From: a virus
Lineage: Duplodnaviria; Caudoviricetes
Strand: one strand, 5' to 3'
Length of the DNA stretch: 64,000 nt
Virus record (IMG/VR): IMGVR_UViG_3300025608_000017
Span: 20,154-84,153 of that record
The translations under genes and the position numbers were made by a program. Shown in pieces: positions 1-64,000 of the stretch. The notes beneath the pieces were generated by a model, which searched no databases, was not told the DNA's origin, and saw only the letters and a list, made by a program, of their open reading frames with translations. How positions within the stretch are numbered: position 1 is the first letter of the stretch; each line of letters starts with the position of its first letter.

Positions 1-240
1 CATACTGCCAAGATCAAACTTTTTGCAATATGATTCCATTGCACGACTGCATACTTCGCCTAAACATTCTTCTGCAACACACTTTTTACCTGTGTCAACA
101 CGATCTTTCATACGCATAATAGCAGGAAACAATTGCTTGCGATAGAACATAGGATCATTACGCATAAAGATAGCAATATCGTCTACTACATCAAATGGTA
201 AACGATCATCAGTTGGTTGTGCAAATTCATCTATTCTCAT
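1..240 (-). CDS. hypothetical phage protein, 5' part (runs off window start)
   Basis: Manual translation MRIDEFAQPTDDRLPFDVVDDIAIFMRNDPMFYRK...; open to position 1; ATG follows the stop of the upstream gene. Confidence 0.75.
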   Translation of the reverse strand, partial: MRIDEFAQPTDDRLPFDVVDDIAIFMRNDPMFYRKQLFPAIMRMKDRVDTGKKCVAEECLGEVCSRAMESYCKKFDLGSM

Positions 241-241
241 A

Positions 242-805
242 TTACCACTTCCTACATGACCAATAACGGGCCTTTGTTCTCGGTCCTGGATTGTCACAGT
301 TGTGTCTTGCTCTAAAAGAACGTCTACGTGCCGGATTAGACTTTTTAATTTTACTGTCTGGATCGCCAAAGTTAACTTTCTTAACGTTTTTGGTCTTAGG
401 ATCCTTTACATATACTTTGAACTTTTTAACATCGCCGCGCATTGGTTTGCCAAGTTTGACTTTACGACCTTGGTACTCTGCTTCATCCATTTCGTCATCT
501 TCGTTGAACCACATAACACCATAGTTTTCAAAGAACTCATCACCTTCGTATGTTTCTTCTTCTACTTCTGCATCGCCGGCACTAATTTCAATATCAAAAT
601 CTTCGTAGCCTTGCTCAAACATATAGTCTGCTAATTTCTCAGCATACTCGTTTGCTTCGTCTTCTGACAATTCTCTTTGTAGAGGAATTTGAAACACTGT
701 GCCGCCTTGTGCAGTTTCAAAAATTTCTTGTTCTGCGAAAACACTCTCGTCTAACAACTGAGCGCCTTCTTGTTTTTCCATTACTATTCTTACAAAGTGT
801 TCCAT
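242..805 (-). CDS. conserved phage protein with acidic N-terminus and basic C-terminal domain (DUF6321-like)
   Basis: C-terminal KFKVYVKDPKTKNVKKVNFG...RRRSFRARHNC...ARYWSCRKW recalled from large aquatic phages; start moved to MEHF (805), with AAGGT upstream. Confidence 0.7.
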   Translation of the reverse strand: MEHFVRIVMEKQEGAQLLDESVFAEQEIFETAQGGTVFQIPLQRELSEDEANEYAEKLADYMFEQGYEDFDIEISAGDAEVEEETYEGDEFFENYGVMWFNEDDEMDEAEYQGRKVKLGKPMRGDVKKFKVYVKDPKTKNVKKVNFGDPDSKIKKSNPARRRSFRARHNCDNPGPRTKARYWSCRKW

Positions 806-830
806 TGTGCTTACCTTATTCGCTGCCGTA

Positions 831-1544
831 CTAATATTTATCAATATCGCCACAGTATACTAATTTCTCTACACTACGGATACTTGCGCCTGCAAGTAAT
901 GTTACAAGATTTAAAATCTTTTCATCTCTCAAATAGATATAAAGACCATTTAAATAGCCGTATTTTTCCAAACTTTCTAATGCAATTGTACCTATTTTAC
1001 ACTTATCTTTGTTTGCTCGTAACCAATTTGCAAAATCAGTATTAATACGAGTGCTATTAAACCAAACTTTTATTGGTAAATCTGTTGGCTGATCAACAAT
1101 TTGTATTTTAGTTTTAGATTTTAAAATATCTATGTGCTTGGGATTAGGTTCCCAGAACTCAGTAGTTGAGGTACGTAGCTTATGTGCAATATCTAATAAA
1201 AATTTCTTATTATTACTAAACACTGCAATTGAACAATACGGATCTATTCTTAATTTATATTCGTCAAATTTTCTAAGACTAGAATAAACAGTCATAGCAT
1301 CAAGATATTCATTAACATCAATTACAACATCTGATCGAAATTGCCGTTTTAGTAATGGCTGATTTTGTCTGTATTGTTCAGTTAATCTGTCGAGATGTTG
1401 TCTTGCATAACTTAATTTTTCTTTCTTTTGGAGTTCTGAACGAAAGATGCCGTTAAGTTCATTTCGGAATACCAATTTATAAAGGTATTCCGAATAGAAC
1501 AACTTACTTGATTCAGAGTGTTTCAACTGTTTTCTCGTTAACAC
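831..1544 (-). CDS. hypothetical protein
   Basis: 237-aa ORF, co-directional and overlapping the clpA end. Confidence 0.7.
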   Translation of the reverse strand: MLTRKQLKHSESSKLFYSEYLYKLVFRNELNGIFRSELQKKEKLSYARQHLDRLTEQYRQNQPLLKRQFRSDVVIDVNEYLDAMTVYSSLRKFDEYKLRIDPYCSIAVFSNNKKFLLDIAHKLRTSTTEFWEPNPKHIDILKSKTKIQIVDQPTDLPIKVWFNSTRINTDFANWLRANKDKCKIGTIALESLEKYGYLNGLYIYLRDEKILNLVTLLAGASIRSVEKLVYCGDIDKY

Positions 1545-3762
1545 AAGTTAATACCAAACTGTTACTTTTAAAATCAACAGTTACTTTACCACCAGTTTTT
1601 AACTCACCAAACAAGATTTGTTTTGATAGCGGGCGTTTAATATCTTGATCAATTACACGCTGCAATGGACGAGCACCCATTTTAGGATCAAACCCTTTGT
1701 CTACAAGATAATCAAGTGCTTCGTCTGTAACAACAATGTCAATGCCTTTGTCTTTGACCATGTTTTTAAGTTCAACAAGGAACTTTCCAACAATCTTCAT
1801 CATCACAGGCTTGCCAAGACTTGCAAATGTAATCACACCATCAAGTCTGTTGCGGAACTCTGGACTAAAGAATTTCTTAAGAGCTTTGTCTTCGTAGACA
1901 TGTTCGTTATCATCTCCACCAAAGCCAATTGTATTTTTCTCAGCATCCTTTGCACCTAAGTTAGTAGTAAGAATCAATGTACAGTTACGTGCATCTGCTT
2001 CTTTACCGTTTGAACCCGTGATCTTACCATTGTCCATTACTTGCAACAAGATTTGTGAAACATCTGGGTGCGCTTTTTCAATCTCGTCAAGTAGCAATAC
2101 ACAGTTAGGCGACTCTTGTAGCTTGGTAATCAAGATACCTGCGTTTTCTTCGTGACCTACGTAGCCTGGAGGTGAGCCAATTAGCTTGCTTACACTGTGT
2201 TTCTCCATATATTCACTCATATCAATACGTACAAGTTTTACACCCAGTTGTTCGGCAAGTGCTTTGGCTGTTTCTGTTTTACCAGTACCAGTTGGACCCA
2301 TGAACACAAACGCACCTACTGGCTTATCATCTGGCTTGAGACCTGCTTGACTCACAAGAATCTTGTCTACAACGCTTTCAATAGCATCGTCTTGACCGTA
2401 AACAACTTTCTTAATATTATCTTCAAGATTAGCAAGATTACTTGTTTCACGTTCTGCTACTTGCTCTGTAGGCAAGTCTAACATTTTTGCAATTTCAAAC
2501 TGGATTTCTTCTTCGCCGACAACTTTTTCGCCATCGACAACATTATTAACTTTAAATCGACTACATGCTACGTCAATCAAGTCAATAGCTTTATCAGGCA
2601 GTTTTTTATCGCTTTGATATTTAACACTTAGTTTTACAGCAGCATTAATAGCTTCTTGTGTAATAGTAGTTGCGTGATAGTCTTCGTAGTATTTCTTAAT
2701 ACCCTGTAAGATTTCTACAGTGGTTTCTTTACTAGGCTCGCCGATTGTTACACGCTGGAATCGACGCATAAGAGCACGATCCTTTTCAAAGTACTTGCGA
2801 TATTCCTCCCAAGTAGTTGATGCAACAACTTTCAAATCACCTTTAGTAAGTGCAGGCTTTAGCATGTTAGCAAGATCATTTGATCCGCCACTGCCACTTG
2901 CTCCAGCGCCACTCATCATGTGCGCTTCATCGACAAACATAATGGTTTTGCCTTGCTTTGTAAGTCCTTGCAGTACTAGTTTAAAGCGTTCTTCAAAGTC
3001 TCCTCGATACTTAGATCCAGCAAGCATAGCACCAATATCTAGATTGTATACTTTATACTCTTTTAAGAATTCAGGAACAGTTCCTTGTTCGATGTTATAA
3101 GCAAGACCTTCTGCAATAGCAGTTTTACCTACGCCTGGATCACCTACCATTAGTACGTTGTTTTTAGCACGACGACCTAGTGCAAGTGCCAAGCGTTCGA
3201 GTTCTTCGCCGCGACCAATAATAGGATCTACTTTGCCGCGCTTAACTTGATCGTTTAAGTTAGTTGTAAATGCACGGAGTGCTTTACGAGCTTCGCCACT
3301 CATTTCTTCTTCGGTATCAAACTCTTCTTGGAGTTCGTTATTGATGAAATCTGCAAACTTTTGCTTATCTACTTTTCCTTTTTCTAAATAGTAAGCTGAA
3401 ATACTTTTTCTTTCAGAAAGAATAGAAAGTAGAACATCTGTTAGTTCAATGTGTGTCCGTCCGGCAAATAGTGTTTGTGTAAATGCACGATTGAGTACAC
3501 GTTCTACAGTTGCAGTTTTTTTAGGTTTAAATTTAGTTTCATCTATTTTAATATCATCACATTGCGTTTTAAGATGATGTTCAAGATTAGCTTTGATATA
3601 ATCAACATCAGCACCAAACATTGTAATAACATTTACAAAATTTTCTTCACAGAACATTCCGTACAGCAAATGTTCTATTGTTACATACTCATGCTGTAGC
3701 TTTTGTGCATCCTTGATGCTTTTATCAAATACTAATTGCAGCTCTTTGCTTGGTTCTACCAT
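1513..3762 (-). CDS. clpA: ATP-dependent Clp protease ATP-binding subunit ClpA
   Basis: Clp N-domain (HEYVTIEHLL), two AAA+ modules (GDPGVGKT, GPTGTGKT), pore loops GSKYRG and GYVG, IGF docking loop (NTIGF). Confidence 0.95.
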   Translation of the reverse strand: MVEPSKELQLVFDKSIKDAQKLQHEYVTIEHLLYGMFCEENFVNVITMFGADVDYIKANLEHHLKTQCDDIKIDETKFKPKKTATVERVLNRAFTQTLFAGRTHIELTDVLLSILSERKSISAYYLEKGKVDKQKFADFINNELQEEFDTEEEMSGEARKALRAFTTNLNDQVKRGKVDPIIGRGEELERLALALGRRAKNNVLMVGDPGVGKTAIAEGLAYNIEQGTVPEFLKEYKVYNLDIGAMLAGSKYRGDFEERFKLVLQGLTKQGKTIMFVDEAHMMSGAGASGSGGSNDLANMLKPALTKGDLKVVASTTWEEYRKYFEKDRALMRRFQRVTIGEPSKETTVEILQGIKKYYEDYHATTITQEAINAAVKLSVKYQSDKKLPDKAIDLIDVACSRFKVNNVVDGEKVVGEEEIQFEIAKMLDLPTEQVAERETSNLANLEDNIKKVVYGQDDAIESVVDKILVSQAGLKPDDKPVGAFVFMGPTGTGKTETAKALAEQLGVKLVRIDMSEYMEKHSVSKLIGSPPGYVGHEENAGILITKLQESPNCVLLLDEIEKAHPDVSQILLQVMDNGKITGSNGKEADARNCTLILTTNLGAKDAEKNTIGFGGDDNEHVYEDKALKKFFSPEFRNRLDGVITFASLGKPVMMKIVGKFLVELKNMVKDKGIDIVVTDEALDYLVDKGFDPKMGARPLQRVIDQDIKRPLSKQILFGELKTGGKVTVDFKSNSLVLTCVNEKTVETL

Positions 3763-3766
3763 AATA

Positions 3767-4570
3767 TTATAGTTCCTTTTTGATATCTTGTATTTTGTTT
3801 AGTACTGAATTATCAGTTATTTTTGGTATCTTTGCATCAATTGTGACATATAAATTGCCACGTTTCCCGCTTCTCATATTAGGCACACCGTATCCGGGTA
3901 TACTAAATGTAGTACCGATCTGTGTTCCTTGCGGGATCTTAAGTTCTAGTTTTTTATTCTCTAACGTTGTAATTATTATAACACAACCCAACAATAAGTC
4001 AAATACATTTACGTCTTTTTTAACAATTAAGTTATCGTTGTCTCTGTCCCAATTTTTTTGTTTAGTAACAAAAATTCTGACTTGTAAATTTCCTCTAGGA
4101 TATCTAGGATGTCCTTCGTCGCCTAGACCTTCGTATTGTACAGTGTCACCGTGCTTTGCGCCAGCTGGCACTTCAACTGTAACTGTCTCTAATCTGCCTG
4201 TGCTTAGTTGATACTGAATAATGAGACTTTTTCCTGTTAAAACATCCTTTAAATCTATTTTTGCTTGTACAGTAATATCTCTGTTACGAGGAGTTTGTCT
4301 CTGTTGACCAAATCCTTGACTGAACATATGTTCAAACGGTGACCCTCTAAATGGATTTTGCTGTTGATTTTGAAATGGATTATGTGGATGATCGTATGCA
4401 TCACGTTTGTCACTGTTACTCAGTACTTCGTATGCACTTTGTACTTTAATAAACTCATCTTGATTCCCACCACGATCAGGGTGATGTTGCATACTTTTTT
4501 TCTTGTATGCTTTTTTTATTTCTTCTGGTGTGGCGTTTCTATTAACGCCCAAGATAGAGTAATAGTCCAT
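3767..4570 (-). CDS. dnaJ: DnaJ-class co-chaperone (CbpA-like, no zinc finger)
   Basis: J-domain MDYYSILGV...HHPDRGG; DnaJ C-terminal domain (VPAGAKHG, GNLYVTI). Confidence 0.92.
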   Translation of the reverse strand: MDYYSILGVNRNATPEEIKKAYKKKSMQHHPDRGGNQDEFIKVQSAYEVLSNSDKRDAYDHPHNPFQNQQQNPFRGSPFEHMFSQGFGQQRQTPRNRDITVQAKIDLKDVLTGKSLIIQYQLSTGRLETVTVEVPAGAKHGDTVQYEGLGDEGHPRYPRGNLQVRIFVTKQKNWDRDNDNLIVKKDVNVFDLLLGCVIIITTLENKKLELKIPQGTQIGTTFSIPGYGVPNMRSGKRGNLYVTIDAKIPKITDNSVLNKIQDIKKEL

Positions 4571-4617
4571 ACATTTACTTATCGTATGGACTATTATAGT
4601 TTATTAGTAGTGATTAG

Positions 4618-5073
4618 TTACTTGCCTTTGCCTTTGTATGCTTGTGCACCAAAGAACGCTGCAACAATACCAGCAACAGCAACAAAATATGTTGGTGCCA
4701 TGCTGCCTAATACCTTTGCTGCTTCTCCAAGTCCTGCAAAGCTTGCGCCTACAACTGCAAATGGATACAATAGTAGTCCAAATAGTGCAAACCATGTCAT
4801 ACTACGCTGTGCATCACGCATAGCATCTGCATCTTCAAGTTCTTTACGTTTAAACTCTAAGTGCATTTCCATTTCTTCTTTTGAAATGTGTCCATCACCG
4901 TTCATATCAGCACCGCCAATAGCACCACTATCAATAGTCATTGTGCCTGCAGGTCTTTCGTATGAAATTTCTGGTGCTGCTGCTGGAGCAGGTGCCGCTG
5001 TTGGAGCTGCTGCTGGAGCTGCTGCTGGAGCTGCTGCTTTGCTTTTTAATTCGTCTGGCTTTTTACGTGGCAT
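4618..5073 (-). CDS. membrane protein with EF-hand loop and two TM helices (holin/lysis regulator candidate)
   Basis: Ala/Pro linker, DMNGDGHISKEE loop, two hydrophobic segments; last gene of the lysis cassette. Confidence 0.7.
   Translation of the reverse strand: MPRKKPDELKSKAAAPAAAPAAAPTAAPAPAAAPEISYERPAGTMTIDSGAIGGADMNGDGHISKEEMEMHLEFKRKELEDADAMRDAQRSMTWFALFGLLLYPFAVVGASFAGLGEAAKVLGSMAPTYFVAVAGIVAAFFGAQAYKGKGK
5002..5037. repeat. 3 x 12-bp tandem repeat (TGGAGCTGCTGC) encoding an AAAP linker
   Basis: Seen directly in the sequence. Confidence 0.9.
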
Positions 5074-5074
5074 A

Positions 5075-5350
5075 TTATTTTCCCTCTAGTTTTTTAATAC
5101 GAGCTTCTAACTCGTCTACTTTTTTAGTTACTTTAGGATATCTTTTACGCCATGCTTCCGGATCGTCTTGTAGGAAATCCCAACCAAAACGATCTACTAA
5201 ACTATCTAGTAGTGCATCAAATTTTGACATTAAATAAAGTGCTGCGTGTGTATTTCTAAACCACGCTAAAAATGCTGCCCCAAGCACTGATCCAGCAATA
5301 GCTGTGTAGATCCACAGCGTATCGCCAAACATGCGATAAATCATATCCAT
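5075..5350 (-). CDS. small membrane protein with one N-terminal TM (holin/antiholin candidate)
   Basis: LWIYTAIAGSVLGAAFLAWF hydrophobic segment; basic C-terminus; lies in the lysis cassette. Confidence 0.7.
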   Translation of the reverse strand: MDMIYRMFGDTLWIYTAIAGSVLGAAFLAWFRNTHAALYLMSKFDALLDSLVDRFGWDFLQDDPEAWRKRYPKVTKKVDELEARIKKLEGK

Positions 5351-5383
5351 AGTAAACCCTCTCGTTACTATGAATATTTATCT

Positions 5384-5848
5384 TTAGTTAAATGGATTTA
5401 GGTCTATGCCGCTCTTAGCAGCTTCTACAGCAGCCGCTTCTTCTTGGGCTTTGCGTTGTAGCTCTGCATCTTCTAGAGCTTTTGTAGACGCTTTGTAGTA
5501 GTTGTCGTAAGCCAGTATAATTTGTTGTTGCTGTTGTACCAGCGCACGAATGTCTGAGAAGTTTAAGCCAAGATTTTCATAACCTTGTGCTGTTAATACA
5601 AATATAGCCAGAGGAGCGCCGCCTGCTGTTAGTTGAGCAAGTTTTTCATCCATATTTTCTTCGTTAATAACAATCCACTCGATACGGCGCATGTTGACTT
5701 GATCAACATCTGGCAGTACTAGTTCAGGTTTATCAATTGGCTTCGACGTTACTTGTATTGTTTGCGGGGTCGTTGAGCAAGCCGCGAGCCCTAAAACTAT
5801 CATAAAGCCAAGGACACTCTTTGTTAAAAGATTCGCCGTTAGTTGCAT
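5384..5848 (-). CDS. outer-membrane lipoprotein, o-spanin
   Basis: Lipobox LGLAA-C; Pro-rich start; overlaps the 3' end of the i-spanin candidate by 116 bp. Confidence 0.8.
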   Translation of the reverse strand: MQLTANLLTKSVLGFMIVLGLAACSTTPQTIQVTSKPIDKPELVLPDVDQVNMRRIEWIVINEENMDEKLAQLTAGGAPLAIFVLTAQGYENLGLNFSDIRALVQQQQQIILAYDNYYKASTKALEDAELQRKAQEEAAAVEAAKSGIDLNPFN

Positions 5849-6236
5849 TTTTCTCTTCCTCTGTTAGTGCAGCATTTGATAATAACTCGAAACATCTACT
5901 TGCATTTGCTGTACCTCTATTAACAGCACGTTCAATTGACTCTGGCTTATTTGCTGCTAATAGCCCCAAGTCAAAATCTGCAAGTTTACTTGCTAATCTA
6001 TTGTTCTGTTGACGAATGGCAGCAAACTCACTATTAACTCTTTTGAGTTCTTCGTTAGCTGCTGCAAAATCTGCTGCCATTGTCTTGATAGTTTCTTCGT
6101 TTGTAGCTACTGCCATTTCTAATTTAGCATTGTTTTCTGTAAGTACAGCAATAGTCTTCTGTGTATCTGTGTAATACCAGTATCCTATACCACCCATAGT
6201 CATAATAACAATTAAAAGTATTCCTGACAGTTTCAT
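5733..6236 (-). CDS. inner-membrane spanin (i-spanin)
   Basis: N-terminal TM, long coiled coil, two C-terminal Cys; sits between endolysin and lipoprotein. Confidence 0.8.
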   Translation of the reverse strand: MKLSGILLIVIMTMGGIGYWYYTDTQKTIAVLTENNAKLEMAVATNEETIKTMAADFAAANEELKRVNSEFAAIRQQNNRLASKLADFDLGLLAANKPESIERAVNRGTANASRCFELLSNAALTEEEKNATNGESFNKECPWLYDSFRARGLLNDPANNTSNVEAN

Positions 6237-6239
6237 AAT

Positions 6240-7088
6240 TTAGCCCTCAAACATAAGTTTTAGACTTGCAGGTCCCATAATACCGTCCGGTGTTAGTCCG
6301 TTTTCTTCCTGCCAAGCCTTTACGTGTGCTTCTGTGCCTTTACCAAAGATACCGTCTGCACCTATTTCCAATTCTTCTTGTACTGCTGCAACAGTTGGTC
6401 CTCTTGAACCTACACGCACTGTTTCATATACAATAGCAGCCGGATCAAAGTCACCGCCTAGTACATGCATAGCATGCTCATAGTGCTTTTCACGATCCTC
6501 TAAGCCAATGTAGCCACCGTTGATACGTTTTGTAGCACCTTTAACATCACAAGCATCTGCATACTTGTTGATATTGTTTGTATCCCAGAACCAGCAAGCA
6601 CTATCAAGTGCGCCTTTTTTAGTGCGTACATATTCGACAGCTTCTTCTGGCGACATTTCCATTTCTTCACCAAATTTAGTGTAGTTGTATCTGCCTGTCA
6701 ACTGTAGTATGCCGCCGCCTCTAAAGCGCCATCCATCGCCACTATCTGTATCGCCGTTGTCCATTCTATCTGCATAGATTACATTTGCAATTTTACGTGG
6801 CTGTCTGTGATATTCTTGTGCATCTCTACCAGCACGTTTAAAATACTTACCAAACAGAGCATCAAGTGCTTTAGCTGAGTAGTTTAGGTTTTCAGTTAGT
6901 ACTTTAAAGTTGTTTGATTCGTGTCCGCACTGTGCAATAAACATTGCCACACGCTCTGGTGTATCTACTTCCCATAGAGGGAGGATTTCGCACATTGCGT
7001 CATACCAGTCTTCTGCTTCTTCGTTACCACGAAGCATCTCAATTACCATTTCTTCGGTAAATTCAAATTCAAAATCTTCAGCTGCCAT
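6240..7088 (-). CDS. endolysin: GH19 chitinase-like domain plus C-terminal peptidoglycan-binding domain
   Basis: FIAQCGHES, FRGGGILQLTGRYNY, INGGYIGLEDR; C-terminal GSRGPTVAAVQ...ADGIFG...DGIMGP. Confidence 0.92.
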   Translation of the reverse strand: MAAEDFEFEFTEEMVIEMLRGNEEAEDWYDAMCEILPLWEVDTPERVAMFIAQCGHESNNFKVLTENLNYSAKALDALFGKYFKRAGRDAQEYHRQPRKIANVIYADRMDNGDTDSGDGWRFRGGGILQLTGRYNYTKFGEEMEMSPEEAVEYVRTKKGALDSACWFWDTNNINKYADACDVKGATKRINGGYIGLEDREKHYEHAMHVLGGDFDPAAIVYETVRVGSRGPTVAAVQEELEIGADGIFGKGTEAHVKAWQEENGLTPDGIMGPASLKLMFEG

Positions 7089-7097
7089 TTTCTATCC

Positions 7098-7832
7098 TTA
7101 TAATATAATGCGTTCAAGTACTAAAGTTTGATCATCGTTTTCAAACGTTAGCTTACTGCCATATTTAGTAATGTTGTAGTCGCCAATGTACTTAGAAAGG
7201 AAAATAATTTCACTAAAGTCGTTTGCATTAAAGGATTCAGTAATAGAATCAAGTGTTTTTTGTGTAGGCCCAAAGTCTACAAATTTAAATGCAATTGGAT
7301 CTGCCCATGCTTTTTTAATAGTGAGCATGTCTCCCCACATGGTTACGTTTTCAACCATGCTCTTGTTAAAGAAATTTGTATAGTTGTTTAGAGACTCTGA
7401 CAAGTCGCCGCGAATGTCACTATCCACACCGTATAGGTCTGCTTCAAGTGGAATTGTTTCTTCAAGTTCTTCAAGTGTTAAAGGCTTACTGCGGAACTCT
7501 TTGTAGTAGCGAAATTTAATATCTCCCATTCCAGTTAGATTTTCCAAACCATTAGCCAGTTCCATAATTTGCTCACCAACAGCATCGTCTCTTTCAATTT
7601 CAACAAACACTTTATATGTGCCATCTGCTTGTTCGCCACTAGTAGCGTCAGCGTCAAGTACAAATGTGTATCCGCGTTCCATGAAACTTGCTAAATCATC
7701 GGCACTTTCTTTGGTCTTAGTAGCAAATGCAACAGTAACAATGTCCTTGTCAGCGCCCATTTTACTTTTGTAGCCGTCTATTTCTAAAATGTCGTCTACT
7801 AGGTCTTTTAAGTCGTATTGTTGCAAGCTCAT
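7098..7832 (-). CDS. conserved jumbo-phage hypothetical protein
   Basis: 244-aa acidic ORF translationally coupled to the upstream gene. Confidence 0.75.
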   Translation of the reverse strand: MSLQQYDLKDLVDDILEIDGYKSKMGADKDIVTVAFATKTKESADDLASFMERGYTFVLDADATSGEQADGTYKVFVEIERDDAVGEQIMELANGLENLTGMGDIKFRYYKEFRSKPLTLEELEETIPLEADLYGVDSDIRGDLSESLNNYTNFFNKSMVENVTMWGDMLTIKKAWADPIAFKFVDFGPTQKTLDSITESFNANDFSEIIFLSKYIGDYNITKYGSKLTFENDDQTLVLERIIL

Positions 7833-8344
7833 TATATTCCTGCCTCCGCTGCTGGATCTGCTGCAACATCTGCAGGTTGCGCTTCTGGTGTGGGCTCAGG
7901 TGATTGTGTAGGATCAATAAATGCTGCTTCGATATAACCTGTGTAAATATCTGCAATTAGTTTTTTAGGCATCTGAATTTCAACAATCCAAATTGGACGT
8001 CTATCTAGTTTGCCTTTTTTAGTACCTGGACGAATATCATCTTGTTTTTCAATTTTGCGCGGTTCAACAATATGACTTTTCTTGTATTTTACTTTACAGT
8101 CATAATCTAATAGACGTTTTCCACCCATTGGATCCGGCATGTTCTCAGCATCCCAAAAGAAACTACAAGTAACCCAATGTCTTTCAATTTTTGGACCTTC
8201 GGCTATTTCGCCATCTTTCCAGTTTTTGTAAACATAGATATCCAACTCATCCAACACCCGTTCAAAGTCCTTTAGTACATTGAAGGAAGTATTCGAATCA
8301 TAGATAGATTCTACATTTTTAATAATATCTAAAACGTCATGCAT
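7832..8344 (-). CDS. conserved jumbo-phage hypothetical protein
   Basis: 170-aa ORF; late-type motif GATAAATA upstream (8373-8380). Confidence 0.75.
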   Translation of the reverse strand: MHDVLDIIKNVESIYDSNTSFNVLKDFERVLDELDIYVYKNWKDGEIAEGPKIERHWVTCSFFWDAENMPDPMGGKRLLDYDCKVKYKKSHIVEPRKIEKQDDIRPGTKKGKLDRRPIWIVEIQMPKKLIADIYTGYIEAAFIDPTQSPEPTPEAQPADVAADPAAEAGI

Positions 8345-8505
8345 ATTTAAAGTCCAGTCTCTTTACTATACTTATTTATCGCAGTTTAGGAGTTAAGTTA
8401 TATTTTTATTCTGGCATCTCGATGATAAGTAATTGTGTAGGGAAGATATTTTCCGTACTGGAAAATAAAGTCCTTGCTAAATTATCCCACCAAGGAGGAC
8501 ACTTA

Positions 8506-9234
8506 ATGGGTGCTAAGAGAAAAGCTGCTGAAAAGCGCAATTCAAACAAAGGCTACAACAATGTAGTCGATATTAAACCATTCCAAAAGCCTAAAAAACA
8601 GGTTGAAATACTTCCAAGAAATAGAAATCAAGAAAGCTACGTGTTATCACTGCTCGATCAAACGAAAGACATAGTCTTTGGCATCGGTCCAGCAGGAACT
8701 GGCAAAACTCTATTGGCTGTGCAAGTAGCTGTCAAAATGTTTAAAGAAGGTGCTGTTGACAAGATTATTGTTACACGCCCGGCTGTTTCGGTTGACGAAG
8801 ATTTAGGATTCTTACCAGGTACGCTAGAAGAAAAAATGGCACCATGGACAAGACCTATCTTTGACGTACTAAAAGAGTATTTTAGTGCAGCTGAGATCAC
8901 TGGAATGATTCAGGAAGGCATCATTGAAATATCACCATTAGCATATATGCGTGGTAGAACTTTCAAGCGTTCGTTTATTTTAGCAGACGAAATGCAGAAC
9001 GCAACACCAAACCAGATGAAGATGTTGTTAACACGTCTAGGCGAAGAGTCTATGATGGCAGTAACAGGCGATCTCAATCAAGCAGATAGATTAAAAGATA
9101 ATGGCTTAATTGATTTTACTAATCGATTAGAAAACGGCAATCAATCATGTTTGGACATAGTCCACTTTGCGCAAGGAGATATCGAAAGACACGCAGCAGT
9201 TAAGGCTGTCCTTCAAGTTTATGGTGATGAATAA
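8506..9234 (+). CDS. phoH: PhoH-like ATPase
   Basis: GPAGTGKT, RPAV, LGFLPG, YMRGRTF, DEMQN, GDLNQAD; start set at MGAK after AAGGAGG. Confidence 0.95.
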   Translation: MGAKRKAAEKRNSNKGYNNVVDIKPFQKPKKQVEILPRNRNQESYVLSLLDQTKDIVFGIGPAGTGKTLLAVQVAVKMFKEGAVDKIIVTRPAVSVDEDLGFLPGTLEEKMAPWTRPIFDVLKEYFSAAEITGMIQEGIIEISPLAYMRGRTFKRSFILADEMQNATPNQMKMLLTRLGEESMMAVTGDLNQADRLKDNGLIDFTNRLENGNQSCLDIVHFAQGDIERHAAVKAVLQVYGDE

Positions 9235-9652
9235 CTTCAACATCTGACTTGTTCAAAAAATCAATGCCCTGTGTGCTACGATATTCATTTTTGTAGTACA
9301 CAGTGGCTATTCCACTTTGATATATTAGTTTAGCACAGTCAATACAAGGCTGGTGTGTAACAAACATTGTTGCACCCTCTCCGCTTTCGGGACTTTTTGC
9401 TAGTTTAGCAATTGCGTTAGACTCGGCATGTAGTACTTCTGGTTTAGACTTTAGAATAGTATTGCCCCAATCGTCCTCACCATTCCATTCTTCGCAACAG
9501 TTGTCCCATCCTGCGGGCATGCCGTTATATCCAATAGATATAATACGATCATCCTTAACAACAATAGCGCCCACTTGTAGACGCTGTGCTGAACTTAGTT
9601 GTGCAAAACGTTCTGCAACGTCCATGTATGCTTCAATAAACTTAGGTTTCAT
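9200..9652 (-). CDS. dCMP deaminase
   Basis: IGYNGMPAG, HAESNAI, PCIDC; start by ATGA overlap at 9652. Confidence 0.93.
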   Translation of the reverse strand: MKPKFIEAYMDVAERFAQLSSAQRLQVGAIVVKDDRIISIGYNGMPAGWDNCCEEWNGEDDWGNTILKSKPEVLHAESNAIAKLAKSPESGEGATMFVTHQPCIDCAKLIYQSGIATVYYKNEYRSTQGIDFLNKSDVEVIHHHKLEGQP

Positions 9653-9888
9653 TTTGACCATTCCAATATAAACATTGTTAATAATTTGTCTGTAGGTAAG
9701 ATTAAAGTCATGCCCTGCATCTTGCATTTATTCTTAGAGCACCATGCTAATAGTTTATCGACAGTTTCTTCAGCACCCCAAAACTTGTAGTCTGTTAGAA
9801 TTATTAAGTGTCCAGGGTCTTCGTGAAGCACACTGTCTGCTATAATGAATCGATTGATTTTCCAATCTGCAAGTATGTCTTCATTCAT
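9649..9888 (-). CDS. hypothetical protein
   Basis: ATGA coupling at both ends (start MNEDIL). Confidence 0.65.
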   Translation of the reverse strand: MNEDILADWKINRFIIADSVLHEDPGHLIILTDYKFWGAEETVDKLLAWCSKNKCKMQGMTLILPTDKLLTMFILEWSK

Positions 9889-10112
9889 TTTAACAACATT
9901 AATAGGTATTCGTGTTTTGTGTATATTAGAGGCCAACTCCACCCTTTGATAGGGGGACGTCCGTTTTGATCATATAGTATATGCACAATATGGTATTTTG
10001 TTAACCATATACGTTTTTTGCTAAAACTACTGTAAACAGGCAACCAAGCAAACTTTTCTTCATGTCGCTCTTGGTCGTTTAGCTTACTGCCGTAGTAACC
10101 ATGTCCCATCAT
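9885..10112 (-). CDS. small conserved phage protein
   Basis: 75-aa ORF with FAWLPV...IWL motif; coupled overlaps. Confidence 0.65.
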   Translation of the reverse strand: MMGHGYYGSKLNDQERHEEKFAWLPVYSSFSKKRIWLTKYHIVHILYDQNGRPPIKGWSWPLIYTKHEYLLMLLK

Positions 10113-10852
10113 TCTGGTAAATCTATGTCTTGGTGCTTAATTTTATAAGTTTTCTTTTCTTTAACATATTTGGTCCAGCCTTTAAATGTCATTTTGTGCA
10201 TAGCTGTAATTGCATTATTTCGTATCCATGCTAATTCACTTGCATTGCCTGTTCTAAGAAGTACCGGATCTCTTTTAATAGGAATCATTTGTACCAGAGG
10301 ATCGCCTTGTTTAATAAATGTATACTTGTTTTCTTTGAGCATTACATTAATAGGAGAATGAAGTCCGCCGAGATCATGATCAATAATACCTGGCATCGCT
10401 TCAAAATTTACATCCTCATGATAAAACATCGGAAGATACAAAATACTCCATCCTTTTTTAGACCAAGTTCTCCATGGATTGTCTAATTTTAAAGGAGTTC
10501 TTACACGATATTTCTTTTCAAGAAAATCTCCAATTTGTTCTTTAGAATGTATTGCATTATTATATGTTGGATCACTATATCTACCAAAGATATTGTCTCC
10601 TTGCGGAGTAAACTCCATGTCACACCATGCAGGTATCACATAACCTAATGAAAGATAATCTTTAATACCTGGGCATGCTTTTACAGTTTTTATACTATCA
10701 ATCATATGAGTTTGTTTATCAACAAACGCTGGTAAATTTTTAAAACGTGTTGGTAGAAAATTAGAAGCAGGTGTAATAGGTGCATATTTTCTTACAGCCC
10801 AATTATCACACTCGAAATTAATTTCAGGAGTTTTTTTAAAAAGATTAAACAT
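10109..10852 (-). CDS. conserved aquatic-phage protein (CPG..D..GY.IP.W.D family, possibly DUF6065-like)
   Basis: KACPGIKDYLSLGYVIPAWCD and GDPLVQMIPI motifs; function not assignable. Confidence 0.65.
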   Translation of the reverse strand: MFNLFKKTPEINFECDNWAVRKYAPITPASNFLPTRFKNLPAFVDKQTHMIDSIKTVKACPGIKDYLSLGYVIPAWCDMEFTPQGDNIFGRYSDPTYNNAIHSKEQIGDFLEKKYRVRTPLKLDNPWRTWSKKGWSILYLPMFYHEDVNFEAMPGIIDHDLGGLHSPINVMLKENKYTFIKQGDPLVQMIPIKRDPVLLRTGNASELAWIRNNAITAMHKMTFKGWTKYVKEKKTYKIKHQDIDLPE

Positions 10853-11719
10853 TTATACCGCCATCGGTGCTTTAATACTATCCATAGGATCGTAATTATT
10901 CAGTTTATATTGTGCAGGCACAGTCTTTACAAGCTCGTCTAAATTAGTAAACGCAGGCATTTCTAGTGTAGGACCAGCAACTGGTGTTCTTATAATCTGC
11001 TGCTTTACTTGTTCAAAGTGATTTTGGTAGATGTGACAATCGCCACCAGTCCAAACAAAGTCACCGACCTTCAACCCAAGAAGTTGTGCAAACATATGTG
11101 TGAGAAGACTGTAGCTGGCTATGTTAAAAGGTACACCCAAGAACATATCAGCGCTGCGCTGATACAATTGACAACTTAGTTCACCGTCTTGAATATGAAA
11201 CTGAAACATAGTATGACAAGGAGGCAATGCCATTACATTTACTCTGTCAGCATTCCAAGCACTTACAATATGACGTCTACTATTGGGGTCATAGTACATA
11301 TTTTCCAGTACTTCTGCAATTTGATCTACAAATCCAAGTGCAGCATCCCAGGTTCGCCATTGATGCCCGTACACAGGTCCTAGGTCCTTTACTGTATCTG
11401 TGTTAACATAGCCTAGGTCTTTTGCTTGTTTGTTGGCATTAGCAGTCCATATGGTGTTTTTGCCCACTAGTTCTTCACGTGGCTTACCGTAATGTATCTC
11501 AGCTAGCCTACGTTCGTCACTTGAACCTTCCAAGAACCATAGCAGTTCACTTACTACACTCTTCCAAGCAAGCTTCTTTGTAGTAACAGCAGGAAATTCG
11601 TTGCGCAAATCAAAACGCATTTGATGTCCGAATACACCGCGTGTGCCTACACCTGTTCTGTCGTCACGATCTTTGCCATGTAGTAAAATATGATGTAATG
11701 CGTCTAAATACTGTTTCAA
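10853..11719 (-). CDS. thyA: thymidylate synthase
   Basis: DRTGVGT, ELLWFL, LPPCH, YQRSADMFLGVPFNIASY; probable TTG start overlapping the DHFR stop. Confidence 0.97.
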   Translation of the reverse strand: MKQYLDALHHILLHGKDRDDRTGVGTRGVFGHQMRFDLRNEFPAVTTKKLAWKSVVSELLWFLEGSSDERRLAEIHYGKPREELVGKNTIWTANANKQAKDLGYVNTDTVKDLGPVYGHQWRTWDAALGFVDQIAEVLENMYYDPNSRRHIVSAWNADRVNVMALPPCHTMFQFHIQDGELSCQLYQRSADMFLGVPFNIASYSLLTHMFAQLLGLKVGDFVWTGGDCHIYQNHFEQVKQQIIRTPVAGPTLEMPAFTNLDELVKTVPAQYKLNNYDPMDSIKAPMAV

Positions 11720-12210
11720 TCTGCTTTCCTTTTCTTCCAAATTTCAAAAGTTACATCGTCGTGTGCTTCTGACCAAGTTTTTTCAAACAAACTTTCAATT
11801 TTTCTAATAGGCAAGTGTGCATCACACTCGTATGTGCCTGGAATACGACTAATATAAAACTCGTCAATAACGCCCAGTGTCTGTTCAATAACATTAGGAC
11901 CACCGATTACCCAAGTAATCAATCCACTGTACTTAGCTTCAACGCTGCGCACACCTTCAATAATATCACCGTTGACGAAATCATCTGCAAGCGGACAGTT
12001 TTCAGGCTTGCTGGTTACAACAACGTTCTTGCGTTTAGGCATAGGCTTTGGCATGTCCGGATCGAGATATGTTGCACTGCCCATTACCACTACATGACCT
12101 ACAGTGTTGTCTTTGAACCATTGAAAGTCACGTTTGACGTGCGGCCACGGAAGTGTGCCTTTGTTGCCTACTCCGCCGTTCTCGTCACATGCTAATATTG
12201 CTTTAATCAT
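11716..12210 (-). CDS. folA: dihydrofolate reductase
   Basis: [27 protein letters not shown]...CD motifs; adjacent to thyA. Confidence 0.93.
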
Positions 12211-12554
12211 TCTATTACCTTTACTGGAATAATTCCAAATTCCTCATATTTATTAGGTACGCCATCAAATGCTTCATGATCTGTCATAGGGTCTTTTTCT
12301 TCTGTAATATTTACGCCCCATTCAGAAACTTCTCTATTAATAGCATCCCATTTTTCTCGTTCATCAAACTCAAGAGCACTATCTAATACAATGGCACTCA
12401 CTGGACACTCTGGTTCACAAACACCACAGTCGATACATTCGTCTGGATTAATTGCTAAAAAATTATCTGCTTCGTAAAAACAATCAACTGGACAAACTGA
12501 GATGCATGTTGTATGTTTGCATTGTACACAGTTGTCAGTTACTAAGTATGTCAT
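12207..12554 (-). CDS. fdxA: dicluster ferredoxin (FdxA, 7Fe type)
   Basis: [18 protein letters not shown] and [12 protein letters not shown]. Confidence 0.92.
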
Positions 12555-13468
12555 TATAACCTCGCTAATCTAATTAATGTTGCGGCTAAGTTAATTTCTG
12601 GATCTGCAACTAATGCATGATCTACTAACCCTTGTTTAATAGTTAGCACTGCGCTGTCCTGTTGTTCTTCGTTTCCGAACAGCTCGATGTTGTCATACAG
12701 CCAACGATAGATTTCATCCATCTCTTCTGGCAATACTTGGCTACAAATAAGTTTACGTGCTTCTGTAATTTTACCTGCTTTAAACAAGTCCACCATCTCA
12801 AGTTTATAGTCACTTGTTGACGCATCTGCGTTCTTAGTAATCAGTGTACCTGTTTGCGACTCCAATTGCACAGTGTTGATACATTTACGCAAGTCTGGAT
12901 AGTAAGCCTTGACATACGTATCTAAGGTGTCTAGTTCAAACTGTACGCTCTCTGTAAGCAGGATCTCTGCCATACGTGCTGTAAACTCTACCTGATCAAT
13001 CTTAGCAATGTGCATGTGCTGACAGCGACTGTGGATAGCTGGCATAATCTTGTTAGGATAGTTACAGGTTAGGATAAAGCGCACACTGTGACTGTAGTCT
13101 TCCATCAAGTTACGTAGTGCAGGCTGCACACTGTTGATGTTCATGTAGTCTGCTTCGTCAATAAGCACAACCTTAAAGTCACCAAACGGCATAGTCTGAC
13201 AGAATGTAATAAGTTTGTCAACCCATTCAATCTTACGTGCTTCTTTAGATCCGTTAGCAATCATAACGTCAGTGTCTTGCACATCAAGTTGATTGATAAG
13301 AATCTTAGCAATAGTTGTTTTACCTAGCCCTGCACTACCACTCAACAAAATATGCGGAATACTACCACTGTCAATCCAACCTTTGATTTGTTCACGCTGC
13401 GATTCGTCACGAAACACGTACCCATCTACACTTTTAGGACGATACTTTTCTACCCATAATTCTTTCAT
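12554..13468 (-). CDS. sliding-clamp loader AAA+ subunit (RFC-small/gp44-like)
   Basis: [24 protein letters not shown] motif. Confidence 0.93.
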
Positions 13469-13472
13469 TAGT

Positions 13473-13976
13473 TTATCCTTCTGTTAAGTCGTACTTAAAG
13501 TTTTGTGTTGTACTGTTAATAGCAATTTGTTTTGCACCATTGCGTATGTGAAAATGTGTAGCCATAGGAGTTAGCGGACTTAATGTTACTAGCGTTTTTA
13601 TACTGTCTGATTTTCTCATTAGTTCGCCTACCTTGCCAATAAGTTCTTTTCCTGCGCCGCGCTTGCGACTCCATACAGTATAAGCAACTGCTGTATCTGC
13701 ATCTTCTTTAAAATATGCGTTTTGACTCATAAGATCTAGTTCTTTAGTACTGCAAGGTATGTCATTTGTGTAAGCAATACAAATAATTCCTTCAATTTCA
13801 TCTTGATACTTTAGCCCGTATATTTTTCTTCCATAGTTAGTACGCCATTCTAAATCAAGTTCCGGACGTACCGGATCTTCACTTACATCAATATCTTCTA
13901 ATTCAACTAGCTCAGTAACTTTAACCCATCCAAAGAAGTTGTCAATTTTATTCTTAAACTTTTTAACTTTACTCAT
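13473..13976 (-). CDS. conserved phage protein, possible GNAT-like fold
   Basis: AYTVWSRKRGAGKELI...LVTLSP...FHIRNGA resembles an acetyl-CoA-binding motif (weak). Confidence 0.55.
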   Translation of the reverse strand: MSKVKKFKNKIDNFFGWVKVTELVELEDIDVSEDPVRPELDLEWRTNYGRKIYGLKYQDEIEGIICIAYTNDIPCSTKELDLMSQNAYFKEDADTAVAYTVWSRKRGAGKELIGKVGELMRKSDSIKTLVTLSPLTPMATHFHIRNGAKQIAINSTTQNFKYDLTEG

Positions 13977-14260
13977 TCGACCAACTTACTCCATATCTTT
14001 AGTTTATCACGTTTAGTAGCTATTCTAGCATCAATTTCTTCTTTTGTCAACAAGCCACACTCGATCATTAGATCAATCAAACATTGTACATCGCCCACTT
14101 CTTCTAGCAGTTTGGTGCGATTGTTGATTGCAATTTCGTTGTCTTCTAGTGCTTGTTCAATTGTATCAAACTTGCGAATAATTTTACTACAGCGTTGTGC
14201 AAGTTCGCCGCACTCTTCCATAGTAATAACCATAAGCTCTTGTAATTTGTTTAATGGCAT
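13973..14260 (-). CDS. MazG-like NTP pyrophosphohydrolase
   Basis: EECGEL...EEVGDV acidic motifs. Confidence 0.8.
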   Translation of the reverse strand: MPLNKLQELMVITMEECGELAQRCSKIIRKFDTIEQALEDNEIAINNRTKLLEEVGDVQCLIDLMIECGLLTKEEIDARIATKRDKLKIWSKLVE

Positions 14261-14799
14261 TAGCGTTGAACTCCTAGTTCTTTGTATGCAAACTGCACAC
14301 CCTTTGCTTGGAAGTAAGCGTCTGCTAGTGCGTTGTGCAAGTCAGTCTGTTGCAGAACTTTGCGTGGATCGACTTTACAGCATCCGAAAAGTGTACGAGC
14401 ATCTTTGATTTGCCAAAACTGCCAAGGAATGGGAACACCTAGCATACGATACATATCTTCCATAATAGTCAAGTCAAAGCCATAGCCTTGTCCCCAGATA
14501 GTATCAACACCTACGCTCCATTTGCTTACTTGACGCAGTGCTTCTTCTACAGTCACAGCACCAGTCTGATCAAATGCTTCTTCCATTGCTTTAGGATCTT
14601 GTTTAGCCCACCATGCAATAGTATCATCGCTTGTGGTACGTCCTAAGCGATCCTGATCGTCTACACTAACTTTAAGATAGAGTTCACTGTGTGGCTCACT
14701 ATCGTCAAATGGATTAAATTTGATTGCTCCTAAACTTAGTACAGTACAACTGGGTTTTGTATCCAGTGTTTCTAAGTCAATCATTCCGTGAGTAGCCAT
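14260..14799 (-). CDS. DEDDh 3'-5' exonuclease
   Basis: MIDLETL, WGQGYGFD, HNALADA. Confidence 0.88.
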   Translation of the reverse strand: MATHGMIDLETLDTKPSCTVLSLGAIKFNPFDDSEPHSELYLKVSVDDQDRLGRTTSDDTIAWWAKQDPKAMEEAFDQTGAVTVEEALRQVSKWSVGVDTIWGQGYGFDLTIMEDMYRMLGVPIPWQFWQIKDARTLFGCCKVDPRKVLQQTDLHNALADAYFQAKGVQFAYKELGVQR

Positions 14800-14801
14800 A
14801 A

Positions 14802-14963
14802 TTAGCCCTTCCTATTTTCTTGTCCAATGCCCGAGATGATAAGGAATATATAAAGAATAGGCCAAGCCCATCCAGTTAGGTATCCTGTAATGTGTAGTGT
14901 CATTAGTGCAATGCCTGTAAGTCCTGTTGTACCTAAGCCTGCTGTTTGTGGTGTAATTTTCAT
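14802..14963 (-). CDS. 53-aa membrane protein (not in the ORF track)
   Basis: Manual translation MKITPQTAGLGTTGLTGIALMTLHITGYLTGWAWPILYIFLIISGIGQENRKG; AAGGAG RBS; own promoter. Confidence 0.75.
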   Translation of the reverse strand: MKITPQTAGLGTTGLTGIALMTLHITGYLTGWAWPILYIFLIISGIGQENRKG

Positions 14964-14986
14964 GAAAACTCCTTAGCTTTATACAT

Positions 14987-15015
14987 ATTATAACGTACAA
15001 ATGCTAAGGAGTCAA
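14987..15015 (-). promoter_or_regulatory. sigma70-type early promoter
   Basis: TTGACT-N17-TATAAT. Confidence 0.8.
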
Positions 15016-15023
15016 GTGTTAAT

Positions 15024-15722
15024 TTAGATATTTTTTTCGTTATAAATTTTGCTTCGAAAGTCGTTAGTCAAGTCAATCGGTTGTGACGAATTAAAACTAT
15101 CAACAACTTTTTTAGCCAATACATAATGATTATCTATAGTCATATGATTTAATCTAGGGTCAAACCCTGTTTTTCTATAAAATTTAACCAACGTTTCGGC
15201 AGAAGCAAATTCTGCATCACACACATGCTCTGTTAAATTTCCATACACCCCTGGATAATCAGCAAACCCAGGAACTACTAAAAACTTTACACCAGGTCTT
15301 GAAATTATCAAATATTGTATAGCATAAACATATGCAGTATATTGTATATCGTCTAACTGATTATTCTGTAAGTGTGTGACATATTGTTTTAAAGCTAATT
15401 CGTGTTCTTTTGGATGTGCGCCAGATTTCATGTTGCTAAAGTTGCTTAGTGCAGGATCATCTGGAAAAAACCATTTTCTATTAGGACTTGTCGGCTGTAT
15501 AATAACATAGTCATTTTTTGAAAAATTATTACAGTTCTCTATTAATTTTTTAAAAATGTAATCATTTGCTACGCCAAATTGCGAAAAGTTTTCAATGTTG
15601 TCTTGGTCAATATTTAAACTTTCTGCAACAAGGTCTAACCAATTTTTTTCATAATGCCATATATTCTCGTGTCTAAAAGAAGACCCGATACTATAACTAT
15701 CTCCAAATACCCACAGTTTCAT
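15024..15722 (-). CDS. SGNH/GDSL-like protein
   Basis: N-terminal VFGDSY, GVAN block and late NH motif. Confidence 0.65.
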   Translation of the reverse strand: MKLWVFGDSYSIGSSFRHENIWHYEKNWLDLVAESLNIDQDNIENFSQFGVANDYIFKKLIENCNNFSKNDYVIIQPTSPNRKWFFPDDPALSNFSNMKSGAHPKEHELALKQYVTHLQNNQLDDIQYTAYVYAIQYLIISRPGVKFLVVPGFADYPGVYGNLTEHVCDAEFASAETLVKFYRKTGFDPRLNHMTIDNHYVLAKKVVDSFNSSQPIDLTNDFRSKIYNEKNI

Positions 15723-15723
15723 A

Positions 15724-16080
15724 TTATGCTTTTACAAATTTGTCTAGTTCAGGCGCTTTCCAATTTGACGGTTTCAATACTTTCCCGTCTTCTCTCTTGC
15801 GCACTTTGCCAGTCTCTGGATCAATCTTTGCAAAGTTTGTGTCCATTACTTCTTCCCATGCGCCTTCTCCGTCAAATCCGCCTGCTCTGATAGCACCCAT
15901 AGTAACAACTAGGATATCTACTAGTGCATCAAGTTGTTCTACCTTGTCATCTGCTGCTACCGCTTCTACAAGCTCGCTTACTTCTTCGTCAATAAGCGAC
16001 AAGTACATCTTGTAGTTTGCGTCACTAGGCTCTTGGTCACACGCTTTTTGAAACGTGTCAATATCTTTAAATGGATTCAT
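15724..16080 (-). CDS. MazG-superfamily (PRA-PH-like) nucleotide pyrophosphohydrolase
   Basis: EEVSEL, LDALVD, WEEVMDTNFAK, REDGKVLKP. Confidence 0.85.
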   Translation of the reverse strand: MNPFKDIDTFQKACDQEPSDANYKMYLSLIDEEVSELVEAVAADDKVEQLDALVDILVVTMGAIRAGGFDGEGAWEEVMDTNFAKIDPETGKVRKREDGKVLKPSNWKAPELDKFVKA

Positions 16081-16089
16081 TTGTTCCTC

Positions 16090-16488
16090 TTACATGAATG
16101 CTGATGGGTCAATTGTTGCATGTTCGCCGTCACCGTACTCTCCGCCGATTTGAACGCCTTCTGGTTTCTCGTTTGATACTGCTAGAATACTCTCGCTTTC
16201 TACCATACGATATTCTTTTTCGCCTGTTCCGTCGTCGACTAGCATACTGCGTGTCCAACGTCCGTGTTCTATAAGAATCCAGTCACCTGCTGCATACTCG
16301 TCTTTGTTGTCTGGACCTTTATCATATACTCTAGCCCACCGAGGATAGATGCCCCGAGTCGTGCCGTCGTCGTCCTTGATGATAAGTCCGCCCGCAGTCT
16401 TTTGTTCGCCAAAATACATATCAGTCACAAGTACTCTGTTTCCGATAGCACGTAGACTGCCTTCGATTGCATTAAGATTTATAGCCAT
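16090..16488 (-). CDS. groES: GroES-like co-chaperonin
   Basis: LRAIGNRVLV...KTAGGLII...GP...GDWIL...ESILAV. Confidence 0.8.
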   Translation of the reverse strand: MAINLNAIEGSLRAIGNRVLVTDMYFGEQKTAGGLIIKDDDGTTRGIYPRWARVYDKGPDNKDEYAAGDWILIEHGRWTRSMLVDDGTGEKEYRMVESESILAVSNEKPEGVQIGGEYGDGEHATIDPSAFM

Positions 16489-16907
16489 TATTCACCTTTA
16501 GGTACAAAGTTGCCGTTTTCGTCTTCTACCCATGCATCAGCTTCATCAAGCATCTCTTGTTCTGCTGCTGTTAATGGAGCGTCAATGACAGCTTCATCTT
16601 TTTTAGTACTGGTTGCAGCTTTTTTTGTAGGGGTTTTCGCCGCAGATGGAATATCTTCTTGTGGTTTATTAGATCGAGCTCTGCCGCTAGAATCTTGTAC
16701 TGATCCTGCTTGTGCATAATGCTCTGCCACAACTTCTTCACGTTTTTTAATAATTTGACCACCTGGGCCTAGTTCGTCGCCGCGAGCATTTACTCGAGCA
16801 TTACCAACCGCAGGTGTTAGTTCATTGCGTTTTCTAAGCAGATCCATGTCTACTTGTTTGCCTCGCATACTTCTGTGCTGTTTTTTAGCTGCTGATACTT
16901 TTGACAT
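16488..16907 (-). CDS. conserved jumbo-phage hypothetical protein
   Basis: GKQVDMDLL...AVGNARVNARGDELGPGG motif; AAAGGAG RBS; late motif at 16932-16939. Confidence 0.75.
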   Translation of the reverse strand: MSKVSAAKKQHRSMRGKQVDMDLLRKRNELTPAVGNARVNARGDELGPGGQIIKKREEVVAEHYAQAGSVQDSSGRARSNKPQEDIPSAAKTPTKKAATSTKKDEAVIDAPLTAAEQEMLDEADAWVEDENGNFVPKGE

Positions 16908-16934
16908 ATCTTTCTCCTTTAATTATATACTTAC

Positions 16935-17456
16935 TTATCTCAAGAACTCTCTCCAATCCAGGTCAAACTGGATTGAATTAATACGATGTACACCTATCAA
17001 ATACAACACATAACTTGCTACACTTGATCCGCGTCCTACGCCCCATACAATATCATTCTCACGCATAAAGTCTACAAGATAGATCATATAACGTAACAAG
17101 TTCATCATTCCTCTACCTTCAAACTCTGCAAGTTCTTCAGCGGACCTTGCTGTTTCGTCTTGTGTAGTACATTTTGTAAGAACGTAGTTGTGTACGTTTA
17201 GTGTTTTGTATTCATCAGGCATAAACCATTCACCTTGACATACACCGTCAAAAGTCTTTTGATCTACATCTAGGGGAATATATTTCTGTAGTTTGTCAAA
17301 GCCTTGTTCTTCCATCGCAGCATTGAACTTGTCTACATCGTCGTCAGCATCACACAACACTACATGCACCTTATCCGCATGACCACTATAGATCATATCG
17401 ACTAAGTCTTTGTTTGTAAATCGTGGAATACCAAGTTTGTCAGTTTTCATAAGCAT
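16935..17456 (-). CDS. dnaE: stand-alone fragment of family C DNA polymerase (DnaE/Pol III alpha)
   Basis: WGVGRGSSVASYVLYLIGVHRINSIQFDLDWREFL matches DnaE GPGRGSAAGSLVAY.LGIT.IDP..Y.LLFERFL. Confidence 0.8.
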   Translation of the reverse strand: MLMKTDKLGIPRFTNKDLVDMIYSGHADKVHVVLCDADDDVDKFNAAMEEQGFDKLQKYIPLDVDQKTFDGVCQGEWFMPDEYKTLNVHNYVLTKCTTQDETARSAEELAEFEGRGMMNLLRYMIYLVDFMRENDIVWGVGRGSSVASYVLYLIGVHRINSIQFDLDWREFLR

Positions 17457-17465
17457 ACACTTATT

Positions 17466-17705
17466 TTAACTTACATTAATTAAATCGTCAAGTCCTGATT
17501 CGCCATTTTCTTGATTTTTCTGACGTTCGTATTCGACGGCACGGCGTGTTTGTACTTCTTGTTTGTAGATTTCTAAGAAGTTTGAGATTTGATGTTGTAC
17601 TCCAGGATTTGCAGTCATAAAGTATCTGCGTTGGAGTACAACTATTTTTTCTTCTAATTCGTTTATAGTAAGATCTGCTAAACTATCAACCAACGGATTA
17701 ATCAT
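17466..17705 (-). CDS. hypothetical helical protein
   Basis: TAATG coupling at 17705 (start MINPLVD). Confidence 0.7.
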   Translation of the reverse strand: MINPLVDSLADLTINELEEKIVVLQRRYFMTANPGVQHQISNFLEIYKQEVQTRRAVEYERQKNQENGESGLDDLINVS

Positions 17706-18292
17706 TAGGTGTATTGTCCTCTGTATTCTGCATATACAGTTGTTCCTTGATTGTATGTCCAAAAATCAATGATTATAGGATTAGTACTACTGTCTACAGT
17801 AGCAGTTGCAACGCCGCCTACTCTAGGATAATCTGCACTATATTTAATTATTCCGCCGCCATCGACCGTAAACGTTACAGTTTTAGCAGTGTCATTGCCT
17901 AACATCTGAACAGTCATTTTAGCAACATGATCTCTTTCAGGCCAATCTGAAAGTGCAAAGTTAATAGTGCTGTCGCCTTCAGATAAATTAATATTCATGC
18001 TTTGGTAGTGTCCGTTTAAAAAACTAATATTCATTCCACTAGTAGCAGCACCGATGTTATGATACTTTTCAGTGTTTAGTGAAAAATTAGCATTTGTAAC
18101 ATCACTACCTAAAAAATCATTCGATTCGTTTAGTTTAGCAGTATTAGCTTGGAGAGCAGTTATTTCACTAGTTGCTGTTGCTAATCCTGTTTTAATAATT
18201 GTGAAGTTGTCGCGAAATCCTTGAGTGTCGTTATCGACACCTGCTACTGGATATGCTCCATCAATTGTTCCACTTATAATATTGCTTGGCAT
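17705..18292 (-). CDS. virion structural protein (baseplate region)
   Basis: YPVAGVDNDTQGFRDNF N-terminal motif, short coiled coil, beta-rich C-terminus; late motif at 18311-18318. Confidence 0.65.
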   Translation of the reverse strand: MPSNIISGTIDGAYPVAGVDNDTQGFRDNFTIIKTGLATATSEITALQANTAKLNESNDFLGSDVTNANFSLNTEKYHNIGAATSGMNISFLNGHYQSMNINLSEGDSTINFALSDWPERDHVAKMTVQMLGNDTAKTVTFTVDGGGIIKYSADYPRVGGVATATVDSSTNPIIIDFWTYNQGTTVYAEYRGQYT

Positions 18293-18322
18293 GTTAATTC
18301 CTCTTTTGTATATTTATCGATG

Positions 18323-21300
18323 TTACACATTGAATTGGTAATTTGCGAACAGTACAAATTTCTCAACATCGCTGTTTTCTGTTTGTTTGACAATATATCT
18401 GTCTATATCGTAGTTGATTATTTTAGGATCAAAACCATAGTTTTTAATGTTATTGATTATACTTGCTGCTTCGCCAGGTTTGCAATAACAAATAGGTATA
18501 GCAGTTATGTAGTCTAATTCTTCAAATCCTGTTTGTGCAGTACGCATCCATAATGGAAGATAGTTTCTTTCTTCTTCGCCAATAGTTTTAATATTTGCTC
18601 TCATATTATCTATACTACTTATGTATCTAACAGAATCGTTTGATTGGCTAACATTGACAGCATTAGAATCTGTTTTAATAGTGTTGGTTTTAGGTCTAAA
18701 GCGATAAGGTTCGCTTTCTCCTTTTTGCAGTTCAATTGTTACTGTTCCGCCATCACGCACTGTAATTTCAAAATCTGCATCGTCAACATTAAGTTCTTCT
18801 TCAGCAGGCGCACGAGTGTCGATTATTATTTCGTCAGTTTGACCAAATACAAATCTTACAGTTGATCTAGTACCGATTGCTAATTGATTATACCCTGCAT
18901 TAAATCTAGTTGCATCGTCTACTACTGCATATTGTATACTATCTACAGTAATTTTTTCTTTGTTTTTTATTTTAAAACTTTCAGCCGTCTTTGTGTTAGC
19001 AACAGTCGAGTTTGCAGGATCTTTAACTTCTATATATACCACTTCGTATATTGTATCTGAAGTTGCACTTTCCTTTGCTACAGCACTTTTAATGTCGCCA
19101 AGTATATATTTTTTACGCTTGTGACCTTTAGCTGCCGCAGCAATAAATTTATCAATAGAAGCTGCTTCTACGCCTGCATAAACAAGCATATCTAAATTTT
19201 TCTGTATGCCGAACGTAGTATCGCTCGGTCGATAAATTTTATTAGGAGTAAACACTTCAGGGTTACTAATAAAGTTTTTATAGTAAGTTTTTTGATCTGT
19301 TGGTAGCATCGGACGCATGTAAATATCAGTATATTTCGTTCTATTTAAATCTACAACATTTAACGAAAATTCACGTTCAATTGCTGTATAGTTAAATCGA
19401 TCTCTTGCTTCAACTGTAAATTTATAGCTTCGGTCAAATGTAGTATCACCTGGTAAACTACCGTCCCAAGTAACTGCTAAATTTTCAAACGTGGTTAATC
19501 CAGGATTGTCAACAGTGCCAAACTGTCTTGGTGTACCAATTATTTCACCGTCGTAGTTAAGTGTTAGACCAAATGGCAGTTTTCCTGACTTTAAAGTATA
19601 AATCATAGCAGTGTCTGGCACTGTTGTTTCTGCTATTAATTTCAAAGTACTTGTAAAGTTAGCATTGATATTTCCTAAATCAGCAGGCGTAATCCAATTG
19701 ATATTACTATCAATTTCGCCAATTACACGCACTTCAAATGTTTTGACAGTACTAGGTATATCTATTTCATCATTAGATGCAACAATTAAATTCTTAAAGA
19801 AACTATCTTTAGCAAATAATGAAATACCTATATTTCTGCCATTATTCAATTGTGAAATTAGATTTTTATCTAAAGTTATTTTATCTTCGTTATCTCTTAT
19901 AAGAGTTGCAACTATATCACTACTGTCTGAACCTGCAAAAAAGTCTTGTATATTTGATCTTATTCTCGAATACGATGTACTAGGCACTCTAATACGCCAA
20001 TTTAAATCGTCGATTACTGTAATATATGCTGTGTCATTATATTCTGCTTCTAGTGCTTGCTCTGTTGCAGTAATTCTATCAGCTAAACTAAGATCTTCTA
20101 GTGTTTCTGCAACTTCTTGCCAGTTTGCACTTATGAAATCTAATTGTACAATACCCTCAACTAATATGTCGTCACCGAATTCGTCTTTTTGTGAAGCTGT
20201 ACTGTGCGATACTGTACATTGGTATATTTTTCCGTCGCCACCTGTCTCGATAGTATTGATAACATAATCGCCTATAAAATAATTTTCGTTTACTTCTATC
20301 ACTCGTGGAGAATATGCTGGCAAAAATGGATCATTGGCTGTAGTCTGAGTAACTTGCCACTCTATGTAAGGAGTAAATGTATTAAGAGTATATGTTTCTG
20401 TATTACTAAATCTTAATGTTCTATTAGTATATTTTGTTTTAGCTGCTTCTGTTAATCTACTAATAAAAATATGATCTTGCCCAACTGTTGCAGTTTGACT
20501 TAATTGTAAATTAATACTAGGAGCAAGTGTTTCGTCAACAAATATGATATCATAATCTGTATTTCTAGCATCAACGTTAGTAACTGTATATTGTCTTTTA
20601 CCTAACAGAATCTTTTTACCAACTAATTCAAATAGGTCATTGGTGCCGTCTATGTCGCCAGTTAAATCAATTTTATTAATTTTAAAACTATTATTGCCTA
20701 ATAATACATCTTCGTAAAAGTTTGCAAATATTGTAACTGTTTCTAAGTCTGTAGTTATTCTAGTTGCTCTCACAGTAAATCTATAATTTTGTGTAATAGC
20801 AGGCTGATAAGGAATGCGTCCGATAACTTCGCCAGTTTGACTGTCTAATTCCATTCCTGGAGGCAATTCACTTGGAGTGCCATCATCATTTACATCTTCG
20901 AGTGTGTAAACCACAACACCTTCTAATGTCCAGTTATCTACAATTTCTAAATATATTGTTGTATAATTATTTGCTCGTTTAAATCCTAAGTCCGTAGGTG
21001 TGATCCATACAGGAGTTCTTACATTTGTGTTATCAGCAGTAAATACACCTGTGCTTGCTTGCATAATGGTATTGTCTGCTTTTAAATAGTCATCGCCGAC
21101 TAGATAAATTTTAAATTCACGTCTTACAAAGTTTTCGCCGTCTGTAACTGTAACAGCAAACGGATAGTATCTATTTAATTTTCTTAGATTTGCAGTAGGT
21201 TCGTTATAATCAAAATCAACAGTGTCATAATAAAAACTACCGTAACCGTTTGAGCTGGTTACTGAATAGTCTATCGGAACGCCAGAGAATGGAGCACTAT

Positions 21301-21835
21301 CATAACCTCCTCCAATATTTCGTTTATCTAAACTGAGCAATGGCTCAGTAGTGCCTTGCAGCCTTCCGTCATCTGATAGTGTAATACCTACCGGAAGTGT
21401 GCCATCGCCATCAGCAATAAAATATGAAAGTTCATCGCCTGCACTTAAATCAGAATCAGTTGCTACTAACTGATAATCGACAATTTCGTTATCGAGGATA
21501 AACAAGCTATTGTTTGAACCAATTGGCAATAGTCCTTCGTTAGTTTGCCATGTAGGACTATCTGGACCAGTAACTACAAACTCAATAGTACAGTCTTGAA
21601 AACCTTCGTCGGTTGTTGCTCGGAACACAGCATTAAATGTTGTATCATATGCAACTTCATATACTGTGCCTACTATTATATTATTTTCTAGTCTTGACCC
21701 TGTGGGAATTTTGCCACTAATTAATTCTACGTCAGCAGTAATACCATTTGCTAATGGCAACGGAATATTAACCTGAGTTCTTTCGATTAGTGTTCTAAGA
21801 CGATTTCCAGTTGCAACATTCCATAATTTTAACAT
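18323..21835 (-). CDS. baseplate wedge-like protein with putative Ig (He_PIG-like) repeats
   Basis: 1170 aa; repeated LPxGxxLxxxGxIxG Ig-like motifs; structural cluster; late motif at 21858-21865. Confidence 0.7.
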   Translation of the reverse strand: MLKLWNVATGNRLRTLIERTQVNIPLPLANGITADVELISGKIPTGSRLENNIIVGTVYEVAYDTTFNAVFRATTDEGFQDCTIEFVVTGPDSPTWQTNEGLLPIGSNNSLFILDNEIVDYQLVATDSDLSAGDELSYFIADGDGTLPVGITLSDDGRLQGTTEPLLSLDKRNIGGGYDSAPFSGVPIDYSVTSSNGYGSFYYDTVDFDYNEPTANLRKLNRYYPFAVTVTDGENFVRREFKIYLVGDDYLKADNTIMQASTGVFTADNTNVRTPVWITPTDLGFKRANNYTTIYLEIVDNWTLEGVVVYTLEDVNDDGTPSELPPGMELDSQTGEVIGRIPYQPAITQNYRFTVRATRITTDLETVTIFANFYEDVLLGNNSFKINKIDLTGDIDGTNDLFELVGKKILLGKRQYTVTNVDARNTDYDIIFVDETLAPSINLQLSQTATVGQDHIFISRLTEAAKTKYTNRTLRFSNTETYTLNTFTPYIEWQVTQTTANDPFLPAYSPRVIEVNENYFIGDYVINTIETGGDGKIYQCTVSHSTASQKDEFGDDILVEGIVQLDFISANWQEVAETLEDLSLADRITATEQALEAEYNDTAYITVIDDLNWRIRVPSTSYSRIRSNIQDFFAGSDSSDIVATLIRDNEDKITLDKNLISQLNNGRNIGISLFAKDSFFKNLIVASNDEIDIPSTVKTFEVRVIGEIDSNINWITPADLGNINANFTSTLKLIAETTVPDTAMIYTLKSGKLPFGLTLNYDGEIIGTPRQFGTVDNPGLTTFENLAVTWDGSLPGDTTFDRSYKFTVEARDRFNYTAIEREFSLNVVDLNRTKYTDIYMRPMLPTDQKTYYKNFISNPEVFTPNKIYRPSDTTFGIQKNLDMLVYAGVEAASIDKFIAAAAKGHKRKKYILGDIKSAVAKESATSDTIYEVVYIEVKDPANSTVANTKTAESFKIKNKEKITVDSIQYAVVDDATRFNAGYNQLAIGTRSTVRFVFGQTDEIIIDTRAPAEEELNVDDADFEITVRDGGTVTIELQKGESEPYRFRPKTNTIKTDSNAVNVSQSNDSVRYISSIDNMRANIKTIGEEERNYLPLWMRTAQTGFEELDYITAIPICYCKPGEAASIINNIKNYGFDPKIINYDIDRYIVKQTENSDVEKFVLFANYQFNV

Positions 21836-21874
21836 TAAATAGATTCCTTATACAACGTATTTATCGGAAATATG

Positions 21875-22633
21875 TTATACAGCAATTGTGCCGAGATCAA
21901 GTGTTGTAGTATTAGGTGTAAGTATAGACCCGCCGTCTACATCAGTATTAACTATTAAATATTCTAATATATTAGACACAGTAGGAAACATTTGACCAAA
22001 GTCTGCCACGTTGTCTCCGAGAATGTTACGTATATCAATGTTGTGGACCAGGCCTGTCACGTTTCCTACAACATTACCTGTTACGTTTCCTACAACATTA
22101 CCTGTTACGTTCCCTGTTAAAGGACCATTAATTCCGGAACTAGTAATAGTGCCTACATTTAATAGATTATTTGCCTGTGCATCAAGATCACCACTTAATT
22201 GAGGAGATAAATCTGATACCAAATCGGTAATACCTGTATACTCAACAGTAAGCACACCGTCTACAATCTCTGTGCTAATGTCTGCTCCACCAGTTATAGT
22301 TAATGCTGCACTATCCTCTAATACAACATCACCTGTGTCAGCAGTAATAGTCAAATCACTTACACCACGGTCTGCGGCTATCACAATCTTATTATCATCA
22401 GCAGTCAATGTTACATTTGAACCAGCACTAATTTTTTTAAACTCTAAGTCATATGAACTTCTACGGAAGAATAAGCCTTCTCCAGTGTCTCCTAAGTTAC
22501 TAGCAGACGTTTGTTCATCATCACGTAAGTCTAACTCTTCAAAGTTTGAATTAATTTTGATCATTGCTTCACGAAGATCATCACCTGTTCCATCGTTTGC
22601 AACATTGCCTATATTAATTAATTGTACTGCCAT
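21875..22633 (-). CDS. virion protein with T4 gp9/gp10-like N-terminal motif
   Basis: INIGNVANDGTGDDLREAMIKINSNFEEL; GNV(T/V) repeats. Confidence 0.75.
   Translation of the reverse strand: MAVQLINIGNVANDGTGDDLREAMIKINSNFEELDLRDDEQTSASNLGDTGEGLFFRRSSYDLEFKKISAGSNVTLTADDNKIVIAADRGVSDLTITADTGDVVLEDSAALTITGGADISTEIVDGVLTVEYTGITDLVSDLSPQLSGDLDAQANNLLNVGTITSSGINGPLTGNVTGNVVGNVTGNVVGNVTGLVHNIDIRNILGDNVADFGQMFPTVSNILEYLIVNTDVDGGSILTPNTTTLDLGTIAV
22060..22111. repeat. 24-bp tandem repeat encoding GNVTGNVV
   Basis: CGTTTCCTACAACATTACCTGTTA twice plus a partial copy. Confidence 0.85.
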
Positions 22634-22634
22634 T

Positions 22635-24185
22635 TTATCTTCCTAATTTCATTTGAACATTACTATTGAACTTGTTAAATGCAAATCTATTTTCGCCACC
22701 TAACAAACTACGTGTGTCAGTATAAGCAACTGCGCTTGCAGTGTCGTATAGTTGTACAGTTTTAGCAGTAGAGTTAATAAACGACAACCCTTGTGCAGGC
22801 GTTGCATTGGGATTTAATTGAAGCCACAATGCTAGTAATCCTGCAACTTGTGGACTTGCCATACTTGTGCCGCCTATGTTATTAATTAAGAATGTAGCAT
22901 CTGCTGGATAAGGGTTGTCAACTAAGGTAGCACCAAATCTATTAGTTGTACTCATTGCACTCATAATATCTGTGCCTGGAGCATACACACTTACACCTGG
23001 ACCGCACTCTGAACTAGCTGATTTTTGTTCTAATCCTCCTGTGTGTTCTGCACTATCAATGTTGCCTACTATATGTGCTTCGTCGTCATAAGGACTAGAA
23101 CCTCTTTGATAAGATACTGAGCCAGTATTTGCTGCCATAAAGTTATCATAGTCATCGCCGCCTGCAACATCAATCTTATGACTCCTGTTTCCTGCTGCAA
23201 CACACACATGTATTCCGGCATCAATCATTAATTGCACATCAGCATCAACTGATGCTAGCCTTAAATTTGTTGCAAATCTGCCATTGCTTGTAGTTGGTGG
23301 CAATCCAAATGCCCAACGTTTTGCTGTGGTATCAATATCTGTACCTGTTTTTAAATCGCCTCTGTATGTAAGGTTAGTAACAGTATCATAACGTCTTAAA
23401 TAACCCCAACTGTGATTAACAACTGTTGGTCTTTTATAACCTGTTGCAGGATCTACTGCTTTAGCATTGTGCCACGCTATAATAACGTCAGCCATAGCAG
23501 TAACAGTGATACCGCTATTTGGATCTGTTGGGCCTTCTAAGCCAGCTAATTTTATACTATAAATTTTAGCGTTTTTGGCCCAGCCATATGTTTTGCCTGC
23601 CAGTGTGCCAGCAACGTGTGTGCCGTGTCCGTCATAGTCTGTGTAATGTTCTGGCGGCATTGTTCCAGAAACACCACTTACATCAAACCAGTCAATTTCT
23701 TGTACTCTGCTTACTCCATCAGCATCTTGAAATTCTGGATGATCAGCTTGTATGCCGCTATCTACAATAACAACATCAACACCTGTGCCGTCTAGTGTGT
23801 AATTATATCCGCCTGTAACGTTGACACCAGTATAGGGATTAGTAGCTTCGTTCATTCTACGCATGCCCCAATTTAAAAACTCGCCGCGGTCCAGTGTGGT
23901 TTTTGTAAACAGACCAGTTTGCTCGGCTCTAACTCCGATACCTGTATCTGGATCTAAATCGGGCAGCAAATCAACACCATAAACTCTTGAATCATTTTTC
24001 AGTGCTTCTGCTTCGTCGTCTGTTAAATTATAATGTGTGTTACGAGTATTAGTAGCACGTTGATCTGCAACGTTAACAGTGCGTCCAGGTATTGCTCCAG
24101 CTCCTGTAGTTGCAATCATTTCTTGATTAAATGCTACGTGATCTACACCTCTGTTTAAACTTACAATATATTCTTTTTCACTCAT
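22635..24185 (-). CDS. subtilisin-like serine protease (S8) with prodomain
   Basis: Triad motifs VVIVDSG, DGHGTHVAGT, GTSMASPQVAG; oxyanion Asn AAGN. Confidence 0.93.
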   Translation of the reverse strand: MSEKEYIVSLNRGVDHVAFNQEMIATTGAGAIPGRTVNVADQRATNTRNTHYNLTDDEAEALKNDSRVYGVDLLPDLDPDTGIGVRAEQTGLFTKTTLDRGEFLNWGMRRMNEATNPYTGVNVTGGYNYTLDGTGVDVVIVDSGIQADHPEFQDADGVSRVQEIDWFDVSGVSGTMPPEHYTDYDGHGTHVAGTLAGKTYGWAKNAKIYSIKLAGLEGPTDPNSGITVTAMADVIIAWHNAKAVDPATGYKRPTVVNHSWGYLRRYDTVTNLTYRGDLKTGTDIDTTAKRWAFGLPPTTSNGRFATNLRLASVDADVQLMIDAGIHVCVAAGNRSHKIDVAGGDDYDNFMAANTGSVSYQRGSSPYDDEAHIVGNIDSAEHTGGLEQKSASSECGPGVSVYAPGTDIMSAMSTTNRFGATLVDNPYPADATFLINNIGGTSMASPQVAGLLALWLQLNPNATPAQGLSFINSTAKTVQLYDTASAVAYTDTRSLLGGENRFAFNKFNSNVQMKLGR

Positions 24186-24199
24186 TTTATTTTCCTATA

Positions 24200-27175
24200 T
24201 TATGCTGCTGCTGCAACTGTTACCCAAGCACCGCCTAGATATGCTACTAATGTGTTCTTTGCGTTTGAAGCAGGATCCCATCCTGTTCCGTCTGCTACTG
24301 CTATCATACCGTTTACTGGATTAGCAGGTTCTGCATTCAATGGTGTTAATGTTAATGTATCACTAAACATTGCATAATTTGTAGCGTCTACCATTAGAGC
24401 ACTGTCATCTGCAAACACACTACCTGTTACATCGCCTGCTAATGCACCTGTATGATTGCCTTGTGCGCTGCCTACTAGAGTACCGTTAACTGTTGCATTG
24501 TGTATTGTTACTGCTTGGCTACGCGAACTTGATGTAGTACCAATCACAACATCGCCTGCTGCACTAGTAGCATTAATTGCAATATTTGCCACGTCAGCAG
24601 GATTGCCTGGAGTAACTGGTTGAGTAGTTAACTCAATATAATTTATGCCAGCTTGATCCATTTGTATCTTGCTTAGTCCGGCATCATCTGTACCTGCGTT
24701 AATATTAATAAATCCATCAACATTTACTGTTAAATCGTCACTTGTGTGATTTTCAATAGTTGTCGCTTTAATAAGTGTACCAGATATATTAGCAGATACA
24801 ATCGGACCAACAATTGTGCTTGACTGACCATCTATCAATACAGTACTGTCATCGCCTACTACGCTACCTTTTAAATCACCAGTAACGCCACCTTGCGCTG
24901 TGAGATTTGTAGTAATTGGTCCAAAAAATCTAATATCATCTGCTGTTAGATTAATTATTCTGTTTGTGCCGCCGGGTCCGATACTAATTGCATTGCCGTC
25001 GCCTGTAGCAGTAGTAATACTCATACTGTCGTCTGCTGTAATATTACCTGATACTACAGCCGGCATTGCTACTGTACCGTTTATTGTTGTAGTACTGCCG
25101 CTATTACCAATTGTAATTGTTGTAGCATCGTCTTGTCCTATCGTAAGTGCTGTGTTGTCAATATTACCGTTAACATTGCCTGTTAATTCGCCTATAACAT
25201 TACCAGTTAATAATGCGTTAAATGTTCCGTCTACTGTTGTAGTATTACCTGCCTTACCGATAGTAACATCGCCAGTTGTAGCACCTGTGCCGATATTAAC
25301 TGTGCCGGTTGCTGCACCATTAATATCTACTCCGGCAGTTGACGTAATGTTAATGCCACTGTCGCCGACTGTTACATCCCCACTTGATGCGTCACCTAAA
25401 CTAACTGTTCCGCCTGCACCTCTGTAGATGTTTAGTGCAGCACTGTCTCTACCTTGTACAGTAGTTGTAATTACTTCTATGTTTTCAACATCGCCTACTA
25501 CTTTGCCTGCAACACCGTCTACAAGTACTGTACTATCATCTCCAAATACACTACCTGTTACATCACCGTCAAATGTACCTGTAACTTCTAAGTTGCCATC
25601 AACTTTTACTTTACCCACTGGTAACAATTCAATATCAGTTGTAACACTTACAATTTGTACAAGACCATTGCCGCCCATTGTAAGTGTGCCAGTTGCAGTA
25701 ACATTACCGTCTGTCATTACAAGATCATCAGTTGATACTGATAAACTTCCTACAACATAATTAGCCTCAAGTCTATTAGCAAGTAGAGTAGCGTCATCAG
25801 TAACTATCCACTTGCCACCAAAGTTTTCTGTCCATACTAATGATCTGTTTGGCGATGTTCCTCGCTCGATTTCAATACCTGAAGTAGTTAGCGTAACTCC
25901 TGCACCTGCTTCACCTTTGTTAAGTGTAATAACATTGTCAGTAATATTTGTATTTGTAGTTTCGATGTTTGTAGTTGTACCTGTAACTGTTAAGTTACCT
26001 GCAATAGTAACATTGTTAAAGTTTGAAGTACCAGCTGCTGTTGTTATGTTTCCGTCGAATGTTCCTTCATGTAGCCCTGTCCATGTACCATTTTGATAAA
26101 CTTGCAATCTAGAAGTTGTAGTATTGTAAATTACATCGCCTTCTTGTGCAGCGATTGCTAGTTGATCGACTGCTGTAGTAGAAGAAAACTTGAACGGAAC
26201 TCCGCCTTGTATTTTTACTCTGTTGCCTGCCGTAATAGCCAAGTCGGTGCTTGCTGTTAATTGTGCAATTCCAATTGCTTCGCTTAAATTAACAGCATCA
26301 GTACTAATATCATCTGTATTAACTGTTACAAAGTTTGCTTCATTGAATGGGAATTCTTCCGTTCCTATTGCGCCGCCTTGTGCAAATTCTGGAGTTAGTG
26401 TGTCTAATAGTCTAGCAGTACCAATGCTTACTGTATTGCCATTAGTAGGAAGTATAACAATATCGTCGCCTTCGATATATCCTGTGGTTGCACCAAAATC
26501 TATATCGCCTACAATCTTACTTGCAACAGCATCTACTAATAGTGTACTGTCATCGCCAAAAACACTGCCTTGTATATCTGTTACAAAAACACTGCCGTCG
26601 TCGAATAAACCGGATAGTTGTGCATCTAAATCAGCTTCTCTTAGATATCCAATATCGTCTGTAAATTCTGATAAGAAAGTCGGTGCGCCTTCTAACGCTG
26701 CATAAGTTATTTTAGAAGTTTCTGCATTGAATACAATCTCTCCATTGTATCCTCGAAGGTTTCCTTTTAGCGTAGTAGCAACAATTTCATTAAATCTTGC
26801 CGCAAGTGAACCTACGTTACCTACGCCAGATTCACTTGGTACGATGCTAGTATCAACTGTAATAGTATCAATTTCGATATTGCCTAGGTCACTCAGAGGT
26901 CTATACTCTAATCCAGTACCATCAGCTTTTACTTTTACAAAGTAGTTTGGAGAGCCTATAAACGAACTAGGAGTGTCTGTTAAATCTGCAAATGCTTGTG
27001 CAACAAGTCTATTTCCAGCAACTCTAATATCAGCAGCATTGATTGTTCCTATTGCGGTAATATTCTGCACACCAACAATACTGTTGTCTGCAAGATTTAA
27101 ATTATCCCCAGCTTGGATTTCTTTAATTTTATTGTTATCTGTAGTATCAAGTACTAGGGGAAATCTATTTGCCAT
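24200..27175 (-). CDS. tail fibre-like protein
   Basis: 991 aa, Gly/Thr/Val/Asp rich, four GSV(F/V)(G/A)DDS..L.D repeats; late motif at 27200-27207. Confidence 0.75.
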   Translation of the reverse strand: MANRFPLVLDTTDNNKIKEIQAGDNLNLADNSIVGVQNITAIGTINAADIRVAGNRLVAQAFADLTDTPSSFIGSPNYFVKVKADGTGLEYRPLSDLGNIEIDTITVDTSIVPSESGVGNVGSLAARFNEIVATTLKGNLRGYNGEIVFNAETSKITYAALEGAPTFLSEFTDDIGYLREADLDAQLSGLFDDGSVFVTDIQGSVFGDDSTLLVDAVASKIVGDIDFGATTGYIEGDDIVILPTNGNTVSIGTARLLDTLTPEFAQGGAIGTEEFPFNEANFVTVNTDDISTDAVNLSEAIGIAQLTASTDLAITAGNRVKIQGGVPFKFSSTTAVDQLAIAAQEGDVIYNTTTSRLQVYQNGTWTGLHEGTFDGNITTAAGTSNFNNVTIAGNLTVTGTTTNIETTNTNITDNVITLNKGEAGAGVTLTTSGIEIERGTSPNRSLVWTENFGGKWIVTDDATLLANRLEANYVVGSLSVSTDDLVMTDGNVTATGTLTMGGNGLVQIVSVTTDIELLPVGKVKVDGNLEVTGTFDGDVTGSVFGDDSTVLVDGVAGKVVGDVENIEVITTTVQGRDSAALNIYRGAGGTVSLGDASSGDVTVGDSGINITSTAGVDINGAATGTVNIGTGATTGDVTIGKAGNTTTVDGTFNALLTGNVIGELTGNVNGNIDNTALTIGQDDATTITIGNSGSTTTINGTVAMPAVVSGNITADDSMSITTATGDGNAISIGPGGTNRIINLTADDIRFFGPITTNLTAQGGVTGDLKGSVVGDDSTVLIDGQSSTIVGPIVSANISGTLIKATTIENHTSDDLTVNVDGFININAGTDDAGLSKIQMDQAGINYIELTTQPVTPGNPADVANIAINATSAAGDVVIGTTSSSRSQAVTIHNATVNGTLVGSAQGNHTGALAGDVTGSVFADDSALMVDATNYAMFSDTLTLTPLNAEPANPVNGMIAVADGTGWDPASNAKNTLVAYLGGAWVTVAAAA

Positions 27176-27215
27176 TCTTTAAAATCCTATTGTTATACAT
27201 ATTTATCGTATCTCA

Positions 27216-27419
27216 TTAAAGTGCTGCGATCCTAGCCTGAAAGTCTGCAAAGCTTGTTGCAGCAGCTACTTCTGTTTGTAGTGTTGCTAAACTAATAAAA
27301 GCTTCGTCAGCGGTATACAACTCGTCGAAGTTGTCATTTGCTTTGTCAAATGCTGTGCGCAACGGATCGCCGTCACCTTTGTTTGCACTAGTACCTAGAT
27401 TAATTGTTTGCTTTGCCAC
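27216..27419 (-). CDS. 67-aa protein consisting mainly of the gp9/gp10-like N-terminal motif
   Basis: GTG start with AAAGGGG RBS; INLGTSANKGDGDPLRTAFDKANDNFDELY. Confidence 0.8.
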   Translation of the reverse strand: MAKQTINLGTSANKGDGDPLRTAFDKANDNFDELYTADEAFISLATLQTEVAAATSFADFQARIAAL

Positions 27420-27552
27420 GGTCTGCCCCTTTGTTGACTTGTATTCTTAGTTTGCCCGCAGTAGCAACTACTTGTCTGCCTTGCGGATTTTTAGTGTCAT
27501 TGCTGGCTTTTACGCCAGCTTTGATTAATTTGTCTACTGATTTTTTATCCAT
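27400..27552 (-). CDS. 50-aa basic protein (not in the ORF track)
   Basis: Manual translation MDKKSVDKLIKAGVKASNDTKNPQGRQVVATAGKLRIQVNKGADRGKANN; TAATG coupling to the giant gene. Confidence 0.6.
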   Translation of the reverse strand: MDKKSVDKLIKAGVKASNDTKNPQGRQVVATAGKLRIQVNKGADRGKANN

Positions 27553-30500
27553 TAGTGTTTACCTACTACAACTTCAACTGTGCCTTTGTCACCGTCAAGT
27601 TTGTCTTCTAGTGCTTTACCAATTACACTGCCAACAGTTGGTGTATTGTTAACAATAGCATAACCTGGAACATTACTTGCTACAAGCATATCGCCTTTTG
27701 CAACTTTGCCAATTACATTACATGGTACACGCCCTTGTAGTGCTATTGCAACAACGTTGTCGCCTTCACAATGCGAGTTCATTAGGTGTGCTGGGTTAGT
27801 CGATACAACGCCTGCTACACGATGTGTACCGTGTGTTGTACTTTGTGTAACTTCAGCTGCGCCGCCAAACTCAATAACTGTGCCAGGAGTATACTCTGCA
27901 TCAGCCAAGTAATTCTCTGCCAAGTCAGCGTAGTATGATTCAGTTGCAGTACCACGGAACAATGTTGCATAAACATCTTTGTACTTTTTAGTTGCACTAC
28001 CAATGTCATATGTATTATCAGTATCAGGCACTATGCCTGTTGAGCTAAAGATAGCAGGTACAACACTTGATGCACTACCTGTGTCAGCAGTAACAATGCC
28101 TACTTGTCCAGCAGTAGTTTTACCAGTGTTAGCGCCAATTGCAATAGCTGTACTTGCAGCACCTTTTTCACCTGGTGCTTCAATAAAGCTTGAATAGATC
28201 CAGTCAACTCCAAGTACTTTCTCACCTGTAAAGTTTGAAGTACCTTGCAAAATACTTTCGCTAATACCAGTGCCGCCGATGCCTACACTGCCTTTTACCA
28301 ACATATCTGGGTATGTAGGTGAGCCGCCGCCAGTGCCGCCCACTGCTGTAAATATCAAACCTTGTGATGGTGTTTTTACTTGTAATGTTAAACTATCTAA
28401 ACTTAACACTTCGTAGCTACTATCACCGCCAAGTATTAAAGAGTTGACCTGTATGGTACCTTCTTGATCTGTCTTTACAATACTATTGCCTTCTCCAGTA
28501 ACACTTATGTTACTAATGCCATATGTGCCGTCACCTGTTTTGACCAGTGCTTCGCCTGCATCGCTGGCTGCTAATATTTCAGCAGTAAAGTCAGCATCTA
28601 ATAATCCAGTGCCTTCATCTACAATTGTACTAAACGGTATTTCACTTACTACTCCTGAGCCATCTGCACTTCTGCCTAAAACAGTATCAGTTGCAATATT
28701 TTCCAAGTCTATTAAACTAACACTGCCTGATTTAACAGTTACCCAACCGTCTGTAACTTCAAACTTAGCATCATCAAAGCTTGCACTACCTAAGTCACTT
28801 TGACTAATGCCCGTAGCATCTACTCGTGTAGTTGCAGCATTTAAGTTTAGTTTACTTTGTGCAATTTGTGCTGTTCCTGATACATCAGCATTAACAACTG
28901 AACCTGTTGCAACAGACATGTTGATTTCAACTTGTCTACCATCTCCTGCTGTTCTAGTGGTGGTAATAACAACATCACTAGACTCTGCTGCAACACCATT
29001 TGCCCATTCATCAACTGGACCATCGAGAACATTGCCTTGCTTTCCGCCTGGTGCTGTGAGTACATCTGCTGCGGGGCCATCTGCAGGCTTGCCGTCACTG
29101 AATACTCCTGTTAAAGGTTCATATGTTATTTCAACAATATTCCCTTCAATTCCAACTAATCCATCTTTATAATCAACAACAGTGCCTGTTGCACCTGATA
29201 TAGAACCAGTAATTACATCAGATACTGCAAACCCGCCGCCTAAAATACTTCCGGCTTCTAAAATAAGTTTCTTATTTCCTGTTGAAACCAGCAATTGGTT
29301 AGCTGCAATATTATTATACTCAACACTACGCAAGTCTTTGATTTCATCATTGCCTCCACGGCCTTCGTCAACATAAGATTTAGTTGCAGCATCTGCATCA
29401 TTAACAGGAGTACCTAAGTTAGTAATAGTATTGCCTGCTGCGTTTAAGTCGTCTGTCATTGGTACAGCACCGTTAGGAGCAAGCACACCTGGCCCAAGTT
29501 TGTTAGCAACAGGAGCACCAGTTACATCGTAACCCAAACGTCTGTTAACATAACCACGTACAGCACTTTCTGTTGGAACTGTATCCGAAGCGTTATCTAC
29601 CATTGCTGTGTCTGTTGAGAACTCAGTAATAACAACACCACGTTTAAAGCCTAGTCCGTCTACATCACTAAGTGCAAGACTTGCACTAAATGTAACTGTA
29701 CCAGTACCTTGGTCCACACTAAAGAATCTACCAACTCTAAAGATACCGTTTTGGTCTGTACTCACATAGAACACACGACCTTTGCCTTTTTCAATAACTT
29801 CGTTAGATTCTTTCTTTTCACCCGGTTCGCCAAAAATAACGTTCGGATAGTTACTAGTATTAAATCCTCCTGTACCAATGTCTAAGAAATCGTGTCCTGT
29901 AGCACGACACGTACTAATGTTAACAGTAACACTACCAGTAGCGCCTGCTTTCAATCCTGCACGTAGAGTAACTAGTTCACTGCCTAATACAGTTGTACTT
30001 GCAATACCAGTTGCATCAGTTTGGTTAATAGTATCATAATCAACCAAATCAACAATTGCATATATGTTATCTTCACCTGGCTCTTCGACTACATCTCCAG
30101 CACCAACTCCACGGTAGTTAAACACATAATGTTTCTTGCCGCCCCAAGTAATAATTGGAGAGTCTGTTGCTAAACTATCAGCAGTCCATCCAGCTGGTCT
30201 ATTTCCTGTTGGAGTTCTAGCATTATTATTGAGTCTGAATATTTCGTTTTCGTCTGCTAGTTTAACAGCAAGCACAACATCGCCAACTGTATTACCTTTG
30301 GTAGTACCTGTGCCTGCCAGTGCAGTTTCCTGTGCTTTAGCAGGATCAATACTTAATCTAATAAAATCGTATGTACTATCAAGTCCAGCTTGTGAAGTGT
30401 TTTCAGGCAGATCGTTGCCGAGACTATCACTTGTTAAGAAACTGATTGATCTATAAACAAAGTCTGGATTTTCATCAAAGGTTAGTGCTGTACTTGGACG

Positions 30501-33500
30501 AATTGTTAATACATCGGGACGAGCCAAATCACTAATAATATGTGTTTGATTTCTGTAGTAAACAATACTGGTGTTAAATGGTACAATTTCTAGTAGACCG
30601 TTTGCACTAAATTGTGTGTCACTTGTACTAAAGTTTAGCTTATACACTTTACCGCTATACATCGGTGTTGAACCTTCAACAGCAATAGTACCTGCGGCGC
30701 TTACTTCAGTAATTGCACCATCACCGTCAACATCATCAACTGTAACTGTACAATCGTTTGCTGGTGTCGCACCACCTAATTTATCACCTGTTACAACAAA
30801 TGTATCGCCTACTGTATAGTTAACACCGTCATTTGCCCCAGCAAATTCTACACTATATCCTGCATCTATCGTTTTATACAAATTAAACACAAATCCAGTT
30901 GCAGCTGGATCTGTCTTAGTTGCAGTATAATCAGTTGTTTCTGCAAGTAAAGGATATTCCCCAATAATGTGAGTTACAAGTTCTGCGTTTGCAACTTCGT
31001 AACGTGCAAATGCTGGACGAGCAGGGTGATAAATGTTAACTTCTGATCTGTTGCTCGGTACATCTTTCATATCATATACGTATACTGCCAGAGATTCTTT
31101 AGGATTATCATATCCATTAGCATCAACACTAACAGGAACACTATTTGCACCAAGTGCTCCACTAACACTACCAGTTATTTCATTAGTTGTATCAAATGCT
31201 CCTGTGATGCTTGTTAAATAAACTACATTACTGCCGCCTGTTGTACTTGTAGCAACAGCAACTTCACCAGTTGCTCCACTAAGTGCTTGTGTTAATGTTT
31301 CTCCTGCTTGTAGTACCAATGGTCCTGTTGTAAACAAGATTGCATCAACATCAAATGCTTTAGCAGGTTGCGTCATATCTTCATACAGTGCAATCGAGTC
31401 TGGAATTTCGTTTGGATCTGATCCTTCTGCAACTAGGCCAAATTCGCCATAACAACTCGAACCTGTTAGTGATCTAATTTCAGCACCATTTTTTGAATAG
31501 TAACTAGCGTGACAGTAGTATGTGAACATACTAACCATTTCTGATAGAGCGCCGTTTGCAGCAACTAGACCGTAGCCTAAATCGTTAACCTGTGTAAAGT
31601 CGTTACCTAAGATACTTCTGTTACCAGCTGTTTGTAGTGTGATTGGCAATGGTGAGTCTATGCTCTGTAGAACACGATTAATAATTAATGCTCTATTAGA
31701 AATAACATCATTTGCTGCATCTGTTAGCTCTGCACTCACTGCAAGTGTTGTTAGATCTGGATTAACAACATCTGGCAAGCTATTCAAATTACCTGCTGTA
31801 ACAACATTTTCAATAATTTGCAATAGTGCATCTAGTGCATTACCTTCTGTTGCTGTTGCTGCCGCTCCTGATGTATCTTGTACTTCTACGTTTCCAATTT
31901 GAGGAGTTGTAGTAGCGACACCGGTTGCATCTGTAATAACTGCTGCAACTACTGTTGCTAGGTGATCATATGCTGCTGCTGTAGCAAGTCTCTGTGCTTC
32001 TGGTAACTGGGCTGCTGCACCATCTAAGTATGCCATAGCGTTAGTTACTGTACCGCTGTTACCACCATAAAGAATATCATACGTTAACGCATCGACAATG
32101 TATCTTACATCTCTAGCACATTTAGTTTGATTGTATCCTGCTGGAGGAGTATTATTGTTTACAAATGCAACAACTTCAGCTGCTAAAAATGCTCTGTTGT
32201 TCTGTAGTCTTGTAGCAGCGTCATCTGCATCGGTTGTTGGAAGTGCCGCAGGAGAAGGGAAAGAAAGTGCATCTGCTACACCATCACCTGGCTCACTTAC
32301 ACTCTGTGTACCGTTATTGATAATATCAATAACTTCATCAAAGCCTGCATTTGATCTTGCTAATGCTGTTGCACTATCTGCTATTTCTGTAAGTGCTGCT
32401 ACTTCAGTTTTACCTTTTGTAATGGCTTGTACAGTTTGTGTCTGTTGATTATTTTGTACATACGAGCCTGTTGCTCTTTGATAAGCAAGTCCGTTGTACA
32501 CACTATTATAGTTTGTGCCAAGTGCAACATCAAATGTAATCCCGTCTAAAATGTATCCAGTATCTCTAGCACACTTTACACTATCAAATTCAAAAGTACC
32601 AACTGAGTCTAAATCAACTCCGGTTGCTAATGTACTCGTAATACCGGTAAATCCTGTACCATTGTTTGAACTTGGGTCAAGAATTAGCTCTGCTGTTCCA
32701 GCATTTTTATCATAATTTGTTACAGCATTAACTTGAAAACGTCTACCGTCAATGTAGAAGGCACTTGGTGTTTCTGGACGTCTTACAAATAATCCCTGTG
32801 GCTCTGTCGGCGAGCCTAAACTTTGGATACTTAATCTAAATGCACTGCCGTCGACTTTTTCTGTAACTTGTACTGCTGAGTTACCAACAAACGCATCAAC
32901 AAACAATCCTCCTCTAAACGCTTGCTTGTTAAGTGACTGTGAGAAACTTGAACCAGTTTGGATGTATGGAGATTTAGTTAGTACCTGACCTTCAGGATCA
33001 AGTACACACATAAATCCGCCATGTCCTTGTACTGTAATATTACGCACCATTGTTGCATCATTCATTAAGAACACATCCATGTCAATGTTATTCAATGGCG
33101 GATTATAATCTTCATTAAATGCAAATTTAACTGTGTCGATTAAGTTTTGTAGTACAACATCTGGTCCATCAATCACTCTCCAGAATTCTGCAATAGTTGC
33201 TGCATCAAATGCCGAGCCACTGATATGTTCTTTAGTAGGAGTATAATATGTAGTTACACCTAGTCCAGTTGTAAACTTAATTACATTGCCCAGTCTATAA
33301 GTTTCGCCACTTTCCCATGAATCAGGCTCGCCTGATCCGTTGAACAAGTCTGCTGCGTATAGTCTATTACTAGCATCGCCGCCTGCCTGATTATAAAGTG
33401 TAGTTGGATTTTCACCTAAGATCAACTTGCTTGCTATTGTATAGATATGTTGAATGCCTGCAACAGTTTCATCTTCTGTACCTGCTTCAACTGCACCTGC

Positions 33501-36293
33501 ATAGTATTCACCTTGTGCTTCTAGTGCAAACTCATTGCCGCCGTTGCGGAAGTCTTTTACTAGTGCATCGACAATTAGTCCAACGTCTCTAAAACATTTT
33601 GCTCTACTGTAAGAACCAACCAGTGCAGGGTATGTTGTTTCAATATAGTTAACAACTTGTTCTTGTATAAACTCTTTGTTGTCAATAAGTGTAAGGGCGT
33701 TTGTTTCCCACTTGCCTACATTTTCATAACCAGCACCTGTATTTTTAAGATAAGCAGGATGACTCAAGTAATGATACCCGAAGTACCCGTCAACTTTATT
33801 AGTTAGTGGATTTACATATTCGATACCATTAGGAACTCGGGCAATTACAAATGTAATGCTCGACGCACCGCCAGCGCCTAGTTGATCGTCTAAAACAGTT
33901 ATTCGTTCACCATTTTGCCAGTCTTTGCCTGAATTGGTTACAGTAATATCTGTTATTGTGCCTCCTGCACCAACAGTAATATCAAATTCTGCGTCTTTGC
34001 CCAACTTATCAGTAGTCCACGTACTTACACTATACGTTCCTGGAGTTCTTGCTGCATTTGTCTGCGGATCAAATGATACAGATTCGATATTTGATGTACC
34101 TAGTATAAGATTATCAAACTCTGCATCACGATAGAAGAACGTGTTTGCCCAACGTGATTGCGACACACGTTTCTTTGGACGGATAATACAACGTCTAAAT
34201 TCGTCACCCTTAACACTTACGTTTGCAGGAATACGGATTGGATAGTCTTCTTCGTAAATACCACTTTCAATTCTTATTGAAATCTGTGTTTCACGCACAT
34301 AGTTACCATACTCTAATGGTTCACCTGCTACAAATTCAACAGGCTCTAATAACTGTACTTCAATTTCATCTGTTCCAACAATACTAACTGCTCTTGGACC
34401 TGCTTCGTATTTATAGTCAATAATTCTACCAACTGCGCCTGAGTTTTTACCACGTACAACTTTACCAGGAATAATATCAGTGTTTTCTGGATTTGCTTGA
34501 TTGATAAATCCAAGGCCACCATTGTTAATATTAATTTTATAAGTTGTTTGTCCATCAACAATTTGTGGAGCATCTAACACACCATTTTCGATAACGTCTA
34601 GTATGATATCCATTTTTTCGCCAATGGCTTCGTCGGCACTTGTATCCGGTAGTGCTAGATTAGTTACTTGTGATACTCGTGATTGATATGTTGTAGGCAC
34701 AGGTGTATTTGTTAAAATATATTGTGTAACAATCGTTTTAGCATACTCAATACCTGCAATAGTTTCTACACGCTGTGAGCCAATTGCTTTTTGCGCACTA
34801 ACATTCGAATAGTAACGGATACCTGCCCAACGTGATAGATAGTTAGCGTTGTTGCCTAGTAGTGCATCTAAACTAACACTATCTAAAATAAATTCAACAT
34901 CGCGTTGACAAATTTCTACGTCATACGATCCTGCAAAGCTAGGAAATGTTGCGTCAATATATCCTGTAACTTCTTTAGCAATAAACTCTTTGTTTGCTAC
35001 AATGATTGCTCTTGCATTAGCACGGTCTGCAATAGGTGATGAAATGCCAACAGTATTAGTTAGTGCAGTATTGCCTCCTGTTGCATAAGTCATTGTTTGC
35101 ATATAAGGACCTGGCTCAGGCGGCGCAGCAATAATTATTTCTTCTGCTTTCCGTGCTGCTGCATTAATTGTGCGATACGCATATGCTGGTGCACGACCTT
35201 CTTTACCATCTGGCGTAAATGTTTGTTGATCTGAACCCGATGTACTTACATAAAGATTAACTTGACTCTGTGCTGCTGCATTGTCTACATACAGTTTCGT
35301 AGCAGCTTGTAGATCATCAGGACCGTTTGGAAGACCTGTACCTCTTAGTTCGCCAGGATGGTCAAACAAATTAAGAGCGCCGGTCATATCATCACCCTGA
35401 CGCCTTACTATACTTTTACGAGGTATAGCAACATTGTCTAGCCAAAAGCCTCTGAGATTTTCATCATATGCTGCATCAGTAATTGTAAATGTTCCTGAGC
35501 CGCCGGACAGCAAAATTCTTCCAGTTGAGTTGATAGCATCATCTTCGCTATTGTATAAAGCAATATTATCTGTATCGACTATACTAATATATACAGTTCC
35601 GCCAGTGGTAACACCAAAAGGATCATCGCCTGTTGAGTTAAATATAAATGCAGCGCCGTTGAACGCCGTTGTTAGCCCGTGATCAACAATAGTTAGGTTA
35701 CCGAGATTAAAACCAGAAGCAGTAAAAATATAGCCAGAGTCGTCAAGTGGCTCATCACCTAGACGTAGTCCGCCGCCAGCAACTTCTTTTGACTGATAAC
35801 TTCTGTCAGCAAATGCTTTGTCAATAACAAGGGCACCTGTTGTTAAGTTTGTTCCGTGTACACTGTTAAATGTATCAATTGCAGCTTGCGTAACACTTAC
35901 ATTAGCAATTGGCTGTGTTGCAGCATCTAGCGGTCCGCCTAAGATTGGCTCAGGGTCGTTTGATACTTTTGATACAAGTTGTTTAATAATTACTTTGCCG
36001 TCAACTGTAAAATCAAAGCCAATAGTGTCTGGTGTGCCGTCTAGGCTATTATCTGAAGCAAGTTCAAGTAAATCAATGCCACTGCCGTCTGACTTGACCA
36101 AAGGAACTTTGTTTTCGTTACCTTCATATGTGTTAGGAGTGTCATTGAGATCAGTGAATGATATCTGTCCGCCAATACCAAATACAGCATATAGTTCTTG
36201 AAAGTTTTCGTTTACTTTACGAAACGACTCGCGAATACTATCGCCTGTGCCGTCATTACCTTCAATGCCGATATCAATTTGTTGCTTTGCCAT
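27552..36293 (-). CDS. giant (2913 aa) virion/tail protein with C-terminal intramolecular-chaperone/auto-cleavage (peptidase G2-like) domain
   Basis: gp9/10-like N-terminus DGTGDSIRESFRKVNENF; DAATK.YVD fibre motifs; C-terminal YADLAENY...GVVSTNPA...ALQGRVPC...IGKALE. Confidence 0.85.
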   Translation of the reverse strand: MAKQQIDIGIEGNDGTGDSIRESFRKVNENFQELYAVFGIGGQISFTDLNDTPNTYEGNENKVPLVKSDGSGIDLLELASDNSLDGTPDTIGFDFTVDGKVIIKQLVSKVSNDPEPILGGPLDAATQPIANVSVTQAAIDTFNSVHGTNLTTGALVIDKAFADRSYQSKEVAGGGLRLGDEPLDDSGYIFTASGFNLGNLTIVDHGLTTAFNGAAFIFNSTGDDPFGVTTGGTVYISIVDTDNIALYNSEDDAINSTGRILLSGGSGTFTITDAAYDENLRGFWLDNVAIPRKSIVRRQGDDMTGALNLFDHPGELRGTGLPNGPDDLQAATKLYVDNAAAQSQVNLYVSTSGSDQQTFTPDGKEGRAPAYAYRTINAAARKAEEIIIAAPPEPGPYMQTMTYATGGNTALTNTVGISSPIADRANARAIIVANKEFIAKEVTGYIDATFPSFAGSYDVEICQRDVEFILDSVSLDALLGNNANYLSRWAGIRYYSNVSAQKAIGSQRVETIAGIEYAKTIVTQYILTNTPVPTTYQSRVSQVTNLALPDTSADEAIGEKMDIILDVIENGVLDAPQIVDGQTTYKININNGGLGFINQANPENTDIIPGKVVRGKNSGAVGRIIDYKYEAGPRAVSIVGTDEIEVQLLEPVEFVAGEPLEYGNYVRETQISIRIESGIYEEDYPIRIPANVSVKGDEFRRCIIRPKKRVSQSRWANTFFYRDAEFDNLILGTSNIESVSFDPQTNAARTPGTYSVSTWTTDKLGKDAEFDITVGAGGTITDITVTNSGKDWQNGERITVLDDQLGAGGASSITFVIARVPNGIEYVNPLTNKVDGYFGYHYLSHPAYLKNTGAGYENVGKWETNALTLIDNKEFIQEQVVNYIETTYPALVGSYSRAKCFRDVGLIVDALVKDFRNGGNEFALEAQGEYYAGAVEAGTEDETVAGIQHIYTIASKLILGENPTTLYNQAGGDASNRLYAADLFNGSGEPDSWESGETYRLGNVIKFTTGLGVTTYYTPTKEHISGSAFDAATIAEFWRVIDGPDVVLQNLIDTVKFAFNEDYNPPLNNIDMDVFLMNDATMVRNITVQGHGGFMCVLDPEGQVLTKSPYIQTGSSFSQSLNKQAFRGGLFVDAFVGNSAVQVTEKVDGSAFRLSIQSLGSPTEPQGLFVRRPETPSAFYIDGRRFQVNAVTNYDKNAGTAELILDPSSNNGTGFTGITSTLATGVDLDSVGTFEFDSVKCARDTGYILDGITFDVALGTNYNSVYNGLAYQRATGSYVQNNQQTQTVQAITKGKTEVAALTEIADSATALARSNAGFDEVIDIINNGTQSVSEPGDGVADALSFPSPAALPTTDADDAATRLQNNRAFLAAEVVAFVNNNTPPAGYNQTKCARDVRYIVDALTYDILYGGNSGTVTNAMAYLDGAAAQLPEAQRLATAAAYDHLATVVAAVITDATGVATTTPQIGNVEVQDTSGAAATATEGNALDALLQIIENVVTAGNLNSLPDVVNPDLTTLAVSAELTDAANDVISNRALIINRVLQSIDSPLPITLQTAGNRSILGNDFTQVNDLGYGLVAANGALSEMVSMFTYYCHASYYSKNGAEIRSLTGSSCYGEFGLVAEGSDPNEIPDSIALYEDMTQPAKAFDVDAILFTTGPLVLQAGETLTQALSGATGEVAVATSTTGGSNVVYLTSITGAFDTTNEITGSVSGALGANSVPVSVDANGYDNPKESLAVYVYDMKDVPSNRSEVNIYHPARPAFARYEVANAELVTHIIGEYPLLAETTDYTATKTDPAATGFVFNLYKTIDAGYSVEFAGANDGVNYTVGDTFVVTGDKLGGATPANDCTVTVDDVDGDGAITEVSAAGTIAVEGSTPMYSGKVYKLNFSTSDTQFSANGLLEIVPFNTSIVYYRNQTHIISDLARPDVLTIRPSTALTFDENPDFVYRSISFLTSDSLGNDLPENTSQAGLDSTYDFIRLSIDPAKAQETALAGTGTTKGNTVGDVVLAVKLADENEIFRLNNNARTPTGNRPAGWTADSLATDSPIITWGGKKHYVFNYRGVGAGDVVEEPGEDNIYAIVDLVDYDTINQTDATGIASTTVLGSELVTLRAGLKAGATGSVTVNISTCRATGHDFLDIGTGGFNTSNYPNVIFGEPGEKKESNEVIEKGKGRVFYVSTDQNGIFRVGRFFSVDQGTGTVTFSASLALSDVDGLGFKRGVVITEFSTDTAMVDNASDTVPTESAVRGYVNRRLGYDVTGAPVANKLGPGVLAPNGAVPMTDDLNAAGNTITNLGTPVNDADAATKSYVDEGRGGNDEIKDLRSVEYNNIAANQLLVSTGNKKLILEAGSILGGGFAVSDVITGSISGATGTVVDYKDGLVGIEGNIVEITYEPLTGVFSDGKPADGPAADVLTAPGGKQGNVLDGPVDEWANGVAAESSDVVITTTRTAGDGRQVEINMSVATGSVVNADVSGTAQIAQSKLNLNAATTRVDATGISQSDLGSASFDDAKFEVTDGWVTVKSGSVSLIDLENIATDTVLGRSADGSGVVSEIPFSTIVDEGTGLLDADFTAEILAASDAGEALVKTGDGTYGISNISVTGEGNSIVKTDQEGTIQVNSLILGGDSSYEVLSLDSLTLQVKTPSQGLIFTAVGGTGGGSPTYPDMLVKGSVGIGGTGISESILQGTSNFTGEKVLGVDWIYSSFIEAPGEKGAASTAIAIGANTGKTTAGQVGIVTADTGSASSVVPAIFSSTGIVPDTDNTYDIGSATKKYKDVYATLFRGTATESYYADLAENYLADAEYTPGTVIEFGGAAEVTQSTTHGTHRVAGVVSTNPAHLMNSHCEGDNVVAIALQGRVPCNVIGKVAKGDMLVASNVPGYAIVNNTPTVGSVIGKALEDKLDGDKGTVEVVVGKH

Positions 36294-36307
36294 TTATATT
36301 GCTCCGT

Positions 36308-36673
36308 TTATATTGCTGGGGTTGCCAGATTATTCATATCAAAATTTACGCTTATACCACAGCCGCATGCTGATTGAGCGTTAGGATTGATGATTTCAAA
36401 CATCGAACCCATAATATCTTTTTTGTAATTTATTTCAGTTCCTACTAAAAACATAATACTGGCTGCACCAATTACAAATATACCGTCGTTGTCTGTTTTT
36501 AACACTACATCATTAGATTCAACTTCGTCTGCGGAGTTTATTGTTCCCCAATCGTATTCAAATCCTGCACATCCGCCACCTTTTAAATTTAATGTAACTG
36601 CATAGCACTGAGTATCATCGCATATAGCGTCAATCTGTGCTTTTGCACTGTCAGTTAGTGTACAAATAGTCAT
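36308..36673 (-). CDS. iscA: A-type iron-sulfur cluster carrier (IscA/SufA/HesB family)
   Basis: GGGCAGFEY and NPNAQSACGCG. Confidence 0.9.
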   Translation of the reverse strand: MTICTLTDSAKAQIDAICDDTQCYAVTLNLKGGGCAGFEYDWGTINSADEVESNDVVLKTDNDGIFVIGAASIMFLVGTEINYKKDIMGSMFEIINPNAQSACGCGISVNFDMNNLATPAI

Positions 36674-36734
36674 GATGTTTCCTTCTATGATAGTATTTAT
36701 TATTTAATTTTATAATCTTAATGTAAATATAGTT

Positions 36735-37022
36735 ATGTTCATAAGAGAATTTAAAAAGCAAACACGGCATGTGCGCACCAGCAAAACGGGCACGGAACAC
36801 GCCTATACACGCGAATTAACTGTGTGTGTATTTCGTTGCGACAGTTGCGATACAGAGTTTGAACGTACAAGAGGTAGTATGGATCCTAAGCGCCTAAGTA
36901 ATTCTTACTTTCACGTATGTAAGAACTGTGATAGTAAGAAATTTGCTCAAAAGAAAGGCGTAGAACAGAAGCAAAAATGGAATATGACTGCTAGTAGTTC
37001 TACGCCTATTAGTAAACTTTAG
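36735..37022 (+). CDS. zinc-finger-like protein
   Basis: CDSC...CKNC; late motif 5 nt before the ATG. Confidence 0.75.
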   Translation: MFIREFKKQTRHVRTSKTGTEHAYTRELTVCVFRCDSCDTEFERTRGSMDPKRLSNSYFHVCKNCDSKKFAQKKGVEQKQKWNMTASSSTPISKL

Positions 37023-37228
37023 TTTCTTCTAAAAAGATCAGCAGCATTACACTGCGGTTGAGCTCTACAATTTCTAATATTATTCTCCCACATAATTTGA
37101 TCTGGCATCCAATCAAACTCGGGTAGATCTCTATAAGTATTAGCAGAACTATTACATCCTGCTAACAATACAGCTAAAACTACTATAGATAAATGTACTA
37201 CAAATATAGAATGCAGTAGTCTAATCAT
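37019..37228 (-). CDS. small predicted lipoprotein
   Basis: Hydrophobic signal ending LLAG-C; overlaps the end of the monooxygenase gene. Confidence 0.6.
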   Translation of the reverse strand: MIRLLHSIFVVHLSIVVLAVLLAGCNSSANTYRDLPEFDWMPDQIMWENNIRNCRAQPQCNAADLFRRN

Positions 37229-38495
37229 TTCCGGCTATCATCCTTTGTGATTTAAGTTTGTTGTATCCCTCATCGTCTAAGTGTGTAATAGCAAGCCAAG
37301 CATGTGTCATCTCATCGCCTGTGCGTGAGCCGCCCATTACCCACATATCTGGATCCGGATTGTTTGGATTGTCTGAGGTATTGTCATACCACTGTTTTAA
37401 TATAATAACTGCGCCTGCAGGTATTAATGGTGCCACTTCAGGAGCATACAAATGGCTGTGATGCCATGTTGCGCTCCACTTAGAGATTTGACTCACTGCT
37501 TCTGTTCTACCAGTTTCAGGATAGAAAATTTCTAGACTTGCTGCATTCATGCGCAAGTGACCGTGTGGTTGGAAACTATCTAAACGCACAGGATGGTCGA
37601 AAGAATGGAAACCTTGTGTCATTGCATATCCATTGGGTGGGATAACCAGATCGTCCTGATCCCCTAAGCGATACAAACTCAAATCTTGTTTGTATTTTAA
37701 TTGTTGGCTTTCCTCTTCTGTGTATAACCAAAGACCAATCTCTACCACATTGTCTTTGATGACAGAACCTGGGGCCATTGCTCCAAGACCACCTGGGAAC
37801 ATGTGAATATCCCAACTGATTTGTGCGTCTGCGGGGATCGTACGGCAGACTCCTTCTGGTACAATCTCTCCCCACTTTCCCATAGCATACTCAGTGAGCA
37901 TGCCTTCACGCCCTTCTGCTGTGAGAATACTTGAGTTAGCGTGATGTACTACTGACTTGGCTGCACCTCGTGGTTTGACTTGAACTGCTTTGATACATCT
38001 GTCTTGAGTAATACCACTTGGTACTAAATGCTTGTGCCATAGATCATTGCCGTTTGCAGGAATGTCTATTGCTACACTAGGAATGATTGCGTCTGGTGTT
38101 CCAAAGTCACCTTCAAAGTTCCATGCTTCCGGATCTCTAATTGGAGGTGCTTGTACAGCAACGTCTTGGTCACCGTACTGTGCGCCTGAGTTTACCCACG
38201 CAACAACTGTGTCAATATCTTCTTGTGATAAACGCCAGTCGCCTTGTAGGTCTTGTATGCCTATACCGTGATCGTAAGCATACGGAGGCATTTCTCTATT
38301 TGCTACTTTTAATTGTATAAGAGGTGCCCATGGGCGTACCTGCTCATAGGTTTCAAAACTCATAGGTCCTATGCCGCCTTGACGGTGACACACAACACAA
38401 TTGTTGTTGATAATTTCTGCTACTTCGTTTGTGTAAGTTTGTGCTGATACAGCAAAGGGAAACAGCACAGCGAATACTGCGATAATGTGTTTCAT
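37221..38495 (-). CDS. secreted cytochrome c / copper type II (PHM/DBM-like) monooxygenase fusion
   Basis: Signal peptide, CVVCH haem motif, VVHHAN and WDIHM (CuH), PHGH and DEM (CuM). Confidence 0.8.
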   Translation of the reverse strand: MKHIIAVFAVLFPFAVSAQTYTNEVAEIINNNCVVCHRQGGIGPMSFETYEQVRPWAPLIQLKVANREMPPYAYDHGIGIQDLQGDWRLSQEDIDTVVAWVNSGAQYGDQDVAVQAPPIRDPEAWNFEGDFGTPDAIIPSVAIDIPANGNDLWHKHLVPSGITQDRCIKAVQVKPRGAAKSVVHHANSSILTAEGREGMLTEYAMGKWGEIVPEGVCRTIPADAQISWDIHMFPGGLGAMAPGSVIKDNVVEIGLWLYTEEESQQLKYKQDLSLYRLGDQDDLVIPPNGYAMTQGFHSFDHPVRLDSFQPHGHLRMNAASLEIFYPETGRTEAVSQISKWSATWHHSHLYAPEVAPLIPAGAVIILKQWYDNTSDNPNNPDPDMWVMGGSRTGDEMTHAWLAITHLDDEGYNKLKSQRMIAGND

Positions 38496-38582
38496 ATATA
38501 ATTCTCCTGGGAACTATTAATATTTAAACACATTATCGCAGTATTGCAACCTCTTTCGGCAAGAAGTTACAATTTATTACAT

Positions 38583-38816
38583 TTAGCTTCTTGAAGGGTA
38601 TATACCCTCTAATGCAATAATTGCTTTACAGCCGTTTAGATCTTCTATTTTAGGTAAGGCAAATGTTGTTCTACCATCGCCGCCATAGGTTGTACCTAAT
38701 ATACTAAACAATGCTTCCCATTCTGCAATAGGCAGTAGTTGATGTTGGCAAAATGACCAACCTCTTGGAGCAAAGTTACCTGCAAAGTATTTTACTTCTC
38801 CTACAAACGGTTCCAT
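38583..38816 (-). CDS. stand-alone phage tail collar domain protein
   Basis: PFVGEVKYFAGNFAPRGWSFCQHQLLPI...ALFSILGTTYGGDGRTTFALP. Confidence 0.88.
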   Translation of the reverse strand: MEPFVGEVKYFAGNFAPRGWSFCQHQLLPIAEWEALFSILGTTYGGDGRTTFALPKIEDLNGCKAIIALEGIYPSRS

Positions 38817-38980
38817 TATTCAGCCTTCCAAATTGTCCAAGCACCATAAGCAATAGCGCCATAAGCAACTAGAGCAGCGATTGGTTTAAAAATTAAAAAC
38901 GCAATACCTGCGCCAATTAGTACTGCGCCGTCGAGTGTTGTTCTTTCTTCTAGTCTTTTCTTAATCCATGCTTTAACCAT
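38816..38980 (-). CDS. 54-aa membrane protein, holin-like (not in the ORF track)
   Basis: Manual translation MVKAWIKKRLEERTTLDGAVLIGAGIAFLIFKPIAALVAYGAIAYGAWTIWKAE; AGGAG RBS; TAATG coupling. Confidence 0.75.
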   Translation of the reverse strand: MVKAWIKKRLEERTTLDGAVLIGAGIAFLIFKPIAALVAYGAIAYGAWTIWKAE

Positions 38981-39001
38981 TTTTAAATCTCCTGTGTAAA
39001 A

Positions 39002-39014
39002 TATTTAGTAAATA
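39002..39014. promoter_or_regulatory. back-to-back late-type motifs
   Basis: TATTTA-GT-AAATA reads TAAATA on both strands between divergent genes. Confidence 0.6.
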
Positions 39015-39037
39015 ATAGTTCCTTAAGGAGGAAAACT

Positions 39038-39328
39038 ATGTTTAAATGGATGAAAAACTTATTTGTAAAAGCAGAGGATGTAGCAATTCCAGCACAAAAA
39101 TTATCTGATATTGCTCCCAAAGCAGTTACAACTAAAAAAGCAGTAAAAGTAGAAAAGGTTGTTGAAGTTGACGCAAAGACTGTAAAAGTCACTAAAGCAG
39201 GTTTATCAAAGTTAACTAAGCAAGGCTTAGAAGACTTTGCAAAATCTAATTATGGTGTTGACATTGACAAACGTAAAAAGAAACCTGACCTAGTTAAAGA
39301 AGTATTAGCACTTTCTAAGAAGGCCTAA
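39038..39328 (+). CDS. basic protein with C-terminal Rho-N/HeH-like helical motif
   Basis: LSKLTKQGLEDFAK...KKKPDLVKEVL; AAGGAGG RBS. Confidence 0.65.
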   Translation: MFKWMKNLFVKAEDVAIPAQKLSDIAPKAVTTKKAVKVEKVVEVDAKTVKVTKAGLSKLTKQGLEDFAKSNYGVDIDKRKKKPDLVKEVLALSKKA

Positions 39329-39602
39329 TCATACCCTTTAGCTGTTCAATTGCAGTTTCACAGCGAGTCAGCTTACGCTCTAATACAGTAATAGCTGCTC
39401 GCTGTTTTCTTGACTGCTCTTCCAAACTGCGCACATAAGCTTCTGTAGGAATCTTTTGTACACTTCCATCTTCACCTAACATTTCAAACATGTCAGCGCC
39501 TTGCGCACGTAATCCACCTGCTACACGATTAGGATTCTTGTCAGATGATGACTGGGTCTGGGTTGGATTTTTTCTTCCGTACATTTGATTCAAATAGCTC
39601 AT
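39315..39602 (-). CDS. conserved phage hypothetical protein (coiled-coil C-terminus)
   Basis: Start MSYLNQMYG after AAAGGA; perfect TATAAATA at 39620-39627. Confidence 0.7.
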   Translation of the reverse strand: MSYLNQMYGRKNPTQTQSSSDKNPNRVAGGLRAQGADMFEMLGEDGSVQKIPTEAYVRSLEEQSRKQRAAITVLERKLTRCETAIEQLKGMIRPS

Positions 39603-40629
39603 TGTCTTTTCCTTTGTAATATTTATACAACTCAATACTTGCTAGATTTTTGCATTTTGCCTCGCACATGATATCTGTGTAAGGTAAAAATGAGAGTGCA
39701 TAATCATTGACTACACTATTAGGATAGTAATCACTGTGTGCTCGCAGTTTTGCTTTCTTGTGTCCTGCTTCTAGTAGTGCGGGCATATCAGGCATAGTAT
39801 CGTGTGCAAATCCCTCTGGCAATGCCGTGTCTCTGCTATACGAATAATGTATTGCAGGACGAACACCTCTCCAACTGTCAACTATGCGTTTAAATCTATC
39901 GTCGGTGGGAAGAAGGTATGTTCCTTCACGGCACCAGTGATGGTGTATGTCCAAAACGAGTGCAAGGTCGTCGGCAAGTTCGAGGCTGTGCTCAACTCCC
40001 CACTTGTTTTCGTCGTTCTCGATTGTAATGGAGTTTCTTGCTTCAGGCGAGAGTCGTTTAAGTGCGTCCTTGATCCCTTGTGGACCTTTTCGACCCGATA
40101 TATGGACATTGCATTTAAAGTCTTGGAATTGTTTTCCGAAACCCATATAGCGGATGAGGTTGGCGTGATATTCAAATTCTTCTATGCTCCGTTCTACAAT
40201 TTCTTCGTTGTCACTAGCTAGAACAGTAAATTGTCCTGGGTGCATGGATAGTCTGACATCTAACTCTCTTGCCGTATCGCCAACAGCACCATAATGTTTT
40301 TCAAGATAGGCAATAACATCAGGACGCTGCCAGTAATAACTCCAATCCCGCTGAGTATAAACAGGAAGCTGATTGCTGCCCAATCTAACCATACGAAGTT
40401 CTGGAGGAAGGCTTCCCACATATTCTACTAACCTTTTGGCTGCTGCTGCATTATGCACCATGATATCCCACAGGCGCTGTTCTGCAACATCTTTTGTCTG
40501 CCTATTTAGCCATTGCACAGTTGTGCATTTTTCAGTTAGCGGACGTTGTATTTCTTCAAGTATTTTCTTTTTTTGTGTTTGATCTGGATGAAGATACTTG
40601 CATGCGAAGCCTATACGTTTGGTTGTCAT
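39541..40629 (-). CDS. uvsE: UV damage endonuclease UvsE/UVDE
   Basis: RIGFACK, RLSMHPGQF, IENDE, VLDIHHH, RAHSDY, IMCEAK. Confidence 0.93.
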   Translation of the reverse strand: MTTKRIGFACKYLHPDQTQKKKILEEIQRPLTEKCTTVQWLNRQTKDVAEQRLWDIMVHNAAAAKRLVEYVGSLPPELRMVRLGSNQLPVYTQRDWSYYWQRPDVIAYLEKHYGAVGDTARELDVRLSMHPGQFTVLASDNEEIVERSIEEFEYHANLIRYMGFGKQFQDFKCNVHISGRKGPQGIKDALKRLSPEARNSITIENDENKWGVEHSLELADDLALVLDIHHHWCREGTYLLPTDDRFKRIVDSWRGVRPAIHYSYSRDTALPEGFAHDTMPDMPALLEAGHKKAKLRAHSDYYPNSVVNDYALSFLPYTDIMCEAKCKNLASIELYKYYKGKDNELFESNVRKKKSNPDPVII

Positions 40630-40659
40630 AATGTGTGCCTATTCGTTTATTGTTTAATT

Positions 40660-40688
40660 AGTATAACACTGTTAACGCCAGTTGTCAA
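40660..40688 (-). promoter_or_regulatory. sigma70-type early promoter (uvsE)
   Basis: TTGACA-N17-TATACT. Confidence 0.85.
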
Positions 40689-41252
40689 CTATCTTGTAGT
40701 ATTAAAACTGATAACTGTACGGGCATCATTGTTATTTTTGTCAGTGTAGTGCTCTAGCCAACTAGGGAATATCACCAACAAGTCCTCATAGCAAGGAATA
40801 CAATGTTGGTACTCGTTAAATGGACTGTCTGTTGAAAAAATATCGTTCATCCTATATGGCTTCAATGGACTTGAAAAATATAAATTTGACGAACCTTCTG
40901 GTGCATTAATATAATACGCTCCACTTAATACACTTCCTTCGTGCCTATGCGGCACAACACTGCCTCCATCATTCATTCGATTAAACCAGCTATTTCCGAC
41001 TTTTAAAGGAGAATAACCGCCAACCGAAGCGTATTGCTTAATATTATTAGAAATATCTGTTTTTAATTCAATTAAATCGGGATGATCTAATATTGGAGAG
41101 GATGAAAAGCTACTGAGTCCGTTATCTAATAAGTCGTGATCTGTTAACTCTGTATTTTTTATTATTTCCAAAGCTCTTGTCTTACAAGAATGATTGCTCA
41201 TATCTACTAACATTACTGCTGTTGGGAATATGCTTATTATTTTGTTATCCAT
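40689..41252 (-). CDS. 2OG-Fe(II) oxygenase-like protein (TIGR02466-like)
   Basis: SWFN...PHRH...LSGAYY...IFPSWLEH...RTVISFN. Confidence 0.85.
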   Translation of the reverse strand: MDNKIISIFPTAVMLVDMSNHSCKTRALEIIKNTELTDHDLLDNGLSSFSSSPILDHPDLIELKTDISNNIKQYASVGGYSPLKVGNSWFNRMNDGGSVVPHRHEGSVLSGAYYINAPEGSSNLYFSSPLKPYRMNDIFSTDSPFNEYQHCIPCYEDLLVIFPSWLEHYTDKNNNDARTVISFNTTR

Positions 41253-41253
41253 A

Positions 41254-42081
41254 TTATATCCAATTGTCTATTACCCATTGATCTTTGCAGTTGTGCGGAT
41301 TAGGATCACCATGAAATACTGCTACACTTGTTGCATCTTTAATCACAGGATCGCCGTTCTTTTCAAAGTCACGCTGTCCCCTAGGCTTGTTGTTGTAACG
41401 AGGTTTGCCACGCATTTCCCACTTGTAGCTTTCGATCCATTCATCAGGCCAATATGCATAAGTGCCATCTTTAACAGTTGCTCGAATCCAGTCTTGATCA
41501 CCGTGATAGCGTCTGATAGGAATGTTTGGGCTTTTGATAAAGTCTGTGTACACTGCACTGTGTTGTCCGGTATTAAGCCTAAAAATACTGCTATTAAATT
41601 TGTTGTAGTTACGTATCATAGATCTATTAAAATCACGTATGATACAGAATTTTCCCGGCTCATATGTAAACAGGTGATCGATATTTCTAAAGATCACAAC
41701 ATCAAGGTCAAAGAAAAGAATTGTCCCGTTTAAACCTAGTTTGGGATTAAAGAACATAGGCTTATACCACCAACCTTGTACACCTGCAATTGGCGGCAAC
41801 GGCTCAATTCTAATCTCACTGTCAATGTCTGTAGGATTTTCTGTATAGCACACAAACTCAAACGGAACTGTTAAGTTACGCTTTACCATAGAGTAAAGTT
41901 TATTAACATATTCCGCCGAGTATTTGTTGCCGTACTTTAAACAGACTACATAATTATTTCTAGTTGTTCTCAATGGTGTAGTAGAAGGCAAAGAATTACT
42001 TACTGATTTCTTTTTTTCTTTGTCGAGTGCTTTTCTTGCTCGACGCTGATCCTTAGTTTCTCCATTGATATACTTTTTCAT
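41254..42081 (-). CDS. GT-A fold glycosyltransferase-like protein
   Basis: CLKYGNKYSAEYVNKLY, FFDLD (DxD), FNSS, GDQDW, AVFHGDPNP. Confidence 0.8.
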   Translation of the reverse strand: MKKYINGETKDQRRARKALDKEKKKSVSNSLPSTTPLRTTRNNYVVCLKYGNKYSAEYVNKLYSMVKRNLTVPFEFVCYTENPTDIDSEIRIEPLPPIAGVQGWWYKPMFFNPKLGLNGTILFFDLDVVIFRNIDHLFTYEPGKFCIIRDFNRSMIRNYNKFNSSIFRLNTGQHSAVYTDFIKSPNIPIRRYHGDQDWIRATVKDGTYAYWPDEWIESYKWEMRGKPRYNNKPRGQRDFEKNGDPVIKDATSVAVFHGDPNPHNCKDQWVIDNWI

Positions 42082-42530
42082 TATGCTTCGTAGATAGCTG
42101 AGTTAGCGCCGTGCTCTGCACATTCTACCTTTACACAATAACAACGACCGTCTGTTGCTTCTCGAATCAGTTTGTCAGCAAAGTAAAATGCGTGTTCTGC
42201 AAACTTCTCTGCACCTACACCGCCAAACTCTCTTACTTCACATAATCCTTTTTCTTGTAGATCATAAAAGTCTTGTTTGTGTGGATCGTTAAAGTCTACA
42301 CATAGTTTGTGATCGAAGTTTTCTTCCAGCCATGCTTTGAGTGGCTTTAGCCCACCAAAGTCTACTGCCCAGTTTTTATTGTCTAGATAATCACATCCAA
42401 ATGTAAATGTAAATGCTAGACTGTAACCGTGTAGTAGATGACAGTGTGAATGATCTGCGTTAGGTTGACGGAACACCGCTGATAGTCCGATGTTGTGTCC
42501 GTAGTGTTTTGTGCTTAGATGTCTTGCCAT
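42081..42530 (-). CDS. queD: 6-carboxytetrahydropterin synthase QueD (PTPS family)
   Basis: CHLLHGY, VDFGGLK, FDH, V.C.E...NSA. Confidence 0.88.
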   Translation of the reverse strand: MARHLSTKHYGHNIGLSAVFRQPNADHSHCHLLHGYSLAFTFTFGCDYLDNKNWAVDFGGLKPLKAWLEENFDHKLCVDFNDPHKQDFYDLQEKGLCEVREFGGVGAEKFAEHAFYFADKLIREATDGRCYCVKVECAEHGANSAIYEA

Positions 42531-42599
42531 ATATTTCTCCTATTAAATATGCGGCGGCAGAGTTAGAAGGGTTGACGCCAAGTCCTTATACTAAGTATA

Positions 42600-43181
42600 C
42601 TACAAACTACTTATGTTGTCAACCTTTACATTAGGATATTTCCAGGCTTTTGGCAGTTGCCAGTTATCTAGCTGATGTATAATAAAATTAGTATTTGAAA
42701 AATGTTGAAATATTTTACCTATTTGATAGATCCAGTATCTTGGATCAACTGCATTCTTGTGTGCAAGAGAATAATTTGTTGTATCTTTGTATATATTGTT
42801 GACTTTGTTGTCTATGCTGTACAAATCGAAGCCTATTAAATGTATGTCATCTGTTGTCAACTTTGCTGCTAGTAGCACAGCATATGGCCCAGCTCCCCAA
42901 TGTATAGGATCGTCAGGACGTTCGCTACCTGCATAAGGCAAGTCCGGAACCATTCGTATGTTCTTTACTGATTTATAATTTACAAAATGGTTTTTGCGAG
43001 TATGCACTTTTGCATGCTTATGATAAAATTTATCAAATGCTTCGACTAGCATACGTTTGTCAACACATATTAAATGATCTACTTTAGTATCCCTTAGTAT
43101 TGCATTACAGCCTATTTTGGTATACTCCAAAGACTCGAGATCTATGCCGTGACGGCTTTCACCATTTCCAATTACTAACAT
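42600..43181 (-). CDS. Rossmann-like protein (MptE-like/glycosyltransferase-related)
   Basis: LVIGNGESR, GCNAI, LICVD, IHLIGFD. Confidence 0.6.
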   Translation of the reverse strand: MLVIGNGESRHGIDLESLEYTKIGCNAILRDTKVDHLICVDKRMLVEAFDKFYHKHAKVHTRKNHFVNYKSVKNIRMVPDLPYAGSERPDDPIHWGAGPYAVLLAAKLTTDDIHLIGFDLYSIDNKVNNIYKDTTNYSLAHKNAVDPRYWIYQIGKIFQHFSNTNFIIHQLDNWQLPKAWKYPNVKVDNISSL

Positions 43182-43189
43182 AATGTTAT

Positions 43190-43495
43190 TTACTTTTTAA
43201 TTTCGTTGACTTCTTTTTTAATATCAACTACTTCTTCAACAACTATATCAAGTTTTTCTGAAGTTTTGCCAAGCACACTTGTGACACCTGCAATAGTGTA
43301 CAGTGCCCACCACCACCAAACCACACTAACTGCAAACATTAGTGTTGCACCAATAGTGAGTGTTACATGATAATATGATCGTAAGCCGATAAATTCTAAG
43401 AAGAACAAGCCTGCGAGAGCAACTAAGGGCAGCACAGTTGCCGCCCATGCCCATATACTAATTTGCGATAATGCTCGCTTGTGAAATTCTTTCAA
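43190..43495 (-). CDS. two-TM membrane protein
   Basis: Two long hydrophobic segments and a charged C-terminus. Confidence 0.7.
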   Translation of the reverse strand: MKEFHKRALSQISIWAWAATVLPLVALAGLFFLEFIGLRSYYHVTLTIGATLMFAVSVVWWWWALYTIAGVTSVLGKTSEKLDIVVEEVVDIKKEVNEIKK

Positions 43496-43563
43496 TTGTA
43501 TTAGCCCTTTGTATTATTAATATATATATTTAACTAAAGTTATTGTTTAATTATAATACTATT

Positions 43564-44688
43564 TTATGAGCTAATTTGACCAAATGCTTTCCATTCGCCT
43601 GGAGTGCCTTCACGTACACACACCCATCCTACATAACCTGTTGCTACTGCCTTTGTATTGTATACAATATCGCCTTGACGGTAAGTTCCACTTGAAGGAA
43701 TAGCAGTGCCTGTCATTATTTTTGTGCCTGATACTTCAATGCCGTTAGCAGTTGCAAAGCTGACATCTTCTGATACATTATTAACACCTACACCTAACTT
43801 ACCATGTACACTCACTCGTGCATCAGATCTTCCGTTCCTGCCAAACTCAACCTTACCGTTTGCACGAACTGTAATTCTTGTGGTATTGTCAGTAACAATA
43901 GTCAAGTCATCTGTTGTCCAGTTACCAATTTTAGTTGTCTCGCCTTCTACGTCAATTACAAATTCTGATTCTAAACTAGTAACGCTGATACTTCCGTTAG
44001 GCGATTCTGTGCCAAAACCAAGACGTTGGCTATCACTATCATAGATGATAAATTCATCTATTACCAAATTTCCATTTGTGCGTAAATTTTGTAATGTACC
44101 TACACTAGTAAGACTAGATCTAGTTATGCCTGACCCTAGTTCACCGCTACGTAATACTACGGTATTACCAATCGAGTATGTAGATTCATTGTCTATATCT
44201 ATCGATTCAGTAGAATATATTCTATCTGGATTAGCTCTGTATATAAATTGTTTAGTAGGACCTTGTCCTCGCCATTGTAAACCTTTTCCGTATATGCCGT
44301 TATCGTCAGCTATAAACTCTAATGGAGTGGTACGTTCATTTCGTACATCAGCAGTAAGTTCATTTACATGCAACTTTTGTGCAGTTATTAAACCTTCAAC
44401 TGATAAATCGCCATATACAGTAGGACTACTACTAATATGATCAGTAACTAAATTGGTAATACTAACACCATTATCATTAAGATGCATTACACGCTTCCGA
44501 GACTCGTCTGCGATACCAGTACTGCTAAAATTACTAATAGTGCCGCCGTGTACTTTATCGCCGCTGATTTCGTTATTAATAAAGTCAGGCTTGGGTGCAG
44601 GAGCAAGGGCAACAGCTTCTAACCCGTCTGCAACTTGAGCTAGTGCTATCTTTATCTTGTTAACAGTATCGTTAATGTGTTCTGCCAT
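43564..44688 (-). CDS. virion/tail-associated beta-rich protein (paralog 1)
   Basis: C-terminal GTYRQGDIVYN...GWVCVREGTPGEWKAFG. Confidence 0.7.
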   Translation of the reverse strand: MAEHINDTVNKIKIALAQVADGLEAVALAPAPKPDFINNEISGDKVHGGTISNFSSTGIADESRKRVMHLNDNGVSITNLVTDHISSSPTVYGDLSVEGLITAQKLHVNELTADVRNERTTPLEFIADDNGIYGKGLQWRGQGPTKQFIYRANPDRIYSTESIDIDNESTYSIGNTVVLRSGELGSGITRSSLTSVGTLQNLRTNGNLVIDEFIIYDSDSQRLGFGTESPNGSISVTSLESEFVIDVEGETTKIGNWTTDDLTIVTDNTTRITVRANGKVEFGRNGRSDARVSVHGKLGVGVNNVSEDVSFATANGIEVSGTKIMTGTAIPSSGTYRQGDIVYNTKAVATGYVGWVCVREGTPGEWKAFGQISS

Positions 44689-44692
44689 TTTA

Positions 44693-45571
44693 TTATCCTA
44701 TTTGTCCAAACGGACGCCATTCGCCTGGCGTACCAGTTCTTGTGCAAACCCAGCCGACATGTCCAGTTGATACAGGCGTATCGTTCCAAACTATATCGCC
44801 TTGTCTGAAAGAACCTGTTACTGGTATACTTTGGCCTACCATAAATTTCTTGTTTTCAAATTTAACAGGACCACTAGTACTCAGCATTACATCCGAGTCT
44901 ATGTGATTAACACCTACTCCAAGTTTTCCATGAACTGATACTAACGTATCAGAACCGTCTGGATCTCCAAGATCTATTTTTCCATTTGCTCGAATAGTTA
45001 ATCTAGCTGTGTCGTCGGTTATAATTTTTAAATCGTCAGCAGTCCATGTGCCTAATTTAACTGCTCTCGGCTCAGTATCTATTATAAATTCGCTATCGAG
45101 TGTAGCAATACTAAGTTTGCCGTTTGCAGATTCTGTTCCTATTCCTAGTGATTCTGAATCACTATTATAGAATATATAATCGTCAATAGACAAGTTTCCC
45201 TGTGTACGTAGGTTTTGTAGTGTGCCTACAGTAACTAGACTTGAAGTTCTTATACTGCTGCCTAGTTCTCCGCTACGCAATACTGTAGTGTTACCAATCA
45301 TGTAACTCGACTCAGGTGCTAAATCGATACTTTCAGTAGTCCATATTCGGTCTGGGTTTGATCTATATGCAAACTGTTTTGTAGGGCCAGAACCACGCCA
45401 TTGAAGTCCTTGACCGTACGGTCCGTTTTCTCCATCGGCGATAAATTGCAAGGACTTTGACGATTTAAGTAAGACATCCTCAACCGATAATGCAGATTGT
45501 ACAATATCAGTAATTGATTCTCCTAGTGCTTCTAACGCTGTATGTAAAGTTTGATGATTATTTTGATCCAT
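44693..45571 (-). CDS. virion/tail-associated beta-rich protein (paralog 2)
   Basis: Shares GLQWRG.GPTKQF.YR.NPDRI and the C-terminal motif with paralog 1; start MDQNN. Confidence 0.7.
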   Translation of the reverse strand: MDQNNHQTLHTALEALGESITDIVQSALSVEDVLLKSSKSLQFIADGENGPYGQGLQWRGSGPTKQFAYRSNPDRIWTTESIDLAPESSYMIGNTTVLRSGELGSSIRTSSLVTVGTLQNLRTQGNLSIDDYIFYNSDSESLGIGTESANGKLSIATLDSEFIIDTEPRAVKLGTWTADDLKIITDDTARLTIRANGKIDLGDPDGSDTLVSVHGKLGVGVNHIDSDVMLSTSGPVKFENKKFMVGQSIPVTGSFRQGDIVWNDTPVSTGHVGWVCTRTGTPGEWRPFGQIG

Positions 45572-45581
45572 ACAGTATTTA

Positions 45582-46919
45582 TTAAAATGCAACAGTATCC
45601 AAATCAGCTACTAAAATTTCCTCAAATGTTTTCTTCTTATACTCTACAATTTCTGCTTTGAGAGACTTTGCTTTTGCTTTGAGTTTGGCAATTTCTTCTG
45701 CTGTCAAACTACGCATAGGAAGCCCTAAGAAGCCCTTTACACGCCCTTGTAAAATACTGTCATATGCTTCAGCTTGTGAGATCACTGCTGTCTCCTTGCT
45801 GTTGCGAAGCTCTATGGCACCATCTACAACGCCTTGGATAAACTTTGCGCGAGCATTAGTGTAATCCATTTCTTCTTGCATACTTGACAGCAAGTGTTGC
45901 TTGCGTTTGTCGTTGTACTCAATACGTTTGACGTACCATGCTTCTAACAGATCGTTGAGACTGTTAAAGATAACAATCTTGTTGTTCTCATCAATACAAG
46001 TAAAATTTTCACTTACCTTCTTAATCAGTTTGAGTTTGGTCATAATCCATTCGTCTGTACGCTCGCCGAACGCACGATCTACTTGGATCTCAAACTCGAA
46101 CACATCATTGTCGCTCAAGTCGTCAAAGTCTTTGATCACTTTGTCCTCAACCAGCTTGTCTAACACTGCTTGATACTGTTTGAGTGTATAGCCCACAGGA
46201 AGTGAATCAATGGTTATACGGTGCTTGGTCTTACGTGTAAAGCTGCCTGTAATCTCCCACTGTACTTTGCTTTCGCCTTTGTTGACTGTACAGCTCATAC
46301 CTTCCCAATGCGGAGTAAGGTTAGCAGTAATACGTTCGCCAGCGGCACGTTGCTTTACCCACTTGACAATCTCTTTAGGCTTGCGTGGCAGAATCTTCTG
46401 TGCAAAGCCAATACTTACACCTTCGCTGCCGTTGATTGCAAGCATAGGCAATACAGGCACATAGTAGCGTGGCTCAATCTTTGCACCTTCAAAGTCTTGG
46501 TGCTCTAAGTTAACAAAGTCATCTTTGATGTACAGTGACTTTAGAATAGGATTCATACGTGCAAAGATATAACGTGTAGCAGCCGCATCATTAATAAATG
46601 CTGATCCGAAGTTGCCATCGCCTTCCAGCAAAGGCACGTTGTTGCCACTGCCCACATAGTCAGCAGTCATGTTAACAATAGTGCCTTCCAAGCTACCATG
46701 CAAGTATTGTGCATAGTCCTGTACCTTAGGACCCAAGTTGCTTACTTTTGTAAACTTGTCAATGTTCTGTTGTAGTACTGTGTGTACAATCTTACGACTT
46801 GCGTTCTTTTGTCCGTCAATGTAGTTTGCCAGCTTGCGCACATTGTCATACACTGAGAAGTCAATGTATTCGTTCTTAAAGAAATCTTCTAATGGTAGTG
46901 TGTTTACTTGTTGTGTCAT
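45582..46919 (-). CDS. type IIA topoisomerase, breakage-reunion subunit (gp52/GyrA-like)
   Basis: DGQK...RK, YLHG, GNFGS, AATRY catalytic Tyr, PVLPM..ING.EG. Confidence 0.93.
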   Translation of the reverse strand: MTQQVNTLPLEDFFKNEYIDFSVYDNVRKLANYIDGQKNASRKIVHTVLQQNIDKFTKVSNLGPKVQDYAQYLHGSLEGTIVNMTADYVGSGNNVPLLEGDGNFGSAFINDAAATRYIFARMNPILKSLYIKDDFVNLEHQDFEGAKIEPRYYVPVLPMLAINGSEGVSIGFAQKILPRKPKEIVKWVKQRAAGERITANLTPHWEGMSCTVNKGESKVQWEITGSFTRKTKHRITIDSLPVGYTLKQYQAVLDKLVEDKVIKDFDDLSDNDVFEFEIQVDRAFGERTDEWIMTKLKLIKKVSENFTCIDENNKIVIFNSLNDLLEAWYVKRIEYNDKRKQHLLSSMQEEMDYTNARAKFIQGVVDGAIELRNSKETAVISQAEAYDSILQGRVKGFLGLPMRSLTAEEIAKLKAKAKSLKAEIVEYKKKTFEEILVADLDTVAF

Positions 46920-46921
46920 TT

Positions 46922-48712
46922 TTACACCTTCATAATGTCAAAGGGAGCGCTCTGAAGCAGTTGTTCTTTTCTATAGTCAATTGTACTACCACTAAACCAA
47001 TTTGTAAAGAGATCTGTGTCAGCAATGCTCACTGTAGGCAGCATTTCTTCCATAGTGTCTGTGTCAATGATGTGTTTGAGATCTTTCTCACTCCAGCTAC
47101 CCAAACCTTTTACATAGCTTACATCCAGTTTGTGATCAATCTTGTTCACATCTGCAAATGTATATGCCCACTCTTTTACAACATTGCTCTTTTTACCAAT
47201 TGCAATAGGAGTACGCAGGATTTTCATCTTGCCGTTGTTGAGGTGCTCCGGAAAGTACTTGAACATAAACAGTGACACAAGTCCTCTAATACGTGATCCG
47301 TCAGCGTCAGCATCAGTAGCAATACAAATCTCTGCGTCTGGGTAAGTTGTAATAATTGAATACAACTCTGTCAGCTCTTTGTTTGCACTGAACTTCTGAT
47401 GCGACACTTCCAGTACGTTAAGCGGTACACCTTTGAGTGCATAGAACGCATTACCTTTGCGTCCCAAACACTTGATCAAGCCACCACTTGCTGAGTCACC
47501 TTCTACTACAAAGATACGCTCTGTCTTGTGTCCAATAGCAGCAAAGTACTTGTCGCTCTTGATCTTTTTAGTTTTTTCTAACTTGCCCAAGTCTTTCTTA
47601 GCAGCCAAGTCTTCTTGCATTTTAGTGTATGCACAGATTTCGTTGATCAAGTCTTCATTCTTCATCAACTTGGCAACAATCTTCTTGGTGTCAATTTCGC
47701 CAATTGCTTCGCGACACTCTGCTGCTGAGTTTGTTACACGTTCTTTAGTCTGACTGTCAAACTTCAGTGCAGGGAAGCCGTTTACAATAGCGTGTACACG
47801 CAGGTGTTGTTTCAAACGTGCTGCTGTAATGTCTACCTTCTTGCGGCGTTTGAGTGTATCACGGAAGTCTTGCATAATAGTTGACAGGAAGTGATCAATG
47901 TGAGTACCACCTTTAACACTCAACCCGTTTACAAGACTGTGCGACTGATGCGATCCATCTGACTTAGCAATACCAAAGATTGCTTTCTCTGTGTTGAACA
48001 TGTCACAGTCGCCAAAGTAGTCTGCAAACTTCAAACGCACAATTTTCTTGTTGAAACGAAAGCGTACACTGTCAAATGCAAGTGCAAGTGAACGCACACG
48101 TTCTTCAATCATAGCAGTGTGTGCATCATCAATGTTCTCCATGCCAAAGAAAGCATAGTCAGGCTTGAACTTTACAGTTGTGCCTTTGAGTGCAGTTTCT
48201 TTTGTGCGGATACGATCAATCTGTCCGTTCTTGCCTACCATATGCACTTGTAGTTTGCCATCACTGCTTTTAGCATCAAACAGGCTGGAAGTCACAAATG
48301 TAATCATTGAACCAACACCGTTCATGCCAATTGACTCACGATTGTCGTCGTCAAAGTTTGATCCTGCTCGTGCTCGTGTAAACGCACTTACCATTTGATA
48401 TTCTTTACCGTCAGGAGTGTCAATCTCAACTGCGGGAATACCACGTCCGTTGTCGCTTACAACAATAGTGCCATCTGCTTCAATGTCTACATCAATGCGT
48501 GTAGCATACTCGCCTTTTGTGCGAACATGTTCATCTACACTGTTGTCAATGATTTCGTTAATAATTTTAAGTAATCCGCCTACGTAGTTTACCTTAGTAA
48601 ACTCTGCGTTGATAAACGCCTGTTCCTGTTGTACAACTTGACTGCCGCCGTACATTGAAAAGCGTTTACGGATGTGATCAGCATCCGATAGTAGTTTGAA
48701 GTTATCAGTCAT
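46922..48712 (-). CDS. type IIA topoisomerase, ATPase/TOPRIM subunit (gp39+60/GyrB-like)
   Basis: EIIDNSVDE, DNGRG, GMNGVG, EGDSA, TDADADG, KGLGS. Confidence 0.95.
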   Translation of the reverse strand: MTDNFKLLSDADHIRKRFSMYGGSQVVQQEQAFINAEFTKVNYVGGLLKIINEIIDNSVDEHVRTKGEYATRIDVDIEADGTIVVSDNGRGIPAVEIDTPDGKEYQMVSAFTRARAGSNFDDDNRESIGMNGVGSMITFVTSSLFDAKSSDGKLQVHMVGKNGQIDRIRTKETALKGTTVKFKPDYAFFGMENIDDAHTAMIEERVRSLALAFDSVRFRFNKKIVRLKFADYFGDCDMFNTEKAIFGIAKSDGSHQSHSLVNGLSVKGGTHIDHFLSTIMQDFRDTLKRRKKVDITAARLKQHLRVHAIVNGFPALKFDSQTKERVTNSAAECREAIGEIDTKKIVAKLMKNEDLINEICAYTKMQEDLAAKKDLGKLEKTKKIKSDKYFAAIGHKTERIFVVEGDSASGGLIKCLGRKGNAFYALKGVPLNVLEVSHQKFSANKELTELYSIITTYPDAEICIATDADADGSRIRGLVSLFMFKYFPEHLNNGKMKILRTPIAIGKKSNVVKEWAYTFADVNKIDHKLDVSYVKGLGSWSEKDLKHIIDTDTMEEMLPTVSIADTDLFTNWFSGSTIDYRKEQLLQSAPFDIMKV

Positions 48713-48741
48713 GATATTCCCTAATTCTGTATTGTCAGTAT

Positions 48742-48770
48742 ATTATATAGCCAGATAACTCAAAAGTCAA
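48742..48770 (-). promoter_or_regulatory. sigma70-type early promoter (topoisomerase)
   Basis: TTGACT-N17-TATAAT. Confidence 0.8.
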
Positions 48771-48823
48771 GATTTTTAATTTAACCTTCGCTTTCTTGAT
48801 TCCAAACGATACGTTTTTCTCTA

Positions 48824-50131
48824 CTATAGCTTTTCGTGTACTTCGAATCCGCGGAACGTTTTGAACCTCGGGAAACGAAGCGAGTAAGTGCCATCTTGAT
48901 TTTGCGTAATTGCATCTGCTCGTACCTCTACTAAATTGCCGATAATATCGCTACGATGAGTCCAATAATCATCGCGGTGGACATCAGTAAAACCGCTACC
49001 CACATTGACGCGAATATCTTTTCCATCATCGATCCCTTCACAAACGAATGCACCAAGACGGCCTTCATTCCTACCAGTGCCTTCTTCAACTTCCTTTACC
49101 TCCAATGTTACTTCGATAAACGGTTTTGCTTTGAGCCAAGCGTGTGTACGCTTGCATTCATAGGGCGCATCCACGTCTTTGATCATTACGCCTTCGTAAC
49201 CACCGTCTACAGCCTGCTTATTAAGCTCAACAAAGCGTGTCTGTCCTTCTTCTGAATCTAAATCGACTGTTTCCCAATCCAGTGCTGATACGTGCTGAAG
49301 TACGCTCTTATGCTCCTCTACCCAATGCTTGGTGATCTCACTACGGAAGCTCTGTGGCTTGTCCCACACACCGTTTTGAAAGCACCCTAATGGAATAGTA
49401 TCAAACAAGTGCAGTACAGCGTCAGTGCTTTGCTTCCCGTCTTTGCGATGTACTTGCTTCATAAGATCTTGGAAGTTAGCACTCATTACTTCACCGTCTA
49501 ACACTAGCGGATAAGGTACAGGATACTCTGCAACAACTGCTTCAAGTTCTTCAATGATGTGTCCAAAGTTGTGGAACTGTTTTCCGTTGCGGCTAAACAT
49601 TTCTACTTTGTTACCGCGAATGATTGTGATAACACGCACACCATCAAGTTTGATTTCGATCTGCTTCTTGCCCTTCATTTTCTTTTCGTGCTTGAGACTA
49701 TCGTGAGCAAGGGCACAAGTAAACACAGGCACAGTACCTGGTACTACTTTGTTCACAGTTTTCTCACTTACACCACAGCGCAAGTCTTTGATAAGGATAC
49801 GACGATACCAATCATTCCACTGTTCTGTAGTAGCAACACTCATTGCAAGTTCAATAGCATCGCGAGCCGCGTGTCCTGTTAGTTCACGTTGTTGTAGCTT
49901 GTCTGCAAGTTCTTTAAACACTTCCCAAGACAGTCCTTGTCCAGTCAATACATCTGAACGCATTGGTACTTGCTTTACACCAAATGTCACAAGAGCGTCA
50001 AGTGCCATGCGCAACCCTTCAAAAAACTCTGGAAGACCTTCTTCGTGTGCGGCTTTTAAGATTGCTTCTTTTTCTAAGCGACTGTTGTGTGTTTCCAGTG
50101 CGTGAATAATAAATGTAGGTGGTGTTCTCAT
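48824..50131 (-). CDS. lig: ATP-dependent DNA ligase
   Basis: KLDGVR, LDGEV, EGVMIK, WLKAKP, LRFPRF. Confidence 0.95.
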   Translation of the reverse strand: MRTPPTFIIHALETHNSRLEKEAILKAAHEEGLPEFFEGLRMALDALVTFGVKQVPMRSDVLTGQGLSWEVFKELADKLQQRELTGHAARDAIELAMSVATTEQWNDWYRRILIKDLRCGVSEKTVNKVVPGTVPVFTCALAHDSLKHEKKMKGKKQIEIKLDGVRVITIIRGNKVEMFSRNGKQFHNFGHIIEELEAVVAEYPVPYPLVLDGEVMSANFQDLMKQVHRKDGKQSTDAVLHLFDTIPLGCFQNGVWDKPQSFRSEITKHWVEEHKSVLQHVSALDWETVDLDSEEGQTRFVELNKQAVDGGYEGVMIKDVDAPYECKRTHAWLKAKPFIEVTLEVKEVEEGTGRNEGRLGAFVCEGIDDGKDIRVNVGSGFTDVHRDDYWTHRSDIIGNLVEVRADAITQNQDGTYSLRFPRFKTFRGFEVHEKL

Positions 50132-50151
50132 TGGTTGCGCCTCTGTTTGCC

Positions 50152-50343
50152 TTAATATGTATACATTATAGCATCACTGTCAGATTTGTCAACCGAATAA
50201 TATTCAGGCTCTATATCTAGTGATTCGTGAAAGTCGAATACAGACCATCCGTTTAGTGCATACCATGTTGCTTTTTTCGGTGTGCATAGAACAAGATGAT
50301 TCTCTTTATTTCGTTCTATGCTATATAAGCGATGTTCAATCAT
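50152..50343 (-). CDS. hypothetical protein
   Basis: Start MIEHRL overlaps the stop of the upstream small ORF; 3' end overlaps the ligase promoter. Confidence 0.45.
   Translation of the reverse strand: MIEHRLYSIERNKENHLVLCTPKKATWYALNGWSVFDFHESLDIEPEYYSVDKSDSDAIMYTY
50165..50192 (-). promoter_or_regulatory. sigma70-type early promoter (ligase)
   Basis: TTGACA-N16-TATAAT. Confidence 0.8.
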
Positions 50344-50488
50344 CCCAATCAATCTTTTTATATTTAGGTTTCTTTTTGATCTTGTTACCAATTACTTTGG
50401 GACGGAAGGGACCGTTTGGATCCCTTACCGCCTTTGCTTCAAAGTTGCGTCTCTTTGGCGCTTGTGGCCTACGCAGATTTTTAGACAT
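50336..50488 (-). CDS. 50-aa basic peptide, ArfA-like (not in the ORF track)
   Basis: Manual translation MSKNLRRPQAPKRRNFEAKAVRDPNGPFRPKVIGNKIKKKPKYKKIDWDD; TAATG coupling; AAGGGT RBS. Confidence 0.7.
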   Translation of the reverse strand: MSKNLRRPQAPKRRNFEAKAVRDPNGPFRPKVIGNKIKKKPKYKKIDWDD

Positions 50489-51021
50489 TATCTTACCCTT
50501 AGTTCCTCAATATTAATCGGTGTGTAATCAATTTGTTCTACACAAACACATCTGTGGAACTCAGTTGGCGATGGATTCTGATGAATATGACCGTGTACGT
50601 TTGTCATACTGCCTTCACCAAATCTGTGACTCTCACCTAATGTACTGTTGTGTACAGGAACGTGTGTTAACAGCAACCCAAACTCAGGGAACATTCTCCA
50701 CAAGTCAATCTTGCCCCACCAGCCGCCAGCAACGTGAAACTTGATGTTGTCGTGGTTACCAACTACCAAACGCTTCTGTCCGTTTAGGCGAGGCATATTA
50801 GTGTCCATCCATTCTTGCTTGCGAGTGCCAAACAACACATCACCCAAGTGGTACACTTTGTCACCTGGCTTGACAACACTGTTCCAGTTGGCAATCATAG
50901 TCTCGTTCATTTCTTCAACATCTGCAAAGTTGCGAGTAGGTTTACCTACCTTGTCAGTGAAGGTTAGAATGTTAGCGTGATCAAAGTGTGTGTCACTGAT
51001 TATCCAAATATTTCTAGCCAT
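50488..51021 (-). CDS. calcineurin-like metallophosphoesterase
   Basis: SDTH, HLGD, GNHD, HGHIH. Confidence 0.92.
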   Translation of the reverse strand: MARNIWIISDTHFDHANILTFTDKVGKPTRNFADVEEMNETMIANWNSVVKPGDKVYHLGDVLFGTRKQEWMDTNMPRLNGQKRLVVGNHDNIKFHVAGGWWGKIDLWRMFPEFGLLLTHVPVHNSTLGESHRFGEGSMTNVHGHIHQNPSPTEFHRCVCVEQIDYTPINIEELRVR

Positions 51022-51050
51022 GTCATGACCCTCTTTATCTAATTTATATT

Positions 51051-51079
51051 AGTTTAGCTTAGATTAGCTTAGATGTCAA
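51051..51079 (-). promoter_or_regulatory. sigma70-type promoter (phosphoesterase operon)
   Basis: TTGACA-N17-TAAACT, directly after tRNA-Cys. Confidence 0.7.
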
Positions 51080-51086
51080 CCAGTAA

Positions 51087-51169
51087 TGGAGTGAGCGGCC
51101 GGACTCGAACCGGCATAGTCTTTCGACACGGATTTGCAATCCGATGCATAGCCTTTCTGCCACGCTCAC
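51087..51169 (-). tRNA. tRNA-Cys(GCA) with long variable arm
   Basis: GTGAGCG/CGCTCAC acceptor, TCGGA-TTGCAAA-TCCGT, V-arm GTC-GAAA-GAC, U73, CCA. Confidence 0.9.
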
Positions 51170-51173
51170 ATAA

Positions 51174-51248
51174 TGGCTGGGGTGGTAGGATTCGAACCTA
51201 CGGTACACTGGATCAAAACCAGTTGCCTTACCACTTGGCTACACCCCA
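51174..51248 (-). tRNA. tRNA-Gln(TTG)
   Basis: Cloverleaf, ACTGG-TTTTGAT-CCAGT, encoded CCA. Confidence 0.95.
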
Positions 51249-51251
51249 ATA

Positions 51252-51343
51252 TGGCGGAGAGTGTGGGATTCGAACCCACGGAACACTTTCATGTTCGACG
51301 GTTTTCAAGACCGTTGCATTAAGCCAGACTCTGCCAACTCTCC
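51252..51343 (-). tRNA. tRNA-Ser(TGA)
   Basis: ACGGT-CTTGAAA-ACCGT, long V-arm, G73, CCA. Confidence 0.95.
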
Positions 51344-51347
51344 TATA

Positions 51348-51424
51348 TGGTCTCGGTAGCTGGATTCGAACCAACGACCTCTTGTACCCAAAACAAGCGC
51401 ACTACCAGGCTGTGCTATACCGAG
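51348..51424 (-). tRNA. tRNA-Pro(TGG)
   Basis: CTTGT-TTTGGGT-ACAAG, CCA. Confidence 0.95.
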
Positions 51425-51429
51425 ATATT

Positions 51430-51505
51430 TGGTGAACCCGGTGCGATTCGAACGCACGACAAGCTGATTAAAAGTCAGCTGCTCTACCAACTGAGCTACG
51501 GGTCC
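51430..51505 (-). tRNA. tRNA-Lys(TTT)
   Basis: GCTGA-CTTTTAA-TCAGC, CCA. Confidence 0.95.
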
Positions 51506-51506
51506 T

Positions 51507-51582
51507 TGGCACCGGTGGAGGGATTCGAACCCCCGCGGACGCGGTTTTGGAGACCGCCGCTCTACCACTGAGCTACACCGAT
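51507..51582 (-). tRNA. tRNA-Trp(CCA)
   Basis: GCGGT-CTCCAAA-ACCGC, G73, CCA. Confidence 0.95.
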
Positions 51583-51605
51583 ATTAAACTTTTTACTTCC
51601 TCCAC

Positions 51606-51640
51606 AAAAAAAGCCCCTAAACAAGTTAATGCTTAGGGGC
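51606..51640 (-). terminator. intrinsic terminator upstream of the six-tRNA array
   Basis: GCCCCTAAGC-ATTAACTT-GTTTAGGGGC followed by T7. Confidence 0.92.
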
Positions 51641-51686
51641 GTATCTTAAATAACTTTTCTACAAAGTCGCGTTAAGACATACCCCT
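51635..51686 (-). promoter_or_regulatory. antiterminator hairpin competing with the terminator
   Basis: AGGGGTATGTCTTAA (51686-51672) pairs 14/15 with TTAAGATACGCCCCT (51649-51635), which includes the terminator 5' arm. Confidence 0.75.
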
Positions 51687-51740
51687 CCTTGACGGTGAGC
51701 ACCAATTCTGTAATGACGATTGTTGTACTGTCTTTAACAC
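51672..51740 (-). CDS. 22-aa attenuator leader peptide (not in the ORF track)
   Basis: AAAGGA-N8-GTG; MLKTVQQSSLQNWCSPSRRGMS; stop lies within the antiterminator 5' strand. Confidence 0.75.
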   Translation of the reverse strand: MLKTVQQSSLQNWCSPSRRGMS

Positions 51741-51766
51741 GTTATAATTCCTTTGTTGTATAACTT

Positions 51767-51795
51767 AATATACTATGTTTATTTATCTTTGTCAA
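51767..51795 (-). promoter_or_regulatory. promoter of the leader/tRNA operon, with embedded late motif
   Basis: TTGACA-N17-TATATT; GATAAATA inside the spacer. Confidence 0.8.
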
Positions 51796-51801
51796 CCACT
51801 A

Positions 51802-51825
51802 TTTGACAATTTAGATAGAATATTA
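51802..51825 (+). repeat. 24-bp exact inverted repeat, copy 1
   Basis: TTTGACAATTTAGATAGAATATTA is the reverse complement of 53223-53246. Confidence 0.95.
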
Positions 51826-52175
51826 AATAAGCAGTTTCTAGTCCTGCTTAGGACCGCCATCATCCTGGGCACCATTTGCTCAGTTGTTTTACAAGGGGAA
51901 CAAAACCCTTGATCCCGCTTTATCAGTGCGGTGCTGTCTGCTATACAGAACAGCGTGATTAATAGTGATAGGGAGGATTGCAGTCTACCTCCAACAACCT
52001 AGTAAGTATTATCATACGTTCGGTTGCGCCTAGTATCAAACAGTTACGTTCGAAATACACATCTTCGTGTCTCCACGCTCATGTGCTGCCACCACAGCTA
52101 CTAGCCAAGTTATCGTCCTTACGAAACGACATTTCCTTGCACTATCTTTTCAAACCCCGTCGGGTTGAAACCTTA
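51826..52175 (-). ncRNA. candidate structured ncRNA(s) of unknown class
   Basis: ~350 nt with no convincing ORF and many consecutive hairpins; lies between tRNA-Leu and the stalk repeat. Confidence 0.55.
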
Positions 52176-52182
52176 AAAACTT

Positions 52183-52267
52183 TGGTGCGCCTGGAGGGAC
52201 TTGAACCCCCACGCCGTAAAGCACTAGAACCTAAATCTAGCGTGTCTACCAATTTCACCACAGACGC
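52183..52267 (-). tRNA. tRNA-Leu(TAG)
   Basis: CTAGA-TTTAGGT-TCTAG, V-arm, A73, CCA. Confidence 0.95.
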
Positions 52268-52319
52268 AGTTGTAAGCTAACCGTTGGCTTACGTGAGCGT
52301 ATTGAGCCGCTACACTTAC

Positions 52320-52395
52320 TGGTGCCGCAACAAGGATTTGAACCCTGGACCTACTGATTACAAATCAGTTGCTCTACCAACTGAGCTATTGCGGC
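52320..52395 (-). tRNA. tRNA-Thr(TGT)
   Basis: ACTGA-TTTGTAA-TCAGT, CCA. Confidence 0.95.
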
Positions 52396-52396
52396 T

Positions 52397-52471
52397 TTAT
52401 CTTCTTACTTTACAGTTAGGACACCAATCTCCGTGTGCTAACTCTGTTTTACATTCACTGCATGTTGTCAT
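52397..52471 (-). CDS. 24-aa zinc-ribbon micropeptide (not in the ORF track)
   Basis: MTTCSECKTELAHGDWCPNCKVRR; ATAAGTA-N4-ATG. Confidence 0.6.
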   Translation of the reverse strand: MTTCSECKTELAHGDWCPNCKVRR

Positions 52472-52478
52472 ACAGTAC

Positions 52479-52700
52479 TTATTCAGGTGTTTCGTCTTCT
52501 TGTTCAATTTCGACTTGCAAAGATCTGATCATTTGTTCTTCTAAGTCTTGTTTGTTGATAGTTCCTGTTTCAAGCAAACGAAGTGCATCTGCTGCGCTTG
52601 ATGCTTGTCCTGAACGTTTTAGATATGCACATGCTGCAACCAAGTCAGTTCGGTTAATGCCTGTGACATCCATTGCTTCCTCAATAAAGACTCTTCCCAT
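52479..52700 (-). CDS. small hypothetical protein inside the tRNA operon
   Basis: 73 aa; AAAGG RBS. Confidence 0.65.
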   Translation of the reverse strand: MGRVFIEEAMDVTGINRTDLVAACAYLKRSGQASSAADALRLLETGTINKQDLEEQMIRSLQVEIEQEDETPE

Positions 52701-52737
52701 TTGTTGTAACCTTTCATTGTTACTTGTTATTGTAGTA

Positions 52738-52811
52738 TGGAGCGGGTAAGGAGAATCGAACTCCTATCATTAGCTTGGAAGGCTAAGGTCTTACCATTAC
52801 ACAATACCCGC
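52738..52811 (-). tRNA. tRNA-Gly(TCC)
   Basis: TTAGC-CTTCCAA-GCTAA, U73, CCA. Confidence 0.95.
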
Positions 52812-52814
52812 AAC

Positions 52815-52902
52815 TGGCAGAGAGACAGGGATTCGAACCCTGGGAACCTTTCGGTTCGGCGGATTAGTAATCCGCTGCCTTCGACCACTCGGCCACCTCT
52901 CC
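52815..52902 (-). tRNA. tRNA-Ser(ACT), unusual A34 anticodon
   Basis: GCGGA-TTACTAA-TCCGC, long V-arm GAACC-GAAA-GGTTC, G73, CCA. Confidence 0.92.
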
Positions 52903-52905
52903 ATT

Positions 52906-52980
52906 TGGCTCCCCAGGATGGGATCGAACCACCGACAAATTGATTAACAGTCAACTGCTCTACCGCTGAGCTACTGGGGA
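52906..52980 (-). tRNA. tRNA-Asn(GTT)
   Basis: GTTGA-CTGTTAA-TCAAT, CCA. Confidence 0.95.
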
Positions 52981-52985
52981 ATAAA

Positions 52986-53193
52986 CTCTACTTACAACTG
53001 CTAACAGTGCAGGAGTCGAACCTGCATGGCGGACCGCCGTCCTATTTGCTACACCGTGTAGTTAATGGGATTCGAACCCAACACCGCAACCCAACGGACC
53101 ACGGACTCGAACCGTGTTTACCTCACCAGTTATCTATTAGCATGTGTAAGTAGAGTTATGAATACATGTTGGTGCATGTATTCCTCTACTTAC
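52986..53193 (-). ncRNA. candidate tRNA-mimic / Y-RNA-like RNA with three T-arms
   Basis: Three GTTCGA(G/A/C)TCC T-arm hairpins inside a ~20-bp terminal stem; no anticodon arm or CCA. Confidence 0.7.
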
Positions 53194-53222
53194 CGTTCCA
53201 TCATCGACTTGCGTCTAAGAAC

Positions 53223-53246
53223 TAATATTCTATCTAAATTGTCAAA
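53223..53246 (-). repeat. 24-bp exact inverted repeat, copy 2 (leader)
   Basis: Complementary to 51802-51825 on the same transcript. Confidence 0.95.
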
Positions 53247-53250
53247 GAGC
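53239..53250 (-). promoter_or_regulatory. rrn-type boxA antitermination element
   Basis: GCTCTTTGACAA versus the E. coli rrn boxA TGCTCTTTAACAA; ~20 nt after the predicted TSS. Confidence 0.65.
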
Positions 53251-53277
53251 GTTGTAAACTTTTTAGCTTACTTAGTT

Positions 53278-53306
53278 ATAATAGCAGTTTATTTAGTTTC
53301 TGTCAA
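53278..53306 (-). promoter_or_regulatory. promoter of the upstream stable-RNA operon, with embedded late motif
   Basis: TTGACA-N17-TATTAT; CTAAATA inside the spacer. Confidence 0.75.
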
Positions 53307-53941
53307 CTGCTATTTTTAATATTTAGATATTTTTTATAAGATTCGTCAGTTGGCTTAAAAACAAAATTAATAATACAACGTTTGTCATTTTTGATAGGAT
53401 TACTACTTGCATGCAGTCTGTTGCTTTGAAACATTAATGCACTTCCTTTTTTAGGAGTATTAGAATGAACCATTGTTAGGTTATCATGCCCGTCTTCGAT
53501 GGCATACTTATCAAATATTCGAGTGTCGCCGTCTGCATCGTTGACATAGTAAACCATACTAAGACACTGGTCTCCCCCATAGTCAATATGAGGCTTATGG
53601 TAACTGTTTTCGTCACCCGTGCCTTTTGTTAGCAAATTTGATTTTATTCGTACAACATGTTCTGTTACAATTCCTGTCTCTTTTTCGAGGAACCATAAAA
53701 TTGGTTGTGCAATTTCTCCAAACAATTGATGAAGTATTCCTTCATCTGGAGTTACAAATGTATTGGTAAATTGATAAGTCTCGTTGATATTTTTATCGTT
53801 GGGATCGAAGTTATTGTCAACATCACTGGTTAGACCATTAAAAACCCATTGGCCGTGATTTATTAAACGTGTTTCAATCCAGTTTGCCATTCCTAAAGGA
53901 ACTAGATTATCAATTTCTTCATAATCAAAACGTTCAATCAT
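53303..53941 (-). CDS. 2OG-Fe(II) oxygenase-like protein
   Basis: PHID (HxD), MVYYVND.DGDT, PKKG..LMF...LHASS, RCIINF. Confidence 0.82.
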   Translation of the reverse strand: MIERFDYEEIDNLVPLGMANWIETRLINHGQWVFNGLTSDVDNNFDPNDKNINETYQFTNTFVTPDEGILHQLFGEIAQPILWFLEKETGIVTEHVVRIKSNLLTKGTGDENSYHKPHIDYGGDQCLSMVYYVNDADGDTRIFDKYAIEDGHDNLTMVHSNTPKKGSALMFQSNRLHASSNPIKNDKRCIINFVFKPTDESYKKYLNIKNSS

Positions 53942-54170
53942 TTTGTTTCATAATCTTTCTAATAATATTTTCTGCTTGTGGATATGTATCCATTAGCGCG
54001 ACTTGATCGTCGATTTCTTGTAGTCGTTCAAGTTCTTCTTGCACCGTTAGTTCGCTACGTGGAACACTTCTTTCATAGAAGGGATTGTAGCTTGTAGGCA
54101 AGTATGGCTGTGTCCAGCTAGTATTAATAACCATACCGTTGAAACGTTTGTTGAAATCATCTTCGTTCAT
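53934..54170 (-). CDS. hypothetical protein
   Basis: 78-aa ORF with coupled overlaps. Confidence 0.65.
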   Translation of the reverse strand: MNEDDFNKRFNGMVINTSWTQPYLPTSYNPFYERSVPRSELTVQEELERLQEIDDQVALMDTYPQAENIIRKIMKQND

Positions 54171-54355
54171 TGTAGTGTTGTAACTCCCAAGTGTGTTTGT
54201 CGTTCGCCTGCGATAGCATCATACAAAATGTCATTCACTGCATCAAGTTCTTCATTTGATACATTATGCACATCTTCAGTTTCTAATGCTGTATGAATAC
54301 GTTCTAAGTCTTCTTTAGTGAGTGTGTCACGCAAAGGATGACGTAGTAGTTGCAT
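54167..54355 (-). CDS. hypothetical protein
   Basis: 62-aa ORF with GAGG RBS. Confidence 0.65.
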   Translation of the reverse strand: MQLLRHPLRDTLTKEDLERIHTALETEDVHNVSNEELDAVNDILYDAIAGERQTHLGVTTLQ

Positions 54356-54364
54356 ATGTGCCTC

Positions 54365-54880
54365 TTATTTTGCTCGAACTGTGACTTCTACTGGAATACG
54401 ATCGCCTACACGATAGTTATTGTAGGTGCGTGTGCTGCCTTGAATACCACGCCATTCATAACGAATAGTATAGTTTTTAAGTTCTTCCTGCGTTTCATAG
54501 TAAGTTACATTGTTGCAGGTCTGTTCTTCACGGTATCCAATAATCTCTTGTGACTGACTACCACGTTTGTTGGCTACATCAGCACCAATGATTGCACCAA
54601 GCACAGTTGCAGCATCTTTACCACTGCCGCTGCCTACTTGATTACCAATAGCGCCGCCAATAATAGCACCTACAATAGTATCACCTGTGCTTGCTTGTCC
54701 GTTCTGCACATTGCCGTAGATCGGTACTTGATTTACACGACAGTCTGTACGGTAGCGTGGAACTTGAACATTCTGATAGTTTGGTTTAACTGCTGTAATA
54801 GTTGCATACTCATCTGCACTTGCAGAAGTAGCAAAACTCATAGTACTGATTACTGCAACAGTCGCTAACAATTTATTCAT
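54365..54880 (-). CDS. secreted glycine-zipper 2TM protein (YcfJ-like)
   Basis: Signal peptide (SA-SA), GAIIGGAIGNQVGSGSGKDAATVLGAIIG; start MNKLL after GGAG. Confidence 0.85.
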   Translation of the reverse strand: MNKLLATVAVISTMSFATSASADEYATITAVKPNYQNVQVPRYRTDCRVNQVPIYGNVQNGQASTGDTIVGAIIGGAIGNQVGSGSGKDAATVLGAIIGADVANKRGSQSQEIIGYREEQTCNNVTYYETQEELKNYTIRYEWRGIQGSTRTYNNYRVGDRIPVEVTVRAK

Positions 54881-54911
54881 TGTCTTCTCCATAAATTTAA
54901 CTTACTAATAA

Positions 54912-54940
54912 AGTATAACACAACTACTTATCAGTGTCAA
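54912..54940 (-). promoter_or_regulatory. sigma70-type promoter with embedded late motif
   Basis: TTGACA-N17-TATACT; GATAAGTA in the spacer. Confidence 0.8.
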
Positions 54941-55280
54941 CTGAATTATACCAACTTTGTTCGTACTCGTCTACAACATCTACTGCATTAATACGATCAT
55001 AACGGAAACTACGCCAACCTTTTGCATTCACATCCCATACATTTACAACTGCATCTGACATCTCACGAACTTTCTTTTGGCTCATTGTGTCTGTTTTAGT
55101 TGCAGGTGGTTTCATGTCTTCGCGCAGTGTGCAGGTCATAACACGCTTGTCACCGCTAATCTTGTTAAAGTCAACTACTAGAACATTTTGCTCTAGTAGC
55201 ATCTTTAGATCTGCACGAGTAGGAATACCTTTAAGGGCTGCTACTGTATCACCTACTGTGTTCTGGTTAGTATCAGTCAT
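54924..55280 (-). CDS. SH3-fold (WYL_2/DUF2693-like) protein
   Basis: VDFNK.SG..R.M.CTL...VWDVNAKGWRSFR; start MTDTN after GAGG. Confidence 0.75.
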   Translation of the reverse strand: MTDTNQNTVGDTVAALKGIPTRADLKMLLEQNVLVVDFNKISGDKRVMTCTLREDMKPPATKTDTMSQKKVREMSDAVVNVWDVNAKGWRSFRYDRINAVDVVDEYEQSWYNSVDTDK

Positions 55281-55315
55281 ATATGCCTCTGCTGTTGTAA
55301 ATTTTAAATCAATCA

Positions 55316-55483
55316 CTATAGTTCTTCTACAATGCCTAGCACTTCTGCTGCAATAAGAAATACTCCTGCCAGCACAATACTTTGTGGCCAAATAAGAGCA
55401 ACGCCTGCTGCTATACGTATTGTGCTTTTAGCTAGACTTACGTAGAAGTGGAATGCACCCGGGTCTTTAGTTGCTATTTTCAT
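55316..55483 (-). CDS. 55-aa membrane protein (not in the ORF track)
   Basis: Manual translation [55 protein letters not shown]; TAATG coupling to clpP. Confidence 0.75.
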   Translation of the reverse strand: MKIATKDPGAFHFYVSLAKSTIRIAAGVALIWPQSIVLAGVFLIAAEVLGIVEEL

Positions 55484-56100
55484 TATCGTTTGTCCACTAC
55501 CATGTCAGCAAGACCATACTCAACTGCTTCTGCTGCTGTTAAGAATGTGTCAAACTTCATAGTTTCAAAAAACTCTTCGTACTCTTTGCCCACACTGTTG
55601 TGCTTGACGTACAGTTCTGTAAGACGCTTGTTGATCTTCTTAGACTCTTCCATGCTACGCACTGCATCTTCAAACTGTAGTTCTTGTACGTGTACACTAC
55701 CGCTTGTACCACGTGTACCTGAGCTTACACGGTGAATCATTGTGCGACTCTCTGGCAGTACAACTCGCTTTCCTGCTGTACCTGCTTGTGCTAAGAAACT
55801 GCCCATCGAGCAGGCTTGGCCCATTACAATAGTACGCACATCGCATTTGATGTATTGCATAGTATCGTAAATAGCCAAGCCTGCTGTCACGGCGCCGCCT
55901 GGACTGTTGATGTACAAATTAATGTCTTTGTTAGGATCTTCGCTTTCAAGAAACAACATCTGTGCTACAATTAAGTTAGCCATGTTGTCTTCTACAGGAC
56001 CGTTCAACATAATGATACGATCTTTCATCAAGCGACTGTAAATGTCAAATGATCGTTCGCCATTGGCGGTTTGTTCTACTACCATAGGTACTAGTGGCAT
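55483..56100 (-). CDS. clpP: ATP-dependent Clp protease proteolytic subunit
   Basis: MPLVPMVVE...[19 protein letters not shown] (Ser), MIH (His), [10 protein letters not shown]; start at 56100. Confidence 0.95.
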
Positions 56101-56101
56101 A

Positions 56102-56326
56102 TTATCTTCCTTTTTTAATGTTAAATTCTTGTGGACCTGGCGTTGTAAATTCCATACCAAGCGCATTGCCTACGTATACTTTACCATTCCAGCGGAGGTG
56201 TATTTTAGTGTTTGCAACAAATGCATCAAGAGATTCGTTTGTTCTAACATTGTCAACTTCACATTCAACAGTTTGATCATTGCGAGTATTGGTTAACATT
56301 GCTGTCTTGCCGTAATAACTATCCAT
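56102..56326 (-). CDS. hypothetical protein
   Basis: 74 aa; GAGG RBS; downstream of the promoter at 56358. Confidence 0.7.
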
Positions 56327-56357
56327 ATCTACCTCAAGTTTGCTAATAATTAATAAT

Positions 56358-56386
56358 ATTATAGCAAACTATCAGGTAGCTGTCAA
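56358..56386 (-). promoter_or_regulatory. sigma70-type early promoter (clpP operon)
   Basis: TTGACA-N17-TATAAT, perfect consensus. Confidence 0.88.
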
Positions 56387-56390
56387 GCGA

Positions 56391-56654
56391 TTATATGCCT
56401 TTTAGTGTGTTTTCTGCACCTTTGAGTTGCAGGTTGAGAACAAAGTTTTCAACCAACAATTTGGTTGCAGTTGCCAAAACAACAGGCATTACATCTTCTT
56501 TATTAACATTGCCAAATTGTTCTAACAATTGCGATGCCATCATTTGATAGGCTTGCTTTTCTGTAATATGCAGCATGCCCCAATCAATAGGATCAGCGCT
56601 TTCACATTCCATTGCAAGCTCTACTAAAAAGTCTAAGTCTTCTTGTTTAACCAT
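56391..56654 (-). CDS. hypothetical protein
   Basis: 87 aa, coupled to the upstream gene. Confidence 0.65.
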   Translation of the reverse strand: MVKQEDLDFLVELAMECESADPIDWGMLHITEKQAYQMMASQLLEQFGNVNKEDVMPVVLATATKLLVENFVLNLQLKGAENTLKGI

Positions 56655-56857
56655 TATTGCAATACCGCATGTTCGCCTGTTCCGTTTGGATCAATACCAA
56701 ACCGTTGTATACACATGCTTACAATAGCATCTGGAATGTCATCGTTTTCTTTCCCTGAGGGAATCCAAATTCCCTTTAGTTCGCCGTTACATCCTACAAT
56801 TAATCCGTAGTCTGTATCAGATAGTGATTTTTTAAATTCTAGTTGTTTATGACTCAT
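56654..56857 (-). CDS. hypothetical protein
   Basis: 67 aa; AGGAG RBS. Confidence 0.65.
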   Translation of the reverse strand: MSHKQLEFKKSLSDTDYGLIVGCNGELKGIWIPSGKENDDIPDAIVSMCIQRFGIDPNGTGEHAVLQ

Positions 56858-56883
56858 GGTATTCTCCTAAGTTGTAATTTGCT

Positions 56884-57300
56884 TTACTCGGAGTATTCGT
56901 ACTGTACAAACTCTCCGTCTTGGATCTTAAATACGTCTGCGCCGCCACTGGAACGAATGTACTGGCGACCACCGTCAATCATTTTACCCTCAACTACCTT
57001 GTAGTCATGATGTGATTGACTGTAATAGTATTTACCATCTACCAGTATCATTCCAAATTCTAGATCTTCTACAATGTCAGCATTTGTAATCATTGTGTGT
57101 CCACGAAAGTGATCATGATAAATGCCAAAGTAGCGATTGCCGAACTCAGGATGCGGTGTAGCACGATAGAACACATCTACAGGAACATCACTTGCTCGTA
57201 GATCTGTAGTGCATACATACTTTACTTCTACGCCGTCTTTTTCTGTGTAGATTTTTTCTACTTCTTCAATGTTAAACAAGTTCTCGTGTACAATGTTCAT
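56884..57300 (-). CDS. conserved phage protein
   Basis: SQSHHDY...MIDGGRQYIR motif. Confidence 0.7.
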   Translation of the reverse strand: MNIVHENLFNIEEVEKIYTEKDGVEVKYVCTTDLRASDVPVDVFYRATPHPEFGNRYFGIYHDHFRGHTMITNADIVEDLEFGMILVDGKYYYSQSHHDYKVVEGKMIDGGRQYIRSSGGADVFKIQDGEFVQYEYSE

Positions 57301-57306
57301 CTGTCT

Positions 57307-57876
57307 CTATTCTCCTGCAAAATTAAATGCTATTGTAGTCCTTACTGCGCCAGGGCCGCTTTTTAAAACTTCATGCTTTAGATAACTTGGAAATAAAATC
57401 ATTTTACCTTTTTCTGGAGTAATGTCAGTATTTGTCCATGCATAGATATTCTCATCATCGGTGAATTTAGCATAATCTGTCATTGGATTTGGATTGTACA
57501 ATCTAATTTTGCCTGCTGATTCGTTTGCCCTAACCCAATAAACACCGCTTATACCATGAATTCCATGCGCATGAATCCCGTGTGTATCACCTTCTTTATA
57601 ATCTTGTGTCCAATATTGTAATGGCTGATGTTCTGCAATATGAAGTGAGGTCATAAATTGATACCTACGCATTACTTTTATCCATTCATCGACCAATTGA
57701 GGAAGTAACTCATGCACTGGAATCTTGTTTTCAAAAAAATCTGAAAATTGTGTATCTAGTTCATTTCTGTTTAATTTGTTAATTTCAGGAACCATGACAG
57801 ATTCAACTTTGTTAGCTAATTCATCGTCAACAGTATGATGTACTACTCCAACTGGAAAATAATTTTCAATATGCAT
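57307..57876 (-). CDS. 2OG-Fe(II) oxygenase-like protein (TIGR02466-like)
   Basis: HGIHAH...ISGVYW...LFPSYLKH.V...RTTIAFN. Confidence 0.82.
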   Translation of the reverse strand: MHIENYFPVGVVHHTVDDELANKVESVMVPEINKLNRNELDTQFSDFFENKIPVHELLPQLVDEWIKVMRRYQFMTSLHIAEHQPLQYWTQDYKEGDTHGIHAHGIHGISGVYWVRANESAGKIRLYNPNPMTDYAKFTDDENIYAWTNTDITPEKGKMILFPSYLKHEVLKSGPGAVRTTIAFNFAGE

Positions 57877-58474
57877 CTTCTTTTACCTTCTTAGCAATAG
57901 TTTTATGAATACCTGGATTTACTCTAAGTACATTGGACATCATTTCGTGTCTGATATAATTACGAGTATAACACATATCTGCATTGCTGTTATCCTGTAT
58001 ATATGGAACGTTCTTTAAGTTTGCCCACAATTCTAAATCTCGTTTGCGTGTGGCACGAAACGGACGAAGCACTCTGTCGTTTCGACTGTAGGGGATAATT
58101 TTACCAGTGCCATGCATGCTACTCCACACCCATGTTTCTACACAATCGTCTAAGTGATGTGCTGTAACAATTTGTCGTTCGGTACAGCGTTCTAACCATT
58201 CATAGCGAATACTGCGCCAGTATTCTTCTTGGCTTTCTCTCGGATGTTTTTCACGCTCTTGACCTGTAACATTAGTTAAAAACGGAATGTCTTGCTCATT
58301 ACAGTAATCACTTACAAACTTCATTGCTTCAAAACCGTGAGCAGTACCATGATTAAAGTGCAACACAAACACGTCATGATTGCGTCTTAGAAAGTCAAGT
58401 GCAGCCATACTGTCTACACCGCCACTACATGCAACATAGACTTTGCGAGGTAGTTTACCTTGAACTTTAATCAT
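57866..58474 (-). CDS. tilS: tRNA(Ile)-lysidine synthetase, catalytic domain only
   Basis: ACSGGVDSM, AHHLDD..ET, LRPF, D.SN.D..Y.RN.IRH. Confidence 0.88.
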   Translation of the reverse strand: MIKVQGKLPRKVYVACSGGVDSMAALDFLRRNHDVFVLHFNHGTAHGFEAMKFVSDYCNEQDIPFLTNVTGQEREKHPRESQEEYWRSIRYEWLERCTERQIVTAHHLDDCVETWVWSSMHGTGKIIPYSRNDRVLRPFRATRKRDLELWANLKNVPYIQDNSNADMCYTRNYIRHEMMSNVLRVNPGIHKTIAKKVKEDAY

Positions 58475-58569
58475 TCAAACAACTGCCACAACATAATAAC
58501 AATAGGAATACCACTAAGCATTATCATACCAATAATAGCCTTGCCAAGTTCATGTTCTTCTTCAGTCAT
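58471..58569 (-). CDS. 32-aa membrane peptide (not in the ORF track)
   Basis: MTEEEHELGKAIIGMIMLSGIPIVIMLWQLFE; overlaps at both ends. Confidence 0.55.
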   Translation of the reverse strand: MTEEEHELGKAIIGMIMLSGIPIVIMLWQLFE

Positions 58570-58771
58570 CTTTTGAATCCCATTTGAGTATTTCAAGTTC
58601 GCCGTCGGCGCATTTGCGCACTCGTAGAAATCCATTATCGATCAATGTGTCAATAGTTGCTTCTGTAGCATCAAGAAAGTTCTTTTTCAAGAACAAATAA
58701 TATGTTGCTGCTGATCCTGCTACATATGCCCCAAGCAACCATGCCATAACTTCAATAGAAATATTCATCAT
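58562..58771 (-). CDS. small membrane-anchored protein
   Basis: N-terminal hydrophobic helix. Confidence 0.65.
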   Translation of the reverse strand: MMNISIEVMAWLLGAYVAGSAATYYLFLKKNFLDATEATIDTLIDNGFLRVRKCADGELEILKWDSKDD

Positions 58772-58926
58772 GCTACCACCGCCTTAAAGTTTTCTAATCC
58801 AAATCCTGTGTATTTGCTTGCACTGCCGTATCGCATATAGCACTGATTGCAAGCGTCTTGTTCGTTTAGTGCTTTTACTAAATCGATGTGTTTGCTGCCT
58901 ACATAGACGTTGTAATATCTAAACAT
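58768..58926 (-). CDS. 52-aa hypothetical protein (not in the ORF track)
   Basis: MFRYYNVYVGSKHIDLVKALNEQDACNQCYMRYGSASKYTGFGLENFKAVVA; AAGGT RBS; ATGA coupling. Confidence 0.65.
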   Translation of the reverse strand: MFRYYNVYVGSKHIDLVKALNEQDACNQCYMRYGSASKYTGFGLENFKAVVA

Positions 58927-58930
58927 TGTA

Positions 58931-59677
58931 TTATACCTTATATAGTTTTACGTAGTTAAGACGAGTTTCGTCTGCGCTAAACAAACGATTTTTTGTATGC
59001 GATTTAACTTTGGCTTTGATACGCTTGCGAGCACCGACAGCATGATCGAACTTGTTCATAAAGCTAACAAGATTGCCATCTGTAGTAACGCAAGTATAGT
59101 TGTAACTTTCCCACTGACTGCTGTAACGCTTGTCCAGTACTTCTACAACAGTTTCTACACTAGCACCCACAGGCTCAATGTGCTTGCTGTCACGGTACTC
59201 AACACGGATAGTTTTCTTCAGTCCGCTTTCATGTTGATCGCGAGCAATAAACTCTGGAGCAAACGCAATACGCCCCATGCTTGTAACACGTACTTCATCT
59301 TGCGACAACTCTTTAACCATGTCTGCTTTAAAGCCGTCAAGCTCGCCCAAGCCCAGCATCACATAACGCTTCATCCACTTGAGTGCTTCTTGTACGCTAG
59401 CATAGTCTGCTTCAGTAGGCTCAAACATTTCAAAGTCTTCTGGAAGGTACTTTGCGTCTGCTGTATCCAGCTTCTTTTCCCAGTAGTAACGCACAAGAAA
59501 TAGGTTAGGAAACTGTGTCTTGTTTTCATCACAGCTAAAGCGACGAGTGTCTTTGGTATAGGTGTTGCTGTTGATGCGATATGCAGCGTATGCAACAGCA
59601 AGTGCTTCCGTGATGCTTACAGTTTTCATTGGAACCGCGTCCTTGTGTACGTATCCGTTTTTAACTTCTGCGAACAT
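58931..59677 (-). CDS. hypothetical protein with probable C-terminal OB-like domain
   Basis: 248 aa; C-terminal DGNLVSF...IKAKVKSH...ETRLNYVK. Confidence 0.6.
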   Translation of the reverse strand: MFAEVKNGYVHKDAVPMKTVSITEALAVAYAAYRINSNTYTKDTRRFSCDENKTQFPNLFLVRYYWEKKLDTADAKYLPEDFEMFEPTEADYASVQEALKWMKRYVMLGLGELDGFKADMVKELSQDEVRVTSMGRIAFAPEFIARDQHESGLKKTIRVEYRDSKHIEPVGASVETVVEVLDKRYSSQWESYNYTCVTTDGNLVSFMNKFDHAVGARKRIKAKVKSHTKNRLFSADETRLNYVKLYKV

Positions 59678-59713
59678 TGTGTGCCTCTGTGTGTTTGCCT
59701 AATTTATGTATAT

Positions 59714-59741
59714 ATTATAGCATAGAATTAGAGATTGTCAA
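59714..59741 (-). promoter_or_regulatory. sigma70-type early promoter
   Basis: TTGACA-N16-TATAAT. Confidence 0.8.
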
Positions 59742-60187
59742 TCTTTATTTCGCCAGTCTTCTGCTAAAATAGTTTTGTCACTGTTACAATCTAGACACAA
59801 TGATTGAATGTTTTCTTCTGTGTCTGCACCGCCATCTACCTTGCGTACAATGTGATCACCAATAATACGGTTGCGGCACATGCGACTAAACAGTGCAGGA
59901 TCTTCTTCTTCGATCAGTGGAAACTTCTTACGTACTTCTTCTTGTACGTTTTTCCCACACTCGTCACATGTCCATTTGCGGTGATGTGTGTGAGGACGAT
60001 CTAATCTACCAGTGCCGCCGAATTCTCGTAAGTTCTTTTGATGCTTACGACACAGAATATCTTGTCCAGGTCCAGTCTTTTGTGTCAAGGGCATATTGCA
60101 GCCCTCAACAGTACATGACACTCCCGCTTCAATCTGCTGTTTAAGTTTGCGGGGACTTTTCTTTGATAGGTCCTCCCAAACTAGCAT
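59738..60187 (-). CDS. HNH endonuclease-like protein
   Basis: GDHIVRKVDGG.D..ENIQSLCLDCN.DK, plus CxxC zinc motifs. Confidence 0.8.
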   Translation of the reverse strand: MLVWEDLSKKSPRKLKQQIEAGVSCTVEGCNMPLTQKTGPGQDILCRKHQKNLREFGGTGRLDRPHTHHRKWTCDECGKNVQEEVRKKFPLIEEEDPALFSRMCRNRIIGDHIVRKVDGGADTEENIQSLCLDCNSDKTILAEDWRNKD

Positions 60188-61335
60188 TAGAACAAGTCCG
60201 CAGTAGGTACAGTGTAGTAGGTTTCGCTATAGTAAGGTACAGCTACGCCTGCTTTTGCAATTTGAGCAATAAGGAATGTATTACCTAGTGGCTTCTCTGG
60301 ATAGCGGATACCCAGCAAGTCCCAACCGTTGCGTACTGTATCACGGTAGTAGTCTTGATAACTGCTCTTAGCACGACTCCAAAGGTCAAGACTGTCAAAG
60401 TCACCATGTCCTACTACTTTAAGTGCTTTAGCAACATCTCGAATATACTTGTCAGTTACATCAATGTTGCTGTCTAGTTCGCACAACTTAAAGAACTCAT
60501 AAAGCATCCAAGCTTCTTTAGACTGTACAGGACGATTGCTACGACACACTGCTGTAAAATATTGTGTAAAATATTTTGTAATAATAGGTGTGTAGTTTTT
60601 AGTATCCATAAGCTCTTGCATACGTGTTAGCGCACCAGGCTTTTCTGTGTCATTAAACTTTTCGTGTGTAGCAAACATTTTAGCACTTTCGAGCCATTGT
60701 TGTTTTTGCTCTGCTACAATCCAGTTAGGAATTGTTGAGCCATCTGTACGTACACCAAATACCATTTGCTGATATTTGTCAATTGCATCTAGTGGGCGTT
60801 TGCCTTCACCATTTGCTGCCATAAACACTCGCCGCATTTCATCTTTTTGTGAACTAGGATAAATTACAATCGGTACTTCACAATTACTGATATCTTCGTT
60901 CATTACCATGCTTGCAATAATAAACAATACAATAGCAGTGTGCTGACCATCCCAACATACATACTTGCCAGGGCAACCAGGATCTTCATACACTCGAATG
61001 GGCTCTGCTTGAATTGCCCAAAACTGATCTAGAATGCCCATTGCCCAATAAAACGCCAATAGTCGTTGCAGTGTTACGTCAATTGCAATTTTGTCTAGTG
61101 TAGTTGATTGTGCAGAAGCTAGTGTAATATCTGTCCACTTGGTATACTGCGGATTGCGTTCTTTGAAGTCTTCAATGCTATCTTCAAGAACACTCTGCAA
61201 ATAAGTTTCGTTATCTACTACACTGCGTAAACGCTGTTTAAGATTAACGTAGTGTGATTGTTGTTTAGAAAACTGTTGGTTAATTTTGTCTGCATATGAT
61301 GTCAATGCAGGTTGTGTAGTCATAAGATTCATCAT
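60187..61335 (-). CDS. ParB/Srx-fold (DGQHx) protein
   Basis: IDVTLQR...IRVYE...YVCWDGQHT. Confidence 0.65.
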   Translation of the reverse strand: MMNLMTTQPALTSYADKINQQFSKQQSHYVNLKQRLRSVVDNETYLQSVLEDSIEDFKERNPQYTKWTDITLASAQSTTLDKIAIDVTLQRLLAFYWAMGILDQFWAIQAEPIRVYEDPGCPGKYVCWDGQHTAIVLFIIASMVMNEDISNCEVPIVIYPSSQKDEMRRVFMAANGEGKRPLDAIDKYQQMVFGVRTDGSTIPNWIVAEQKQQWLESAKMFATHEKFNDTEKPGALTRMQELMDTKNYTPIITKYFTQYFTAVCRSNRPVQSKEAWMLYEFFKLCELDSNIDVTDKYIRDVAKALKVVGHGDFDSLDLWSRAKSSYQDYYRDTVRNGWDLLGIRYPEKPLGNTFLIAQIAKAGVAVPYYSETYYTVPTADLF

Positions 61336-61373
61336 GTTGTTTGCCTTTGTGTTTGTGTTTGTGCCTATACACT

Positions 61374-61401
61374 AATATAACATCTATTGTGCAGATGTCA
61401 A
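61374..61401 (-). promoter_or_regulatory. sigma70-type early promoter (ParB-like/HNH pair)
   Basis: TTGACA-N16-TATATT. Confidence 0.7.
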
Positions 61402-61644
61402 GAACTTTTCTTCAAAGTCATCAGAAATAACATCACGCCACAACTGTGCCACACTTTGTGTGTGTTTGCACTTGCCACGGAATGTCATGCCTGTGCAGTC
61501 GCAGGTAAAGCCTTTGTCAGTAATACTTACTGTGTAGCTGTTGCCTTTGCTGCCTTGGATAGGATACTCTAAACCTACAGCCCAGTGTGTTTTAAAGTCA
61601 AACAAGTCTGTGGGTTTAAAGTATTTTTGTGAATATTTAGACAT
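61384..61644 (-). CDS. SWIM zinc-finger protein
   Basis: YTV...FTCDC...CKH. Confidence 0.8.
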   Translation of the reverse strand: MSKYSQKYFKPTDLFDFKTHWAVGLEYPIQGSKGNSYTVSITDKGFTCDCTGMTFRGKCKHTQSVAQLWRDVISDDFEEKFLTSAQ

Positions 61645-62074
61645 CTTGCGTCCACTTCAAATGACCAAGTTTCTCTTGTTCTGCCCAGCGCACAAACAAT
61701 CCTACTTCTCTGCCGTGTGCTTCGATCTCCCAAGGAAGATCCCAGTAGCTAACTTTTTCAGGATTGTATGTTTTGCCGCACCATGTGTCGTGTACAGGAT
61801 GTAACTCTCTGCGAGCATACTGCTTGACATGCACCATTTCATGTGCGATAGTTTCTAACAGTTTACGCAGGCGCAGTTTACGATCTGCTTCAATCTCAAA
61901 GGTGCGGTTATCGTCTAATTCTAAACAATAACCCATTGCACCATTAGGATTTTTAAGTTTAACAGTAATATCTAGTGTCTTCATGCGCGGCATAAGTGTC
62001 TTGATACAGAACTTAACCATGCTTCGTGCGTACTTCTTTTGGTTCTTAGTACCGCCAGTGATTCTAATAGTCAT
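61637..62074 (-). CDS. zincin-like metallopeptidase (SprT-like)
   Basis: AHEMVHVKQY and PWEIEA. Confidence 0.82.
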   Translation of the reverse strand: MTIRITGGTKNQKKYARSMVKFCIKTLMPRMKTLDITVKLKNPNGAMGYCLELDDNRTFEIEADRKLRLRKLLETIAHEMVHVKQYARRELHPVHDTWCGKTYNPEKVSYWDLPWEIEAHGREVGLFVRWAEQEKLGHLKWTQDV

Positions 62075-62108
62075 ATCGTAACTGCCCTTAGTTAGTTAAT
62101 GTATATAC

Positions 62109-62137
62109 ATTATAGCACTATTTTTCTATCCTGTCAA
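62109..62137 (-). promoter_or_regulatory. sigma70-type early promoter
   Basis: TTGACA-N17-TATAAT, perfect consensus. Confidence 0.88.
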
Positions 62138-62525
62138 CCACATTTTCACCTAAATTTGACTCAATTGTAGGTGTTTCGTAGCCTTTCAAAGGATCTTTTA
62201 CATCATCTGGCACTATATCTAGTCTTGCTATACGCATATCATGCATCAATCCTACTAGTTTAGGCATACTGCCTGGGCCTTCCCAAACTTCGTTTAGCAA
62301 GTCATTGATTTCATTAAGATCAATTGTCTTGATATGATTTTTACGCAAATCTCCTAACTTCTTGTTATAGTATTCATGTAAAAATTCTAATATAGGCTGC
62401 GGAATAAGTGAATAGTCACTGTATGCAAATGTACCATTAAACCCATTTAAGAGCCATGGTTGGTCTGTAGGAGTTGATTCCCAATATGCTACTGAACTTG
62501 CTTTACTTGCTTGATAATCGTACAT
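62118..62525 (-). CDS. hypothetical protein
   Basis: 135 aa; GAGG RBS; own promoter. Confidence 0.7.
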   Translation of the reverse strand: MYDYQASKASSVAYWESTPTDQPWLLNGFNGTFAYSDYSLIPQPILEFLHEYYNKKLGDLRKNHIKTIDLNEINDLLNEVWEGPGSMPKLVGLMHDMRIARLDIVPDDVKDPLKGYETPTIESNLGENVVDRIEK

Positions 62526-62556
62526 AAATTAACCTCAATTGTGTAAATGAGTAACT

Positions 62557-62585
62557 ATTATACTATATGTTGTCGAGCATGTCAA
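62557..62585 (-). promoter_or_regulatory. sigma70-type early promoter
   Basis: TTGACA-N17-TATAAT, perfect consensus. Confidence 0.88.
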
Positions 62586-62586
62586 C

Positions 62587-62805
62587 CTATAAACGGTAAG
62601 TAATTCTACCTTTGGTCATGTCATAAGGTGTCATTTCTATCTTTACAGGATCACCTAATACTAAACGTATTCTATTTTTTCTTAGTTTTCCACTGGTGTA
62701 GCACACTACTATGTGTTTGTTTTCCAGTTCTACTTTAAAAGTTTGGTTTGGCATTACATCAACTATAATGCCTTCTAGTTCTATCGAGCCGTCATTTTTG
62801 CTCAT
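62587..62805 (-). CDS. infA: translation initiation factor IF-1
   Basis: IELEG.IVDVMPN..F.VELEN...SGK.R.N.IR...GD.V..E.TPYD..KGRITYR. Confidence 0.93.
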
Positions 62806-62983
62806 CGTCTTCCTTTTTTTCGATTGATATTACGCCGTCCTCGACAGTAATTTTTAAAACATCACCAGGTTCCCATCCCATGCGTTCACTAACTTCAGGC
62901 GGAATGTTCATTAGTACGTTTTTATCATCACCTTCGATATCTTCAAAGATGTCTTCTACTTTGTATGTGATTATCTTCGTCAT
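62792..62983 (-). CDS. AbrB/SpoVT-like small DNA-binding protein
   Basis: IPPEV.ERMGW.PGD.L.I.VEDG.I.I. Confidence 0.7.
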
Positions 62984-62990
62984 AGCGTAT

Positions 62991-63794
62991 TTAGTATCCT
63001 CTTTGCCAATTTTTGTTTATGTCATAACCTGTTTGTTGTATACAAATTCCAAGTTTATTATAATCTTCAATACTTTCTATTGCTGTTTGCATCTTGTCTG
63101 TAAATTGATCATCTAATCCAATGTTAAGTTTTGGCGCAATAAACTTATTTAACCAATTGTAATACATTATCGGTGTAGGATGATAGTCAGGAGTTTTGCT
63201 ATCAGAGCTGCTATTCGGATCAGCATTGTAGAAGGATAGTCTATTGTCGTAGTTTTGGCAAGTCCAATTAAATATATCACTATCTACAAAGATATCGTTA
63301 TCCAATAGTTTTTTATAACATTCAAACTCTTTGATAGACAATTCTGGTCTTAAATCGTCTCCAAATACAAACAACACATTTGCATCAATAGTTTTTGAAA
63401 TACCTAAAGCAGCATGGATGTAATTCCATGTATGCATAATATAACTATGTTCGTTCCACATTCTTTGGATAATCATACTCCTAGGATCGTTCCTGCCCTC
63501 TTGAAATACGTTCCCTGCAGGGAACCAGCTTTCTTGTAGTCTGTCATCCCACTGATGCTGATCAAATCTATGATAGTTTGTCCACTGAACGATAATAGTA
63601 TCATTTTCATTTAACTGATTTTTAATAACTAGTTCAGAAAATCTTTCTAAAATTTGTTTATTTCCTGCTCCTCGATTCCCCCAGTTTTCAAACGAGTCAT
63701 AACTTCGTCCAAGTATGTCAGCCCATGTTGGCCAATGATATCGAGTTAACGAACATCCTACAGTAAATAATCTTTGTTGCATCACTAACCTCAT
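62991..63794 (-). CDS. SGNH-like protein (DUF6071-like)
   Basis: VGCSLT, WPTWADIL, NWG.RGAGN, YHPT. Confidence 0.65.
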   Translation of the reverse strand: MRLVMQQRLFTVGCSLTRYHWPTWADILGRSYDSFENWGNRGAGNKQILERFSELVIKNQLNENDTIIVQWTNYHRFDQHQWDDRLQESWFPAGNVFQEGRNDPRSMIIQRMWNEHSYIMHTWNYIHAALGISKTIDANVLFVFGDDLRPELSIKEFECYKKLLDNDIFVDSDIFNWTCQNYDNRLSFYNADPNSSSDSKTPDYHPTPIMYYNWLNKFIAPKLNIGLDDQFTDKMQTAIESIEDYNKLGICIQQTGYDINKNWQRGY

Positions 63795-63814
63795 GAGTAT
63801 TTTATTACACTAGT

Positions 63815-63843
63815 AGTATACGATAATTTAATGCTAGTGTCAA
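63815..63843 (-). promoter_or_regulatory. sigma70-type early promoter
   Basis: TTGACA-N17-TATACT. Confidence 0.82.
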
Positions 63844-63850
63844 CCATCTA

Positions 63851-64000
63851 TGTTTCGCTTGCACGAAACAACTCTATGGCTTATCGCCATTTCGTATAAT
63901 ACTTCGTATATTAATAATGATTAAGTGCGAAGCACTTTAGTTTCATGTAGATTGTTTCAGTCAGACGGAACCTATTTACAGGTTCCACCTAATCTGGCTT
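63851..64000 (-). ncRNA. 3' part of a possible structured RNA (cut by the window end)
   Basis: Four hairpins, including TGTTTCGT-GCAA-GCGAAACA and GGAACCT-GTAAAT-AGGTTCC. Confidence 0.35.

Follow-up and report, generated by a model that had tools for sequence, protein, structure and literature searches.

A trp-style transcription attenuator, worked by a ribosome on a short leader peptide, quite probably gates an array of six tRNA genes in an uncultured marine phage. The leader precedes the array in the window (the whole 64,000-nucleotide stretch of DNA that was analysed). Because its codons change with the tRNA genes downstream, the phage probably makes these tRNAs only when those same codons are read slowly. 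The parts of the unit are as follows.

51795-51767, minus strand: sigma-70-type promoter, TTGACA at -35 (51795-51790), 17 nt, then TATATT at -10 (51772-51767)
51753-51749, minus strand: Shine-Dalgarno sequence AAGGA, 8 nt ahead of the GTG at 51740
51740-51672, minus strand: leader ORF of 22 codons, with a GTG start and a TAA stop at 51674-51672
51741-51730, minus strand: segment 1, the start codon and the three following codons; predicted to pair with segment 2
51728-51690, minus strand: putative sensor window, codons 5-17, holding the invariant Trp codon (51704-51702)
51686-51668, minus strand: segment 2, comprising the G-run, the last leader codons, the stop codon and 4 nt past the stop
51667-51653, minus strand: small conserved 5-bp hairpin between segments 2 and 3
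51649-51635, minus strand: segment 3, predicted to pair with segment 2 as the antiterminator; covers the first 6 nt of the terminator 5' arm
51640-51606, minus strand: intrinsic terminator, an 11-bp stem (51640-51630 with 51623-51613), a 6-nt loop and a T-run (51612-51606)
51582-51087, minus strand: tRNA array called by ARAGORN, Trp(CCA), Lys(UUU), Pro(UGG), Ser(UGA), Gln(UUG), Cys(GCA)
51079-51051, minus strand: next promoter-like site, beyond the six-tRNA array

Promoter, Shine-Dalgarno sequence, 22-codon ORF, strong terminator and six tRNA genes were all found where an earlier reading of this DNA (the original prediction) had placed them. The element is compact, with only about 135 nt from the start codon to the terminator. 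Its promoter matches the consensus at 11 of 12 positions, and the terminator stem, in which 6 of the 11 bp are G-C pairs, is followed by seven T and is predicted to be stable at -18.6 kcal/mol for the hairpin alone. A second copy of the leader, or of its type of terminator, was not found anywhere in the 84-kb record.

The same unit (promoter, Shine-Dalgarno sequence, ORF, hairpins and terminator, followed by tRNA-Trp) was recovered by a leader pattern search in 97 IMG/VR contigs, and a terminator pattern search added further, diverged copies; codon changes that go with the tRNA genes were seen in more than 100 related phage contigs. The first relatives were reached through a neighbouring phosphoesterase gene, independently of the leader sequence. 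In every family member the first tRNA is tRNA-Trp, including two cases missed by ARAGORN and read by eye. The TTG of the -35 element and the TAT of the -10 element are invariant in an alignment of 62 sequences, and AAGGA is present in 50 of the 58 distinct family members, at a spacing of 8 nt in 42. The leader ORF is conserved as a frame: 55 of 58 distinct leaders keep it between the conserved start and stop codons, in five length classes (54, 57, 60, 63 and 66 nt), and in the 3 exceptions the frame shifts only downstream of the Trp-Pro core. Outside the positions set by RNA pairing, the sequence of the peptide is not conserved. We infer that the ORF is translated.

No cultured isolate with this leader came to light. 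GenBank phages gave no match to this leader in near or distant mode; a type-B leader matched there through its terminator only, in Pelagibacter phage HTVC010P, and the leader pattern is absent from 185,579 bacterial species genomes. Among 183 tRNA arrays in the same loci that do not begin with tRNA-Trp, a single one is closely preceded by a strong terminator, and no matching ORF accompanies it. Four metatranscriptome runs compared with positions 50400-52400 yielded only fragmentary contigs, mostly those of relatives, in data that are blind to RNA ends, strand and level.

As originally counted, 11 of the 21 codons that follow the start are read by the six tRNAs, as are 10 of the 12 in codons 6-17. 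The codons that these tRNAs can read, 11 in all, make up 14.4% of the codons in this phage's own genes. Binomial probabilities for the two counts are 4.7e-5 and 1.9e-7, and none of 13,041 21-codon windows of real genes reaches 11 cognate codons. Across the family, leaders contain 175 codons cognate to their own arrays, against 105.4 ± 7.6 expected by permutation; a separate replication set has 47 against 26.0 ± 4.5, and 0 of 20,000 permutations was as high in either case. For individual tRNAs the association is significant for Cys (Fisher p = 4e-4), Ser(UGA) (8e-6), Gln (4e-4), Ile(UAU) (3e-4) and the CAU tRNAs (3e-4). Shared ancestry was addressed with phylogenetically independent pairs drawn from a tree built without the leader core, in which 21.1 pairs changed in the same direction, 0.2 in the opposite direction and 25.7 were unchanged (sign test p ~1e-6). 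Relatives had been expected to keep the layout while their leader codons shift with the tRNA set, and both outcomes were obtained twice, in non-overlapping sequence sets.

Single differences between close relatives follow the same pattern. Leaders L169 and L087 differ at two bases, one of which makes the Cys codon before UGG a Gly codon, and tRNA-Gly replaces tRNA-Cys in the array in step with this change. L119 and L130 differ at one leader base, which converts a Pro codon to the Ser codon UCA, and L130 has gained tRNA-Ser(UGA). L215 has Arg CGC codons where Pro is usual; its array contains tRNA-Arg(ACG) and is without tRNA-Pro. Matching is one-sided, in that an arrayed tRNA nearly always has a leader codon, while Cys and Pro codons linger in leaders whose arrays are without those tRNAs. 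The unmatched tRNAs are Lys, Arg(GCG) and, under strict wobble, Gly(UCC). The CAU tRNAs are called Met by ARAGORN; in sequence, Met and lysidine-Ile tRNAs are indistinguishable. Initiator tRNAs were considered for these genes and rejected because the G1-C72 pair is normal; all seven arrays with a CAU tRNA have AUA codons in the leader, which hints that these tRNAs are Ile.

The matching is also confined in space. It is limited to codon positions -8 to +3 relative to the Trp codon, an interval flanked by the two pairing segments, and matching codons start only 9-41 nt upstream of the G-run. Established ribosome-footprint data place the leading edge of a ribosome about 12-13 nt 3' of its A-site codon, so the lower limit of this range is close to that predicted by the model, and the matching codons sit exactly where a stalled ribosome would free the antiterminator arm. 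The statement that all six tRNAs are represented in the leader stands except for Lys. Its sole codon, AAG at codon 3, falls within the pairing segment near the start and is retained throughout the family with or without a downstream tRNA-Lys, and it is therefore no evidence of Lys sensing. Sensing may extend to all six tRNAs, with Lys not convincingly represented.

We consider it unlikely that the leader, translated and controlling termination, instead senses amino-acid supply (above all Trp starvation) or a peptide arrest at Trp-Pro-Pro, for example an EF-P-dependent one. UGG and the Pro codons that follow it are near-invariant and do not track the presence of tRNA-Pro, as would suit such a sensor; Pro-Pro motifs are known ribosome stalling sites, which also counts in favour of an arrest peptide, and to a stalled ribosome a missing amino acid is the same as a missing tRNA. 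However, the regulated genes encode tRNAs, which are unable to relieve amino-acid starvation. Codons -8 to -1, +2 and +3 swap among chemically unrelated amino acids with the tRNA set, a variation that a fixed arrest peptide would not tolerate, and L215 is without any of the Pro codons.

In the predicted folding of the leader RNA, segment 2 has two alternative partners, segment 1 and segment 3. The 1:2 helix, which joins the start of the ORF to its end, is part of the minimum-energy fold and covaries: the first base of the start codon and a base past the stop form 44 A-U and 18 G-C pairs, with none unpaired. In the family alignment, 91.5% of cells are paired in the terminated state, its covariation score is reached by 0 of 500 shuffles, and the terminator stem shows compensatory changes at five pairs. 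The 2:3 helix would join the 15 nt that close the ORF to 51649-51635; as first described, 14 of the 15 positions can pair, and two of these pairs are G-U. The duplex energy is -17.6 kcal/mol. Its covariation score was matched by 55 of 500 shuffles and is not significant, and its G/C core is invariant. The trp-like geometry proposed earlier holds, with the addition of a covarying start/stop helix that had gone unremarked. The small hairpin between segments 2 and 3 is present in both predicted states, with 92.6% of cells paired in the family alignment; conservation of its sequence is no independent evidence, because the search pattern fixes its 5' arm. As a guess, it might act as a pause element.

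The G-run in the last leader codons, which is able to pair with the terminator 5' arm, is specific to tRNA leaders. It occurs in all 19 of the tRNA leaders recovered by way of the terminator only, versus 1 of 23 terminators of the same family at gene ends. Median complementarity to segment 3 is -14.6 and -12.5 kcal/mol, versus -7.3 kcal/mol at the gene-end terminators (p = 5e-8). These observations bear on whether there is regulation at all. The leader could be a small peptide gene or an sRNA with its own terminator, with tRNAs arising from leaky readthrough and the codon match reflecting ancestry or codon usage. Consistent with this, the terminator is strong and is favoured at equilibrium, the terminated RNA of about 150 nt is sRNA-like in shape, and terminators of this family also end ordinary genes in these phages. 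We regard such an absence of regulation as highly improbable, given that the independent pairs and the replication set show directional codon-to-anticodon matching, that the changes replace amino acids and are not a matter of synonymous usage, that the G-run opposite the terminator arm distinguishes tRNA leaders from gene ends, and that the peptide is unconserved except at RNA-pairing positions.

In the attenuator model, a switch would have to operate during transcription. The antiterminator overlaps just 5-6 nt of the 11-nt terminator arm, and equilibrium folding of the whole transcript favours the terminator in every modelled state. Placing a ribosome at UGG leaves it favoured in 55 of 56 members, so readthrough would need kinetic trapping. 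Because equilibrium folding is uninformative for a kinetic switch, co-transcriptional snapshots were used in its place. These give the antiterminator in 55 of 55 members with the ribosome at UGG; once the ribosome is at the stop codon, 0 of 55 form it. In ribosome-free RNA ending before the terminator 3' arm, the minimum-energy fold is 2:3, not 1:2, in 47 of 55 members, and the default "off" state thus also depends on the order of folding.

From these elements we propose the following sequence of events. Host RNA polymerase would initiate at the consensus promoter, a ribosome would load at the Shine-Dalgarno sequence and GTG, and the 22-codon leader would be translated while the polymerase advances. 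If the sensor window is decoded fast, the ribosome would reach the last codons or the stop and cover segment 2 with its G-run; the terminator hairpin could then form, and transcription would stop before tRNA-Trp. If the ribosome waits at a sensor codon, which would always include UGG together with the codons of the other tRNAs of the array, segment 2 would be left free. A ribosome within the loop would also block 1:2 pairing, so that free segment 2 would pair with segment 3 and tie up the C-run in the lowest part of the terminator stem, allowing the polymerase to enter the tRNA genes. With no ribosome, 1:2 pairing would hide the start codon and the terminator would form. The net effect would be negative feedback, in which tRNAs are made when their own codons are decoded slowly. 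Stalling is accordingly expected to cause terminator readthrough, and tRNA shortage is the presumed physiological signal.

Two further schemes give the ribosome a different role or none. A reversed or Rho-based logic, in which stalling uncouples ribosome and polymerase and lowers tRNA transcription so that tRNAs stimulate their own synthesis, seems marginally less probable still than an absence of regulation. At only 15% G, and with C and A abundant, the sensor window resembles Rho-loading sites in composition, but it spans just 35-40 nt or so, and a typical Rho-loading site is longer. In the snapshot geometry, moreover, the ribosome lies on the antiterminator arm only upon reaching the stop, and it is hard to see what a phage would gain from positive feedback on tRNA supply. 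Direct binding of uncharged tRNA to the leader RNA in the manner of a T-box, without translation, is the least credible scheme: UGG and the G-rich antiterminator superficially recall a specifier codon and T-box bulge, but the RNA is far shorter than a T-box, Rfam returned no leader family, T-box or ribozyme match in the window (leader families at E up to 1), and preservation of the frame together with many-codon matching indicates ribosomal decoding.

Taken together, the analysis supports the interpretation of this region as a leader-peptide attenuator. What the meter is for is more speculative. The trigger may be tRNA loss, for example to anticodon nucleases, rather than amino-acid starvation, and one possibility, which we put forward tentatively, is that phages use the leader as a rewritable multi-codon meter of tRNA supply that serves as a counter-defence sensor. 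The array would be off while host tRNAs are intact, and spare tRNAs would be switched on after cleavage by anticodon nucleases or by PARIS, retron or Schlafen-type effectors, and also when the phage's own host shut-off removes tRNAs. Whenever the array gains or loses a tRNA gene, the corresponding codon in the meter would be added or removed by selection.

The role of tRNA genes in phages has been disputed for decades. Leading proposals are that they provide codon compensation, stand in for host tRNAs that are degraded late in infection, or let the phage evade tRNA-cleaving defences (PMC10264068, PMC11464382, PMC11555353). If the attenuator model is correct, the tRNAs of these phages would be conditional spares, expressed only when the codons that they themselves read are decoded slowly, and the reason for carrying them could be tested directly, since the leader shows which decoding events are monitored. 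Leader-peptide attenuation would be extended to tRNA genes, to viruses and to a codon sensor rewritten in evolution, and the element could be used as a small, programmable readout of how available individual tRNA species are. The original prediction knew of no described attenuator of this kind on a phage tRNA operon; likewise, a search of the literature outside subscription journals found no description of leader-peptide control of tRNA genes, and the phage-tRNA papers examined use none of the terms attenuator, leader, terminator or promoter.

Among the closest known systems is the trp attenuator trpL of enterobacteria (RF00513; the class is modelled in PMC1183508). Like the phage element as predicted, it has a short translated leader with regulatory codons, four segments forming 1:2, 2:3 and 3:4 helices and an intrinsic terminator ahead of the structural genes, and stalling at its regulatory codons is likewise predicted to free segment 2. 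It controls amino-acid biosynthetic enzymes, whereas the phage leader would control tRNAs in a phage context. Unlike in trpL, segment 1 of the phage leader holds the start codon, the 1:2 helix encloses the whole ORF and the predicted antiterminator reaches no further than the base of the terminator's stem; by Rfam, the two share no sequence or model similarity. The pheST attenuator of E. coli also reports charged tRNA through a leader peptide and controls a component of the translation machinery, but this is a synthetase rather than tRNA genes, and the system is chromosomal and responds to a single amino acid. Mycobacterial Cys-responsive short ORF attenuators similarly use Cys codons to report decoding speed and control downstream genes; they differ in being leaderless, in serving cysteine metabolism operons and in having no link to tRNA genes (bioRxiv 10.1101/834739). 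T-box riboswitches sense tRNA status and toggle between terminator and antiterminator as well, but they bind uncharged tRNA directly, without translation, and by Rfam their conserved parts are absent here. The Rfam Thr_leader model (RF00506) scores 19.6 bits in the relative L177, below the gathering score of 55. Several amino acids feed into one termination decision in the thrL (Thr, Ile), ilvGMEDA and ilvBN (Ile, Leu, Val) leaders of enterobacterial operons. In contrast to these multivalent leaders, the phage leader carries up to five or six codon families, mostly once or twice each and not in runs, and its codon set is rewritten as tRNA genes enter and leave the array.

The promoter, AAGGA motif, 22-codon ORF, terminator and six tRNA genes of the leader-tRNA unit were all found where the original prediction had placed them:

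51795-51767, minus strand: near-consensus promoter, matching 11 of 12 consensus positions
8 nt upstream of the GTG at 51740, minus strand: AAGGA
51740 (GTG) to 51672, minus strand: leader ORF of 22 codons
51640-51606, minus strand: terminator, its 11-bp stem followed by seven T
51582-51087, minus strand: six tRNA genes, Trp, Lys, Pro, Ser(UGA), Gln and Cys
Beyond the tRNA array: promoter-like site of the next gene, a phosphoesterase

The source record is an 84-kb IMG/VR fragment (CheckV completeness 23%; 39% G+C) that encodes T4-type topoisomerase II subunits and a large ATP-dependent protease and has been seen repeatedly in marine metagenomes; the leader was absent from the cultured phages and bacterial genomes searched. 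Eleven of the 21 leader codons are cognate to array tRNAs, as had been counted. Codons cognate to these tRNAs, eleven in number, account for 14.4% of codon usage across the phage's own genes (P = 4.7e-5 for 11/21), none of 13,041 21-codon windows of real genes reaches 11, and a chance origin of the count is unlikely. The further claim that all six tRNAs are represented in the leader holds nominally, but Lys enters through AAG at codon 3 alone; this codon, the sole tRNA-Lys match in the window leader, is held by pairing family-wide.

Using the neighbouring phosphoesterase as query, a leader-independent route to relatives, we found contigs in which the promoter-leader-terminator unit lies ahead of differing tRNA arrays, including Trp-Pro-Ser-Cys, Trp-Ile-Pro-Cys and Trp-Cys. 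A pattern derived from segment 2 (the G-run and ORF end) matched 97 contigs, and a terminator-only pattern yielded additional, more diverged leaders; the latter pattern also matched family members that end ordinary genes, and these gene-end terminators served as the control set. Among the loci examined, leader and terminator are present in all but four of 84 distinct regions upstream of tRNA-Trp. Where arrays do not start with Trp, a strong terminator lies just upstream in 1 of 183, and that one is without a matching ORF. The three contigs nearest by phosphoesterase and ligase genes (L003, L005 and L012) do not have the promoter-leader-tRNA block at all; in comparison with window positions 51056-53400, their similarity begins at 51056. 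The block's absence from the closest flanking-gene relatives points to an accessory module or cassette.

In about 20 of the 84 distinct relatives, an element of ~75-95 nt is inserted between the attenuator terminator and tRNA-Trp, closed by a 10-bp stem with compensatory changes at three pairs and occurring in at least three sequence variants; it has no Rfam match and is absent from the window. Examples, by contig, are:

L177:5838-5927, minus strand: inserted element
L206:2032-2121, plus strand: inserted element
L130:3985-4064, minus strand: inserted element
L091:3320-3397, minus strand: inserted element

In four contigs (L087, L106, L158 and L169), tRNAs called as Ile(TAT) carry an insertion of ~20 nt after the anticodon stem, either a long variable arm or an intron, and all tRNAs of the arrays downstream of the leader have an encoded 3′ CCA. 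Members of the leader terminator family also close ordinary genes in numerous marine viral contigs. At L113:2497-2706 (minus strand), the family's terminator is 90% identical over 41 nt to a terminator at positions 296-335 of KC465898 (the SAR11 podophage Pelagibacter phage HTVC010P), a sequence match that may hint at host range.

Leader codons change with the downstream tRNA set, as the original prediction anticipated for related phages. For 58 distinct, non-truncated elements, scoring the non-Trp tRNAs of each element's own array, cognate sensor codons (those between the pairing segments) numbered 175, compared with 105.4 ± 7.6 expected on permuting arrays, and 0 of 20,000 permutations reached 175; Cys, Ser(UGA), Gln, Ile(UAU) and the CAU tRNA were individually significant. 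On a tree built from flanks and tRNA-Trp, with the leader core left out, phylogenetically independent pairs gave 21.1 changes in the same direction versus 0.2 in the opposite. The result was replicated in fifteen further terminator-anchored leaders (47 cognate codons versus 26.0 ± 4.5; 0/20,000 as high). Near-identical pairs serve as natural experiments. Only two leader bases separate L169 from L087, one of which turns the Cys codon before the invariant Trp codon UGG into a Gly codon, in parallel with tRNA-Gly in place of tRNA-Cys in the array; between L119 and L130 a single leader base creates a Ser UCA codon, and tRNA-Ser(UGA) is gained in L130. Elsewhere, Arg CGC codons replace Pro codons where tRNA-Arg(ACG) is present and tRNA-Pro absent (L215), Tyr codons accompany tRNA-Tyr, not Cys (L126, L134), and Glu and Arg codons match an array's extra tRNAs (L091). 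The matching is one-sided: an array tRNA nearly always has a leader codon, while Cys and Pro codons can persist after tRNA loss.

Matching is confined to -8 to +3 codons around UGG, that is, to codons starting 9-41 nt upstream of the G-run, with none in segments 1 and 2. Established footprint data put the leading edge of a ribosome ~12-13 nt 3′ of the A-site codon's first base, so the 9-nt lower limit falls near the onset of antiterminator-arm coverage by a stalled ribosome. As to the earlier caution that stalls at Pro16 and Ser17 might partly cover segment 2, both codons sit at the edge of this useful interval. Conserved start and conserved stop are 54, 57, 60, 63 or 66 nt apart in 55 of the 58 distinct leaders, and in the other three the frame is shifted only downstream of the Trp-Pro core. 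AAGGA occurs in 50 of the 58, at 8-nt spacing in 42, and the predicted leader peptide is unconserved except at nucleotides fixed by pairing.

The stem covariation predicted for relatives was found in the helix joining the start and stop regions (1:2) and in the terminator (3:4), but in the antiterminator (2:3) it was not significant. In the terminated state 91.5% of cells are paired, and the observed covariation was reached by 0 of 500 shuffles; A-U pairing at the start codon's first base is seen in 44 sequences and G-C pairing in 18, with no sequence leaving it unpaired, and double changes occur at five terminator stem pairs. The main antiterminator helix is paired in 87.6% of cells, and its evidence is weaker than that for the terminated-state structure. 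Part of segment 2 was preset by the first search pattern, a bias from which the terminator-anchored set is free. In that set, the G-run lies upstream of 19/19 tRNA-preceding terminators (17 within the preset distance, two slightly closer), compared with 1/23 gene-end terminators (Fisher p = 1e-8). Median complementarity to segment 3 was -14.6 and -12.5 kcal/mol in leaders versus -7.3 in controls (p = 5e-8).

In the minimum-energy fold of the window leader, which also contains the terminator, the start codon and three further codons pair with the ORF's closing codons, its stop and the 4 nt that follow. Alternatively, the ORF's final 15 nt pair with 51649-51635, a stretch that takes in the first six bases of the terminator 5′ arm. 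Together, these pairings give the 1:2/2:3/3:4 layout of a trp attenuator. Folding energies, called for at the outset, are -21.3 kcal/mol for the alternative hairpin and -18.6 for the terminator. When the complete transcript was modelled at equilibrium, the terminator was the favoured fold, including in 55 of 56 members with a ribosome positioned at UGG, and any readthrough must therefore be kinetic. In modelled snapshots with the transcript cut 5′ of the terminator's 3′ arm, the antiterminator formed in 55/55 members with the ribosome at UGG and in 0/55 with it at the stop. Ribosome-free RNA preferred 2:3 in 47/55, so an untranslated "off" state depends on 1:2 folding first.

Upstream of the unit, a perfect 24-nt inverted repeat (53246-53223 and 51825-51802, both minus strand) flanks a stable-RNA block comprising a tRNA-like region, Asn-Ser-Gly, two small ORFs, Thr, Leu and a manA-like RNA. 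At 54.8 bits (E = 8.5e-13) the last, between tRNA-Leu and the leader promoter (51962-52170, minus strand), narrowly misses the Rfam gathering score of 55.2 for the manA RNA motif (RF01745). Three T-arm-like motifs at 52990-53170 (minus strand) were not called as tRNA by ARAGORN, and the sole Rfam match, a weak Y-RNA-like (YrlA) one, lies at 52931-53050 (21.7 bits, E = 0.13). ARAGORN's tRNA-Ser at 52815-52902 (minus strand) has anticodon ACT, with A at position 34; in relatives the corresponding tRNA of the array has GCT. Since the 3′ half of the repeat stops 7 nt short of the leader promoter -35, transcripts from the upstream promoter at 53306-53278 may also run into the attenuator.

These comparisons support the leader-tRNA unit as a trp-type attenuator-like element that would control tRNA genes in a virus. 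The trigger of the predicted switch could be host tRNA cleavage, late-infection degradation of host tRNA, or starvation. A literature search turned up no description of tRNA genes under leader-peptide control, and the leader fits no described attenuator family. Its predicted three-helix layout is that of the trp attenuator, and readthrough in the trp operon is likewise kinetic; the phage leader differs in having its start codon inside segment 1.

Follow-up and report, generated by a model that had tools for sequence, protein, structure and literature searches.

In bacterial rRNA operons, boxA is the signal that loads antitermination factors, and the helix around 23S rRNA is, in textbook accounts, a substrate for RNase III processing. 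Genes for tRNAs are widespread in phages, and to our knowledge the ways in which long untranslated phage tRNA transcripts escape Rho and are processed have been largely unstudied. The nut RNA element of phage lambda has a CGCUCUU-type boxA and relies on host Nus factors, and in the early region of T7, host RNase III cuts a polycistronic transcript at double-stranded segments. With respect to the bacterial elements, eight bases of boxA are read by NusB-NusE (positions 1–8, xGCUCUUU) (PMC3177189), the rrn antitermination complex has been proposed to deliver the leader strand to its complement in the trailer (PMC8632103), and 16S rRNA requires a leader-trailer helix longer than 17 bp (PMC10250234).

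The locus described here is a tRNA/small-RNA operon of an uncultured marine T4-like giant phage, found on the minus strand of a 64-kb window (the whole stretch of DNA that was analysed), with a boxA at its start and a helix closing both of its ends. Judged from its sequence, it is rather likely that this stable-RNA operon is laid out like a pre-rRNA, with an rrn-style leader and a leader-trailer helix on which Nus loading and RNase III cleavage would act. No published description of this phage design, boxA together with a leader-trailer helix, was found in the open literature. The features of the operon, in order of transcription, are:

53306–53278, minus strand: promoter P1 (TTGACA, 17-nt spacer, TATTAT; 11/12; TG before the -10)
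53271–53254, minus strand: boxB-like hairpin (7 bp, AAAA loop) at the 5' end of the transcript
53250–53239, minus strand: rrn-type boxA, GCUCUUUGACAA, preceded by a C at 53251
53249–53223, minus strand: leader arm of the long-range helix, overlapping boxA
53157–52984, minus strand: structured RNA inside the helix, with three T-arm-like hairpins bounded by a 24-nt stem
52980–52738, minus strand: tRNA-Asn(GTT), tRNA-Ser(ACT) and tRNA-Gly(TCC), enclosed by the helix
52700–52479, minus strand: 73-aa ORF, enclosed by the helix and conserved in the related contig G003
52395–52183, minus strand: tRNA-Thr(TGT) and tRNA-Leu(TAG), enclosed by the helix
52170–51830, minus strand: non-coding RNA tail, a match to the manA motif followed by approximately 130 nt of unassigned structured RNA
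51825–51799, minus strand: trailer arm of the long-range helix, complement of the leader arm
51795–51767, minus strand: promoter P2 (TTGACA, 17-nt spacer, TATATT; consensus), beginning 4 nt past the trailer arm

The cargo of the helix thus consists of five tRNAs, three non-coding RNAs and one small ORF. The triple T-arm-like RNA (52984–53157) matched no Rfam family, the 73-aa ORF (52479–52700) had no PHROG match, and the manA-motif match (51962–52170) scored 54.8 bits against a gathering score of 55.2. As no rRNA is enclosed among these tRNAs, the manA-like RNA, the triple T-arm RNA and the 73-aa ORF, the helix is no part of an rrn operon, yet it would work like a leader-trailer helix. Downstream of P2, and driven by it, are a 22-codon ORF and a terminator-like hairpin (51640–51613), followed by a second tRNA array. 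The regions upstream of P1 and P2 have TATCTAAAT...AAATAG..GTTGACA in common, and a repeat search found a weaker third copy, with partial resemblance to the trailer arm, in the region upstream of P1. The -35 hexamer of P1 contains the end of the upstream 212-aa ORF.

The boxA motif, GCTCTTTGACAA, is located after the 7-bp hairpin at 53250–53239 (minus strand) and is the sole motif of its kind in the window. The stretch GCTCTTTGACAATTT (53250–53236) begins approximately 22 nt past the likely transcription start site, the position of which was inferred from the TTGACA-17-TATTAT of P1, and it agrees at 14 of 15 bases with GCTCTTTAACAATTT, found 129 nt before rrsB in the rrnB leader of E. coli K-12. 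Both results bear out the reading made earlier from the sequence only, which had placed a boxA close to that of the E. coli rrn leader about 20 nt past a predicted start site. The pattern GYTCTTTRACAA occurs once in the window against an expectation of 0.11. Within CGCUCUUUGACAA (53251–53239) the bases GCUCUUU are identical to those of E. coli rrnB, so that seven core bases out of the eight read by NusB-NusE are retained (PMC3177189). The sole difference between the phage and E. coli boxA is at position 9, which was judged not relevant by the authors of that work (PMC3177189); here the phage has G where the gammaproteobacterial consensus, GYTCTTTAANA, has A (PMC5725501). The hexamer TTGACA inside boxA was considered as a promoter -35 element and rejected, as no acceptable -10 element could be read by eye at 16–18 nt on either strand; nor was it flagged in the analysis that gave P1 and P2.

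The hairpin at 53254–53271 stops 3 nt before the C that precedes boxA and has a shuffle z-score of -7.6. This hairpin and the long-range helix appear in the MFE as well as the centroid structure of the 1477-nt transcript, and the same is true of the G003 transcript. Hairpins of other sequence occur at the equivalent position in four related contigs (G001–G004) and in seven other viral leaders. RNAalifold gave no consensus for these leader hairpins, which are of unequal length and were misaligned, and they were assessed by single-sequence folds and shuffles instead. The order of hairpin and then boxA is the rrn order of boxB and boxA, and as in an rrn leader the two come right after a strong promoter and head an untranslated stable-RNA operon. 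Unlike an rrn leader, the phage boxA heads tRNAs, small RNAs and one small ORF rather than rRNA, and no GU-rich boxC-like motif was evident by eye after boxA, where the leader arm fills the position. The lambda element differs in that its boxA precedes boxB and requires the phage N protein, while here the hairpin precedes a full rrn-type boxA 12-mer that is followed by a long-range arm.

The same boxA is found in bacteria and in other viruses. In bacteria, the exact 17-mer lies 76–315 nt upstream of 16S at 13 or more loci. It is a true boxA of 16S leaders in several phyla, and the leaders that contain it include those of Hyphomicrobiaceae, Pirellulales and CPR bacteria. With regard to viral leaders, 22 of the 25 unique boxA leaders with at least 400 nt downstream head same-strand tRNA arrays, and a promoter ends 12–51 nt upstream in 19 of all 28 unique leaders. 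A precedent for the combination with a helix is provided by one bacterial rrn operon, L225, in which a 26-bp 23S leader-trailer helix starts at base 6 of the spacer boxA, a register shared with the phage helix.

The phage helix is formed by TTTGACAATTTAGATAGAATATTA, which occurs exactly twice in the window, at 51802–51825 (plus strand) and 53223–53246 (minus strand), and just twice across the whole 84-kb contig. The exact reverse complementarity of these 24-mers, recognised previously from the sequence, was recovered by pattern search, and none of 100 dinucleotide shuffles matched the pair even when three mismatches were allowed. In a repeat search the arms extend to 27 nt with one mismatch (51799–51825 and 53223–53249; 96% complementarity). 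The leader arm overlaps boxA from about its second base, with unbroken pairing from the fifth, and the trailer arm lies just before the next promoter, as had also been noted. The duplex, of 24–27 bp, is longer than the 17 bp for 16S (PMC10250234), and like the pre-16S and pre-23S stalks it is a perfect duplex that flanks stable RNA, abuts mature RNA ends and covaries. It differs from these stalks in enclosing a variable tRNA array (3–12 tRNAs, 0.7–3.3 kb) instead of one rRNA, and in being the single helix of its operon, with no further boxA and with a cleavage that is predicted. The T7 sites, in turn, are local hairpins between mRNAs, unlike this long-range helix between the 5' and 3' ends around tRNAs and overlapping a boxA.

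Conservation of the arms was analysed in related viral contigs. Both arms are retained in all four of the contigs that share the boxA leader (G001–G004), spaced by 686–3266 nt and enclosing 3–12 tRNAs. Three helix columns have compensatory double changes across the five genomes, these being the window and G001–G004 (G-C/C-G, U-A/A-U/C-G and A-U/U-A); the covariation rests on three columns because only five genomes carry the helix. The non-Watson-Crick positions across the five helices are three U.G and one C.A mismatch; the C.A mismatch belongs to G004. Pairing of leader and trailer arms of the same genome ranked among the top 4 of 120 arm permutations, which is a weak test. RNAduplex on 70-nt windows proved too permissive, with shuffled leaders scoring alike, and was replaced by a contiguous-stem search with controls, in which the relatives gave 24–26 contiguous pairs against at most 17 for shuffled leaders. 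The two arms are thus conserved together, the point on which the earlier proposal had been staked, and they are also lost together: in the close relatives L359 and L365 an ORF takes the place of the leader and boxA and both arms are absent. The module is therefore dispensable, as close relatives do without all of it. L359 and L365 have the same tRNAs without arms, on which ground the arms were rejected as transposon or cassette ends.

The position of the helix relative to its neighbours also varies. The first tRNA begins 1–6 nt after the leader arm in G001 and G003, and the trailer arm lies approximately 3 nt past the last tRNA in G001 and G002. In G004, tRNA-Trp and further tRNAs directly follow the helix with no attenuator, and so the helix need not mark the end of the operon. 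A terminator-like hairpin and a leader ORF come after the helix in the window, G001, G002 and G003, the last of these having no promoter of its own there. Contig G005 has a perfectly conserved trailer core beside P2 and no leader arm within the 3.2 kb before the contig ends; given this core without a partner, the trailer sequence may have a second role. A metagenome scan with CTTTGACAAYTTAGAYA, a loose pattern for which most of the 120 matches were unrelated, gave the relatives L249 and L276, both truncated ahead of the expected trailer, as well as L225. Rfam found nothing in two other helix-bearing loci (L043 and L046), and anchoring on the upstream 212-aa gene led to five distant loci that all lack tRNAs and boxA. 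The whole-operon DNA search against cultured phages gave tRNA-level matches only and no close cultured relative. In the topoisomerase protein search, identity to T4-like phages was at most 39%, which gave no pointer to the host. A search of the phage contigs G000–G003, all four of them fragments, revealed no RNase III gene, and hence the enzyme would come from the host.

Given the rrn-type boxA at its start and the covarying end-to-end helix, it is probable that the operon uses the host rRNA transcription and RNase III machinery. Host RNA polymerase would start at P1 and transcribe the small hairpin and boxA before all else. NusB-NusE (S10) would then bind boxA and a host Nus/SuhB-type antitermination complex would assemble, shielding the untranslated 1.4-kb transcript from Rho and tethering its 5' end at the RNA exit channel. 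On emerging, the trailer arm would pair with the leader arm, which covers the 3' two-thirds of boxA, and the resulting duplex of 24–27 bp would be cut by host RNase III, so that the array is released in one piece, ready for RNase P and 3' trimming, and is separated from the next transcription unit. The covariation shows selection for complementarity of the arms. That the operon is built like an rrn operon, as was originally proposed, agrees with the boxA core, the order of the hairpin, the 17-mer of 16S leaders, the L225 precedent and the covarying arms.

The helix may be real on the RNA and have a main job other than RNase III excision, namely stripping NusB-NusE or clamping the ends against exonucleases, although we regard this as doubtful. 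In the stripping version, pairing with the U-rich core of boxA would end antitermination after the first array and before the terminator-based attenuator of the second. The boxA bases contacted by NusB-NusE lie under the leader arm, so that NusB-NusE binding and helix pairing would be mutually exclusive. The hairpin and leader ORF that follow the helix in the window and in three of the relatives (G001, G002 and G003) suit this role, as does a pattern search of the window in which no second boxA was found downstream of the helix; the direct succession of helix and tRNA-Trp in G004, with no attenuator, does not, and the boxA-overlapping helix of L225 surrounds 23S, a textbook RNase III site. Excision by RNase III and these other roles are compatible. 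It is distinctly doubtful that the helix serves as an inbuilt switch that turns antitermination off, in which NusB-NusE remain on boxA at the polymerase during transcription of the array, until the trailer arm displaces them from the boxA core at the exit channel. It is doubtful to the same degree that polymerase thereby regains its sensitivity to termination directly ahead of the leader-peptide attenuator controlling the second tRNA array. If true, RNA alone would here limit the distance covered by an antitermination complex, and the same could hold for bacterial rrn operons with a boxA-overlapping 23S helix.

It is improbable that the arms are sites at the level of DNA and that RNA pairing is incidental; they would then be either a pair of inverted sites bound by a DNA-binding protein of phage or host, as in an operator pair or DNA loop, or else a site of recombination or inversion. 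Both arms do adjoin promoters (the leader arm at about +26 of P1, the trailer arm at -40 to -66 of P2), and the G005 trailer core without a visible partner and the weaker third copy upstream of P1 fit this reading as well; however, the variable distal 8 nt show base-by-base Watson-Crick covariation, which is unneeded for a protein site, and U.G on the transcribed strand accounts for three of the four non-Watson-Crick positions. In addition, the trailer arm is present in G003 and G004 with no promoter following, no relative has the segment in inverted arrangement, and the arms abut tRNA ends. The A/T-richness of the trailer arm (78% A+T) and its location at the UP-element position of P2, along with the upstream motif common to P1 and P2 and the occurrence in G005 of the trailer arm and P2 only, would be accounted for if the trailer arm were mainly an UP-like part of P2 and the leader copy a neutral duplication. 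This is highly improbable, as G003 and G004 conserve the arm but lack P2, L359 and L365 have P2 and no arm, and an exact 24-nt inverted copy with compensatory changes across five genomes is not neutral. The sequence-only reading had further suggested that end-to-end pairing could allow circularisation, by ligation of the ends after cleavage, and this suggestion found no support. It is scarcely credible: the geometry of the fold, which brings the 5' and 3' ends together, is all that favours it, while the rRNA precedent needs no circle, and a circle would be pointless because the enclosed tRNAs must be excised individually.

If the pre-rRNA-like layout is correct, this locus and approximately 20 other viral contigs show phages reusing the cis-elements that are the two hallmarks of rRNA operons: boxA, joined in some lineages by the leader-trailer helix. 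It would follow that boxA is a simple sequence marker for the starts of phage stable-RNA operons, and variants of it may hint at the host clade. The operon would also offer a compact natural system (0.7–3 kb, with non-essential cargo) in which to study delivery of a leader to a distant partner by the antitermination complex, and host Nus factors and RNase III are predicted to be host-dependency factors for the expression of phage tRNAs.

The window lies on a viral contig of 84 kb from IMG/VR, estimated to be 23% complete. Its genes for topoisomerase II large subunit, DNA ligase and prohead protease are core genes of T4-like type, with at most 39% identity to those of cultured T4-like phages. 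All genes around the boxA and helix locus are carried on the minus strand, where the following features were identified:

53306-53278, minus: promoter P1, of consensus type (TTGACA, 17-nt spacer, TATTAT)
53271-53254, minus: 7-bp hairpin after P1, followed by two A's and then CGCTCTTTGACAATTTAGATAGAATATTA
53250-53239, minus: boxA-like dodecamer GCTCTTTGACAA, by sequence match
53246-53223, minus: leader-arm 24-mer, exact reverse complement of 51825-51802 (trailer arm)
52984-53157, minus: three-T-arm RNA, a 24-nt stem (88% complementary) around 126 nt
51962-52170, minus: manA RNA motif (RF01745), 54.8 bits, just below the gathering score of 55.2 (E 1.7e-12)
51830-51961, minus: strongly folded RNA tail of ~130 nt after the manA motif, no family assigned
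51795, minus: start of consensus promoter P2, four bases past the trailer arm
51613-51795, minus: P2 unit (P2, 22-codon ORF, hairpin, T-run)

Between the arms, the order is the three-T-arm stem RNA, tRNA-Asn, tRNA-Ser and tRNA-Gly, a 73-aa ORF, tRNA-Thr and tRNA-Leu, the manA-like RNA and the structured tail. The three-T-arm RNA has three T-arm-like hairpins of the GGTTCGAnTCC type, lacks an anticodon arm and matches no Rfam family; YrlA (Y RNA-like) gives a weak match nearby (E 0.26). The manA-motif RNA sits within the tRNA operon, with no gene downstream for manA to regulate. The tRNA-Ser (52815-52902, minus) has the anticodon ACT, in which an unmodified A34 is unusual; ACT also occurs in the related viral contigs G003 and G004, while the orthologous tRNA has GCT in relatives G001, G002 and G005.

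The sequence-only reading had likened the boxA to that of the E. coli rrn leader, and this was borne out by E. coli K-12 rrnB, where GCTCTTTAACAATTT, 129 nt ahead of rrsB, is matched by the phage at 14 of 15 positions. In the published numbering, where NusB-NusE read positions 1-8 (PMC3177189), the phage boxA is C-GCUCUUU, the sole difference from E. coli being A to G at position 9. This G departs from the gammaproteobacterial consensus GYTCTTTAANA (PMC5725501). The exact phage 17-mer GCTCTTTGACAATTTAG was found at 119 bacterial genome loci, with a 16S 5' end 76-315 nt downstream in at least 13 (Hyphomicrobiaceae, Pirellulales and CPR bacteria); as it precedes bacterial 16S, the G is a natural variant. 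GYTCTTTRACAA occurs once in the 64-kb window. The hairpin just 5' of boxA (shuffle z-score -7.6) is kept in position, with differing sequence, in each of the four relatives that have the helix and in a further seven viral leaders. This hairpin-then-boxA (boxB-boxA) order is that of rrn and not that of lambda.

The exact complement at the operon end, directly ahead of the next promoter, also proved correct, and the pairing can be extended to 27 nt with one mismatch. The 24-mer pattern has exactly two occurrences in the window, likewise in the whole contig, and none of 100 shuffles reproduced it, even allowing 3 mismatches. Viral contigs were scanned for the exact pattern and the whole records then searched, which yielded four relatives with both arms, spaced 1422 (G001), 3266 (G002), 686 (G003) and 2387 nt (G004) apart, against 1443 nt in the window, and enclosing 3 to 12 tRNAs per genome. 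The proximal 16 nt of the helix are near-invariant, variation and covariation being found in the distal part. Three columns are compensatory: one is G-C in all but one of the five genomes, which has C-G, another is U-A, A-U or C-G, and another A-U or U-A. Beyond these, the helices differ by three U.G pairs, as read on the transcribed strand, and a single C.A mismatch. Of the 120 permutations of leaders against trailers, the own-partner arrangement ranked among the top 4, a weak test given the few variable columns. The helix is present in the MFE and centroid folds of both the 1477-nt window transcript and the 728-nt G003 transcript. Like rRNA stalks at mature rRNA ends, the arms adjoin tRNA ends, with the leader arm ending 1-6 nt 5' of the first tRNA in G001 and G003 and the trailer arm starting ~3 nt past the last in G001 and G002. 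On this comparative evidence, the complementarity of the arms is demonstrably under selection.

A precedent was found in L225, a metagenome scan match which is by Rfam a complete bacterial rrn operon (600-3730, minus strand of locus). Its spacer boxA GTTCTTTGACAATTTAGATAAG (= GTTCTTTGACAA) lies 49 nt 5' of the 23S. From base 6 of this boxA onwards, pairing with the 23S trailer forms a helix of 26 contiguous bp, which matches the register seen in the phage. For the 16S helix of Hyphomicrobiaceae, the strand begins 18 nt after the boxA start. Among viruses, CGCTCTTTGACAAYTTAG was found in 36 contigs. Same-strand tRNAs lie within 1 kb in 22 of the 25 unique viral boxA leaders with enough downstream sequence, opposite-strand tRNAs in none of the 25, and a promoter-like site ends 12-51 nt upstream in 19 of 28 unique leaders. 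Among cultured phages, Roseobacter phage DSS3P8 has a boxA-like 17-mer 740 nt ahead of its tRNAs. boxA is thus shown to go with untranslated RNA operons of phages, and is general on phage tRNA operons. The long-range helix is lineage-specific within the sample examined: helices above control occurred only in the window and G001-G004 and, around single ORFs, in two other contigs. These two unrelated contigs carry the same boxA 18-mer, followed by a 31-bp helix around one 129-aa ORF (L043:12161-12660) or a 27-bp helix around one 205-aa ORF (L046:2193-2960), without tRNAs. Some cultured phages also have boxA-like matches in non-coding parts of their early regions, namely Proteus phage PM135 (L169:2501-2523) and T7-like coliphages (H41-H44); one such match is 22/23 identical and lies upstream of T5-type pre-early genes A2-A1.

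With the downstream phosphoesterase gene as anchor, further relatives were found. L359 and L365 are close (90-91% protein identity, same first tRNAs). In both, a glycine-zipper ORF that has a promoter of its own lies immediately 5' of tRNA-Asn; neither has boxA, leader arm or trailer arm. The secreted glycine-zipper ORF replacing the boxA leader was located as follows:

L359:3850-4290
L365:3650-4098
L352 (G005):390-850

G005 has this ORF, no boxA or leader arm within the 3.2 kb to the contig end, and an intact trailer core beside P2. The module swap takes away boxA in all three relatives and the trailer arm in two of them. The expectation that the arms are conserved together held for five genomes with both arms and covariation and for two with neither; G005 has the trailer only. 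The G005 case may reflect incomplete sequence; it is the chief ground for supposing that the trailer might have a second role, for example as an A/T-rich upstream part of P2. That the trailer arm is purely an UP element of P2 fails, being contradicted by G003 and G004, where the arm is kept with no promoter following, and by L359 and L365, where P2 lacks the arm. The evidence speaks against an operator or recombination site acting at the level of DNA: the arms covary base by base in Watson-Crick fashion, U.G pairs are favoured on the sense strand, the arm persists in genomes that have no promoter after it, and no relative showed the segment inverted.

The rrn antitermination complex is nucleated at boxA, resists Rho and holds a 5' nut-like element at the RNA exit, so that a leader strand could be delivered to a downstream complement (PMC10250234; PMC8632103). 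By analogy, the phage boxA would nucleate an rrn-type complex delivering the leader arm to the trailer arm, and RNase III would cleave the resulting helix. The 16S leader-trailer helix requires >17 bp (PMC10250234), and the phage duplex of 24-27 bp is well over this. As the phage contigs G000-G003, all fragments, have no RNase III gene, the enzyme would be that of the host. The leader arm overlaps the boxA bases contacted by NusB-NusE, and helix formation and factor binding would therefore be mutually exclusive. This suggests a role, compatible with RNase III processing, in which the helix may end antitermination right before the next unit, which opens with the 22-codon ORF and terminator-like hairpin. 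For end-to-end pairing as a route to circularisation, also proposed, nothing beyond geometry was found in support.

The 22-codon ORF has a GTG start preceded by AAAGGAAT, and the GC-rich hairpin and T-run after it lie immediately ahead of tRNA-Trp and five more tRNAs; the unit is kept in G001, G002, G003, G005, L359 and L365. Immediately upstream of P1 (53314-53329), TATCTAAATATTAAAA is a degenerate copy (13/16) of the trailer arm/P2 upstream sequence, and ATATCTAAAT, resembling the P1 upstream sequence, precedes a promoter at 15015 of the window.

No paper was found in the open-access literature that links phage tRNA operons to either boxA or leader-trailer helices. At this locus and in its relatives, cis-elements of rrn type are reused on phage tRNA operons.
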